Assembly: GCA_963725665.1 (NCBI GenBank)
Contig: CAVRZA010000004.1
Location: 384,001 to 448,000, forward strand
Length of the DNA stretch: 64,000 bases
From: an uncultured Actinomycetes bacterium
Lineage (GTDB): Bacteria; Actinomycetota; Thermoleophilia; UBA2241
Reading direction: 5' to 3'
The notes under the pieces were generated by a model that did no database searches, had not been told where the DNA came from, and saw only the letters and a program-made list of their open reading frames with translations. Of the stretch, positions 1 to 64,000 are shown piece after piece. A program made the position numbers and the translations under genes. The stretch's first letter is position 1, and every line of letters begins with the position of its first letter.

Positions 1-14754: not shown

Positions 14755-15423
14755 GTGGACGCAGGGGAGCAGGCGGTCGTCGTCGAGCGCCGCGAGGGAC
14801 GCAGCGGCGAGCTCGTCCTGCGGCGGCGCGAGAAGCAGTGGGAGGTCGTCCTCGACGGGACCTTCCTCATCGCCAGCGTGAACGAGGTGTCGAGCCGGGC
14901 TCTCATCCGGGCTGCGCTGCCCTTCCTGCCGGATCGCCCCCTGGATGTCCTAATCGGCGGTCTCGGTATGGGTTATGCGCTGGACGAGGCGCTGAAGCTG
15001 AAGGCGCCGGCGCGCGTCACGGTGGCCGAGTTCGAACCCGTGATCGTCGAGTGGTTCGGCGGGTACTTCGGCGAGCGCGCGTCGCTGGCGCTCCGCGACG
15101 CGCGCTCGCAGATCGTCATCGCCGACGTGGCCGACGTATTGAACGACTCCCCGACGGCCTTCGATCTCATCGCCCTCGACACCGACAACGGTCCGTCGTG
15201 GCTGGTGCGCGGCGAGAACGCCGACCTGTACGATGTCGCCGGGCTCGAGACGGTGCGCCGCGCTTTGCGGCCGGGTGGTGCGGTGGTGTTTTGGTCCCCC
15301 GAACCGTACGCTTGGTTCGAGCGACGCCTGCTCCGTGTGTTCACGTCGGTCGCCACAAGCGAAGCGCACGACCAGGTGCAGGGCAGGAGACTGGCGTACA
15401 CGATGTACGTGTGCTGCTCGTAG
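14755..15423 (+). CDS. Spermidine-synthase-like SAM-binding protein
   Basis: VLIGGLGMGY, FDLIALDTDNGP and LRPGG motifs. Confidence 0.8.
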   Translation: MDAGEQAVVVERREGRSGELVLRRREKQWEVVLDGTFLIASVNEVSSRALIRAALPFLPDRPLDVLIGGLGMGYALDEALKLKAPARVTVAEFEPVIVEWFGGYFGERASLALRDARSQIVIADVADVLNDSPTAFDLIALDTDNGPSWLVRGENADLYDVAGLETVRRALRPGGAVVFWSPEPYAWFERRLLRVFTSVATSEAHDQVQGRRLAYTMYVCCS

Positions 15424-15554
15424 GCATGTGCGCCCCGACCGTCCACGCGCCGATTCCCGTGCCCCGCCGCGGCGCCGTTTCGACGAGGGGTCGACGCGGA
15501 AAGAACACGGCCGAGGCAGCCGCTGGCGCAAGACCAGGTCACGGAGGGGGAAGC

Positions 15555-15752
15555 ATGGCGCTTACCTGGGACGATCCCGAGGACATCGCGTTCGAGCTTC
15601 TGCAGACGCATCCCGACACCGATCCCCTCGATCTCAACTTCGTCGACTTGCACGCGATGGTCGTCGACCTGCCGGGATTCGGGGACGATCCCGACGAGGC
15701 CAGCGAGACCAAGCTCGAAGCGATCGTCTTGGCCTGGAATGACCAGTTCTGA
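15555..15752 (+). CDS. iscX: Fe-S cluster assembly protein IscX
   Basis: MALTWDDPEDIAFELLQTHPDTDPLDLNFVDLH...LPGFGDDP...KLEAIVLAW matches the IscX/YfhJ pattern; GGAGGGGG SD upstream. Confidence 0.9.
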   Translation: MALTWDDPEDIAFELLQTHPDTDPLDLNFVDLHAMVVDLPGFGDDPDEASETKLEAIVLAWNDQF

Positions 15753-16365
15753 ATCGGTGCTTGGTCTATTCCCGTTGGGCCTCGTCCTGGTGCCCGGCGA
15801 GCTCCTGCCTCTGCACATCTTCGAGGAGCGCTACAAACGCCTCATCGGGGAGTGCCGGGAGACCGGGGACGTCTTCGGCATCGTGCTGCGGCACGAGGAC
15901 AGCGTGGCCGAGTATGGCTGCACCGCCGAGGTGACGAGTGTCCTGGAGGAGTTCGACGACGGTCGGCTCAACATCGTCGTCCAAGGTCGGGAGCGCTTCC
16001 GCCTCCACGAGCTGTTCGAACCCGACGACGAGAACGACTTCCTGCGCGCGCGGGTGACCGTCTTCGAGGACGACGAGCCGGCGGCTCCTGCGAGGGTCCT
16101 GCGCAAGGCCGAGTCGTTGTACAGGCGCCTGCTGGAGCTCGCCGACGTCGAGGTCGCGGCCGGAGCCGGCGAAGGCGCGGAGGCCTCGTTCAGGATGGCC
16201 GGCACCGTCGATTTCGGGCTCATGGTGAAGCAGCAGCTCCTGGAGTCGCGCTCCGAGGCCGAGCGCCTGCAGCAGCTCGTCGGGCTGATGAGCTCCCTCA
16301 TACCGCGGCTCGAGCTGCGCAAGTCGCGCGAAGAAGCCATCCGCGGCAACGGCAAGGGGTATTAG
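15739..16365 (+). CDS. Standalone LON substrate-binding-domain protein
   Basis: LFPLGLVLVPGELLPLHIFEERY, DDGRLNIVVQGRERF and KQQLLE motifs. Confidence 0.88.
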   Translation: MTSSESVLGLFPLGLVLVPGELLPLHIFEERYKRLIGECRETGDVFGIVLRHEDSVAEYGCTAEVTSVLEEFDDGRLNIVVQGRERFRLHELFEPDDENDFLRARVTVFEDDEPAAPARVLRKAESLYRRLLELADVEVAAGAGEGAEASFRMAGTVDFGLMVKQQLLESRSEAERLQQLVGLMSSLIPRLELRKSREEAIRGNGKGY

Positions 16366-17336
16366 GGCACAAGCACGATCTTGCCGACGTGGTGCTCGGC
16401 GAGCAACTCGTGAGCGGTGCGTGCCTCGGAGAGTCGCAGGGTCTTCCATATCACCGGTTTGATGAGGCCTTGCTCGGCCAGGCGGGCGATCTCGCGCATC
16501 ATCTCGGCGACGCCAGCGCGGCCGGCGTTGGCCGTGCTCATGAACAGCACCGCAGCGTCCTTGCCGATGGCCGCGCCGATGGGCACGGCGACGTCGGCTC
16601 GCGGACCCTGCCCGGTGCAGACGATGCGTCCTCGCCTGGCGATCATGCCGATGTCGGCCGGCAGGTTCTCGCTCACCACCAGTTCGTGGATGAGATCGAC
16701 GCCGCGGCCGTCGGTGAGGCGGGCGACCTCGGCGCCGACGTCGCTCGTCTTGTAGACGATGACCTCGTCGGCGCCGAGGTCGCGCACCCGCCGCGCCGCT
16801 TCCTCGCTGCCCACGGTCGCCAGCACACGCGCCCCCAGGGCCTTGGCAAGCTGCACCGACGCCGTGCCGACTCCGCCTGAGGCGCCCTGGACGAGCACCG
16901 TCTCGCCCGGTCGCAGATCGCCCTTGCGTACCAGGGCGTAGTAGGCGGTGGGAAAGACGAGGCCCATCGCCGCCGCTTCGGCGAAGGAGAGGTTCTCGGG
17001 CTTGGCCACGCACTGCTCTGCCGCCACCAGGGCGTACTCGGCGTAGCTTCCCTCGCTGCCGATGCCGAGGCCCTGGAAGAAGATCTCATCGCCGGTCTTC
17101 ACGCCGCCGACTTCGGGGCCGACGGCCTCCACGACCCCGGCGCCGTCGCTACCTATGGTCTTGGGCGGCTTCTTGGGCGTGGGAAAGGCACCGGCGCGCA
17201 CGGCGGCGTCGACCTGGTTCGCGCTGGCCGCCTCGATGCGCACGAGCACCTGTCCCGGACCGGGAGACGGCGTGGGGACGTCCTCGTAGACGAGTACCTC
17301 CGGCCCCCCCGTCTCGTGGATGCGTACAGCCTTCAC
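16362..17336 (-). CDS. NADPH:quinone reductase (zeta-crystallin-like MDR family)
   Basis: KAVRIHETGGPEVL, GSYAEY, VLVQGASGGVG, GKIVL; GTG start after GGGAGGG. Confidence 0.9.
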   Translation of the reverse strand: MKAVRIHETGGPEVLVYEDVPTPSPGPGQVLVRIEAASANQVDAAVRAGAFPTPKKPPKTIGSDGAGVVEAVGPEVGGVKTGDEIFFQGLGIGSEGSYAEYALVAAEQCVAKPENLSFAEAAAMGLVFPTAYYALVRKGDLRPGETVLVQGASGGVGTASVQLAKALGARVLATVGSEEAARRVRDLGADEVIVYKTSDVGAEVARLTDGRGVDLIHELVVSENLPADIGMIARRGRIVCTGQGPRADVAVPIGAAIGKDAAVLFMSTANAGRAGVAEMMREIARLAEQGLIKPVIWKTLRLSEARTAHELLAEHHVGKIVLVP

Positions 17337-17533
17337 CGTCCCTCCCATCCTCGTGGTGTGTGCGGCCGTCGCGCCCGTCTTGGCGCGGCACTGGTGTCTT
17401 ATGCCCGCTGTCTCGGGGCGGCAGTCGGACACGCTGCAGCGCTGGCTCGGCGGCGCGATCCGGGGGAGAGGGCAGCACGCTGGCGATGGCAAGTCCTTCG
17501 CGTGGGCGACGGGTGGGACTCTGGGAATGAGCA

Positions 17534-17567
17534 ACGGGCGGCGGCACCCTCGGGTGCCGCCGCCCGT
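17534..17567 (-). terminator. GC-rich hairpin after the DUF4349 gene
   Basis: Perfect 16-bp inverted repeat ACGGGCGGCGGCACCC-TC-GGGTGCCGCCGCCCGT. Confidence 0.6.
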
Positions 17568-17601
17568 CGCCAAGAGTCCCGGCGAGGGAGCGAGCCGGCC
17601 G

Positions 17602-18600
17602 TCAGGGGCGGACCTCGATGCTTTGCGAGCCGCGATGGGGCGGCAGGAGGCCCAGTCGCCTGGCCGCCATCCAGCCCAGCCAGCCGAGCACGGCGATCAG
17701 CGCCAGGAACGGTATGGCCGCTCCGAGGGCGACAAACAGGGCGCGAGCGGCGCTTCCCAGCAGCGTGACGGAATGCACGAAGGCGGCGAGGAACGTCTGG
17801 TGCTTCGTCGCCGGCGCCACGGTCTTGCCCGGCTTCTCCGTGATGCTGACCGAGAGCGTGCCGTAGGTGATCTGCTCGCCCATCGCCTTGACCTGCCCCG
17901 CGAGCCTCTCGACCGTCAGCTGCGTATTGTCGATGCGCTGCTGGATGGCGAGCGCCTGATTGATGCTCGTGGCGTTGGCGAGGAAGGTGAGCAGGCGTCG
18001 CTCGACGGCGCGGTAGTGCGTCAGGCGGGCCTTGAGGTCGACGTATTGGCCGGTTACGTCCTCGGCTCCCGTCTGGAGCGCCTTGACCTCGCCCAACTGC
18101 CCGATGCGGCGGATCGCCTCTTGGAAGTTCTCCGCCGGGACGCGCACGACGATGTTCGCCGACGGCTTCTGCCCGTCGACGCCGCTCATGACGTAACTCT
18201 GCAGCACGTAGCCGCGCAGCGCGCCGGTGAGGACCGTGATCTTGCCTGCCGCACTGGGCACCTGGCCCTTGGCGACGTAGAGCGTCATCTCGCCCGTCTG
18301 CACGAGGAAACGCGCCGGGTCGAGGGGCGCGAGAGCGGCGTTCAGGTCGGTTGGCGCTGCGCTCGACGCGCTCGTGTCGCTACCCGGGGCGCGGACCTGG
18401 ACGTCGCTGCCCGTGACGGCGCCCGTCTCCTCCGGCAGGAGCTTGGCCGGCGCCGAGGAACCGCCGCCGTAGGTCGCGTCTCGCGCGGCTCCGTTGTGGA
18501 CTGCGATGACGGCGGCGACCGCCAGGACGAGGGCCACGACAAGCGCGGCGACGATGACGCCGCGGCGCTTGAACCACCGTCTCTTCGGGGACTCGTTCAT
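17602..18600 (-). CDS. DUF4349 membrane-anchored protein
   Basis: VRVPAENF, EDVTGQYVDLKARL, coiled coil, TYGTLSVSITE; N- and C-terminal TM segments. Confidence 0.85.
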   Translation of the reverse strand: MNESPKRRWFKRRGVIVAALVVALVLAVAAVIAVHNGAARDATYGGGSSAPAKLLPEETGAVTGSDVQVRAPGSDTSASSAAPTDLNAALAPLDPARFLVQTGEMTLYVAKGQVPSAAGKITVLTGALRGYVLQSYVMSGVDGQKPSANIVVRVPAENFQEAIRRIGQLGEVKALQTGAEDVTGQYVDLKARLTHYRAVERRLLTFLANATSINQALAIQQRIDNTQLTVERLAGQVKAMGEQITYGTLSVSITEKPGKTVAPATKHQTFLAAFVHSVTLLGSAARALFVALGAAIPFLALIAVLGWLGWMAARRLGLLPPHRGSQSIEVRP

Positions 18601-18712
18601 GCTCGCTCCCTTCGCTTCGGGGTATCTCCTGTCTGCCGGGGAGACGTCCCGACTCTGCCGATGGTTCGCGCGGCAGCTAAAGCGCTGCGTCGGCGAGGGC
18701 GATACAGACTGC

Positions 18713-19540
18713 ATGCTCCCCGTGGTCAGTCACGAGGTGAAGACGGGGCGGTGGCCGCACGTCACCGTCTGCCTCATCGGGCTCAACCTCACCGTGTTCG
18801 CGTTCGAGGCCACCATCGGCGTGCGCTTCGTCCCGTTCCTGCAGGAGTGGGGCCTCGTGCCGGCGCGCGTCAACGCCGAGATCACCTCACACAACCTCGT
18901 CACGTTGGGCACCTCCATGTTCCTGCACGTGAGCGTCATCCACCTGCTGACGAACATGTGGTTCCTGTACGTGTTCGGTGATTCCGTTGAAGACGCTCTG
19001 GGCCCGCGCTGGTACCTCCTCCTGTACCTGACGAGTGGCTTCTTCGGCAGCGTCGCCTACCTCGCAACGAGCTCGGGCTCCGCCACGCCGGTGGTAGGGG
19101 CGAGCGGCGCCATCTCGGGCGTCATGGCCGCCAGCCTGGTGATGTGGCCGACGGCGCGTCTCAAGATCCCCGGCATCTTCCTGCTCGTGTACACCCTGCT
19201 TCTGCTCTACCAGGTGCTCGTGCTGCTCGGCCTGCCGCCGCTGTTGCTCGGCGGACCGCTGCTCTTCGTGCTCGGCAGCGTCGTGACGATGCTTATGACG
19301 CGCGAGGTCGGCGGCTTCGTTTCGGCCATGGTGCGCGGTGTGGAGTTGCCGGCGTACTTCGTGCTGGGTCTCTTCTTCGGCATGCAGCTCTGGTCGGGCG
19401 CTCTGGTGCTCGTCAACCCGGAGTACGGCGGGAGCGTCGGCTGGTTCGCCCACATCGGCGGCTTCGCCACTGGGGCGCTGTTCGCCTATCTGTTCCCCAA
19501 GCACCCGATCGAGCTCCGCCGACGGGCGCTCTTGGAGTGA
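18713..19540 (+). CDS. Rhomboid intramembrane serine protease
   Basis: TSMFLH...HLLTNMWFL, GASGAISG (Ser) and AHIGGF (His). Confidence 0.93.
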   Translation: MLPVVSHEVKTGRWPHVTVCLIGLNLTVFAFEATIGVRFVPFLQEWGLVPARVNAEITSHNLVTLGTSMFLHVSVIHLLTNMWFLYVFGDSVEDALGPRWYLLLYLTSGFFGSVAYLATSSGSATPVVGASGAISGVMAASLVMWPTARLKIPGIFLLVYTLLLLYQVLVLLGLPPLLLGGPLLFVLGSVVTMLMTREVGGFVSAMVRGVELPAYFVLGLFFGMQLWSGALVLVNPEYGGSVGWFAHIGGFATGALFAYLFPKHPIELRRRALLE

Positions 19541-20353
19541 GCGCCGTGGATCGACTTCTCGCTTGTCATGCGTGCGCCGGCCGCTTCACCTTCGCTGAGT
19601 GGTCGAGGACCGCCTGCTGCCCGCACTGCGGCGCGCGCGTGAACTTCGTCGCCGCTACGGCTGGGCCGAGCGCGGCTGCCGCAGGCGCGTTGGAGGGACC
19701 GGACACGAGGCGGTGCTAGCGAGATGGCCGCAGAAGTGTCCGGTGTGCCACCTGCAGCGCCGGCTCCGGTGCCGGCCCCGACCTCGCTGCTCTCTGGCGA
19801 GCGGCTCTTCGCCTTCGGCAAGCCGCTCGCCCTCACCAGGGCCTGGATCGTCGTGTTCGCCATCTGGGTGGTCGTCGGCGGTCTGCTCGCCGTCGCCCGC
19901 GTCGAGATGGGCCATCTGCCGGTCCTGACGCCGCGCGAGCGGGCGGCGATCGGCTCCGTCGAGAAGGCGCGCATGGCCGACGGCACAAGCTACGGCCAGG
20001 CGCTGCATCTGGTGCGCAAGGCGCTCGACCCGCTGGGCGGCCTGACTGGCCAGGGCCCTCTCGGCGGCCTCACCGTCAAGCAGGCCGCGCCGCGCTGGTA
20101 TGTGATCGACCGTCCCTGGGAGCACACGGTATACGTCGCCTGGGAGCAGGAGGACGTGCTGACCGGCCAGGCGCTGCGCTTGGTGTGGACCGTACAGGGA
20201 CGGTCAGTGAAGGCCGAAGCCGCCTCGTATGCCTATTTGCAGGAGGTCGTGAAAACCGCTGCCAGGAAGCAGGACGGCGCCGCCACGAGTCCGGCACTCT
20301 TGCCCGATCCCGACACGCTCGCCACGGCCGAGCCTTCGCCCGTCGCGCCGTAG
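19537..20353 (+). CDS. Zinc-ribbon ORF (19537-19719) plus single-TM protein (19724-20353); possibly one frameshifted gene
   Basis: CHAC...CPHCG knuckle overlaps the rhomboid stop (GTGA); the downstream ORF has one TM helix and its frame is open back to about 19643. Confidence 0.55.
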
Positions 20354-20849
20354 GCCGGCGTTCCGACCAAGCCGAGGCCGAGTGGGCTTGATGACCGTGG
20401 TCAGAGCCCGTCGGAAGATTAGAGCGACGGGCAGATGGAGACGCAGGATTCCGGCCTGGGCGACGGGAAGGCCAGCGGCGGGGCGGGACCAGAACCTGCC
20501 CCAAGGCCACCGGGGTTAGGCGAGCGGATGGGGCGTGGTCCTGGTCGCCCCGGATCTCGGACGCGGCAGCACGACTGGGTCATCGTCCCGATCGTCGCTC
20601 GCTCCGACACCCCTGGCCAATCGTTGTTGTGCACCAGCTGTAGGCCTCATCGCAGCGCACTTCTGCAGAACTGCCCCCGATCGAGTAGCCACTCGCGTGG
20701 CTCTCACCGATGCGCGGTCAGGATTTGTTCAGGTGACGCGCTTCAGACTAGACGTGAACAAGAAGGTGCTAGGGCGGGTGCCGGCGTCTGCGCTCTCCGC
20801 CCCGCGCTCTTCTTGAGGGTCATACGCGGCCGCAAGCAGCGAGGGTTTC

Positions 20850-21572
20850 GTGAGAGTTGTCCAGGCTCAGACCGGTGGCCAGGGGGGGAGAGAGGTAGAG
20901 GCGCACGAGTATCCAGCGCTGCGAAACTACCGCGGTGACCAAGCGGGGCGGTACGATTGGGGTCGCTTCACATCTCGGGCTGGCCGGGTGACTGACCTGC
21001 TCGAGTGGCTGCTGCTGTCGCGGGCCCTGAAGAGGCTCCGACGGGCTAGCCAATCCCCGATCCATACCACTCTGGACGTGCCCATCGGTACAGGCCGGAT
21101 GGCTGAGCGTCTGACGCGTACGGGGTTTCTCGTCACCGGTGCAGACACTTCTGAGGACATGCTGGACATCGCTCGCGCCAAGGGGTCAGCGTCACGCTAC
21201 GTTGTGGCGAGGATCGAGAGCCTGCCGTTCAAAGAGAATGAGTTTGATGTCGTCGTCAGCGTGCGCCTCTTTGGGCATCTGCCTGACGCCGCGAAGGCCG
21301 ACGCACTTCGCGAGATCCAGCGAGTCAGCCGTCGTGGAGCCGTCATCTTCTTCCCGGGCAAGACGATGTGGCTCGACATACGCCGTGCTTGGCAGCACCG
21401 CCGTGGGCGGCCTCTCACGAGCTGGTATCCATTGACGGAAGCGCAGATGCGAGAGCTTGCGGAGGTTGCTGGTTTGACCCTTGATGGTACGCTCCGTTTG
21501 CACGGCGGGTTGGCGGAGACACGCGCCGCGGTCCTTGTGAATCCTCCCCCACCTTTCCCGCCCCGCTCCTGA
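20850..21572 (+). CDS. Class I SAM-dependent methyltransferase
   Basis: LDVPIGTGR, GADTSEDML, LPFKENEFDVV; more A/T-ending codons than neighbouring genes. Confidence 0.85.
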   Translation: MRVVQAQTGGQGGREVEAHEYPALRNYRGDQAGRYDWGRFTSRAGRVTDLLEWLLLSRALKRLRRASQSPIHTTLDVPIGTGRMAERLTRTGFLVTGADTSEDMLDIARAKGSASRYVVARIESLPFKENEFDVVVSVRLFGHLPDAAKADALREIQRVSRRGAVIFFPGKTMWLDIRRAWQHRRGRPLTSWYPLTEAQMRELAEVAGLTLDGTLRLHGGLAETRAAVLVNPPPPFPPRS

Positions 21573-21796
21573 ACCGGTTCGTGGCTCGAGCGCTTCGGGG
21601 CCTCGGGCTCCGGCGCGCGCGGTCCGCGTTCGGGACGTCCGCAGCCGCGATGGGGCAAGAGTCCTGGAGCATCTCAGATACAGGCGAGCACCTCGGAGCG
21701 AGATCGCGGTGCGGCCGCCGCTCGCACGGCGCTCTCGGTCGTTCTCTGCGTGCGTGGCTTGAAGGACATGCGTTTGGCCTCCATACTCCGTGAGCA

Positions 21797-22468
21797 GTGA
21801 GCAGACCTTCCATCCTCATCCTGGAGGACGACAGCGACATGCGCTCGCTGCTCGTGCGCGGCCTGCGTGAGGAGGGGTACCGCGCCGAGAGCGTCGGTCT
21901 GGGCACGGAGCTGATCGACCGAGTGGCGAGGACCGGGCCTCCCGACCTCTTCATCATCGACATCGGTCTTCCGGACGCCGACGGGCGCGATGTCTGCCAG
22001 GCGCTGCGCGCCCAGGGCATCGTCGTGCCGGTGCTGTTCCTCACGGCTCGCGACGCCCTGCCGGACCGTCTGTCCGGCTTCAGCGCCGGCGGCGACGACT
22101 ATCTGACCAAGCCGTTCGCGTTTGCCGAGCTCGTCGTTCGGCTGGCTGCGCTCCTGCGTCGCGCCGGCGGCGAGCATAGCGTGCAAGTCGGCGAGCTGCG
22201 GCTGGACCCGGCGGCTCACGCGGCAGTGTGTGGTGGGGCCACGGTCCCGCTCACGCCGACCGAGTTCAGGCTGTTGGCGCGTCTCGCTGCGGCCCCGGGT
22301 GAAACGGTCCGCCGCCACGCGCTGGTGCAGACCGCCTGGCCCCATGGAGCGGTCGTCCACGACAACACACTCGACGCCTACATCGCGCGCCTGCGCCGCA
22401 AGCTGTCCGTTCTGCCCGGAGCTCCGGCGATAGGCACCGTGCACGGTGTCGGCTATTCGATACGGTGA
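21797..22468 (+). CDS. OmpR-family response regulator
   Basis: ILEDD, IIDIGLP, FLTA, DDYLTKPF, LTPTEF and HGVGY. Confidence 0.94.
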   Translation: MSRPSILILEDDSDMRSLLVRGLREEGYRAESVGLGTELIDRVARTGPPDLFIIDIGLPDADGRDVCQALRAQGIVVPVLFLTARDALPDRLSGFSAGGDDYLTKPFAFAELVVRLAALLRRAGGEHSVQVGELRLDPAAHAAVCGGATVPLTPTEFRLLARLAAAPGETVRRHALVQTAWPHGAVVHDNTLDAYIARLRRKLSVLPGAPAIGTVHGVGYSIR

Positions 22469-23820
22469 GCCTGCGCACCGCCCTCCGCCCGCGCAGCGTC
22501 AGATCTCGTCTGCTGCTGACCGTCGTCGTGTCGGTGGGCGGGGCCCTGGTGCTGATGACCGCAGGGTTCAACCTGCTGCTGTCGCGCGCCTTGTCGAACG
22601 ACGCCGACTCACTGGCGCGCTCGAGAGCCGAAGCCGGTTCGGCCGACGTTGTCAACGACCGCGCCGTGCTGTCGAGAGTCCCCGAGACGGGGGGCATGGA
22701 GAGCCAGTCATGGCTGTTCGTCGGAGACCGCACCTTCGAGAGTCCCCACGTGAGCGCGGCTCTCGACCGCGCGGCCCTCAGTGCTGCCGCATCACCCGGG
22801 GTGGTCGTCAACGTGCCTGCTGAGAGAGCTCGCCTCTACGCCGTGCCGGCCATCGTCGGCGGCAAGCAGGTGGCCGTTGTGGTGGCCGGCGTCTCGCTGG
22901 AGCCGTTTGAGGCCACGAGGCGCATCGCCTTGATCGGGTCACTCGCCTTGGCCGCGGTGCTGCTTGTGGTCGTCACCCTCGCGACCCGCTGGGTGCTCGC
23001 CGCTGCGCTGCGTCCTGTAGCCGAGATGACGGCCGCCGCCGATGCCTGGAGCACCGAAAACCTCGACCGTCGTTTCGCCCTCGGAGAGCCGACCGACGAG
23101 CTGAGCCAGCTCTCCGCCACCCTCGACAGGCTGCTCGACCGCCTCGCCAGCAGCCTGCGCCGCGAGCAGCGTTTCTCGGCCGAGCTCTCTCACGAGCTGC
23201 GCACGCCGCTGGCAAAGATTCGCGTCGAGGCCGAGCTCGCCCTGCGGCGCGAGCGCGAGCCGAGCGCCTACAAGGAGGCCTTGCGCACAGTCGAACGCAA
23301 CGTCGAGGTGTTGACCCGCACCGTCGACACGCTCGTGGCGGCCGCGCGTCAGGAGGCCGGGCTGGCGCGCGGCAGCGCCGACCCCGCGGCGGTGCTCGAT
23401 GCAGCGGCTGACGGGTGTGCCGAGCTCGCGAGGGAGCGTGGCGTGCGGGTCGCCGTCGCGTCTTACGCGCCGGGGATGCGCGTCGGCGTCGACAGCGACG
23501 TAGCAGCTCGCATCCTGCAGCCGCTGGTCGAGAACGCGTGCCGGTACGCCTCGACCGAGGTCGTTCTGACGGCGCACGCTGCGAACGGCCGGGTGCTGTT
23601 CACCGTCGACGACGACGGACCCGGGATCACTCCGGCAGAGCGTGAGAACATCTTCGAAGCGGGCGTAAGGGGCAGCGCCGCAGATGGCGCCGGCGCGCCG
23701 GTGGGAGCCGGCCTGGGGCTCGCTCTGGCGCGGCGTCTGGCTCGCACTGCTTCGGGCGACGTCTGGGCCGACGCGAGCACCGACGGAGGCCGCTTCGTTG
23801 CCCGACTTCCCGCCGGCTGA
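22465..23820 (+). CDS. HAMP-domain sensor histidine kinase
   Basis: Two TM helices, SHELRTPL, ENACRY, DDGPGI and GLGLAL; overlaps the regulator stop. Confidence 0.94.
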   Translation: MSLRTALRPRSVRSRLLLTVVVSVGGALVLMTAGFNLLLSRALSNDADSLARSRAEAGSADVVNDRAVLSRVPETGGMESQSWLFVGDRTFESPHVSAALDRAALSAAASPGVVVNVPAERARLYAVPAIVGGKQVAVVVAGVSLEPFEATRRIALIGSLALAAVLLVVVTLATRWVLAAALRPVAEMTAAADAWSTENLDRRFALGEPTDELSQLSATLDRLLDRLASSLRREQRFSAELSHELRTPLAKIRVEAELALRREREPSAYKEALRTVERNVEVLTRTVDTLVAAARQEAGLARGSADPAAVLDAAADGCAELARERGVRVAVASYAPGMRVGVDSDVAARILQPLVENACRYASTEVVLTAHAANGRVLFTVDDDGPGITPAERENIFEAGVRGSAADGAGAPVGAGLGLALARRLARTASGDVWADASTDGGRFVARLPAG

Positions 23821-23903
23821 TCGAGCGGCGGGCGAGGGGCAATCCTTTGCTGACCGTGGTGGCGGCGACGCGCGGGCAACCTTCGGCGCGCGCTTGACCA
23901 ACG

Positions 23904-26900
23904 TCAGGAGTCTGTGAGCAGCGCCTCCGGCGGGGCGAAGCCCCGCCGCAGCGTGTTCTCGGTGATTGTCCGCGGCTCTAGGAACTGCAGCAGGTAGTCC
24001 GGGCCGCCCGCTTTGGAGCCTATGCCGCTCATCTTGAAGCCGCCGAATGGCTGCCGCTCGACCAGGGCACCGGTCGTGCCCCGGTTGATGTAGAGGTTGC
24101 CGACGCGGAACTCGCGCCGGCAGCGGGCGATCGTGGCCGGGCTGCGTGAGATGAGGCCGCCAGTGAGGGCGTACTGCGTGCCGTTGGCGATGGCGAGCGC
24201 CTCGTCGAGGTCGCGCGCCTTCATGACGGCGACGACGGGACCGAAGATCTCCTCCTGAGCGATGACGGCGTCTGGTTTCACATCGACGAAGATGTGGGGG
24301 CCGACGAAGTGGCCGTCGCCGGGCCAGCCGCCGGGGTGAGCGGGCGCGGCGAGGGCCGCACGGCCCTCGCCGCGCCCGCGCTCGATGTACCTCTCGATCT
24401 GGGCCTTGGCATCGGCCGTGATCACGGGGCCCATGCGAGTGGCAGGGTCTTCCGGTGGACCCACGACGAGGCTGGCCGCCGCCTCCGTGAGGCGGCGCAC
24501 GAACTCGTCGTAGGCGCCCTCGAGCACGATCACCCGCGATGTCGCCGAGCACTTCTGTCCCTGGTAGTGGAAGGCGGAGACGATCGTCTCGAGCACCGCT
24601 ACGTCGAGGTCGGCGTCGCTGTCGACGATGGTCGCGTTCTTGCCTCCCATCTCCGCGATGACGCGCTTCACGCTCTGGCGTCCGGGGTTCGCGGCGGCCT
24701 CGGCGATGATGTGCAGGCCCACCTCTTTGGAGCCGGTGAAGGCGATCATGTCGACGTCGGGGTGGCGCACGAGCAGGTCGCCGACCTTACCACCGGAACA
24801 GGGGAGGAAGTTGACCGTGCCCGGGGGCGCTCCCGCGGCATGCAGGATGCGCGCTAGCTGGGCGCCGATCACCGGAGTGGGACCGGCCGGCTTCACGATG
24901 ACGGCGTTGCCGGTGACCAGGGCGGCGCTGGTCATGCCGGTAAGGATGGCGAGGGGGAAGTTCCAGGGGGCGATGACGACGGCGACGCCGCGCGGCTGGT
25001 AGAAGTAGTGGTTCAGCTCGCCGGGCTCGTCACCCATGCGCCGCTGCCCGCCGAGACGGATCATCTCGCGCCCGTAGTACTCGAGGAAGTCGATCGCCTC
25101 GTCGACGTCGGCGTCGGCCTCGCGCCAGGTCTTGCCGGCCTCGAAGACCTCGAGCGCGGCGAGCTCGAAGAGCTCGCCGCGCATCAGCTCGGCCGCCCTG
25201 AAGAGCACGGCGGCGCGCTCGCGAGCCGGCGTGTCGCGCCAGGCGGGGTAGGCGGTGAGGGCGGCGTCGACGGCCCGGTGCGCCTCGGCTTTGCCGCCGT
25301 AGCCGACCGTGCCGATCACCTCGTCGGGACGCGCCGGGTTGAAGGACGTCAGCTTGTCGGCCGGCTCGGCCGGCTCACCGCCGATCATGAGCGGCCAGTG
25401 CTTGCCCAAGCCGGCCGTGGCCGTTCCGGAGTGCACGCGCTCGAGCGCGCGGGCGAAGGCCTCGCGGTTCTCGGCGCGCGAGAAGTCGGCGTGCGGCATG
25501 TTGTCGAAGGGAGCGGGCGCCGCGGGGTCGGTCGGCCGCACGATAGGCAGCCGCCGCGGCGGCTGCCCGAACTCGGCCGACGGCCGCGGCGCCCGCACGA
25601 GCTCGTCGACGGTCGCGCCCTCGGCGAAGGTCAGGCGCAGGAACGACTCGTTGGCCGTGTTCTCGAGCAGACGGCGCACGAAGTACGCCATGCCGGGGAT
25701 CAGCTCGCCGACCGGCGTGTACTCGCGCAGGCGCAACCCCAGCTTGCGCACGGCGGCCTTGATGGGCTCGCCCATGCCGTGCAGCATCTGCAGCTCGAAG
25801 GCGCTCTTCGGCAGCCCGAGCGCTTCGGCGTTGGCGATCACGTTCGCCAGCGAGCGCACGTTGTGGCTGCCGAACGCCGGGCGTATCTCGTCCACATGCT
25901 CGAGCATGATGCGCGTCAGGCGCTCGTACATCACGTCGCTGTCGGGCTTGTGCGTGAACACCGGCACCGGCCATCCCTCCTGGGCGGCGAGCACCGTCTC
26001 GTAGTCCCAGTAGGCCCCCTTTACGAGGCGCACGGTGACGACGCGACCGCGCTCGCGCGCCCAGTCGATGACGCCGCGCAGGTCGTCCTCGGCGTCGCGT
26101 AGATACGCCTGCACGACGACGCCGGCCTGGTCGTAGCCGCGGAACTCCTCCTCGTCGAGCAGCTCGGTGAAGATCGTGAAGGTGAGGTCGCGGTAGCGGA
26201 ACTGCTCGAGGTCGAGGTTGACGAAGGCGCCGGTCTCAATGGCCTTGCGGAAGATGGGCCGCAGCCGCCCCTTGATCGCCTCGGCGCTGCCGCCGAAGTT
26301 CAGGGGATCGATCTGCGAGAAGAGCGAGGTGACTTTGAGCGACACGTTGACGCGCGGCAGCTCGCCCCAGGCGGCCTCGTCGATGGCGGCGTCGGGGCTC
26401 CAGCTGCGGGCCTCCGCGGCGAGCCCGTCGAGCAGCTCGAGGTAGCGTCGCTGGTAGGCGACCGCCTCCTTCTCGCTCACCGTGGCCTCGCCGAGCACAT
26501 CGAGGGTGAAGCCCATGCGCTTGCGCCGCAGGTCGCGCAGCGCCGGCATGGAGTCGCGCGCGTCGCGGCCGATGATGAAGCGCTGCGCGAAGGCGAGCAT
26601 CTGGCGCCGGATGAAGGCCGTCGCCAGCGGTGAGACGACGGCGTTCCTGGCGGCGCCGAGGCCGGCCTTGAGCAAACGCGGGGCTTCGAGGCCGGGTTGG
26701 TCGAAGTATTCGGCCAGGTGACGGTCGATCTCGGCCCGAGAGGTCAGGGTGGGGAAGACGTCGACGAAGCGGAAGAGCTCGACCTTGAGCCGCTCGTCGG
26801 CCATGGCCCAGTCCATCATCTCCTGCTGCCAGCGCTCCTGCGAGAGCAGCGACGACTTGGACTGGTCCATCAGCGAGAAGAGGGAGCGGGCCGTGGCCTC

Positions 26901-26984
26901 GACCTTCTGCTCCAGGTCCATGCCCAGCGGAGCGCGGCCCTCGCCCGCCGCGCCGCCGGCCGTGGTCCTTGCCGCCCCGTCCAT
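23904..26984 (-). CDS. putA: Bifunctional proline dehydrogenase / glutamate-5-semialdehyde dehydrogenase
   Basis: LFRFVDVFP, RLVKGAYWD, YFVRRLLENTAN, then PWNFP, FTGS, EMGGKN, GQKCSA and EEIFGP. Confidence 0.95.
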   Translation of the reverse strand: MDGAARTTAGGAAGEGRAPLGMDLEQKVEATARSLFSLMDQSKSSLLSQERWQQEMMDWAMADERLKVELFRFVDVFPTLTSRAEIDRHLAEYFDQPGLEAPRLLKAGLGAARNAVVSPLATAFIRRQMLAFAQRFIIGRDARDSMPALRDLRRKRMGFTLDVLGEATVSEKEAVAYQRRYLELLDGLAAEARSWSPDAAIDEAAWGELPRVNVSLKVTSLFSQIDPLNFGGSAEAIKGRLRPIFRKAIETGAFVNLDLEQFRYRDLTFTIFTELLDEEEFRGYDQAGVVVQAYLRDAEDDLRGVIDWARERGRVVTVRLVKGAYWDYETVLAAQEGWPVPVFTHKPDSDVMYERLTRIMLEHVDEIRPAFGSHNVRSLANVIANAEALGLPKSAFELQMLHGMGEPIKAAVRKLGLRLREYTPVGELIPGMAYFVRRLLENTANESFLRLTFAEGATVDELVRAPRPSAEFGQPPRRLPIVRPTDPAAPAPFDNMPHADFSRAENREAFARALERVHSGTATAGLGKHWPLMIGGEPAEPADKLTSFNPARPDEVIGTVGYGGKAEAHRAVDAALTAYPAWRDTPARERAAVLFRAAELMRGELFELAALEVFEAGKTWREADADVDEAIDFLEYYGREMIRLGGQRRMGDEPGELNHYFYQPRGVAVVIAPWNFPLAILTGMTSAALVTGNAVIVKPAGPTPVIGAQLARILHAAGAPPGTVNFLPCSGGKVGDLLVRHPDVDMIAFTGSKEVGLHIIAEAAANPGRQSVKRVIAEMGGKNATIVDSDADLDVAVLETIVSAFHYQGQKCSATSRVIVLEGAYDEFVRRLTEAAASLVVGPPEDPATRMGPVITADAKAQIERYIERGRGEGRAALAAPAHPGGWPGDGHFVGPHIFVDVKPDAVIAQEEIFGPVVAVMKARDLDEALAIANGTQYALTGGLISRSPATIARCRREFRVGNLYINRGTTGALVERQPFGGFKMSGIGSKAGGPDYLLQFLEPRTITENTLRRGFAPPEALLTDS

Positions 26985-27025
26985 CGTCGTCTCCAACCCG
27001 ACCCCCCTCGCCTGCAATCAGCCCG

Positions 27026-27553
27026 TCAGCGCGAGCGCCGGCCGAAGCGCTCGAACGAGAGCTTGCTCACCTGCCGCTGGGTGCGTGGCGCCTTGGTCTC
27101 CGCGGGATGCCCGACCGCTATCAGACTCAGGCAGCGCCAGTCGTCGACGGGCGCCCCGAGGATCTCCAGCGCGCGGCGCTCGTCGCCGTAGCCCTCGGTA
27201 GCTTCGTCGCGGATGCCCACCCAGACGGCGCCCAGCCCCAGCGACTGCGCTTCGAGGAGGACGTTCTCGGTGGCGGCGCTGCAGTCCTCGATCCACCAAG
27301 CCGAGTCCGGCCGGCCCAGCACGGCGATCACCAGCGGTGCCCGCGCGCACACGCCCGCCCACTGGTGCACGTGCGAGAGCCGGGCGCGCGTCTCCGCGTC
27401 GCGGACCACGACGAGGTGCCACGGCCTGGCGTTGTTGGCGCTGGGGGCGGCGAAGGCGGCGTCGATGAGCTTCTGCTCGTCCTCCTCGGAGATGTCGCCG
27501 CGGGTGTAGCGGCGGATGCTGCGCCGGGCGAGCAACAGGTCGAGTGCGTCCAT
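27026..27553 (-). CDS. Nitroreductase family protein
   Basis: RRSIRRY, APSANNARPW, LGLGAVW and IAVGHP. Confidence 0.92.
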   Translation of the reverse strand: MDALDLLLARRSIRRYTRGDISEEDEQKLIDAAFAAPSANNARPWHLVVVRDAETRARLSHVHQWAGVCARAPLVIAVLGRPDSAWWIEDCSAATENVLLEAQSLGLGAVWVGIRDEATEGYGDERRALEILGAPVDDWRCLSLIAVGHPAETKAPRTQRQVSKLSFERFGRRSR

Positions 27554-27650
27554 GGTCCCCTCCTCCGACTCCGGGAGCGATTCTATCAGGGGCAGTCCTG
27601 AGTTCCTGGTTGAGCTAGAATCCGGCCGTCGTACTGGAGGGAGGGAGCGA

Positions 27651-28148
27651 GTGGCGAGCGAGCGGCCACACCAGGAGGAGTCGACGGGGCGCGAGCGGCC
27701 CGACATCGTCATCCGCGAGTTCACACTGGACGACTACGACGAGGTGCTGGCGCTCTGGCTCGGTGCGGGGCCGGGGGTCGACCGGCGGCCGTCGGACGAG
27801 CATGACCAGGTGGCGCTCAAGGTCGAACGCGACCCCGATCTTTTCCTCGTCGCCACACTCGACGGGTACAGCGTCGGTGCGGTCATGGGCGGTTGGGATG
27901 GTCGGCGCGCCTACGTCTACCACCTCGCCGTCGTGCACGAGCTGCGCCGCCGCGAGGTGGGCGGCGCGCTCATGGACGAGCTCGAGGAGCGCCTGCGGCG
28001 CAAAGGCGCCCTGAAGGCGAAGTGCCAGATCTACACGCACAACGACGGGTCGTTGGCGTTCTTCAGGCAGCGTGGCTGGGAGATCGAGGACGGGCTCTGG
28101 CCGGTCGGCAAGCTGCTCGGAGGACCCGCCGACGACTCGCCCTGCTAG
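27651..28148 (+). CDS. GNAT acetyltransferase (YpeA/YhhY-like)
   Basis: RDPDLFLVA, VMGGWDGRRAYVYHLAV. Confidence 0.87.
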   Translation: MASERPHQEESTGRERPDIVIREFTLDDYDEVLALWLGAGPGVDRRPSDEHDQVALKVERDPDLFLVATLDGYSVGAVMGGWDGRRAYVYHLAVVHELRRREVGGALMDELEERLRRKGALKAKCQIYTHNDGSLAFFRQRGWEIEDGLWPVGKLLGGPADDSPC

Positions 28149-28157
28149 AGGAGCGCC

Positions 28158-28604
28158 CTAGGGAAGCTGCAGCAGTTCGACGGTGAAGCCGTCGGGGTCG
28201 GCAACGTAGAGGGCGCGCACGCCCCGCCAGGCGTCACCGTCTTGGAGCTCGACTGGGTCCGAGCGCGTCGGGTGACCCGCCCTCTGGAGCCGACGGAACG
28301 CGTCGTCGATGTCGTCGACGAGCAGGCCGACATGCGCGCCTGAGGGTGGTCTCGCGGCCGGGTGGGCGTGGGGGAGGGCGGCGGGCTCGAGGGGCTGGAT
28401 GAGCTCCAGGAGCTGGTCGGCGCCAAGGTCGAGCTCCGCGTAGCGGAAGCGCATGCCCTCGGCGCCGACCAGCTCGTCCGTGTCGGGCCCGCCGCCCTCT
28501 CCCTCGTCGGTCACGGTGAGCCCGAGCAGCTCGCGGTAGAAGGCGAGCGAGCGCTCGAGATCGGCCACCTCGAGCCCCAAGTGGTGGAGACGTCTCGCGG
28601 TCAC
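28158..28604 (-). CDS. VOC (glyoxalase/epimerase) family protein
   Basis: HHLGLEVADLERSLAFY, LELI, HVGLLVDDID and DPDGFTVEL; start overlaps the upstream stop. Confidence 0.9.
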   Translation of the reverse strand: MTARRLHHLGLEVADLERSLAFYRELLGLTVTDEGEGGGPDTDELVGAEGMRFRYAELDLGADQLLELIQPLEPAALPHAHPAARPPSGAHVGLLVDDIDDAFRRLQRAGHPTRSDPVELQDGDAWRGVRALYVADPDGFTVELLQLP

Positions 28605-30118
28605 GGTCGCTCCTCTCCTCGCGGGTCTGTGGCGCTCTCTTTGTCGAAGGGCGGTGTGCCGACACATCCGTCCGGCTCCCACTGCGGCGCGCCACCGAGG
28701 CGGTCAGGCACGACATCCCGGGCGAACACCTCGGCGATGGTCTCGCGGCGCTTGATCACCTCTGCCTGCGCACCGCTCACAAGGACCGTCGCCGGGCGGG
28801 GCAGGGCGTTGAAGTTGTTGGCGCCGGAGTCCTGGTAGGCGCCGGTGGCGAGGAAAGCGAGCAGGTCGCCGGGCACGACCTCGGGCAGGTGCGCGTCGGG
28901 CACGAGCAGGTCGAAGCCGCAACTGCAGCCGACGATGTCGGCCGTTTGGGTCGACGACGCTGCGCCCTTCTCAGGCAGGATCGTCGGCCAGCGCACGTGC
29001 TCCAGGTTGACGTCGGGGAGGAAGGCCTCGGAGGTGTCGGTCTCGACCCAGGTGCGCGGTATCGGATCGCGCTGCTCCTTCAGGTTGACGACGCGTGCAA
29101 GATGCAGCCCCGCGGTCGCGTAGACGGCTCTGCCGGGCTCGATCTCGAGACAGAGCCCGGTAGTTGTGAAGCCGTGCGTCGTGAGTTCCCGGCGCAACGT
29201 CGAGGTGAGCACCGCGGCGTATTCGGCCGGCGTCGGCGCGATTGGCAGATCGCCGAGCTCCTCGTCGCTCAGGCCGGTCAGCCCCACGGGATCTCCCGGG
29301 TAGGAGAAGCCTCCGCCGAGGTCGAGCTCGCGCGGCTGCCAGCCGTCCCAGGCCTCGCGCAACTCGGCGAGCAGCTCGACGAGGCTTGCGACCATGCCCT
29401 CGAAGAGCTCGGCTCGCCGGCTGTGACGCGCGACGTGGCAGTGCACGCCGCTCACGTCGAGCGCGGGGTCGGTCAGCAGCTCGCCGTCGAGCGCCAGCAG
29501 ATCGTCGGGCGGGATGCCGGGCTTGTAGCGCTGCGCCACCTCGCGGATCGGCACCCGCTGACCGGGGAAGAAGTCGCTCACGCCGGCGAGGGCGGTGTAG
29601 CGTGGCCTGACGCGCAGGCGGGCGGTCGCGCGCGAGCCGAGCTCGCGCGCGACCGCCCGCAGCAGCTCGAGCTCGCGCACGCTGTCGACCGTTACGCGCG
29701 CGCCGGCGAGCACCGCCTCCCGCAGCAATCCCTCGTCTTTGCCGGTCCCGTTGACCGAGATGAGCGCCGGGTCGACTTCGCAGGCCAGCGCGGCCCTCAG
29801 CTCGCTGGCGCCGAAGGTGTCGCAACCGGCGCCCTCCTCGCTGAGGACGCGGCGCAGGGCGAGCGCGTAGTTGGCCTTGATCGACGGCAGGACGTGCACC
29901 GGTCCCTCGGTCCAGCTCGCCTCGAAGGCGCGACGGAAGGCGCGCAGGTTGGCGCGCAGTTGTGTCTCTGAGACGACGTACAACGGCGTGCCAAAACGCT
30001 CGGCGAGCCCGGCGGCTTCACAGTCCTCGACGAAGAGTCGGCCGTCACGCAGCGAGAGGCAGGACATGGGGGCGATGGCCTGCGGGCCGTCCAAGGTCAG
30101 CCGGGCACCGTCTGTCAT
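28601..30118 (-). CDS. Fold-type III PLP-dependent decarboxylase, substrate unknown
   Basis: FGTPLYV, SIKAN (PLP lysine), LDLGGG, EPGR and GAY; atypical HCHVARH and GCSCGFD. Confidence 0.85.
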   Translation of the reverse strand: MTDGARLTLDGPQAIAPMSCLSLRDGRLFVEDCEAAGLAERFGTPLYVVSETQLRANLRAFRRAFEASWTEGPVHVLPSIKANYALALRRVLSEEGAGCDTFGASELRAALACEVDPALISVNGTGKDEGLLREAVLAGARVTVDSVRELELLRAVARELGSRATARLRVRPRYTALAGVSDFFPGQRVPIREVAQRYKPGIPPDDLLALDGELLTDPALDVSGVHCHVARHSRRAELFEGMVASLVELLAELREAWDGWQPRELDLGGGFSYPGDPVGLTGLSDEELGDLPIAPTPAEYAAVLTSTLRRELTTHGFTTTGLCLEIEPGRAVYATAGLHLARVVNLKEQRDPIPRTWVETDTSEAFLPDVNLEHVRWPTILPEKGAASSTQTADIVGCSCGFDLLVPDAHLPEVVPGDLLAFLATGAYQDSGANNFNALPRPATVLVSGAQAEVIKRRETIAEVFARDVVPDRLGGAPQWEPDGCVGTPPFDKESATDPRGEERP

Positions 30119-30166
30119 GGCTGGGCCCCTGCTGCATCGCATCCGGTCACGACGCGCGGCCCGTCG

Positions 30167-31480
30167 TCAACCGGTGACACCGCACCAGCGCATCGCCGCC
30201 AGGGCGACGATCGCGCAGAAATCGACGAGGTCCTCGACCGGCGCGCGTTCGTCGACGGCGTGCGCCGTCTCTTCACCGCCGATGCCGTAGGAGAACGTCG
30301 GTGTGCCGGAGCGCGAGAAGTGCGCCGCGTCATGCCAGGAGTCGAGGCCTGCGACCGCGCCTCGCCTGCCGCACTCGGCCCCCGTCGCCAGCGTGAGTTG
30401 TACCAGCGGGTGGTCGGCCGGTATCTCTCCCGGCACGACGTCCTCCATCCATCCCCACTGCAGCGGGTGCTCGCGCAGCCAGGGGTCGGCCTGGGCGGCG
30501 GCGTCGATCCACGTCATGATCTCGCGCTCCACGGCCTTGCCCGTGCCCTCCTCATCGACATCGCCCGGCAGGTACTGAGCGTCGCAGGTGACAGTGCACG
30601 ACGGGGGAACGGTGACGACCCAGACGCCGCCCTCGATCAGCGTGGGGACGATGTCGCCCGGCGAGAGCAGCGGGTGGCGCTTGTCGGCCCTTCCGCGCCA
30701 CTCCTCGCGCAGCGTCTTGATCGCGTCGATCACGACCTGTGCCTTCTCGATGGCGTTGACGGCGCCGCCCTCCGACCAGTGTGGGTGTACCACCTCGGCG
30801 TGTCCCGCCCGCCCCGGCACGGTGATGATGGGGCAGACCGTGCCACGGCAGGTCACCCAGGCGTCGAAGCCGGTTGGCTCAGCGCAGATGCCGGCGTCGG
30901 CGCGCACCCCATGGGCTATGCAGGCGAGGCTGCCGGCGCCGGAGGACTCCTCGTCGGTGTTGGCACAGTAGACGACGTCGCCGCGCAACCGCACGCCAGC
31001 GCCCCGCAAGCACTCGAGGGCGAAGAGTAGCGAGGCGAGGCCGCCCTTCATGTCGTTGACGCCACGGCCGTAGAGCAGGCCATCGCGCACCTCAGCCTTG
31101 AATGGGTCGCTCGCCCAGGACTCGACAGGGCCGGGCGTCACGGCGTCGATATGACCGTTGAGGAGGAGGCTGCGGCCGTTCCCGGCGCCGGCGAGCCGCG
31201 CCGCGAGCTGCGGTCGCCCCTTGAAGTCGAGGTCGTCGGGGACGAAGCGGTCGCCCTTGCTTGTGGGATCGGGCTCCCACACGTCGACCTCGGCTGCCAG
31301 AGCCTTCAGGCGCGCGGCGAGGATGCCCTGGAGCTTCGCCTCGTCGCGGGGCGGGTCCTTCGGCGAACGGGCGGTCGTGTCGCAGGCGACGAGCTCGGTC
31401 ACGAGGCCGACGAGCTCGTCGCGTCTCTCGCGCACGCGCTCGACCACGTCCTCTTCGAGGTGGCTGCGGGGCTCATCCAT
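30167..31480 (-). CDS. M20 ArgE/DapE-family deacylase
   Basis: LNGHIDAV, YGRGVNDMKGG, DEE, EPT and AHAVDE. Confidence 0.92.
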   Translation of the reverse strand: MDEPRSHLEEDVVERVRERRDELVGLVTELVACDTTARSPKDPPRDEAKLQGILAARLKALAAEVDVWEPDPTSKGDRFVPDDLDFKGRPQLAARLAGAGNGRSLLLNGHIDAVTPGPVESWASDPFKAEVRDGLLYGRGVNDMKGGLASLLFALECLRGAGVRLRGDVVYCANTDEESSGAGSLACIAHGVRADAGICAEPTGFDAWVTCRGTVCPIITVPGRAGHAEVVHPHWSEGGAVNAIEKAQVVIDAIKTLREEWRGRADKRHPLLSPGDIVPTLIEGGVWVVTVPPSCTVTCDAQYLPGDVDEEGTGKAVEREIMTWIDAAAQADPWLREHPLQWGWMEDVVPGEIPADHPLVQLTLATGAECGRRGAVAGLDSWHDAAHFSRSGTPTFSYGIGGEETAHAVDERAPVEDLVDFCAIVALAAMRWCGVTG

Positions 31481-31649
31481 GCGGTCCTCCAGTGCGGCGA
31501 CGAACGGCGAAGCGACGAGCCGACCCCAGGTGCGACCGGCCGTGGCACGATGATAGAAAAGGGCGCGTCTGCGCCGCAAGGCGGCGCGGGCGCGCCCCGG
31601 GTCTTCAGTGAGTCGGGCAGGCGGCGCGGAGCCGGCGCGCCCGGAGTGC

Positions 31650-32633
31650 CTAGCGGGCCGCGCGAGCGCCGGCCTCGGGCGCGGCGTCACCAACGATCCT
31701 GGTGCCGGTCTCGCCGCGCAGCGCCGGTTCCACGTCGAGCAGGTTGGCGATGATCGCCGTGCCGCCGGCGCGGGTGAAGCGCAGACACGCCTCGACCTTG
31801 GGTCCCATGGAGCCGGCCTTGAAGTGACCGTCCGTCTGGTAGCGGGCCATCTCCGAGGCGCTCACGGTGTCGATGGGCGTCTGCTTCGGCGTGCCGTAGT
31901 CGATGTAGGCCTTTTCGACATCGGTGAGGATCAGCAGCACGTCGGCCTCGACGTCGGCGGCGAGCCGGGCCGCGGCCAGGTCCTTGTCGATGACCGCCTC
32001 GACGCCCGACAGGTTGCCGGCTTTGTCGCGCACCACCGGGACGCCGCCGCCGCCGCTGCAGACGATGATCACGCCGTCCTTGACCAGGTCCTTGATCACG
32101 TCGCGCTCGACGATGCGCCTCGGGTCGGGGCTCGGCACGACGCGTCGCCAGCCTCGCCCCGCGTCCTCGCGCATCACCACACCCTTCTCGAGAGCGAGCT
32201 CCTTGCCGCGCGCCTCCGAGTAGAAGGGTCCCACGGGCTTCGAGGGGGCCGCGAAGGCGGGGTCTGTGGGCGAGACCTCCACTTGGGTGAGCAGGGCGCA
32301 GACCGGTACCTCGAGTCTGAGGCGGCGCAGGTGGTTGTCGAGGCTTTGCGCGAACAGGTAGCCGATCTGGCCCTGGCTCTCGGCACCGCAGACGTCCATC
32401 GGCATGGGTGGGATCTGGGCGCTGGCGGCCTCGTTCTGGATGAGGAGGTTGCCCACCTGCGGCCCGTTGCCGTGGGTCATGACGACCTGCCAGCCGGCCG
32501 CCACGAGGCGCGCGATGCGTCGCGCCGCGGCGTCGACGTTGACGAGCTGCTCTTCGAAGGTGCCGACCTGTCCGGGCTGCAGGATGGCGTTGCCGCCCAA
32601 GGCGATGACGACGGTCTTCTTCTCAGCGCTCAA
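31650..32633 (-). CDS. arcC: Carbamate kinase
   Basis: VIALGGNA, THGNGPQVG, KPVGPFY, RRVVPSP, EAVIDKD and GSMGPK; start 32633 (TTG) or 32660. Confidence 0.95.
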   Translation of the reverse strand: MSAEKKTVVIALGGNAILQPGQVGTFEEQLVNVDAAARRIARLVAAGWQVVMTHGNGPQVGNLLIQNEAASAQIPPMPMDVCGAESQGQIGYLFAQSLDNHLRRLRLEVPVCALLTQVEVSPTDPAFAAPSKPVGPFYSEARGKELALEKGVVMREDAGRGWRRVVPSPDPRRIVERDVIKDLVKDGVIIVCSGGGGVPVVRDKAGNLSGVEAVIDKDLAAARLAADVEADVLLILTDVEKAYIDYGTPKQTPIDTVSASEMARYQTDGHFKAGSMGPKVEACLRFTRAGGTAIIANLLDVEPALRGETGTRIVGDAAPEAGARAAR

Positions 32634-32819
32634 CCTTGCTCCGTTGCCCGTGGTCGACACTCTGCGGGGGTGCGGCCGGCAGGAGGAGCCAGCCTATCAG
32701 AATCGACACGTCCGTCGCCTCGCGACCGATTGCCCGGCTGTGTCCCGGGCCCACCTGCGGACCGGCTCTTCAGGCGGGCGGTGTCGTCCTTCGCTGTCCC
32801 GCTGATCCCGGGCATCCGG

Positions 32820-33833
32820 CTAGCGCAGCAGCGCCTGGCCGATCTCATGCAGCCGGGGATCGGTCGGCAGCTCGTCGATGCCGATGAGCGCCAGCATGAG
32901 CGCCTTCTGGAAGTGCATGCGGTTCCCGGCCTGTGGGAAGACGATCGACGCCTCGGAGTCGATCACCTCATCGGCGACCTCCTCGCCGCGCATGGCCGGC
33001 AGGCAGTGCATGAACCTGGCGCCGGGCTTCGTGTGGCTCCAGAACTCGGTGTTGACCTGGAAGGGCTTGAACGCCTTGACCCGGTCCTCGTACTCGGCCT
33101 CCTGGCCGGTCCACCACCAGCAGTCGGTGTAGATGAACTCGGCGCCGTCGATGGCCTCCAGCGGGTCGTTCGTGAGCAGGAACTCGCCACCGTTCTCCGC
33201 CGCCAACCGCCGCGCCGCCTCCGCGATCTCGGGCGCGATCTCGTAGCCGGGAGCGTTGCCGATGCGCACGTTCAGTCCCAGCTTGGTGAGCGTGGTGGCG
33301 AGGGAGTTGCAGGGGTGCGCCGCGTCGCCGACGTAGGCAAACGTGACGCCTGTCAGGCGCCCCGCGTTCTCGAGGATCGTCAGCGCGTCGCTCATCGACT
33401 GCGCCGGGTGGCGCTTCGCGTCCATGCCGTTGATGACCGGCACGGTGGCGTGCTTCGCAAGCTCCTCGATGGTCTCGTTCTTCTTGCAGCGTATCTCGAT
33501 CGCGTCGGAGAGGTAGGAGAGGGTGCGTGCCGTGTCGCCGATGGTCTCGCGGCCGGGCAGGTGGATCTCGCCGGGGCGCAGGTAGAGCGCGTTGCCGCCG
33601 AGCTCGGCGAAGCCGTTCTCGAAGCTGACGCGGGTGCGCGTCGAGGCGGCCTCGAAGATCATGCTCAGGTGCTTGCCGAGGAGGAAGGGCGTGTAGCGCA
33701 CCTCCCCGCGTAGCCTCTTGAGCGCTACGGCGAGCGCGAGCAGGTCGAGCAGCTCCTGCTTGCTGTAGTCGAGGTCGGTGACGTAGTCGCGTCCGCGGAG
33801 GGGGCGTAGTCCGGGAAGGCGCTGATCGCTCAT
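32820..33833 (-). CDS. Carbamoyltransferase, putrescine-transcarbamylase-like, specificity uncertain
   Basis: STRTRVSFE, HPAQ and HCLP; DCWWWTGQ replaces the OTCase DxxxSMG loop. Confidence 0.85.
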   Translation of the reverse strand: MSDQRLPGLRPLRGRDYVTDLDYSKQELLDLLALAVALKRLRGEVRYTPFLLGKHLSMIFEAASTRTRVSFENGFAELGGNALYLRPGEIHLPGRETIGDTARTLSYLSDAIEIRCKKNETIEELAKHATVPVINGMDAKRHPAQSMSDALTILENAGRLTGVTFAYVGDAAHPCNSLATTLTKLGLNVRIGNAPGYEIAPEIAEAARRLAAENGGEFLLTNDPLEAIDGAEFIYTDCWWWTGQEAEYEDRVKAFKPFQVNTEFWSHTKPGARFMHCLPAMRGEEVADEVIDSEASIVFPQAGNRMHFQKALMLALIGIDELPTDPRLHEIGQALLR

Positions 33834-34001
33834 GCTGCAGGACCTCCAGCTCGTCGCACGGGTGCGCCGCCGTCCCTCGTCGCGGCGCTTCGGGTCACGC
33901 GGACACGAAGGGATCCCGCTGGGCGGAGCGATCGTGTCGCTTCTCCCCGGGAGCATTCGCCCTTGCGTCGCGCCCGTGGTCGCAGTGGTCCGCGGCGGGT
34001 C

Positions 34002-34122
34002 TTGACCGGACGGTCGGTCAACGGGGCAAAGCATAGAACGGTGTCTGGCGCGACGTCAACGACGCGTCGGGTCGTGCTCGGCACGTGGCCCGACGCAGCC
34101 TGTTGCCCGGACGGTCGGTCAA
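34002..34122. promoter_or_regulatory. Twin palindromic operators and divergent promoters
   Basis: TTGACCGGACGGTCGGTCAA (34002-34021) and TTGCCCGGACGGTCGGTCAA (34103-34122); minus-strand TTGACG-N18-TATGCT (34059-34030); plus-strand TAGAAT at 34129. Confidence 0.8.
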
Positions 34123-34172
34123 CGCGTGTAGAATGGCGTGGCTCGCCGCAGACCAGGACGACAGGAGGACGG

Positions 34173-34826
34173 GTGACCGCCAAAGGGCCGCGCGGTGAGT
34201 CGGAGCCGCGGAGGATCTCGCTCGATGACCCCATGGCGACGCTCCCTTCCACGGCGCAGCGCATCCTCGCCGCGGCGCGCGGACTGCTCGAGGTGGACGG
34301 CTTCAGCGCCCTGCGGCTGCAGGCGATCTCGCGGGCGTCTGGCGAGCCAAAGGCGAGCATCGCGTACTACTTCGGCAACAAAGCTGGCCTCGTCGAAGCG
34401 CTCGTCGACTCGTTGATCCACGACGCCAACCTGGCGCTCATCACCGAGACCGAGTTGCTCCCGCTGGGGCAGGAGCGCGTTCATGCGCTCGTCGACGGCG
34501 AGACGCGCATCGTGGCGGACAGCGAGTCGTTTCGCGCCTTCTTCGACGTGCTTCCGCACGTGCTACGCGACGACCGTCTGCGGCCGCGCGTCGCCCGGCT
34601 CTACGACGGCTACCGGGAGACTGTGCTGCGCTGCCTGGGTGCCGGCACCCAGGCAGCGCAGCACAGTCTCCTCCCGCTGGCCATGCTGATGATCGCCATC
34701 GTCGACGGACTGGCCGTCCAGAGAGAGCTCGATCCCGAGCGCGTCGACGTGGCGTCGGCCACGCGGCTCTGGGAGGAGATGATGCAGACGTTCATGGCGC
34801 GCAAGGAGGAGGAGGAATCTCTATGA
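34173..34826 (+). CDS. TetR-family regulator (last three codons supplied by the IS)
   Basis: RILAAARGLL...GFSAL...IAYYFGNKAGL HTH; GGAGG SD before GTG 34173. Confidence 0.92.
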   Translation: MTAKGPRGESEPRRISLDDPMATLPSTAQRILAAARGLLEVDGFSALRLQAISRASGEPKASIAYYFGNKAGLVEALVDSLIHDANLALITETELLPLGQERVHALVDGETRIVADSESFRAFFDVLPHVLRDDRLRPRVARLYDGYRETVLRCLGAGTQAAQHSLLPLAMLMIAIVDGLAVQRELDPERVDVASATRLWEEMMQTFMARKEEEESL

Positions 34827-34831
34827 CGATG

Positions 34832-36004
34832 TCAAGCCGCCGCGGCGGACCTGAACATCGTCTCGTCGCGAAGCATCGCCCAGATGACGTTCACCCGCCG
34901 CCGGGCAAGCGCGATCACGGCTTGGTGATGGCGCTTGCCCTCGGCCCGCTTGCGGTCGTAGAAGGCGCGCGAGGGCGGGCTGCGCAGACTGGCGAAGGCG
35001 GATTGGTAGAAGACCCGCTTAAGGACCTTGTTGCCCCCCTGCATACGGCGCACGTTGCCGCTTCGTTTGCCCGAGTCGCGGGCCACCGGGATGAGGCCGG
35101 CGTAGGCGGCCAGGTGGTCGGCGGAGGCGAAGCTGCTCAGCTCGCCCACCGCCACCAGGAACTCAGCGCCCAGGCGGGGGCCCATGCCCGGCAGGCTCAC
35201 CAGGATCTCCGCCTGGGGGTGGGAGAAAAAACGCCGCTCGAGCTCCTGGTCGAGCCGCGCCAGGCGCTCCTTTGTGGCCAGCACCTCGCTCGCCAGGTCG
35301 GCGACGATCGCGGCGCTCACCTCCTCGGCGGGCAGAGAAACGCTCTGGGCGCCCGCCGCCTTAAGGGCGCTCTCGGCCAGCTTGGCCGCTCCCCGGCAGC
35401 CGCGGGCGCGCAGGTAGGCCTCCAGGCGGCGGGCGCCGGCGCGGCGTACCTCGACCGGCGTGCGGTAGCGCTGCACGAGGAGCAGGGCGCCCTTGGTGGT
35501 GAGGTCCAGGGCGCGCTCCAGGCCGGGGAAGACGCCCACCAGCGCCGCGCGCAGGCGGGTGACGGCCCGTGTCTGGTCTTGAACCAGGTCGCGCCGCCGC
35601 GAGGTCAGCAGGGCCAGCTCGGCCAGCACCGCCTCGCTGGGGCGCAGCTCGGAAAGGTCACGGCGCGTGCGTGCCTGTTCGGCGATGATGCGCGCATCGC
35701 GGGCGTCGGTCTTGGCCTCTCCCCGGTAGGCGTCGCGGGAGCGGTTCACGGCCACGCCCGGCAGGTAGAGCACGCGCTCCTCGCCGCTCCACAGCACGGC
35801 CAGGGCGAGGGCGGCGACGCCGCCGGGGATGTCGAGAGCCCAGGTCGTCTGGCCGGCCTGAGCTCTGGCCTCGGCGATCAGCCGCCGCAGCTCGTCCTCG
35901 TCGTTCTCCACCCGGCGAGAGAAGACGAGGCGTCCCTCCTCATCGATCGCCGCCGCCCAGTGGAAGTCCTTGCCCGCGTCGATGCCCACCCACAGCCCAG
36001 CCAT
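34832..36004 (-). CDS. IS110 recombinase (transposase)
   Basis: WVGIDAGKDFH, ALDI, AKTDARDA (RuvC-like acidic residues); SLPGMG, LAAYAGLIPVARDSGK (serine loop) and ALARR. Confidence 0.96.
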   Translation of the reverse strand: MAGLWVGIDAGKDFHWAAAIDEEGRLVFSRRVENDEDELRRLIAEARAQAGQTTWALDIPGGVAALALAVLWSGEERVLYLPGVAVNRSRDAYRGEAKTDARDARIIAEQARTRRDLSELRPSEAVLAELALLTSRRRDLVQDQTRAVTRLRAALVGVFPGLERALDLTTKGALLLVQRYRTPVEVRRAGARRLEAYLRARGCRGAAKLAESALKAAGAQSVSLPAEEVSAAIVADLASEVLATKERLARLDQELERRFFSHPQAEILVSLPGMGPRLGAEFLVAVGELSSFASADHLAAYAGLIPVARDSGKRSGNVRRMQGGNKVLKRVFYQSAFASLRSPPSRAFYDRKRAEGKRHHQAVIALARRRVNVIWAMLRDETMFRSAAAA

Positions 36005-36039
36005 GGCCACCTCCTCGCTTCCGCCGACCCCTTGCCCGT

Positions 36040-36235
36040 GGAGCACCCCGCCGGCACCTCCCTACACAGCGATCGCTCGCCGATCTCTATCAGCGGTCAG
36101 GGCGTCCAAAGGGGCCGAGGGGCCATTCCTCCCGAGCCATGCGAGCGGCAGAGACATGACAGCCATCCTCGACCCTTCTGGGCGTCCCGGACGCTACCGC
36201 AAAGAGGGCTCACAGCAAAGAATCCGTACGCCACA
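36040..36235 (-). ncRNA. Predicted IS110 bridge RNA (boundaries approximate)
   Basis: Four ordered segments matching the target and the element ends: TCATGTCTC, GGAGGA, ATAGAGAT and GTAGGGA. Confidence 0.72.
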
Positions 36236-36253
36236 GGAGAAAGGTAGGGAGGC

Positions 36254-37267
36254 GTGAAGGCGGCGGTCGTATGGGACCCGGCCTACCTGGAGCACGAGAT
36301 GGGTGGGCACCCGGAGGGAGCCGACAGGCTCTCGCACATCCTCGGCTACCTCGAGGCGAGCGATCTCTGGGCCCGTCTTACGGTGGTGAGCCCGCACGCG
36401 GCGACCATCGACGACCTGCTCGCGGTCCACACGCGCGCCTACGTCGAGATCGTCCGTCAGGCCGCCGCGAGCGGCGGCCGCTGGCTCGACCCCGACACCT
36501 ACGTCTCCCCGCGCAGCTTCGACATCGCCCTGCTGGCCGCCGGAGGAGCGCTCGACGCACTGGGCGGCTTCGAGCTCGGGGAGGCCCGCTTCGCGCTCGT
36601 GCGCCCGCCGGGCCATCACGCGCTCCCCGACCGCGCCATGGGGTTCTGCCTCTTCAACAACATCGCCATCGCCGCGCACCGGCTGCTGGCCGAAGGCCTC
36701 GAGCGCATCGCCATCGTGGACTGGGACGTGCACCACGGCAACGGCACGCAGGCCACCTTCATCGACGAGCCGCGGGTGCTCTTCTTCTCGCTGCACCAGT
36801 GGCCGCTCTACCCGGGCAGTGGGTGGTTCGACGAGTGTGGCGTGGGTGAGGGGGAGGGCTACACCGTCAACGTCCCGCTGCCTCCGGGGAGCCACGACGG
36901 CGACTATGCGAGGGCCTTCGACGAGATCGTCGGACCGATCGTCGATCTCTACCGGCCTCAGGCCGTGCTCGTCTCCGCCGGACAGGATCCGCATGCCGAC
37001 GACCCCTTGGCCAGCATGTCGCTCACCGAGGGCGGGTTCGCCCGGCTGGCCCGTCGCGTGCAGGAGCTCGCGCAGCGCCACTGCGAGGGCCGCCTGGCGC
37101 TGACCCTTGAGGGCGGCTACGAGCGCACAGCGACGGCGCACTCCGTGGCCGCCATCTTGCGCGCGCTTCTCGATGAGGATGCACCTGAGGTGGGGGGCGA
37201 GTCGGGTCGCGCCGCCGCCGCTATCGAGCAGGCCCTCAGCGTGCAGCGGGCCTACTGGGAGGTCTAG
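36254..37267 (+). CDS. Histone-deacetylase-family amidohydrolase
   Basis: HPE, RPPGHHA, GFCLFNN, DWDVHHGNGT, SAGQD and LEGGY. Confidence 0.95.
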   Translation: MKAAVVWDPAYLEHEMGGHPEGADRLSHILGYLEASDLWARLTVVSPHAATIDDLLAVHTRAYVEIVRQAAASGGRWLDPDTYVSPRSFDIALLAAGGALDALGGFELGEARFALVRPPGHHALPDRAMGFCLFNNIAIAAHRLLAEGLERIAIVDWDVHHGNGTQATFIDEPRVLFFSLHQWPLYPGSGWFDECGVGEGEGYTVNVPLPPGSHDGDYARAFDEIVGPIVDLYRPQAVLVSAGQDPHADDPLASMSLTEGGFARLARRVQELAQRHCEGRLALTLEGGYERTATAHSVAAILRALLDEDAPEVGGESGRAAAAIEQALSVQRAYWEV

Positions 37268-37317
37268 ACGCGACGCGCGCCGGCGCGCCCTCGGGCGCGG
37301 CGACGCGCGTCGCGTCT
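37266..37317. terminator. Hairpin between convergent genes
   Basis: AGACGCGACGCGCG...CGCGCGTCGCGTCT inverted repeat. Confidence 0.55.
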
Positions 37318-37351
37318 GCCGGGCCGCATCGCCACGCCCGGAGGCTCGCTT

Positions 37352-38386
37352 TCAGTACTCGACGTCCTCGGCAGTGACGCGGCCCGCGAAGACGCGGTTC
37401 ACGTAGACGGAGTAGGCGATGACCACAGGTACGGCGATCACCGCCACCACTAGCATCAGCACCTGCGTCAGGTGCCCGGAGGCCGCGTTCGAGACCGTGA
37501 CGGCCAGGTCCTTGCTGGCGTCCGAGCGGATCAGCGCGGGATACATGCCGGCCGCGGCGACACCGATGAGCCCGCCGATTGCGATCACCGTGCCGAGAAA
37601 GGCCCGCCAGTCGTTCCCGGTCAGCATGGCCCAGCGGGCGTAGCCGAGGCCGCCGATCAGCACGACCAGCATGAGCCAGCCGGCGGGCCCACCCAGGCCG
37701 TTGCTGAGCTGCTCTTTGGCGACGCTGTTGACGGAGGTAGCCGCCGTGACGACCACGAAGAGCACTACGAAGACGATCTGCATCACCGAGCGCGCCGCGG
37801 CCGTACGTCTCTGGAGGGCTCCTTCAGTCTTCAATGCCGCCCACGATGCCCCCACCATCAGGAACATGGCGAGACCCGTGAGGCCCACGAGCAGCGTGTA
37901 AGGGGTGATGAGGGCGAAGAGCGAGGAGCTCGTGACGTGTGGTCCGCCCCTGCCGGCACGTAGCCCTATCCCCTCGATCAGGTTGCCGACAGCGACGCCG
38001 AAGAGCAGCGCCGGGAGAAGGCTGCCGAGGAAGAACGCCACGTCGAAGACGAATCGCCAGGGGTCTGCTCCGTGGCTGCGGAACTCGAGCGACACGGCGC
38101 GCAGGATCAGGCCGAAGAGGACGAGCATGATGGCGAGGTAGAACGCGCTCATAGCGTTGGCATAGGCGAGGGGGAAGGCGCCGAAGAGGGCGCCCCCGGC
38201 CACGAGGAGCCACACCTCGTTGCCGTCCCAGAGCGGACCTATCGACTGTCGCAGTAGACGCCGTTCCTCTTCGTTGCGCGTGAGGAACGGATAGAGGACC
38301 CCGATGCCCAGGTCGTAGCCGTCGGTAACGGCGTAGATGGCGAGCAACAGGCCGACGAGCAGGAACCAGATCCATTGGAGGCTCAT
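37352..38386 (-). CDS. cydB: Cytochrome bd oxidase subunit II
   Basis: DGYDLGIG, IGPLWDGNEVWL and LRAVSLEFR. Confidence 0.96.
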   Translation of the reverse strand: MSLQWIWFLLVGLLLAIYAVTDGYDLGIGVLYPFLTRNEEERRLLRQSIGPLWDGNEVWLLVAGGALFGAFPLAYANAMSAFYLAIMLVLFGLILRAVSLEFRSHGADPWRFVFDVAFFLGSLLPALLFGVAVGNLIEGIGLRAGRGGPHVTSSSLFALITPYTLLVGLTGLAMFLMVGASWAALKTEGALQRRTAAARSVMQIVFVVLFVVVTAATSVNSVAKEQLSNGLGGPAGWLMLVVLIGGLGYARWAMLTGNDWRAFLGTVIAIGGLIGVAAAGMYPALIRSDASKDLAVTVSNAASGHLTQVLMLVVAVIAVPVVIAYSVYVNRVFAGRVTAEDVEY

Positions 38387-38390
38387 CTCA

Positions 38391-39755
38391 TCACCTCCCC
38401 TGCGCGCCGGCGGCGGCGACACTGCCGCCGCTCTGCGGCAGCTCGACGGGGACGCGTTCGGGACCCTTCAAGACGAAGCTCGTCATGACCCACGCCCAGG
38501 CGATGAACAGCAGCGCGTAGATCATGGCGAACAGGGCCAGGCTGGCCGCCACTTGCCAGGCCGTCACCGTTGGCGAGGCGCCCGCGGACGTGCGCATAAG
38601 GTCGTAGACGACCCAGGGCTGGCGGCCCACCTCGGCCGTGATCCAGCCGAGCATTATGGCCGCCCACGGCAGGGGCACGGCGATCACCATGATCCACAGG
38701 AACCAGCGGTGGTAGGCGAGCCGGCGTCGCCACAGAAGCCACGCCGCGATGAGCATGATGAGGACGAAAAGCATGCCGAGACCGACCATCAGGTGCCACG
38801 ACTGGAAGACGATCTCGATGGGTGGCCAGTCCCTTTGCGGAAAACGGTCGAGGCCGGTCACGACGGCGTTCGGATCGCGGTCCGCGAGCAGGCTCAGACC
38901 CTTCGGGATCGAGGGGCCGTAGACCTTCTGGCCGTTGATGTCGACGATGCCGAACAAGTAGAGCGGCGCCCCTGCCTTCGTCTCGAAGAGGCCCTCCATG
39001 GCCGCCAGTTTGGCCGGCTGGTGGGCGACCACGACACGGGCGCTCCAGTCACCGATGATGGGGAGCATCACCGCCGAGATCAGCCCCACGGCGATCGCCG
39101 ACGGCAGGGCGCGGTGGGCGAACTGCAGGTGGCGCCCCTTGAGGATGTAGTAGGCGCTGATCGACATGACGACGAAGGCGCCCAGCAGCCAGGCCGCCAG
39201 CACGGTGTGCAGCACGCGCGGGACGGTGGAGTAGTTGATGAGAGCCGCCCACACGTTCGAGAGCTCCGCACGGCCGTCGACGATCTTGTAGCCGGCCGGC
39301 GTCTGCTGCCACGAGTTAGCGATCAGGATCCACACGGCGGACAGGTGGGCGCCGCTGGCGACGAGCCAGGCGGAGAGGTAGTAGAACCTCTTCGAGACGC
39401 GCTTGCGGCCGAAGATGAGGACGCCCATGAAGGTGGACTCGAGGAAGAAGGCGAGCAGTCCCTCGATCGCGAGCGGGGCGCCGAAGACGCCGCCGACGAA
39501 GGTCGAGTAGTTGGACCAGTTGGTGCCGAACGCGAACTCCATGGGCACGCCTGTGGCGACGCCGATGGCCACGTTGACGACGAAGAGCTTGAGCCAGAAC
39601 GTCGCCGCCTGCTTGTCGACCTCGAGGCCGCTCCTGTAGTAGCGACGCTCGGCGAGGACCAGCAGCAAGGAGAGTCCGATGGTCAACGGCGCGAAGATGA
39701 AATGGAAGCCGATCGTGAACGCGAACTGCAGCCGGTCCAGCAAGAGTGCGCTCAT
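38391..39755 (-). CDS. cydA: Cytochrome bd oxidase subunit I
   Basis: RLQFAFTIGFHFIF, FGTNW, AFFLESTF, QPAKLAAME, LMVGLG and EVGRQPW. Confidence 0.96.
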   Translation of the reverse strand: MSALLLDRLQFAFTIGFHFIFAPLTIGLSLLLVLAERRYYRSGLEVDKQAATFWLKLFVVNVAIGVATGVPMEFAFGTNWSNYSTFVGGVFGAPLAIEGLLAFFLESTFMGVLIFGRKRVSKRFYYLSAWLVASGAHLSAVWILIANSWQQTPAGYKIVDGRAELSNVWAALINYSTVPRVLHTVLAAWLLGAFVVMSISAYYILKGRHLQFAHRALPSAIAVGLISAVMLPIIGDWSARVVVAHQPAKLAAMEGLFETKAGAPLYLFGIVDINGQKVYGPSIPKGLSLLADRDPNAVVTGLDRFPQRDWPPIEIVFQSWHLMVGLGMLFVLIMLIAAWLLWRRRLAYHRWFLWIMVIAVPLPWAAIMLGWITAEVGRQPWVVYDLMRTSAGASPTVTAWQVAASLALFAMIYALLFIAWAWVMTSFVLKGPERVPVELPQSGGSVAAAGAQGR

Positions 39756-39908
39756 GAAGGTGGCGTGACCTCCCGGTAGAGATGGTGGGACGATAGCCGG
39801 CTGGGCCGGCGGCTGTTCTCGATGAGGGCCTCCTTTCGCTGTCGGCTCGCCGCGTAGCGCGGTCGCCGCTCGCAAGCGACGCGAGATCTCGCCTGCGTAC
39901 CCCGCGGT

Positions 39909-39938
39909 ATTACACCGGCCGCGTCGGCGGGCCGTCAA
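39909..39938 (-). promoter_or_regulatory. Putative cydAB promoter
   Basis: Minus-strand TTGACG-N18-TGTAAT. Confidence 0.5.
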
Positions 39939-40181
39939 TGTTTGGCCTCCGACGAGGACGGGTGGCGGCGCGCGCGACCTCGCGGCGCGCGCCGCCGCCC
40001 GCCCCGACAACGAGCATCGCCGACGGCGTCTAAAGAACGGTGACGGGCGGACCGAGTAGAGAGGGTAGATGCCCTGCGGCAGCGGCGCAACGTCACTCTG
40101 GTCGCTGATGCCCAACGTGTGCTACCATGCGTATCAGGGCCGGCCGGATGCCGGCTTTCGTGTTCTGGAGGTCGAGAGACG

Positions 40182-40538
40182 GTGCAGGTCGACGGAGTCC
40201 TCGAGTGCCACGAGTGCTCGATCGTCTGTGAGAAGGTGGTCTATCCGGCGGAGTGCCTGGCCGGCAACTGCCGCTACGTGTATGCGTTCCGCGAGGAAGG
40301 CCGCGTCTACTTCGGCTGCATCGAGAAGGTCTTCGTACACGAGATCGACCTTGAATCGTTTCACGACATCGAGCGCACCAAGGGCGGCTTCGGCGTCGTC
40401 AAGGCGTCGCGCCAGCCGCTCGAGTCGTGCTCCGTCGCCGTGCAGAGCTGCTACCAGTGCGCCGACAGCCCTCTCTGCCGCAACCTGTACTTCCGCAAGC
40501 GCGAACGGCGCGAGATCGAGGCGCTCGGCGAGGGTTAG
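40182..40538 (+). CDS. Small Cys-rich hypothetical protein
   Basis: Host-like codon usage; 10 Cys in 118 aa; TGC-TACCAT -10 upstream. Confidence 0.75.
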   Translation: MQVDGVLECHECSIVCEKVVYPAECLAGNCRYVYAFREEGRVYFGCIEKVFVHEIDLESFHDIERTKGGFGVVKASRQPLESCSVAVQSCYQCADSPLCRNLYFRKRERREIEALGEG

Positions 40539-40618
40539 GCCGGGGCCATGCTCGGCGCCGCGAGTGGGTCGGGGCCGGGGGTGGTACACTAGAGGAGCAG
40601 CGATCGGGCTGTCCTAGT

Positions 40619-40969
40619 GGGGGCGAATCGGTCTCGACATGGACGGACTCAGGTTGGAGCAGCAAGCCGAGGTCCGGTGGCCTCGTTAAACTGCCGGAAA
40701 CGAACATCTGCCGAGGATAACCTCGCGCTCGCTGCCTAAGTAGGCGGCGATGTCACCCCCGGTAGGCCCACGGCCGGGGACGTGGCATCAGCTAGTGGGC
40801 TAGGAGACCGCCGGTCGCCCCGGCCGGCGGCGACCGAAGCCAAGCGGGGCTGGCGCTGCGGATCCGGCCGACGCGGAGTCGCAGGGCGAGACGAAAAGCG
40901 ACGGCTAAGCTTGTAGAGACTCCGCTCGGGCGTCCGTGGACGCGGGTTCGAATCCCGCCGCCTCCACCA
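40619..40969 (+). ncRNA. ssrA: tmRNA; tag (A)AEDNLALAA
   Basis: GGGGGCG/CGCCTCC-ACCA acceptor stem with G3-U; T-arm GGGTTCGAATCCC; tag frame 40710-40739; TGG-TACACT -10 upstream. Confidence 0.96.
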
Positions 40970-41216
40970 CCTGCGTTCGTTGCCTGCCGCATTCCTTCCG
41001 CTCCTCCAACGTCGCTAACGGCTATCACCATCCTCGTAGCGGGTACGCAGGCTATGATGACGCTCTCCCTCGAGGGACAGGGAAGGTTCCCTCGCAAGGG
41101 TGACGACGGGCGAAGGCCGCGAGGATACCTTCTTGTGCGGGCCGGACAAGCTCGACCGGATCACAAGTGCGATGCGAGCCGTCCGCGGCAACGAACAGCC
41201 ACTTCAGGAGGCGGAC

Positions 41217-42056
41217 ATGGACGACGCGTTGAACCACGAAGAGCAGCGAGTCGCCCGCGAGAGAGGCGGCGCAAGCCCGGAGACCCTCGGACCTGAGGGC
41301 GATGGCGAGCGCGTCGTGGTGGCGCGCGAGCTCACGCGGCGATACGGCAGCGGCGACGCGGCGGTCGATGCGCTGCGCGGCGCCTCCGTCGATCTCTTGC
41401 GCGGCCAGTTCACGGCCGTCATGGGCCCCTCAGGATCGGGCAAGTCCACCCTCATGCACATCCTCGCCGGCCTCGACGAGGCGACCAGCGGTGAGGTGTG
41501 GATCGATGGGGTGAAGATCACCGGTATGAACGATCGCGAGCTGACGCAGCTGCGGCGCGAGAAGGTCGGCTTCATCTTCCAGCAGTTCAACCTGCTGCCG
41601 ATGCTGACCGGCGAGGAGAACGTGACCCTGCCGCTCGAGATAGCCGGCCGCAAGCCCGACCAGGGGTGGATGGCGCGGCTGATCGACGCCGTCGGTCTCG
41701 CCGATCGCAAGGGCCATCGCCCGGCGGAGATGTCAGGTGGCCAGCAACAGCGCGTGGCCGTCGCGCGGGCCCTCGTCAGCAAGCCCGCCGTGGTGTTCGC
41801 CGACGAGCCGACCGGCAACCTCGACTCGAAGACGAGCGACGAGGTGCTGGCGCTCCTGCGCCAGTCGGCCGACGAGTTCGGGCAGACCATCGTCATGGTG
41901 ACGCACGACCCGCACGCGGCGACCATAGCCGACCGCATCCTCTTCCTCCAGGACGGCGTGATCGTGCTCGACAAGGGCAAGATGGGGCGCGACGAGATCT
42001 ACGACGTGGTGAAATCGCTCGAGTCTGACGGTGGCGGGGGAGGGAGCTCGCGATGA
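41217..42056 (+). CDS. ABC transporter ATP-binding subunit (LolD/MacB type)
   Basis: GPSGSGKST, MSGGQQQRV, FADEPTGNLD and VTHD. Confidence 0.95.
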   Translation: MDDALNHEEQRVARERGGASPETLGPEGDGERVVVARELTRRYGSGDAAVDALRGASVDLLRGQFTAVMGPSGSGKSTLMHILAGLDEATSGEVWIDGVKITGMNDRELTQLRREKVGFIFQQFNLLPMLTGEENVTLPLEIAGRKPDQGWMARLIDAVGLADRKGHRPAEMSGGQQQRVAVARALVSKPAVVFADEPTGNLDSKTSDEVLALLRQSADEFGQTIVMVTHDPHAATIADRILFLQDGVIVLDKGKMGRDEIYDVVKSLESDGGGGGSSR

Positions 42057-44605
42057 TCCGCATCGCGCTGCGCAGCCTCTGGTCGCGCAAGCTGCGCACG
42101 GTGCTGACGCTGCTGGCCATCCTGCTCGGCGTGGCCATGATCAGCGGCACCTACGTGCTCACCGACCAGATCAACAAGGGCTTCGACGACATCTTCAAGA
42201 AGTCCGAGCAGGGGGTCGACGTCAACATCACGTATAAGTCGGCCTTCACCGGCGCCAACTACTTCGGACCCACCGGCACCCTGCCCGCGTCGCTGCTCAC
42301 CGTGGTGGAGACCACGCCGGGGGTCGCCCAAGCCGCGGGCCAGGTCGGCGCCTCGGGTGCCGTCGTCATCGACGGCAAGACGGTGACGACCGGGGGCGCG
42401 CCGACGCTCGTCTACTCGGCGACCCCTGATCGCTTCAGCGCGAGCACCTACGTGTCCGGCGGGCCGCCGTCTGAAGGCGGTCACGTCTCGATCAACACGA
42501 AACTGGCGCAGGACAAGAACCTGAAGGTCGGCGACCACATCGGGCTGACCACGGCGCACGGGGTCAAGGACGTCATCATCTCGGGCGTCTTCAACTTCGG
42601 GGACTCGACCTCCATCGGCGGCGCGACGCTGGTGCAAACGACGCTCGCCGACGCCCAGGGATGGTACGACATGGTCGGCCAGCTTTCGAGCATCGCCGTC
42701 GCCGCGCGCAGTGGTGTGACGCCCGAGCAGCTTGCCACGAGGCTGAAAGGCACGCTGCCCGCGTACACCGACGTGAAGACCGGCCAGCAGACTGCGGCCG
42801 AGGCGAGCAAGGCCGTAAGCGACGCGCTCGGCAGCGTCCTGACGCCCGCGCTCCTCGCCTTCGGGGGCGTGGCCATCATCGTCGGCGCCTTCATCATCTT
42901 CAACGCCTTTTCGATCACCGTCGCGCAGCGCACGCGTGAGTTCGCCATGCTCCGCTCCCTGGGGGCCTCTCGCCGGCAGGTCTTGCTGACAGTGCTCGGT
43001 GAGGCCCTCGTCATGGGCGTGGCTGCCTCTGTGGTCGGCCTCCTGGCCGGGCTTGGCGTGGCGAAGGGCATCAACGCGCTGTTCAAAGCAGTCGGAGCGG
43101 ACATACCGACCGCCGGCCTGACGCTCGAGCCGCGGACCATCGTCGTCGCCCTGGGCGTCGGCATCGGCGTCGCGGTCCTCGCCGCCATGGCCCCGGCTCT
43201 GCGGGCGACCCGCGTCCCCCCCGTCGCCGCTTTGCAGGAGGGGGCCTCGCTGCCGGAGTCGTTCATCAGCCGCCACAGCACGATCATCGCCGTGGTGTTC
43301 GTCGCGCTCGGCGTGCTGGCACTCACCAGGGGCCTGTTCGCCAGCGACCCGACCAGCCTGCGCCTGCTGTTCCTCGGCGGGGGTGTCATTCTCATCTTCA
43401 TCGCCGTCGCCGTGATGTCGAAGTACTTGGTGCGCCCGGTGGCCGGTGTGGTGGGATGGCCGCTCTCGAAGGTGGCGCGCACCAGCGGCGTCCTGGCGCG
43501 CGAGAACACCACGCGCAACCCCGCGCGCACGGCCGCCACCGCAGCGGCCCTCATGATCGGGCTCGCCGTGGTGGTGTTCGTGGCGGTGTTCGCCCAGGGC
43601 CTGAAGACCTCGTTCGTCGACGCGCTCGATCGATCGCTGCAGGCGTCTTTCGTGATCAGCGGGCAGAACGGCACCCCTATGCCGGCCAAGACCCTCGGCG
43701 CGGTGACGGCCGTGCCGAGCGTCCAGGACGCGGCCAGCCTGTCCTCCACCACCGTCCAGGTGAACAACGACGGCAGGGCGAGCATGGACGCCGTCGAGCC
43801 CGGGTCGTTCGCGCCGATGTGGCGCTTCAAGTGGCTCAGGGGAGGCTCCGACGCGCTGGTGGGGAAGCTCGGCGGCGACGCTGCCCTCGTCGAAGAGCAG
43901 TTCGCGCTCAGGTACAAGCTCAAGCCGGGCTCCTCGTTTACGGCAATGACCTCTACCGGCGAGAAGGCGACCCTCAAGGTCATCGGTGAGTATCGCGACC
44001 CCGTCCTGATGACGGGCTTCACGGTGGCGAAGACGACCTTTGACAGCTTGGCCCCGGAGACGCAGCGGGATCCGATCTTCATCATCGCCAAGACCTCCGG
44101 TGACACTGCGCAGGCGAAGGCGCAGCTCGAGACGGCGCTCAAGACGTTCCCCACGGCCGAGGTCCGGACGAAGTCCGAGTACAACGACTACGTCAAGAAG
44201 AGCGTGAACCAGATCCTTCTGCTTCTCTACGCGCTGCTCGCCGTGAGCGTCATCATCTCGCTCTTCGGGATCGTCAACACCCTGGTACTCTCCGTCTACG
44301 AGCGCACGCGCGAGATCGGCATGTTGCGCGCCATCGGCACGACGCGCAGGCAGATGCGCCGCATCGTGCGCTACGAGAGCGTGATCACCTCGATCATCGG
44401 CGGCGTGCTGGGGACCATCCTGGGCGTGATCTTCGCCTACGTGGTGTCGACCCGCCTTGCGGCGCAGGGCATCACCTTCTCGGTCCCCTGGCTGCAGCTC
44501 GTGGCGTTCCTCATCATCGCGGCCCTCGTGGGCGTGCTGGCCGCCGTGCTGCCGGCGCGGCGAGCCGCCAACCTCAACATCCTCGAGGCCATCCACTACG
44601 AGTGA
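42053..44605 (+). CDS. FtsX/MacB-type ABC permease with duplicated architecture
   Basis: QRTREFAMLRSLGA and ERTREIGMLRAIG repeats; PARRAA C-terminus. Confidence 0.93.
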   Translation: MIRIALRSLWSRKLRTVLTLLAILLGVAMISGTYVLTDQINKGFDDIFKKSEQGVDVNITYKSAFTGANYFGPTGTLPASLLTVVETTPGVAQAAGQVGASGAVVIDGKTVTTGGAPTLVYSATPDRFSASTYVSGGPPSEGGHVSINTKLAQDKNLKVGDHIGLTTAHGVKDVIISGVFNFGDSTSIGGATLVQTTLADAQGWYDMVGQLSSIAVAARSGVTPEQLATRLKGTLPAYTDVKTGQQTAAEASKAVSDALGSVLTPALLAFGGVAIIVGAFIIFNAFSITVAQRTREFAMLRSLGASRRQVLLTVLGEALVMGVAASVVGLLAGLGVAKGINALFKAVGADIPTAGLTLEPRTIVVALGVGIGVAVLAAMAPALRATRVPPVAALQEGASLPESFISRHSTIIAVVFVALGVLALTRGLFASDPTSLRLLFLGGGVILIFIAVAVMSKYLVRPVAGVVGWPLSKVARTSGVLARENTTRNPARTAATAAALMIGLAVVVFVAVFAQGLKTSFVDALDRSLQASFVISGQNGTPMPAKTLGAVTAVPSVQDAASLSSTTVQVNNDGRASMDAVEPGSFAPMWRFKWLRGGSDALVGKLGGDAALVEEQFALRYKLKPGSSFTAMTSTGEKATLKVIGEYRDPVLMTGFTVAKTTFDSLAPETQRDPIFIIAKTSGDTAQAKAQLETALKTFPTAEVRTKSEYNDYVKKSVNQILLLLYALLAVSVIISLFGIVNTLVLSVYERTREIGMLRAIGTTRRQMRRIVRYESVITSIIGGVLGTILGVIFAYVVSTRLAAQGITFSVPWLQLVAFLIIAALVGVLAAVLPARRAANLNILEAIHYE

Positions 44606-44637
44606 TCCCGCCGCGCCGGACGCGGGGGTGCGGCGGG

Positions 44638-44668
44638 CGGCGGGCTCGCGGTACGCGAGCCCGCCGCT
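44638..44668. terminator. Hairpin between the convergent permease and lepB
   Basis: GCGGCGGGCTCGCG-GTA-CGCGAGCCCGCCGC. Confidence 0.6.
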
Positions 44669-45298
44669 TCAGAGGACTCGGACGCGGCCGAGGGGCCAGT
44701 AGATGAAGAAGGCCCGGCCGATGATGTTGGCGCGCGGCACGGTGCCCCAGTAGCGGCTGTCGTTGCTCTCCGTGCGGTTGTCGCCCATGACGAAGTAGTG
44801 GCCCGGCGGCACGGTGTAGGGGGTGGCCAGTGACCAGGCCTCGACTCCGTCTCCCTCGAACGCGGGGAGGGTCTGCTCCGCGGCTCCCCGCACGCGTCTC
44901 ACGTAGCCCTCGGGCAGCGATCTGCCGTTCACGAAGAGCCGGCCGTTACGCAACGACAGGCGATCGCCGGGCAGGCCGACGACGCGCTTGATGAGCGGGG
45001 TCCCGTTCTCGTGCCCCGGCCAGCGGAAGACGATGATGTCGCCGCGGTGCACGGTGCGGTAGTGATAGACGAGGCGGTCGACGAGCACGCGCTGCCCGGG
45101 CATCAGGGTGTTGGCCATCGAGACCGACGGGATCAGGTAAGGCTTGACGATAAAGGCCTGGATGGCGAGGGCGAGCGTGACGGCGACGAGCGCCGTCAGC
45201 GCGTAGTCGAGCAGTGTGCGGCTGCGACTCTTCTCTCGCGCACTATCGCCCGCCCGCTTGTCGCTTTCGTGCTGTGGTGTGTCGAAATCGCCGGTCAT
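44669..45298 (-). CDS. lepB: Signal peptidase I
   Basis: IPSVSMANTL (Ser), IKRVVGLPGD (Lys) and GDNRTESNDSR. Confidence 0.95.
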   Translation of the reverse strand: MTGDFDTPQHESDKRAGDSAREKSRSRTLLDYALTALVAVTLALAIQAFIVKPYLIPSVSMANTLMPGQRVLVDRLVYHYRTVHRGDIIVFRWPGHENGTPLIKRVVGLPGDRLSLRNGRLFVNGRSLPEGYVRRVRGAAEQTLPAFEGDGVEAWSLATPYTVPPGHYFVMGDNRTESNDSRYWGTVPRANIIGRAFFIYWPLGRVRVL

Positions 45299-45571
45299 CG
45301 CAGGATGTACCTACGGTAGCAGACGTTCGAGAGCAGAGAAAGTTCGCCGGCGACGGGGGGCGGGGCGGGGAGGGTCGCCCCGCCCCCGTCGCCTCTCGGG
45401 GAGGCTCGCGGGCGGGGAGCGCCGGGGCAACGCTCCCCGCTCGCGAGCCTCCCGCGTCTTGTGCCCGTGCCACATGAAGGCAGGATGAAGGACGAGGGTG
45501 GCAGGCCTGCGAGCTGATGGAGGACCCAGCCGAGGTCGCGGGTGGCGGCCGGAGCGGGCGCTCCGGGGTGA

Positions 45572-46553
45572 CTACGTCGCCGGGACGCCCGCGGCCGACG
45601 CGAGCGGCAGCGAGAGGCGGATGGTCGTCCCCTCGCCCAGCGTGCTCGAGGCCGTCACGGAACCGCGATGGCGTTCCACCGTCCAGCGCGTGATGGCGAG
45701 GCCGAGGCCGCTGCCCCCGCCGCCCCGCGAGCGTGCTTCGTCGCCGCGGTAGAAGCGGTCGAAGATATGCGGCAGCGCGGCCGGCGCGATGCCTTCGCCT
45801 TCGTCGCGGATCTCGATCACCGCACGTCCATCGGCGACCAGAGCCGCGAGCGCGACCTCGTCGCCCGCGTGCGAGTGCTCGATGGCGTTGCGCACGACGT
45901 TGAGCAGAGCGCGTTCGAGGTGCGCGATGTCGCCGTCGACGGTGAGGGGGCCTGCGGCCCTCACCGTGAGCGCGACGTCGCGCTTCTGCGCGAGCGGCCG
46001 CAGCTTCTCGCCGCAACGCCGAGCGAGCACCGCGAGGTCGAGGGGGGTGAAGTGCAGCTCCTCCTGCCGGGCGTCGATGCGCGACACTGTGAGCAGGTCC
46101 TGCACGATGTCGCTCATGCGGTCGACCTCCTCGAGGCCGCTCTCGAGAGCGCGTCCGGCGTCGCTCTGCTGCGGCTCGTGACGCAGCGCGACCTCGAACT
46201 CGGTCTTCATGATGGCCAGCGGGGTGCGCAGCTCGTGCGAGGCGTCGGCGACGAAGCGCTTCTGGGCGGCGAAGTTCTCGCGGATGGGCCGCAGGGTGCG
46301 CCGCGCGTACCAGAAGCCGAGACCACCGATGGCGACCACGATGAGCGCCGTCGATGGCCAGGATCTGCCAGCGCAGCCGCGCGCTCGTGCGCGTGACGAG
46401 CTCCTCTTCGCCGGCCTGGGAGAGATGCCCGCGAGTCACGTCGTGCAGGGCGGTCGTGAAGACGGCGTACGTGGTGATGCCGGAGACGACCAGCAGCACG
46501 ATGACGATCGCCGCGAAGAGCAGGAACAGCCGCGTCGATGCGCGCGAGAACAT
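45572..46553 (-). CDS. Sensor histidine kinase with a frameshift near 46345 (probably a sequence error)
   Basis: TM1 (MFSRASTRLFLL) is in one frame; TM2 plus DASHELRTPL, NAIEH, DEGEGI and GSGLGL are in another. Confidence 0.85.
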
Positions 46554-46666
46554 GTCGCGGCCGCGGCGGGTGTCGTCGGCAGGGCGGGCCTGCCTTCGGC
46601 TGGGGCGAGTCGCGCTCCCGCTGTCGTCACGCGCCGCGGGTCGTTCCCCGCCCTCGATCCCGGGGC

Positions 46667-47350
46667 TCACGAGGGTGGCCGGCGTACGGCGTAGCCGATA
46701 CCGCGCACCGTCTCGATGAGGCTGGGCTCGCCCTCGCGGTCGATCTTGCGCCGCAGGTTGCGCACGTGCACGTCGACGACGTTGCTGAAGGAGTCGAAGC
46801 CCTCGTCCCACACGTGGTCGAGGATCGTGTCGCGGCTGAGCACCTGGTCGGGGTGACGCATGAGCAGCTCCAGGAGCGAGAACTCGCGCGTCGTGAGCTC
46901 GACCTCCCTGTCGCCACGGCGCACCTTGCGAGCGGCCGGATCGAGCGCCACGTCGCCGACGGCGAGCTCGGTCGGCAACGTCTGCGCGGGGCGACGCAAG
47001 AGGGTGCGGATGCGCGCCAGGAGCTCTTCGAACGCGAACGGTTTGACCAGATAGTCGTCGGCTCCGCTGTCGAGGCCGGTCACCTTGTCGCTGGTCGTGT
47101 CCTTGGCCGTCAGCAGGAGGATCGGCGTCGTCACGCCGCGGCCGCGCACCTCGCGGCAGAGGGTGAAGCCGTCGAGTCCGGGCAGCATGACGTCGAGCAC
47201 GACGAGGTCGTACGCCTCCTCGCGCGCGATGATGCGCCGACGCGCCGTCAGGCCGTCGAACACGACGTCGACGGCGTAGCCCTCCGCCTCGAGCCCCCGC
47301 TCGAGCGAGCGGGCGAGCTTCTCGGCATCCTCGACCACCAGTATCCTCAT
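46667..47350 (-). CDS. OmpR-family response regulator
   Basis: MRILVVED, LDVMLP, GADDYLVKPF and ETVRGIGY. Confidence 0.95.
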   Translation of the reverse strand: MRILVVEDAEKLARSLERGLEAEGYAVDVVFDGLTARRRIIAREEAYDLVVLDVMLPGLDGFTLCREVRGRGVTTPILLLTAKDTTSDKVTGLDSGADDYLVKPFAFEELLARIRTLLRRPAQTLPTELAVGDVALDPAARKVRRGDREVELTTREFSLLELLMRHPDQVLSRDTILDHVWDEGFDSFSNVVDVHVRNLRRKIDREGEPSLIETVRGIGYAVRRPPS

Positions 47351-47438
47351 AGTGCCCGTTATACCCCCGTTCGCGAAGCTGCGGCTGCGGGCGGGCGCGG
47401 CGAGCCCCTACGTGCGCCGGCCGCGCCCGCCCGCAGCC

Positions 47439-47657
47439 TTACGACGCTCCCGTCAGGTAGCGCTCGATCGCCGGTCCGACGCGGGTGGCCACGGTCTCGA
47501 CCGGCGCCGAGGCGAGGGGCTCGACGCGGGTCACGTAGCGCAGCAGCGCGAGCCCGACCAGCTGCGAGCCGACGAGCGTGGCGCGCAGCGGTCCGTCGGG
47601 CGTGTCGAGCAGACGCGCGGCTGGTTCGAGCGCCTCGCGTAGCGTGGCGGGCGCGGG
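47439..47657 (-). pseudogene. TetR C-terminal domain remnant
   Basis: Frame reads ...LRATLVGSQLVGLALLRYVTRVEPLASA...GPAIERYLT; in-frame TAG upstream at 47658-47660; no HTH and no usable start. Confidence 0.7.
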
Positions 47658-47722
47658 CTACCGTATGATGCGCGGGCCGGCGCCCGCGATCGAACGGCAG
47701 CCCGCGCCCGCCCGACCCGGAG

Positions 47723-48442
47723 GTGCCCGTACGCGTGGATGAACGTCTGCACACGGTCATGGACGAGCTGGCCACCATGGGCAGCCCCGAGAACCGCGCC
47801 GGCATGGCCCGCTACGGCATCAACGTCTCGCAAGCCTTCGGCGTCTCCGTCGTCGAGCTGCGCACCGTCGCCAAGCGGCTCGGCACCGACCACGAGCTCG
47901 CGCTGGGTCTCTGGGAGACCGGCAACCACGAGGCGCGCATCCTTGCCGCCATGGTCGACGACCCGGCGCAGGTGAGCGGCGAGCAGCTCGAGGCGTGGGT
48001 GTCGGCCTTCGACTCCTGGGACCTCTGCGACCAGGTGTGTTCGAACCTCTTCGACCGCACCTCCGCGGCGTACGCGAAGGCCGCCGAGTGGTCCGGCCGC
48101 GACGAGGAGTTCGTCAAGCGCGCCGGCTTCGCCCTCATGGCGACGCTGTCGGTGCACGACAAGGCGGCCGACGAGGCGGCTTTCCTCGCCTTCCTGCCGC
48201 TGGTCGAGCGCGAGGCCGGCGATGAACGCCCCTACGTGAAGAAGGCGGTCAATTGGGCCCTGCGCCAGATCGGTAAGCGCGACCGCGCCCTCAACCGGGC
48301 GGCCATCGCGACGGCCGAGCGCATCAGGGCCCAGGGCTCGCGCAGCGCGCGCTGGATCGCCGGCGACGCGCTGCGCGAGCTACTCTCCGACAAGGTCCAG
48401 CGGCGCCTTGTGAGCGGCCGCGGCCGACAGCCCCGCTTCTAG
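47723..48442 (+). CDS. DNA alkylation repair protein (AlkD-like)
   Basis: HEARILA, FDSWDLCD, EFVKRAGF and VKKAVNWALRQIGKR. Confidence 0.9.
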   Translation: MPVRVDERLHTVMDELATMGSPENRAGMARYGINVSQAFGVSVVELRTVAKRLGTDHELALGLWETGNHEARILAAMVDDPAQVSGEQLEAWVSAFDSWDLCDQVCSNLFDRTSAAYAKAAEWSGRDEEFVKRAGFALMATLSVHDKAADEAAFLAFLPLVEREAGDERPYVKKAVNWALRQIGKRDRALNRAAIATAERIRAQGSRSARWIAGDALRELLSDKVQRRLVSGRGRQPRF

Positions 48443-48585
48443 GGCCGCTCAGCGCGCCTTGGGGCCCATTGTGGACCCACCACCGGCGGCGTTAAGCTTG
48501 CCCTACGGCGACACGCCGTAGCGGCCGCTCGTGCGAGCGGTCTGGGCAGGGCGGCGGCGTCACGTGATGTCGCGGGGGGCGTGAG

Positions 48586-51186
48586 TTGGCCGTATCAGTT
48601 CCGAACACCACCTTTGGCGAACGCCGGTTCCCATGGCTCGTCCGTCGCGTCGCGTGGCTACGTGCCCATCGCCGTGCGGTGCTCGTGTCGGCCTTCTCCC
48701 TCGTGGCTGCGGTCTTCGTGCTCGATGTCGCGCTGCCTGGCTATCCCCTCGCCGGCTTCTATCTCGTGCCGCTGACTCTGGTCGCCTTCGTGTTCCGCGA
48801 GCGCTTCGCGGCCCTACTGGCCATGCTGTGCCTGGTCCTGACCGTGAGCGTCATGCTGGAACAGCAGCGGACCGGCGGGGTGGAGCTCATGCTCGTCTTG
48901 TTCGGCTGTCTCGCGGCCATCGGCCTCATCTCGTTCGCGCGTCTTCAGCATCAGGTCGAGCGCGTGTCTCGACGCGCGGTAGTGCGCGCGGAACTCGCCG
49001 AGGCGACTGCCGGCATCATCGAACTGTCCAACAGCCGCGCCGACCTCGACGAGGTGGTCCAGTACACGGTGGAGCGGGTCGGCGCACAGGTCGGCGCTGA
49101 CGCCGGCATCCTGCTGCTCCTGCGCGAGGGGGAGTGGGTGGGGATCGCCGGGTACGGCTGGGACGCCGGCGCCCGCGACACGCGGGCGCCGTACGAGGGC
49201 TTCGCACTCGGCATCGAGGCGCTCGAGAGCGACGAGCCGCTGCTCGTGGTGGACGCGGGCCGGGACGAGCGCATCCGCGGCGACGTCGTCGCCGGGCACC
49301 GTCCGGGCAGGCTGCTCGTCGTGCCGCTGCGTGCCTTCGGTCAGGACCTGGGCGTCATCGTCTTGGACCGCCCCGCGGGTGCCGAGCCCCTGACGTCGGA
49401 GCAGCTGCGCTTCGTCTCCGCGGTGGCCGGCCACGCCGCCGTCGCCATTGACAACGCTCGCTTGTTGAACGAGCTCGAGGCCAAACGTCACGGGCTCTCG
49501 CTCGTCGTCGAATCGAGCCTGAGCTTCGCGTCGAGCCTTGACCTCGGCGACGTGCTGCAGACCGTGGTCTTGCGTCTCGTCGAAGTGCTCCAGGTCGACG
49601 AGTGCAACATCTACGTGCTCGAGGATGCAGGCGAGACCATCCGCCGGGTCGCCTCCTACGGTTCCTCCACCCGGAACAGCATCGGGATGAAGTTCGTCCT
49701 GGCGGACTACAACGTGACCAGCGAGGTGGTGGCCAAGGGTCAGGTCATCGTCGCCGGCCTCTCCGACCCACGTGTGAACCCCAAGGAGCGCGGCCTGATG
49801 GTCGCCGACGGCCATCGCTCGCAGGTGACGGTGCCGCTGAAGGTGAGGGACAAGGTCATCGGCATCGTCGAGCTCTACGACAAGCGCGAGTCGCGCTTCT
49901 TCACGGAGGAGGACGCCGACCTCGCCTCTGCAATCGCCCAGTTCGCGGCCCTCGCCATCGACAACGCACGCCTGTTCGGCGCCGAGCACCGGACGACGCG
50001 CCGTCTGCAGCTACTCACCACGCAGCTGCGCGCCCTGGAGGAGGTCGCCTTAGCCGTGAACCAGCTCGTCGATCCGCAGGCGATACTGGACGAGGTGATC
50101 GCCAGAGGGTCGGAGCTGCTCGATGCTCCCCACGGCGCCGTCGTGAGCCGCGACGGGCAGGCGGTGAGGCTGCAGGCGTCCGTCGGCGAGCCGGTGGTCG
50201 GCGGCGCCCGCGAGGAACCCCTGCGTGAGGACCCGTGGCTTGCGCGGCTGCCCGTGTTGCTTGACGGAGCGCTCCCTGTGCGGCCGGCGCGCGCCTCGCT
50301 GCCCGCCGACGGTCGGCTGCTCGTCGTGCCGCTGGCCCCCGGGCGTCTTGGTCCCAGCGGCTCCTTGGTGTTCGCACGCGACGGGAGTCAGTCGGGTTTC
50401 AACACGGAGGATACGGCCCTGGCGACCACGCTGGGAGCTCACCTGAGCGCCGGCCTCGAGCGGGCGATCGCCTACCAGCGCGACCACGAGTTCGCGGGTA
50501 CCTTCCTCGACGCGCTTCTCGTCACGCCGCCGGTCATGCCGGGGCTCGACGCAGCCGTCAGGTGCAAGTGGGCCAGCGACCTGCACCACGGGGGCGACTT
50601 CTACGACTTCGTGAAGCTCCGGGAGGGCCAGCTGATGGTCGTCATCGGCGACCTCTGCGGCAAGGGCTATCACCAGCAGGCAGTCATCGCCAAACTGCGT
50701 TACATGTTGCGCGCCTACGCCGCCGAGGGGTCACCGGGGGAGAGCCTCTCGCGTCTCAACGCGGCGCTGCTCGCCCAGGAGGTGGAGACGCCGCTGACGA
50801 CCCTCGTCGTGGGGTTTCTCGACATCCCCACGCGCCTCTTCGAGTTCGCTGTGGCCGGCCATCCACGGCCGCTCATCCTTGGCGGGCGCGACGAGGTGCC
50901 GTGCAGCAAGTCGGGAAGCTATCCGGTCGGCATCTTCCCGACCGTGTACGAAACGAACCGGGTGATCCTGCCTTCAGAGGCCACGGTCGTCCTCTACACG
51001 GACGGGTTCACCGAGGCCCGCGGCGACAAGGGCTTCTTCGGTGAGCGACGGCTTCTCAACGCCGTGCGGTCGTCGCTCGACAAGCCGGCGAGGGTCATCA
51101 CCATGGACCTCATCGAGCGCGTGCGGCGTCACGCGCGGGGCGACCTGCACGACGACGTCGCGGTCCTCGTCCTCAAGCTGCGTTAG
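48586..51186 (+). CDS. Membrane multi-GAF SpoIIE/PP2C phosphatase (RsbU-like)
   Basis: N-terminal TM helices; two clear GAF domains (AIDNARL) plus a degenerate third; GGDFYD, IGDLCGKG, YTDGFTE and DDVAV. Confidence 0.9.
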   Translation: MAVSVPNTTFGERRFPWLVRRVAWLRAHRRAVLVSAFSLVAAVFVLDVALPGYPLAGFYLVPLTLVAFVFRERFAALLAMLCLVLTVSVMLEQQRTGGVELMLVLFGCLAAIGLISFARLQHQVERVSRRAVVRAELAEATAGIIELSNSRADLDEVVQYTVERVGAQVGADAGILLLLREGEWVGIAGYGWDAGARDTRAPYEGFALGIEALESDEPLLVVDAGRDERIRGDVVAGHRPGRLLVVPLRAFGQDLGVIVLDRPAGAEPLTSEQLRFVSAVAGHAAVAIDNARLLNELEAKRHGLSLVVESSLSFASSLDLGDVLQTVVLRLVEVLQVDECNIYVLEDAGETIRRVASYGSSTRNSIGMKFVLADYNVTSEVVAKGQVIVAGLSDPRVNPKERGLMVADGHRSQVTVPLKVRDKVIGIVELYDKRESRFFTEEDADLASAIAQFAALAIDNARLFGAEHRTTRRLQLLTTQLRALEEVALAVNQLVDPQAILDEVIARGSELLDAPHGAVVSRDGQAVRLQASVGEPVVGGAREEPLREDPWLARLPVLLDGALPVRPARASLPADGRLLVVPLAPGRLGPSGSLVFARDGSQSGFNTEDTALATTLGAHLSAGLERAIAYQRDHEFAGTFLDALLVTPPVMPGLDAAVRCKWASDLHHGGDFYDFVKLREGQLMVVIGDLCGKGYHQQAVIAKLRYMLRAYAAEGSPGESLSRLNAALLAQEVETPLTTLVVGFLDIPTRLFEFAVAGHPRPLILGGRDEVPCSKSGSYPVGIFPTVYETNRVILPSEATVVLYTDGFTEARGDKGFFGERRLLNAVRSSLDKPARVITMDLIERVRRHARGDLHDDVAVLVLKLR

Positions 51187-52411
51187 CTTCTTTGCCAGAC
51201 CCCGGCTCGGCGGCGGCACCGCGGTCACCCTGCTTCCGGTCAGGCTCTCGATCGCCTGGTCGGCCGGACTCATCTTCGGTCCGAAGACCGCTTCCGCGGT
51301 CATCGTTGTGGGAGTGTGAGAGCTCCACGTGACGCATGATCGCGGTGCGGTCGACGAAGCCGATCAGACGGTCGCCGTGCATGACCGCTACGCGGTCGAC
51401 GTGGTTCTCACCCATCAGCCGTACGGCCTCGGTGACCGGCGTATCCGGGCGCACGCGGACGATGTCCGTCCACGGCGTCATGACCTCACGGACACGGTCG
51501 TCGCCCCACGCCGCGCGTCTGCTGCGCTGCAGGTCGTCGAGGCAGACGACGCCGGCGACGCTCTCCAAGCCGTCCTGCACGGGAAAGCAGCGGCCGCCTC
51601 TCCAGAAGTAGCGCTCGACGGCGGCCTCGAGGGTGATCTCGGGCGGGATGCTCGCGCCGGGCGCCGACATGATGCGCCCGGCGCTCACGCCCTCCAGGGC
51701 GCGTGACTGCACCGACTGCGCGTAGCTCGCCTGCGAGGCCTGTGTGAGCACCCAGCCGATGAAGCCGGTCCACAGGCCGGCCGCGGGGCTCGAGAAGAAC
51801 ATCACGATCCCGCCGGCGATGAGGACGTAGCCGAAGACGTGTCCCGTGCGCGCCGCCCAGCGGGTCGCCTTGACGAAGTCGTGCATGCGCGCCCACAGGA
51901 GCGCGCGCAGCACGCGCCCACCGTCGAGCGGAAACCCCGGCAGCAGATTGAAGACGGCCAGGAGGAGGTTCATCCACCCCAGGTAGACGACGACTGCCGC
52001 GACGGCTTCGGGCAGCGTCGCGAGCGCCGCCGCCGCGAGGCAGACGCCGGCGATGGCGAGGCTCGAGAGCGGGCCGATCGCGGCCATGAACGCCTCGCGG
52101 CCCGGCGACCTCGGCTCCTCCTCGAGGGCGGAGACGCCGCCGAGCAGGAAGAGGGTGATGTGCCTCACGCGGATCCCCTGCGACTGCGCGACGACCGAGT
52201 GGGCCAGCTCGTGCACGACCACCGAGGCGAAGAGGAGCAGCGCCGCGACGACGCTCACAACGTAGGTAGTGGGGGTGCTCCACCAGGGGTAGAGGGCGGG
52301 GAAGACGCTGACGGCCAGCGAGACCGCGACGACGAACAGGATGACGAACCAGCTCACGTGCACGTACACGTCGATGCCGAAGAGACGGGCGATGCGGAGA
52401 CTCGTCTTCAT
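51173..52411 (-). CDS. Site-2 (M50) metalloprotease with CBS pair
   Basis: HELAH, FNLLPGFPLDGGR and C-terminal CBS repeats. Confidence 0.93.
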   Translation of the reverse strand: MKTSLRIARLFGIDVYVHVSWFVILFVVAVSLAVSVFPALYPWWSTPTTYVVSVVAALLLFASVVVHELAHSVVAQSQGIRVRHITLFLLGGVSALEEEPRSPGREAFMAAIGPLSSLAIAGVCLAAAALATLPEAVAAVVVYLGWMNLLLAVFNLLPGFPLDGGRVLRALLWARMHDFVKATRWAARTGHVFGYVLIAGGIVMFFSSPAAGLWTGFIGWVLTQASQASYAQSVQSRALEGVSAGRIMSAPGASIPPEITLEAAVERYFWRGGRCFPVQDGLESVAGVVCLDDLQRSRRAAWGDDRVREVMTPWTDIVRVRPDTPVTEAVRLMGENHVDRVAVMHGDRLIGFVDRTAIMRHVELSHSHNDDRGSGLRTEDESGRPGDREPDRKQGDRGAAAEPGSGKEANAA

Positions 52412-52505
52412 CCTGTCGCTCCCGTGAAGCGCCCGGACCGGCGACACCGGTCGTGAAAGCACCACTACTCTTCCCGTGGCCGACCTGGCGGTAACGAGCC
52501 GCGGG

Positions 52506-53842
52506 CTAGGACGAGGATGCGGCGTCGACCGGCGACACGCCGGAGGAGTGGACGATCGTGCCGATGCCGTCGCTCACGACGAGGACGCGCGGCGGGCGAC
52601 CCAGGCGTCGCGCCGTGTCGTCGAGCGCTCGCTCGACGGAGGGGAAGGCGACGAGGCCGAGGCGTCCCGCACAGCGCTTCGTCGGCCGGCTGCAGCACGC
52701 CCACGCGGCAACGCACAAGGACCTTGGCCATCATGTAGGCGCGCTGGCCGCCGGGGCCGAGCGGCTCGCCGCGCCGACCGCGTTCGAGCAGCGTCTCGGG
52801 CCGCTCGGCCCCGGCCATCAGCGCGCCGAAGTTGGCTTCGCCGGGCCCGTCGCCGACACCCTTCTCGACACTGGCGCAGAGCAGGATGAGACCCTCGTCG
52901 GCGACCGGCGAGCGGTCGCCCAGCGCGAGGTAGGTCGCCGCCCGCGTCGCGTGGTAGAGGCTCTCGTTCTTGGGCGCCGGCAGGCCGGCGACGACGAGGT
53001 CGTAGCGGCCCTGCACGGTGCGCAGCCAGGCGTCGCGCTGGCCGCCGGCGAGCGCTGCCTGCGCCGCGCTGGGCTCGCCGGCGGCCAGCGCGACCGCGTG
53101 TCCCTGCGCGTCGACCACGACGTCGAAGGCGAAGCGCAGCGACGTCATCGCCGCGAGCTCTCGAACGACCTCCTGGAAGGGATTGCCCGCGAGCCGTCCG
53201 AGCTCGACGCCGGGCTGGTCGAGAAAGCGCGGATCGTGCGTCCAGGCGATGGTGCGCGCACCGGCGCAGCCGATGGCGACCGTCTTGGCGCCGCCCGAGA
53301 AGCCGGCGTAGAGGTGGGGCTCAACGATGCCCACGGCGACGACGAGGTCGGCACGCGCGAGCTGCAGGTTCATGAACGCCGGTGCGCGGTGGCGCGTCTG
53401 GTTCAGGAAGACGTTGACCTGCCGCAGGCCTTGCGCATCGGTCACCGTGACCCGGCTCGACGCCGCGCCTCCGGCCAGCAGCGACCTTCTCCTCGGTGGT
53501 CGTCGCCCGGTGCACGCCGCAGGCCACCATCACCTGCACCTGATCGTCGGTCACGCCGGCGGCGTTCAGCTCGTCGAGGAGCGCCGGGAGCAGGAGGAAG
53601 GTCGGGCAGGGCCGGCTCCCATCGGGGATGGCGATGACGACCCGTCGGGCGCCGCGGGCCAGCTCGCGCAGGCGAGGCGAGTCGACGGGATGGGCCAGGG
53701 CGTCGGCGATGGCGGCGTGAATCTCCGGCAGCTGGGTGAGGTGAGGAGCGGGCTCGACGTCGAGCGTCGCGGCGCGTGCGGCCAGGCGCTCGACGTCGAG
53801 CGCGATACGCCGCGGTCCGTTGAGCACCCACGCGTCGGCCAT
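52506..53842 (-). CDS. LarA-superfamily (nickel-pincer racemase/epimerase) homolog with two frameshifts
   Basis: ALAHPVDSPRL, IPDGSRPCP, ACGVHR, then VEPHLYAGFSGGAK; frame changes near 53485 and 52670. Confidence 0.8.
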
Positions 53843-53935
53843 CCTCGCCTCTCCTCTAGCTCCCCCTCCTGGGCGGGGGGTCGCCTTGTGCTCGTGGGGG
53901 TTGGCGCCGTAGAGCGGCAGCCACCAAGGCCAAGT

Positions 53936-54148
53936 TCACCAGGGCCACCGGCCGGAGGGCATCTTGGGCGGGTACCAGAGGGCGCACACGATCATCAGGA
54001 CCGGGCCGACGATGGGTGCGATTGCGGCGAGGAAGCCGACGAAGAGCCAGTTGAGGAGCGAGCGCCCCGTCTTCTTGGCCACGCGGGAGCCGAGGTACAG
54101 GCAGAGCACCAGCTGTACCGCGAAGACGGTGAGCCAGATCACTCCCAT
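53936..54148 (-). CDS. Small membrane protein
   Basis: 70 aa with hydrophobic segments around AKKTGRS; GAGGGG SD. Confidence 0.65.
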   Translation of the reverse strand: MGVIWLTVFAVQLVLCLYLGSRVAKKTGRSLLNWLFVGFLAAIAPIVGPVLMIVCALWYPPKMPSGRWPW

Positions 54149-54158
54149 GGCCTTCCCC

Positions 54159-56336
54159 TCACGTCGACGTGTCCGCGGGCGCGTCGGCGCGCTCGTAGCG
54201 CGCGAGAAGGGCCGCGACGGCCGCGCGCAGCGCGGCCGTCGCGGCCGGCGGCACGAGCGGCACCGCCTCGCCGCCGAAGGGCAGCAAGTGCGCCACCAGC
54301 CAGTGCTCGCCGACGTAGGGTTGGGCGGCCACGCAGGACCCGTCGGGCAGCGCCTCGACCGGCTGACGTTCCTCGATCCAGCGCCGCACGGTCTGAGCGT
54401 ACCAGACCGCCGCCGTACGCGAGGCGTACCGTTCGCTGCCTGGGATGCCCTCGCGGCGGTAGAGGTCGAGCTCCATGTCGGCGCGCGGCGGGAAACGCTC
54501 CTCGAGCACGCGGACGCTCTTCGTCGTGGCCACCCGGAACGTGCGCCGGCCTTCCGAAGTGCGGCAGTAGCTGACGTAGTACCACTCGCCGCGGCTGCGC
54601 ACGAGCAGATACGGCTCGACGACTCGCCTTGTGCTGCGCCCGGTGCCCTCCGACCAGTACTCTATCTGGAGCAGACGCCGCTTGCGGATGGCGTCGTTGA
54701 CCGCGTCGAGCACCCCCTCCTCGAGGGGAAGGGCGTCGGCGGTGCCCAGCGCGGGCGACGTGGCGCTGCGCGCGGCGGCCAGCTTGGCGGCCGCCGCGCG
54801 CAGCGCCGCTCCATGTTTCACCGGGAGCTGGCCGCCGACGAGCTCCACGGCCAACAGCAGGACGTCGGCCTGCAGCGGCGAGAGGCGCGCGGGGTTGGCG
54901 AACGCGGGCCCGGCGAGGTCGCAGGTGACGTGCAGCCGGCCGCGCTCGAACTCGGCGTAGACGATGGCGCCGTCGCCGCCGAAGTTGACCAGGTTGAGCA
55001 GGCGCACGTCGGCCTTGAGGTCGTCGAGCGGGACCTCGAGATCGGCCGCCACGCGGGCGGGGTCGAGGTCGCCCTCCTCGCCCTCGCGGCACGAGCGCAG
55101 GAGGTAGGTGAGCAGCGTCGAGAGGCGCGTGAAGCGGTCGGCCTCGACGTGCCAGTCGCCACCCTCGCCGGCGGCCCGGGCACGGTCCATGCTTCGAGGT
55201 CCGCTGGCGCCGGTCTTCGCTCCGCCGCCCTCGCCTGCAGCGGCGCCGGCGGCGAGCCGCAAGGCCGCCTCGAGTCGCGCTTCGTCGACGGCCGGCGGCG
55301 CGTCGAGGCGCCGGCCCAGGAGGTGCAACTGAGCCACCAGCAGTGAGCGCAGCTCGGCCGGCGCCTCGAGCTCGGCGGCCTCGCCGAGGCCCAGCACCCA
55401 ATTGACGAGTTGCGGGCCGGAGCTGTACGCGGTCGCGAAGCGCACCGCCCCGTCGGGCAGACGCTCGAGGGCGCCGTTGCCGGCGAAGTGAGCCTCCACC
55501 CACCAGGCCATGTCGCCGTCGATGCGCACCTTGGCCTCGCCTCGCACACCGCCGAGCTGCCAAGGAGCGCGGTCGAGGTAGTCGGCCAGCTCGAAGCGCG
55601 ACGGCGGCGCGAAGTCGTGCGGCGCGCGCGTCGCGTGCCGCACGCGCGAGCGGATGCGCGAGAGGCGAAAGGTGCGCACCGCCTCACGCAGGTGGCACCA
55701 CGCCAGCAGGTACCATTCGTCGCCGACCAGCAGCAGACTGTAGGGGTCGACGGTCCGTGTCAACGTCTCGTCGCGCTCGATGGCGTAGTAGTCGAAGACG
55801 ACCGTCTTACGCTCGCCTACGGCGGCCTCGAGCTTGGGGAGCAGGGAGGAGGCGGGCGCGCCGCCGCCCGCGACGACCGCGAGCGGCGGCGCGCCCGCCT
55901 CGGCCAGCAACTCCGGACGCCCGTGCGCGAGGCTCAACAGGGCGAGGCGCAGCGGCTGCGAGAAGGCGAAGCGGTCCTGGAGCACGAAGAGGCAGGCCGC
56001 CAGGGCGGATATCTCGTCGTCTGTGAGGTCGATGGGCGGCAGGTGGTAGCTCGAGGGGTGCAGCGAGTAGGCTTCGGTGCCGGCCTCGTCGTCGAAGTCG
56101 CGCCTGATCTCGATGCCTAGCTCGGCGAGCTCCGCGCGGTCCTCGTGGAAGCGGCGCTTGAAGGCCTCGTCGGTCATCAGCGGGTAGCCCTCGACGCGCT
56201 CGCGGACCTGCTGCGCCGTGGCCGGCTGCCCGCGGCGGCAGAGCAGGAAGGCCACGAGCGAGAGACGCCGGATCAGCTTGTCGGCGTCGCGCGAGAAGCC
56301 TTTCTCGCGGGGAGCTCTGCGGGGAGGTTCGCTCAT
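54159..56336 (-). CDS. Fused double HTH-WYL-WCX regulator (PafBC-like)
   Basis: EAFKRRFHEDRAELAELGI (PafB-like HTH); RTVDPY...WYL...TFRLSRI; second module RVVEPY...WYY...RTFR. Confidence 0.9.
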   Translation of the reverse strand: MSEPPRRAPREKGFSRDADKLIRRLSLVAFLLCRRGQPATAQQVRERVEGYPLMTDEAFKRRFHEDRAELAELGIEIRRDFDDEAGTEAYSLHPSSYHLPPIDLTDDEISALAACLFVLQDRFAFSQPLRLALLSLAHGRPELLAEAGAPPLAVVAGGGAPASSLLPKLEAAVGERKTVVFDYYAIERDETLTRTVDPYSLLLVGDEWYLLAWCHLREAVRTFRLSRIRSRVRHATRAPHDFAPPSRFELADYLDRAPWQLGGVRGEAKVRIDGDMAWWVEAHFAGNGALERLPDGAVRFATAYSSGPQLVNWVLGLGEAAELEAPAELRSLLVAQLHLLGRRLDAPPAVDEARLEAALRLAAGAAAGEGGGAKTGASGPRSMDRARAAGEGGDWHVEADRFTRLSTLLTYLLRSCREGEEGDLDPARVAADLEVPLDDLKADVRLLNLVNFGGDGAIVYAEFERGRLHVTCDLAGPAFANPARLSPLQADVLLLAVELVGGQLPVKHGAALRAAAAKLAAARSATSPALGTADALPLEEGVLDAVNDAIRKRRLLQIEYWSEGTGRSTRRVVEPYLLVRSRGEWYYVSYCRTSEGRRTFRVATTKSVRVLEERFPPRADMELDLYRREGIPGSERYASRTAAVWYAQTVRRWIEERQPVEALPDGSCVAAQPYVGEHWLVAHLLPFGGEAVPLVPPAATAALRAAVAALLARYERADAPADTST

Positions 56337-56514
56337 CGTCCCGATGGTACCGAAAAAGCGCGCAGGCGGGCCAGTGGCGCGCCCGCGCGCATCAGTCCAC
56401 GTCGGCCGATGTGTGCTCGTCACGCCTGCGCAAGGAGGGCGGCGGCGCGCAAGAGCGCGCCGCCGCCCCTGGCGTCAAGCAAGCGGCGCGGACAGCGAAG
56501 ACCGGCTCGGTGTC

Positions 56515-57573
56515 TCAGGACGTCGCCTTGCCGACGCACCGTTTCGTCACGAAGGGCGAGGTGACTGCCCTGACGAGCGCTTCGTAGTCGACGGCGAACG
56601 AGACTTCGTCGCCGGTCGCCAGGGGCTCGGGAACGGCGAGGACGGCGACGTCGCTCGTCATGCCGGCGATGTAGGCGCCCTCCAAAAGGGGCCGCATGCC
56701 GTGGGGCTCGCAGTCCCGTCTGCCCACGTAGAGAAGGGCGTACCAGGCGTCCTGCTGAGGCAGCCGCACGTCGGGCTCGCGACCGAAGGCGTCGCGTCCC
56801 ATGAGGCCCCCGGGAGCAGGCGGCTTGCGGAAGCACTCGAGGACGGTCGCGGTGAGTACGGGGTCGCGCGGCTCGAGGCCCTCGATCGGAGAGGCCGAGA
56901 CGATGTCCCAGCCGTGGAAGAGCGCCACGCCACAGCGCAGCTCGGTGCGAAAGCGCGGCCGGTAGCCGTCGACGTACTGCAGACAGCAGGTTCCCCCCAG
57001 CGAGAGGAGTGGCTCGGCGGCACAGGAGTCCGCCAGCGCCGCGAGGACCCCCTCGGCGCGCGCGAAGAGCTCGTGGCTGGGGAGCTGTCCCGAGAGGCAG
57101 GCGAAGTTGACGGCGACGCCGGCGAGGCTCACTCCGGAGAGCCGGCCGAGCTCGGCGGCGACCGCCGCGGCGTGCTCGGGGAGCACGCCTTCACGGCGGT
57201 CGCCTAGGTCGACCGTGAGCAGGACCTCGATGGGGTCACCGGGCGCGCGCTCGCCAAGTGCGCGCGCGATCTCAGGCCGGCTCAGGTGCACGCGGTCGGC
57301 GATCTGCGCCACCGTCTCGACCTCGTCTGGTTGCGGGGCGCGGATGAACGCGAGCGGGCCGAGCGCCCGCGCGGCGAGCCGGGTCATGGCCGGCAGGCGC
57401 GAGTCGGCGAGGCCGGTACAGCCGCCCTCGAGGAGCGCCTGCCCGATGGCCGGCTCGCCGTCGACTGCCTTGGTGACGCCCACGAGCTCGAGGCCGCTTG
57501 CTCGCAGGCGCCCGGAGAGAGCGCGCGCGTTGGCGCGCACGACGTCGAGGTCGATGGTGAGCGTCGGGTTCAT
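56515..57573 (-). CDS. Alanine/ornithine racemase-family PLP enzyme (Orr-like)
   Basis: GVTK (PLP lysine), LADSRL, VDLGDRREGV, NFAC and GMTSD. Confidence 0.85.
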   Translation of the reverse strand: MNPTLTIDLDVVRANARALSGRLRASGLELVGVTKAVDGEPAIGQALLEGGCTGLADSRLPAMTRLAARALGPLAFIRAPQPDEVETVAQIADRVHLSRPEIARALGERAPGDPIEVLLTVDLGDRREGVLPEHAAAVAAELGRLSGVSLAGVAVNFACLSGQLPSHELFARAEGVLAALADSCAAEPLLSLGGTCCLQYVDGYRPRFRTELRCGVALFHGWDIVSASPIEGLEPRDPVLTATVLECFRKPPAPGGLMGRDAFGREPDVRLPQQDAWYALLYVGRRDCEPHGMRPLLEGAYIAGMTSDVAVLAVPEPLATGDEVSFAVDYEALVRAVTSPFVTKRCVGKATS

Positions 57574-57766
57574 ACGGCTTTCCTTTCTCATCGGCGCTCG
57601 CGTCCGTGCCTCGGCCACGGACTCCGGCAGTATACCGGAGCACTATGGCGGCGTTTCACGCCTGCGAGGGAGCCTTATACTCGTAAGGCCGTCGCGACAG
57701 TAGCGAGGGCAGGGCACGAGGATGGCCCGACGGTGCGGCCGATGATCACCGAGAGAGGGAGCGCGC

Positions 57767-59170
57767 ATGGAGCTCGAGCGCAGTCTTGAAGTCCGTGACG
57801 GTCACCTGCTGATGGATGGTGTCGACGTCGTCGCGCTGGCGAGTCAGCTCGAGACGCCGTTCTTCCTCTACTCCGAGCGGCAGTTGCGCTGGAACATCGA
57901 GGGGCTGCGCAACGCCTTCACGCGCCGCCATCTCGACACGGAGATCTTCTTCGCCAGCAAGGCGTGTTCGAACCTGTGGTTCCTGGACCAGGTGCGGCGT
58001 TGCGGCATCAGCGTCGAGGTGAACTCGGCTGGGGAGCTCTGGAAGGCGCTGAAAGCGGGGTTCACGCCCGACCAGATCGTCTTCAACGGCGTCGCCAAGA
58101 CACGCTCTGAGATAAGCCAGGCAATCGAGCACGAGATCCGCGCCATCGTGGTCGACTCCCTCAATGAGCTGGAGCGCATCGCCGACGTGGCGCGCGAGCG
58201 CCGCAAGCCGGCGAGGGTCAGCCTGCGGGTGGATGTCGAGGTCGAGACGCTCACCCACCCCGAGATCCAGACGTCGCACGGCGCCAAGGCCGGCATCGAC
58301 ATCGACGACGCACACGACGCGTTCGGGTTCGCCGCCGCGCACGAGCTCCTCGATCTAAGGGGCATGCACATGCACATCGGGTCGCAGATCACCGGCGTCG
58401 AGCCCTACGTGCAGGCGATGGAGACGGCGCTCGATCTCATCGACCGTGTCGAGCGAAGCTTCGAGACAAACCTCGAACATGTCGACGCCGGTGGCGGGTT
58501 CGCCATCCCCTACCGCAACGAGCCCGTGTGCGATCCTCAGGACTACCTCTGCTCGCGACGCACGGCGGACGACTACGCCGAGGCGATCTGTGGGGTGCTG
58601 GAACGGCGGCGCCCCGATCTGCGGCTCTTCCTCGAGCCGGGCAGATCGGTCGCCGCCAGCGCCGCCCTGCTCGTGACACGCATCGAGAACGAGAAGACCA
58701 AGGGCTTGCGCGACGGCAGTGGGCGCCGGGTGGGCACGGACCGCTGGCTGACGATCGATGCCGGTTTCAACGTGCTCCTGGACCACGTCTCGGTCGACTG
58801 GTACTTCCCCGCTCTCGTGGCCAACAAGGCCGGCGAGGAGCACACGGCGCAGTTCCGCCTTGCGGGTCCGCTCTGTGACGGGGGTGACGTGGTGCCGGGA
58901 GAGCCGGGCACCCCGTACCGGCTGCTGCCGGCCGACACTACGGTCGGGGACCTGGTGGCGCTGCTGAACGTGGGCGCTTACACGCTCGAGACCATGTTCC
59001 CGTACAACGCGCGCCCGAGGGCGGCGGCCTACGCGGTCACCGGCAAAGAGGTGGTCCAGATCCGCGAGCAGGATTCGTTCAGCGACATGGTGGCCCACGA
59101 CCGGCCGCTGCCGCCGCAGGCCGGCGCGTCGGGGTCGGGCAAGGCCTCGGACGGGCGGCCGAGCGGCTAG
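57767..59170 (+). CDS. Fold-III amino acid decarboxylase; closer to D-ornithine/D-lysine decarboxylase than to canonical LysA
   Basis: FFASKACS, QIVFNGVAK, HMHIGSQ, EPGR, DWYF, LAGPLCDGGD and GAYTLE. Confidence 0.82.
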   Translation: MELERSLEVRDGHLLMDGVDVVALASQLETPFFLYSERQLRWNIEGLRNAFTRRHLDTEIFFASKACSNLWFLDQVRRCGISVEVNSAGELWKALKAGFTPDQIVFNGVAKTRSEISQAIEHEIRAIVVDSLNELERIADVARERRKPARVSLRVDVEVETLTHPEIQTSHGAKAGIDIDDAHDAFGFAAAHELLDLRGMHMHIGSQITGVEPYVQAMETALDLIDRVERSFETNLEHVDAGGGFAIPYRNEPVCDPQDYLCSRRTADDYAEAICGVLERRRPDLRLFLEPGRSVAASAALLVTRIENEKTKGLRDGSGRRVGTDRWLTIDAGFNVLLDHVSVDWYFPALVANKAGEEHTAQFRLAGPLCDGGDVVPGEPGTPYRLLPADTTVGDLVALLNVGAYTLETMFPYNARPRAAAYAVTGKEVVQIREQDSFSDMVAHDRPLPPQAGASGSGKASDGRPSG

Positions 59171-59181
59171 AGATGGCGCGG

Positions 59182-60292
59182 TCAGCCTAGGACGAAGTCG
59201 GCCAGCTGCTCGACCACGGGCAGCTCGACAGATCGCAAGCAGTAGTCCTCGGTCTGCTTCAGGCTGACGCGCGGCAGGTGTGCGTTGTGCGGCGCCAGCC
59301 GGTGGGCGCCCTGGGGGCGGGTGGCGTCGAGCCCGTGCAGCCGGGCGCGCCGTGCGAGCTCGGCGGCGGCGCCGGGCGACGGGGTGAGGACCGGAAGCAC
59401 GTCGTAGCTCGGCTCGGCGCCGGGCAGGTAGCCCGGGGGGAAGGCGAACGTGGCCTTCCCTGACGAGCGCTCACGGAGGCTCTCGACGATCGTCCGTCGT
59501 TCGGCGATGCGTTGTCGCAGGCGTCTCGATGCTGCGCACCCCCGCTGCGGCCGCCGCCTCGTTGATGCGGTAGCCGTTGCCGAGGATGGTCTCGACGTCG
59601 TGCTCGAAGATCTCGTCGCCGGGCGCCGCGGCCGTCGAGCGCAGTCCCTCGATCCGGCCGCGCACTGCGTCGTCGGCGCAGGCCACCAGACCGCCGCCGT
59701 CGGGCGTGCGCTGGAGCGCGAAGGCGCCCGTGACCCCGAACGAGCCGACCGGACGACCAGCGAGGCGGGCGCCGAGGGCGTCCCAGCAGACCTCGATCAG
59801 GGCCAGGCCGCGCTCGTCGGCGAGCTCGGCGAGTGCCTCTGCGGGCGCCGGGTGGCCGGCCGTGTGGTAGACGATGATCGCCCGGGTGGCGCGGCTCAAG
59901 CGGCGAGCCACGTCGTGCGGGTCGAGGACCGGGGTCTCGGGGGCGACGATGTCGGCGAAGACGGGCCTGCCTCCCGCGAAGAGCACGAGGTTCGCCAGCG
60001 GAGGAGGCACGAGCGCCGGCAGGACGACCTCGTCGCCAAGGGCGAGGTCGAGAGCGAGCAGCGCCAGATGGGCCGCGGCGACGCCGCCGGCGACGGGAAC
60101 GACCTCGCGTTGCAGCAGCTCCGCGCCGCGTCGCGCCAGCTCCCGGGCCTCGCGTCCCTGTGTGAGCCAGCCCGACTTGAGGGCTTCATTCGTGCTCTCG
60201 TCGAGGCCGTCGAGCCTCTCGCCGGGACGCCGTGGGAAGGGGATCACGTTCTCCCCGCCGCGTGGCCGGTCCTCACTCCGGGTCTCGGTCAT
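59182..60292 (-). CDS. Degenerate DegT/DnrJ/EryC1/StrS-fold protein, frameshift near 59525
   Basis: ALKSGWLTQG, GDEVVLP, PVFADI and GNGYRINE; the C-terminal domain continues in another frame to 59182. Confidence 0.75.
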
Positions 60293-60537
60293 GCTGGCCT
60301 TGCGCCTCCGGCTCTCGCGTCCTGGCCGCGTCGGCTCCGTAGGTGGTCACGCATGCGGGAGCGGCGCGGCGCGGCCCGGAGGGCCGCGCCGCGCCGCCCA
60401 GGCCTGCTAGCGCCTGGATACCCGGAATCGGGGCAAAGGCCACCTGTCGCCCGTAGGCGTCGGTCGGCCACGCGGGCGGACCGGCGGGCTCAACAGGCTC
60501 GGCGGGCGAGCGAGGGCGCGCCGCTCGTGCGGCGCTT

Positions 60538-61738
60538 TCAGTAGATGATGATCTGCTGGCGAGTGTGCGCGAACCGGTAGTGTGTCGCGCTCGTGCCGAG
60601 CTTCCAGTAGACGTGGTAGTGGTCGGTCGTGTGGGCGTCGACCACCTTCTGCCCGCTGGAGTTGGTGCCGGCGAGCTCGGCGACGTGGTCCCAGGTGCCG
60701 TCGCCGGTCCAGTCGTAGTAGACGAAGTCGCCTCTGGCGCAGTCGCCGATCGAGCTCACGACGTCGGTGTAGCGGGCGTTCCAGAACTGCATCTGGGGGA
60801 TCACGGCGATCCAACTGTGGCTCCAGGTGTCGTCGCCGGGCGAGGAGGTGCTCTGCTTGTCGTACCACCAGCCCTGCTCGTAGGCGCCGGGGACCTTTGG
60901 GAAGCCGCCGGCGAACATGGTCTGGGAGCCGAAGTTGGCGCAGTCGGCGGAGAAGGCGAAGTAGGTGGGGTTGTACGAGAGGGCGTACTTGTCGGCGTAG
61001 GCCTTCGCCGCGTCGCGGTCGTAGTAGAGGATGGCGCGGTAGCCGAGGCGCGTCTTCGGGACGATACCGGGGCCTCTGTCGGGCCCGGAGCCTGTGGGAT
61101 AGAGGGGCGGGATCTCCTGCGCCGGGCGCCGCCGGGCCGGCGGACAGGCCGGCCGGGGCTCGAGCCGAGACGGCGAAGGCGCGGCTCCTGGCTTCGCTGC
61201 GGGCCGCCGCGGCGCGGACGGCCGTCTGCGGCGCCCCTCCGGCCTCGAGGTAGCGTGGCGCGAGGTCGTCGAAGTACGCGTCGCCGGCGACGAGCCACCG
61301 GCCGGCGACGAGCCGCAGGGCGATGGTGTGATCGAGCCCGGTGGCCTCACGGTCGCGGCTGCCGTCGGCGGTCGTCCATGTGACGGTGGTCACGGCGTGC
61401 GCTTTGACCGTGGCGCTGCGCCCGTCGGGCGCCAGCGTGACGGCGCCGACTGCGACTCGGCACTCGCTGGTCGTGAGCGTCTGGCTGAGCGCGGCGTGTC
61501 CGCGGCGCACTCCGCGGGCGATGAGCTGCTCGCTGGCGAGCTGACGCCAGCCGGGCAGGCAGAGACCGCGCAGACCCGCGCCGCCGGCGAGGCAGGCCGC
61601 GGCTCGCGCACGCAGGTAGGCGGCGGCGGCGTCACCGGGCGAGCCCGGTGACGCCGCCGCCTCAGGAACGTGCGCGAGCGCAAGGACGGCGAGCAGCGAC
61701 AACACGGCCGCCGCTCGCGGCAGGGAGGAGTGATGCAT
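60538..61738 (-). CDS. Secreted putative amidase (Amidase_6-like), frameshift near 61100
   Basis: Signal peptide; YDRDAAKAYADKY, DCANFGSQ, GDFVYYD, DHVA and VDAHT. Confidence 0.8.
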
Positions 61739-61759
61739 GGGTGACCCCTTTCGCTAGGG

Positions 61760-62326
61760 TTACGGGCTCGTCGAGACGGCTGCGATCAGCCACTCCCCCG
61801 TTGTCACCCTCCTCGTGAGCGTGAAGAAGACGTCGTTGATGCCGTCGGTCAGTGGGCTGCGCCAGGTGACGGTGGCCGTGAATCCGACCAGTAGCGTCAC
61901 CTCGTCGTCGGCCGGCCCACCCCAGGCCTGAGCCGATTCGAAACCCATGCGTCGCACGGCGTGCAGTTCGCGCAGCGGCCAGACCGCCGGCCCCGTGAGC
62001 AGCCGTCGCGCGGCCGCGTAGCGATGCTGGTCGACGAGATGGCAGAACCGCCGCACGACGGCCGTGGCCGCGAGGACGCGTGCCCCGGCCGACAGCGCTG
62101 TGGCGCTGGCGCGGACCGCTGGGCTGAGGGTCTGCGGTGGAGACCCGGCGGCGCTCGCTGCGGCGGAAGCTCCGGTGAAGCCTTGCGGCGACCCCGCACC
62201 GCTAGAGCCGCAGCCGCCCGTCACCACCCAGACAATGGGCGTCGAGGTGACGAGCATGAGGCTGAGCGCGATGCGGCTGATGCGGAGCAGGCCGGCGGGA
62301 GCAGCCGGCGCGGGGCGGCGGTCCAT
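61760..62326 (-). CDS. Hypothetical secreted protein or lipoprotein
   Basis: Hydrophobic leader ending GGCGSS, Ala/Ser linker and WLIAAVSTSP end. Confidence 0.6.
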   Translation of the reverse strand: MDRRPAPAAPAGLLRISRIALSLMLVTSTPIVWVVTGGCGSSGAGSPQGFTGASAAASAAGSPPQTLSPAVRASATALSAGARVLAATAVVRRFCHLVDQHRYAAARRLLTGPAVWPLRELHAVRRMGFESAQAWGGPADDEVTLLVGFTATVTWRSPLTDGINDVFFTLTRRVTTGEWLIAAVSTSP

Positions 62327-62479
62327 GGGTCTGAGTGTGCGCCGCCGTCGGGAGAAGTGCGAGATGACGATCGGCTGTGGAGGGTGACGTTCGACCGCGA
62401 CGCGACCGCACGCCGGTCGCCGCCGCTCCCGAAGGCGTCGCCTGTCTTCAGCGCGTCGCCCGTGGCAGAATCAGTCTCA

Positions 62480-63036
62480 GTGGATCCGTCCTCGCCGAAC
62501 CTCCCGCCGACCGGTGAGCCGCCGACCGGCGCGCCCCCGCCGGCGCGCCGCCCGCCGGCGCGCCACCTGCCGGCGCGCCGCCGGCCGACGCGCCCCCCGC
62601 GTTCTCCGTCGCCGTACGCCGCGACCTACGGAGCGGAGTGCGATCCGGTCTGCACACCTTCTGGATCCTCGCGCGCGCCATGATCCCGGCGTACTTGCTG
62701 GCGCTGGTCCTCAAGGAGCTCGGGGTCATCGACTGGCTGGCCCACGCGGCGGGGCCCGTGATGTCGCTCCTGGGCCTTCCGGGCGACGCCGCGGTGCCGC
62801 TGCTGCTCGCCTACATCCTCAACCTTTACGCCGCCGTGGGGGCCATGCAGGCGCTCACTCTGAGCGCGCAGCAGATCACCGTGCTCGCCCTGGCGATACT
62901 CATCGGCCACAACCTGCTCGTCGAGGGTGCCGTGCAGCGGCGCACAGGGATGAATCCCTTCTTCTTCGGCGCCCTGCGAGTGGTGGCAGGCCTTGCGTGC
63001 GGCGCCGTGGCCAACCTGATCATGAACGCTCTGTGA
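62480..63036 (+). CDS. Nucleoside-recognition (Gate) domain membrane protein; probable 1-nt deletion in the N-terminal repeat
   Basis: PVMSLLGLPGDAA...NLYAA...HNLLVE; frame open upstream of 62638 through PPAGA repeats. Confidence 0.75.
62504..62592 (+). repeat. 15-bp tandem repeat, six units (PPTGE/PPTGA/PPAGA/PPADA)
   Basis: CCGCCGACCGGTGAG, CCGCCGACCGGCGCG, CCCCCGCCGGCGCG (14 nt), CCGCCCGCCGGCGCG, CCACCTGCCGGCGCG, CCGCCGGCCGACGCG. Confidence 0.85.
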
Positions 63037-63086
63037 GGATGCCGTGACGACGACGCGACGGCACGTGCGCGAAGAACGGGGAAGAA

Positions 63087-63542
63087 GTGGCTGACTTCAT
63101 CCGTACCTTCCTCGCGGGCAGCTTGGACCTGCTCATCCGGGTGTTCGTCATCGTCGTGCCCATCATGGTGGTGCTCGAGCTCTTCGAGGGGAGCAGGCCC
63201 TTCGCGGCCCTGGTGCGCGGCTGGTCGCGCCTCGTGGGACGACTCGGTCTCACCGAGGAGACGGCCGCTCCTACGCTCATCGGGTTCCTCTTCGGCATCG
63301 CCTATGGCGGCGGCGTGATCGTCCGCGACACCGAGCGTCACGGCCTCGGGCGTCGGCAAGTGTTTCTGATGAGCGTCTTCCTGAGCATGGTGCACGCCAT
63401 CGTCGAGGACAGCCTGGTGCTCGTCGCCGTCGGAGCGAGCGCCCTCTGGATCTTCGGCTTCCGCACCGTCTGGGCGATCGGCGTGACGGCCGTCTTGGGC
63501 GCCGCCGCGACGGCGTTCGCGCGGCGGCGGCGCCGGTCGTGA
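63087..63542 (+). CDS. Second Gate-domain membrane protein
   Basis: GFLFGIAYGGGVI...HAIVED. Confidence 0.8.
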   Translation: MADFIRTFLAGSLDLLIRVFVIVVPIMVVLELFEGSRPFAALVRGWSRLVGRLGLTEETAAPTLIGFLFGIAYGGGVIVRDTERHGLGRRQVFLMSVFLSMVHAIVEDSLVLVAVGASALWIFGFRTVWAIGVTAVLGAAATAFARRRRRS

Positions 63543-63600
63543 TCGGGGCGCGGCGAGTCGGACGGGGACCCGGCGTAGACGCCTCGATCCGAGAGCGTTC

Positions 63601-63633
63601 ATTCTTGACCAAGCTTATCCAGTTTGTCATTCT
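63601..63633 (+). promoter_or_regulatory. Leaderless promoter overlapping a putative Rrf2 operator
   Basis: TTGACC-N17-CATTCT with TG extension, 6 nt before GTG; AT-rich patch ATTCTTGACCAAGCTTATCCAGTTT. Confidence 0.65.
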
Positions 63634-63639
63634 GAAGCT

Positions 63640-64000
63640 GTGAACATCTCGGCCAAGAGCAGGTACGCGGTGCGCGCGCTGGTCGAGCTCGCCGAGCGCG
63701 CGGAGGCGGCGCCGGGCAAGCCCGTCCGGCTGGGCGACATCGCCGAAACGCGTGACATCCCGCCGCAGTTCCTCGAGCAGCTCTTCTCCTCGCTGCGTCG
63801 CTCGGGCCTCTTGCGCAGCCACCGCGGCGCCAGCGGTGGCTTCAGCTTCGCCCGGCGCCCCGAGGAGATCACCGTGTTGGAGGTCGTCGAGGCTCTCGAC
63901 GGTCTCCTCTCTCCGGCGACTTGCACGCAGGGCGAGTGCGACCGGCTCGACGGCTGCGGCGCCGCGGGCGTGTGGATCGAAGCCAAACAGGCTCTCGAAG
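63640..64000 (+). CDS. Rrf2-family regulator with three Cys (IscR-like), 3' end outside window
   Basis: Not in the ORF track: MNISAKSRYAVRALVELA...FLEQL...SHRGASGGF...EALDG...CTQGECDRLDGC. Confidence 0.9.
   Translation, partial: MNISAKSRYAVRALVELAERAEAAPGKPVRLGDIAETRDIPPQFLEQLFSSLRRSGLLRSHRGASGGFSFARRPEEITVLEVVEALDGLLSPATCTQGECDRLDGCGAAGVWIEAKQALE

Follow-up and report, generated by a model that had tools for sequence, protein, structure and literature searches.

A predicted bridge RNA in an IS110-family element, with guides that would specify a site between a Shine-Dalgarno sequence and a start codon

The non-coding end of an IS110-family insertion sequence (IS), found in a stretch of 64,000 nucleotides of DNA that was analysed here as a whole (the window), carries four short segments that are very probably the guides of an IS621-type bridge RNA specifying a site that runs from a Shine-Dalgarno sequence (SD) to a start codon. 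By every sequence feature that can be tested, the element is a bridge-RNA system of the IS110 group. In the mechanism proposed, positions 36250 to 34815 are an IS110-family insertion sequence whose 5′ non-coding end would encode an IS621-like bridge RNA; the guides of the second loop of this RNA would pair with the element's own two ends, and the complex of recombinase and RNA would join the circularised element and its target, exchanging strands at the core dinucleotide TC. Read on the strand of the host gene, the specified target would be GGAG-GA-GAC-AUG-A, that is an SD followed a few bases on by a start codon, which would programme the element to land between ribosome-binding site and start codon, and in one orientation only. 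We infer that the RNA would be produced, that its pairing, and not later selection, would choose the site, and that the chemistry would be the one known from IS621.

The features of the element and of its host locus are collected in Table 1. Upstream of the recombinase gene come about 240 nt of non-coding sequence, and both junctions carry the dinucleotide TC, which can be extended to TCC. A second copy of the element is located on another contig of the same genome and is 100% identical over window positions 36258 to 34809; its existence was beyond the reach of the initial annotation, which had the window sequence alone. The left and right flanks read TCACGCC+TC (36257-36249) and TC+CTCC (34816-34811), respectively, in copy 1, which is the one in the window, and TTCATGTC+TC and TC+CTCCTC in copy 2, with the same TC (or TCC) at both junctions. 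In relatives of the element the core is TC, GC, AC or CC, in the same place, and is matched by their own right target guide (RTG) and right donor guide (RDG). Relatives at 40-55% identity are frequent in two families belonging to the same phylum, in which they occur in 34 of 301 and 114 of 301 genomes.

Table 1. Features of the insertion sequence, its predicted RNA and its host locus (window coordinates).
Feature	Coordinates	Strand	Basis or remark
IS110-family insertion sequence	34817..36248	minus	1,432 bp without core; comparison of the two copies and donor guides
Left end (LE) start, CCTACC; right end (RE) end, ATAGAGAT	LE start at 36248; RE end at 34817	minus	donor guides and flank comparison
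Core dinucleotide TC, left-junction copy	36249..36250	minus	other copy at 34815-34816
Left target of copy 1, TCACGCC	36251..36257	minus	contains CAC, complement of the host GTG start (36254-36256)
Host Shine-Dalgarno run, GGAGGAGGAG	34805..34814	plus	runs on into core GA at 34815-34816; is the right target on the host-gene strand
Upstream host gene, TetR family	33963..34826	plus	last codons and stop now inside the IS end
Downstream host gene, histone-deacetylase family, 337 aa	36254..37267	plus	Pfam Hist_deacetyl, 4.4e-92; IS separates the gene from its SD
Recombinase/transposase gene, 391 aa	34832..36007	minus	Pfam and NCBIfam
Left target guide (LTG), UCAUGUC+UC	36151..36159	minus	copy 2 9/9; copy 1 7/9 and two wobbles; homologous positions covary with flanks
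Right target guide (RTG), GGAG+GA	36127..36132	minus	complement of core and right flank, TC+CTCC, in both copies (6/6 in copy 2)
Left donor guide (LDG), AUAGAGAU	36083..36090	minus	8/8 to the RE end at 34824-34817
Right donor guide (RDG), GUAGG+GA	36059..36065	minus	7/7 complement of core and LE, TC+CCTAC
Structured core of the predicted bridge RNA	36041..36178	minus	consensus fold of 19 homologues, pair counts, mapping to the window
Predicted target-binding module	36178-36109	minus	consensus fold
Predicted donor-binding module	36106-36041	minus	consensus fold
TTGACA in RE, putative -35 of junction promoter	34830..34835	minus	overlaps the transposase stop codon
TACCTT in LE, putative -10 (TAnnnT) of junction promoter	36241..36246	minus	sequence and relatives
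Antisense ORF, 474 codons, hed-like	34823..36247	plus	spans the whole element

The four segments had been singled out on the minus strand by the initial annotation, and all of them are found in place: segment 1 is TCATGTCTC (36159-36151), segment 2 is GGAGGA (36132-36127), segment 3 is ATAGAGAT (36090-36083, the same letters as 34824-34817) and segment 4 is GTAGGGA (36065-36059, the complement of TCCCTAC at 36250-36244). The match of segment 1 to the left flank of the window copy, which had been read as 7/9 with two differences compatible with G:U pairs, is confirmed, both differences being U:G wobbles; furthermore, against the left flank and core of copy 2 the same segment (UCAUGUCUC) matches at 9/9. 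In copy 1 a guide U stands opposite a G in the target's bottom strand at both positions, and the pairing of this copy is therefore kept by wobble. When the non-coding end (236 nt) was shuffled 200,000 times, motifs 1 to 4 appeared in 78, 17,160, 82 and 3,761 shuffles, respectively; chance is excluded for the four motifs because no shuffle (0/200,000) held all of them together and the product of the single frequencies is as small as 2.6e-10. The core TC is covered by the LTG, RTG and RDG of the window element. The next two bases of its LDG are CG, with no match to the core TC; some relatives have an LDG that matches the core, others do not.

The initial annotation had also expected the segments to face each other in two internal loops of a folded RNA. 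The minimum-energy fold of the single sequence, in which some of the LTG is paired to the RTG, is no better than that of shuffled sequences (z -0.59 and -0.82); since this fold is uninformative, relatives were collected, their non-coding ends were aligned and a consensus was folded. In the alignment the stems are conserved and the loop bases are variable, and the consensus fold of 19 homologues consists of two modules, in each of which an internal loop separates a lower stem from a capped upper one. Paired cells amount to 93.6%, as compared with 81.6% for shuffled partners (0/500 reach the observed value) and 35.1-54.5% for partners slid by 1-3 columns, and compensatory changes on both sides are present in 20 of the 32 pairs of this alignment. 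All four segments fall, as expected, in internal loops, facing two by two, and none lies in a stem: segment 1 is in the 5′ side of loop 1 (36162-36150) and segment 2 in its 3′ side (36135-36123), while segment 3 is in the 5′ side of loop 2 (36092-36081) and segment 4 in its 3′ side (36068-36056). A search of Rfam gave no match of the non-coding end to a bridge-RNA family. The only strong Rfam matches were to microRNA models, and these were rejected, as they lie on an unrelated perfect palindrome.

The comparison with relatives allowed the guides to be set against flanks other than those of the window. The ends of the relatives' elements were placed by the donor guides alone, and the target guides were then compared with the flanks. 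The reverse complement of the RDG region has an exact match of 7-10 nt to the own LE in 19/19 of the relatives listed, and the relatives' LDG match their own RE ends. The covariation of guides with flanks, which had been proposed as a check of the initial annotation, emerged on both sides of the insertion, in counts that overstate independence since the relatives are kin: the RTG matched the own core and right flank at 6/7 or better in 15 of 16 loci, as compared with 3.3% of 240 non-cognate pairs, and the LTG matched the own left flank at 8/9 or better in 11 of 17 loci, as compared with 5 of 272 non-cognate pairs, the LTG being scored in any register for cognate and non-cognate pairs alike. 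In each of the five non-cognate LTG matches, the two elements paired have identical or similar targets. If the register is fixed, at least 7/9 is reached by the LTG in just 9 of 17 loci, because the register to the core slips by one base in some relatives; poor matches of the LTG to the left flank are those of L013 (4/9), L015 (5/9), L014 and L017 (both 6/9). Among the LTG mismatches, those compatible with wobble are 14 of 27 in cognate pairs vs. 311 of 1,142 (27%) in non-cognate ones. Seventy further relatives showed the same agreement between guide and flank as the first set.

These data bear directly on a different reading of the segments, namely that the matches are DNA-level subterminal repeats bound by the transposase and that the non-coding end is a mere leader. 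In fact, the donor segments do repeat the element's own ends, as protein-binding repeats would, the single-sequence fold is unexceptional and the sequence of the element is present in no RNA run listed. However, the matches of segments 1 and 2 lie in host DNA, outside the element, and both segments vary together with the flanks across relatives, and segments that track host flanks cannot be explained by repeats internal to the element. Moreover, the compensatory changes in the stems preserve the pairing of an RNA rather than a DNA motif, and each guide pair has one sense and one antisense member, as in the RNA model in the sections of the IS621 paper compared here (PMC11208160). We consider it extremely improbable that the segments are simple protein-binding repeats.

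The reading of the segments as bridge-RNA guides can be followed to the sites themselves. On the strand of the host gene, the site of copy 1 is AAGGAGGAGGAGGAGGC-GTG-AAG, in which the GTG (36254) opens the 337-aa gene of the deacetylase family, and the reconstructed site of copy 2 is GAGGAGGAGAC-ATG-AAC, in which the ATG opens an ORF of 148 codons; no Pfam or NCBIfam family match was obtained for the corresponding 148-aa host protein. The use of the GTG as start is supported by the deacetylase orthologues, whose alignments begin at residue 1 in 7 of 7 related loci. As read from the sequence, before the insertion the TGA stop of the TetR-family gene overlapped the GTG of the next gene, and the element therefore sits in a coupled gene junction. 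The initial annotation had taken the guides to spell an SD and a start codon, and both copies indeed lie between a GGAGGA SD and the ATG or GTG of a host gene, and in both cases the transposase is encoded on the strand opposite to that gene.

For the clade as a whole, a site was counted when an SD 4-mer stood at the insertion point, an ATG or GTG followed 3-12 nt on, and the frame was open. In the first set, 11 of 27 distinct sites were of this kind, as compared with 535 of 14,377 control positions (3.7%). In a larger set, a quality check was applied once loci with short flanks, or lacking one or both ends, had been set aside; eight loci failed it (L003, L014, L039, L052, L074, L095, L101 and L102), and L069 duplicates L068. 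In this quality-filtered set such sites were 23 of 57 distinct ones, and in all 23 the transposase strand opposes the host gene, as the test is built to require. Start-site targeting is thus recurrent in the clade, not universal, and the claim that the RNA is programmed to find translation-initiation regions is supported for the window element, in both copies, and for the clade in that part of the sites only. Relatives with other loops are inserted at sites that match their guides, and these sites are not SD or start sequences. A family with large genomes has many elements whose LTG is UCAG or UCAA and that lie about 5 nt upstream of a TGA closing a long ORF.

It could also be argued that the position between SD and start codon results from selection after insertion, or from a preference of the protein, and that the resemblance of the guides is incidental. 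The genome has just two copies and 16 wobble-compatible sites that are empty; in particular, no unoccupied exact 13-mer target was found in the window's genome, and the 16 empty sites that could pair with the guides when wobble is admitted, among them two that are exactly the 13-nt target of copy 1, compare with about 9 expected by composition arithmetic. Therefore, pairing alone does not predict occupancy. The length of the ORFs behind the 16 sites did not separate them from background, 40% of random ATG or GTG codons opening at least 100 codons. Furthermore, the first bases of the LTG, UCA, are common to relatives landing on TCAG or TCAA sites, and part of the 'CAU' could thus reflect conservation within the family instead of free programming. 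Nevertheless, the flanks of these relatives carry a TCA matching their UCA, which is therefore a position that is read; the guides match the whole 13-nt site and not merely its composition; and relatives with different guides are found at correspondingly different sites, neither SD nor start. An incidental resemblance is, in our judgement, very unlikely.

The protein that would work with the bridge RNA belongs to the expected families. The 391-aa product matches Pfam DEDD_Tnp_IS110 (PF01548, 1.5e-46) and Transposase_20 (PF02371, 4e-20), and NCBIfam NF033542, 'IS110 family RNA-guided transposase', with 233.9 bits vs. a cut-off of 140. With the solved IS621 and ISCro4 proteins, the phmmer alignment is limited to residues 265-385 (E about 1e-11, and 7e-12 with IS621); as judged by sequence, the recombinase is remote from both. 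For engineering, the interest lies in a bridge recombinase that is distant from IS621 and offers numerous natural variants of the target loop for study, and that it may become a distinct programmable scaffold is a hope.

The ends of the element also carry the putative halves of a promoter. Joined, RE and LE would give TTGACA, a spacer of 17 nt (13 nt of RE, the core and CC) and TACCTT; in the relatives, TTGA in RE and TAnnnT in LE are in the same place in 16/16, and the full TTGACA is present in 10/16. This pattern suggests that a promoter assembled at the circle junction probably makes the RNA. Metagenome DNA contigs from four runs cover parts of the element, stop at 34809 and 36252, and show no joints; neither a circle junction nor an empty site was seen among them.

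A further feature of the element is the ORF on the strand opposite to the transposase. This ORF uses the codon-mirror frame relative to the transposase, in which stops arise from TTA, CTA and TCA codons only, and neither Pfam nor NCBIfam gave a family for it. Its start codon, ATG, is set 6 nt into the RE and comes immediately after the host SD, which is thus 6 nt upstream; this ATG (34823-34825) is overlapped by the new stop TGA of the TetR-family gene (34824-34826) to give ATGA. The stop of the ORF, TAG at 36245-36247, is 6 nt before the host GTG. Among 13 relatives with an open frame, namely 11 of the START class together with L004 and L011, the end of the ORF is 4 nt inside LE in 7, is a TGA that overlaps the host ATG in 4, and is roughly 60 nt inside in 2.

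In G+C-rich DNA, codon-mirror frames are often open by accident, and the elements were therefore compared by target class, the classes START, STOP and OTHER being set from the host flanks only. In the START class there are 2 antisense-stop codons vs. 68 CTT and TCT and 144 other A-ending controls, and 21 of 23 elements have none; in the STOP class 12 vs. 36 and 85, with none in 11 of 14 elements; and in the OTHER class 61 vs. 84 and 216, with none in just 4 of 20 elements. L021 was retained in these class counts with just 17 readable codons. In a quick tree the three classes are interspersed; L014, L021, L026 and L035 (gene broken or cut) and L052 (same site as L003) were left out of the trees. 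Independent sister pairs from this 'quick' tree, which has few kin, were then counted. When START and STOP were compared with OTHER, the open frame accompanied the translation-signal class in about 5.7 pairs and opposed it in 0.2, with 4.1 ties (median p 0.031); when START was compared with OTHER, the corresponding figures were 5.4, 0 and 3.6 (median p 0.0625). These results lend moderate support to the view that elements aimed at translation signals keep the antisense frame open, while their sisters with other targets do not.

That the ORF is instead a by-product of high G+C, unlinked to target choice, is a plausible reading that falls somewhat short of even chances. The ORF is exactly in the codon-mirror frame and has no family match, the mean GC3 is 0.86 in START vs. 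0.78 in OTHER, and the phylogenetically controlled tests are weak, as seen from their median p values. On the other hand, the 2 antisense-stop codons of START vs. the 61 of OTHER are counted in classes defined by flanks; START elements with GC3 of 0.83 or less lack antisense stops in 7 of 8 cases, including L055 at GC3 0.69, and OTHER elements with GC3 of at least 0.84 have at least one in 6 of 7. About 80 non-coding codons are open as well, the start and stop of the ORF are at the extreme ends of the element beside host signals, and independent sister pairs are never clearly opposite (0.0-0.2 pairs). With moderate support, GC3 being a partial confounder, G+C alone does not account for the open frame.

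We tentatively put forward, as a possibility to which we give roughly one chance in three, that the bridge RNA and the element-long antisense ORF evolve as one device, a 'translational relay' for host ribosomes. The guides would place the element on an SD-start junction or, in the family with Streptomyces-sized genomes, a few bases before a TGA; ribosomes would be passed to the antisense ORF via the host SD 6 nt upstream, or via the ATGA stop-start overlap, would cross the whole element and would stop at the LE end, either 6-12 nt short of the host start or at an ATGA overlap with it, and the interrupted gene could still be translated through re-initiation. If true, the element would be nearly harmless inside operons, or the hed-like protein would be expressed only after insertion, or both. 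This would suggest how insertion at an operon junction might avoid silencing the downstream gene. An open antisense frame found only in the elements aimed at translation signals also makes the old 'hed' idea testable by comparison, and we could not find a description of target class and open antisense frame varying together.

Among known systems, the closest comparison is with IS621 of E. coli, as described in the sections of its published account used here (Durrant et al., 2024, PMC11208160), in which a target loop is followed by a donor loop, the core is included in all four pairings, and the junction promoter is split, with the -35 in RE and the -10 in LE. The window element is like IS621, within those sections (PMC11208160), in its recombinase with DEDD/RuvC-like and Tnp domains, in its predicted non-coding RNA upstream of the gene, in the target loop that precedes the donor loop, in left guides that are sense and right guides that are complementary, in the 2-nt core and in the split RE/LE promoter, which is putative here. 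It differs in the recombinase, of 391 aa vs. 328 aa in the PDB chain (structures 8wt6 etc.), in the core, TC vs. CT, in an LDG without core, and in the target, which is a translation-initiation region, whereas that of IS621 is a repeated extragenic sequence. With the seekRNA of IS1111/IS110 elements, as far as the parts of the report covered here go (Siddiquee et al., 2024, PMC11187229), it shares a short RNA of the non-coding region that selects the target; in the IS1111 group, according to the same parts (PMC11187229), the RNA is downstream of the transposase and subterminal inverted repeats are present, whereas the RNA of the window element would be upstream, as in the IS110 group. In the portions of the literature compared, ISPpu9 and ISPpu10 of Pseudomonas putida are likewise natural IS110 elements directed at a single, highly specific class of chromosomal site, which consists of repetitive extragenic palindromes or a conserved intergenic sequence and not of translation signals.

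IS900 is said, since the work of Doran et al. in 1997, to target translation initiation signals. In the part of the literature on this element of Mycobacterium avium subsp. paratuberculosis that was compared (PMC8141618), an ORF termed 'hed' (host expression dependent) lies opposite the transposase and spans the whole element. Compared with it by description only, and within that part, the window element is alike in belonging to the IS110 family, in its insertion at a translation start in one orientation and in the ORF on the complementary strand; it differs in that hed has no start codon of its own (PMC8141618), whereas the window ORF has an ATG 6 nt inside RE. In the literature searched, no paper links a bridge RNA to IS900-type targeting, and bridge RNA or seekRNA are not joined with IS901, IS902, IS117 or IS1547; the main text of the IS621 paper makes no mention of mycobacteria or actinobacteria (PMC11208160). 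The link between bridge RNA and IS900-type targeting thus seems to be unwritten in the literature searched. It is a direct corollary of the 2024 bridge-RNA model, and the element is therefore classed within a known kind. The papers covered, as far as the parts compared extend, offer no mechanism for the choice of IS900-type sites, and in the window element this choice can be read from the sequence of the target loop.

Once the IS110-family element is inserted, the host strand reads TAGGGA or TAAGGA across the element's left end plus the core dinucleotide, both in the window and at the left junctions of the relatives. Each of these hexamers is a stop codon fused to a purine run resembling a Shine-Dalgarno (SD) sequence and lies immediately 5' of the host start codon; insertion therefore exchanges the host SD for a similar one. 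In the genome from which the window derives, 16 empty sites fit the target guides of the bridge RNA when G:U wobble is allowed, against about nine expected by arithmetic from base composition. Two of the 16, on contigs C2 and C8, match the site occupied by the window copy at all 13 nt.

Features located in the window
Feature	Window positions	Description
Left junction	36241-36257	Element end, core and host start, host strand
Perfect palindrome	34616-34671	56 bp; two 28-nt arms, zero loop; 3' part of TetR-family ORF, ~150 bp from the element

Close to the element, the palindrome in the TetR-family ORF gives spurious microRNA matches in Rfam, and in the ORF list the peptide stretches read from its two strands are near-identical.

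In one relative, L014, what comes after the right end is TC and next the reverse complement of that element's own donor-loop DNA (...CGTAAACAGCGACC); an inverted piece of a bridge-RNA gene seems to lie directly beside the element. The L014 flanks show no match to the L014 target guides, and the element may have targeted itself, at the DNA coding for the right donor guide. In another relative, L041, the right end is followed by TC and CCTAC, the latter corresponding to the first bases of a left end, and then by unrelated sequence, in a flank of only 148 nt; the right target guide matches poorly, and this junction could be what remains of a tandem or junction form. The core itself differs between the two sides at L003 and L052, which represent one site in two genomes: it is CC at the left junction and GC at the right, and the target guides carry CC (left) and GC (right), a pattern that may have been left by recombination between differing cores.

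In a further group of relatives, from one family with genomes of 6-12 Mb (L082, L084, L089, L090, L096, L100, L104-L107 and L110), the left target guide is UCAG or UCAA, and insertion occurs about 5 nt 5' of the TGA that ends a long host ORF (site ...CTGA...). The antisense frame, the element-long ORF opposite the transposase, is open in most of them. At L084, as read by eye, the host frame would terminate at a TGA overlapping the antisense ATG. This group seems to form a sister to the start-codon class, with stop codons as its target.
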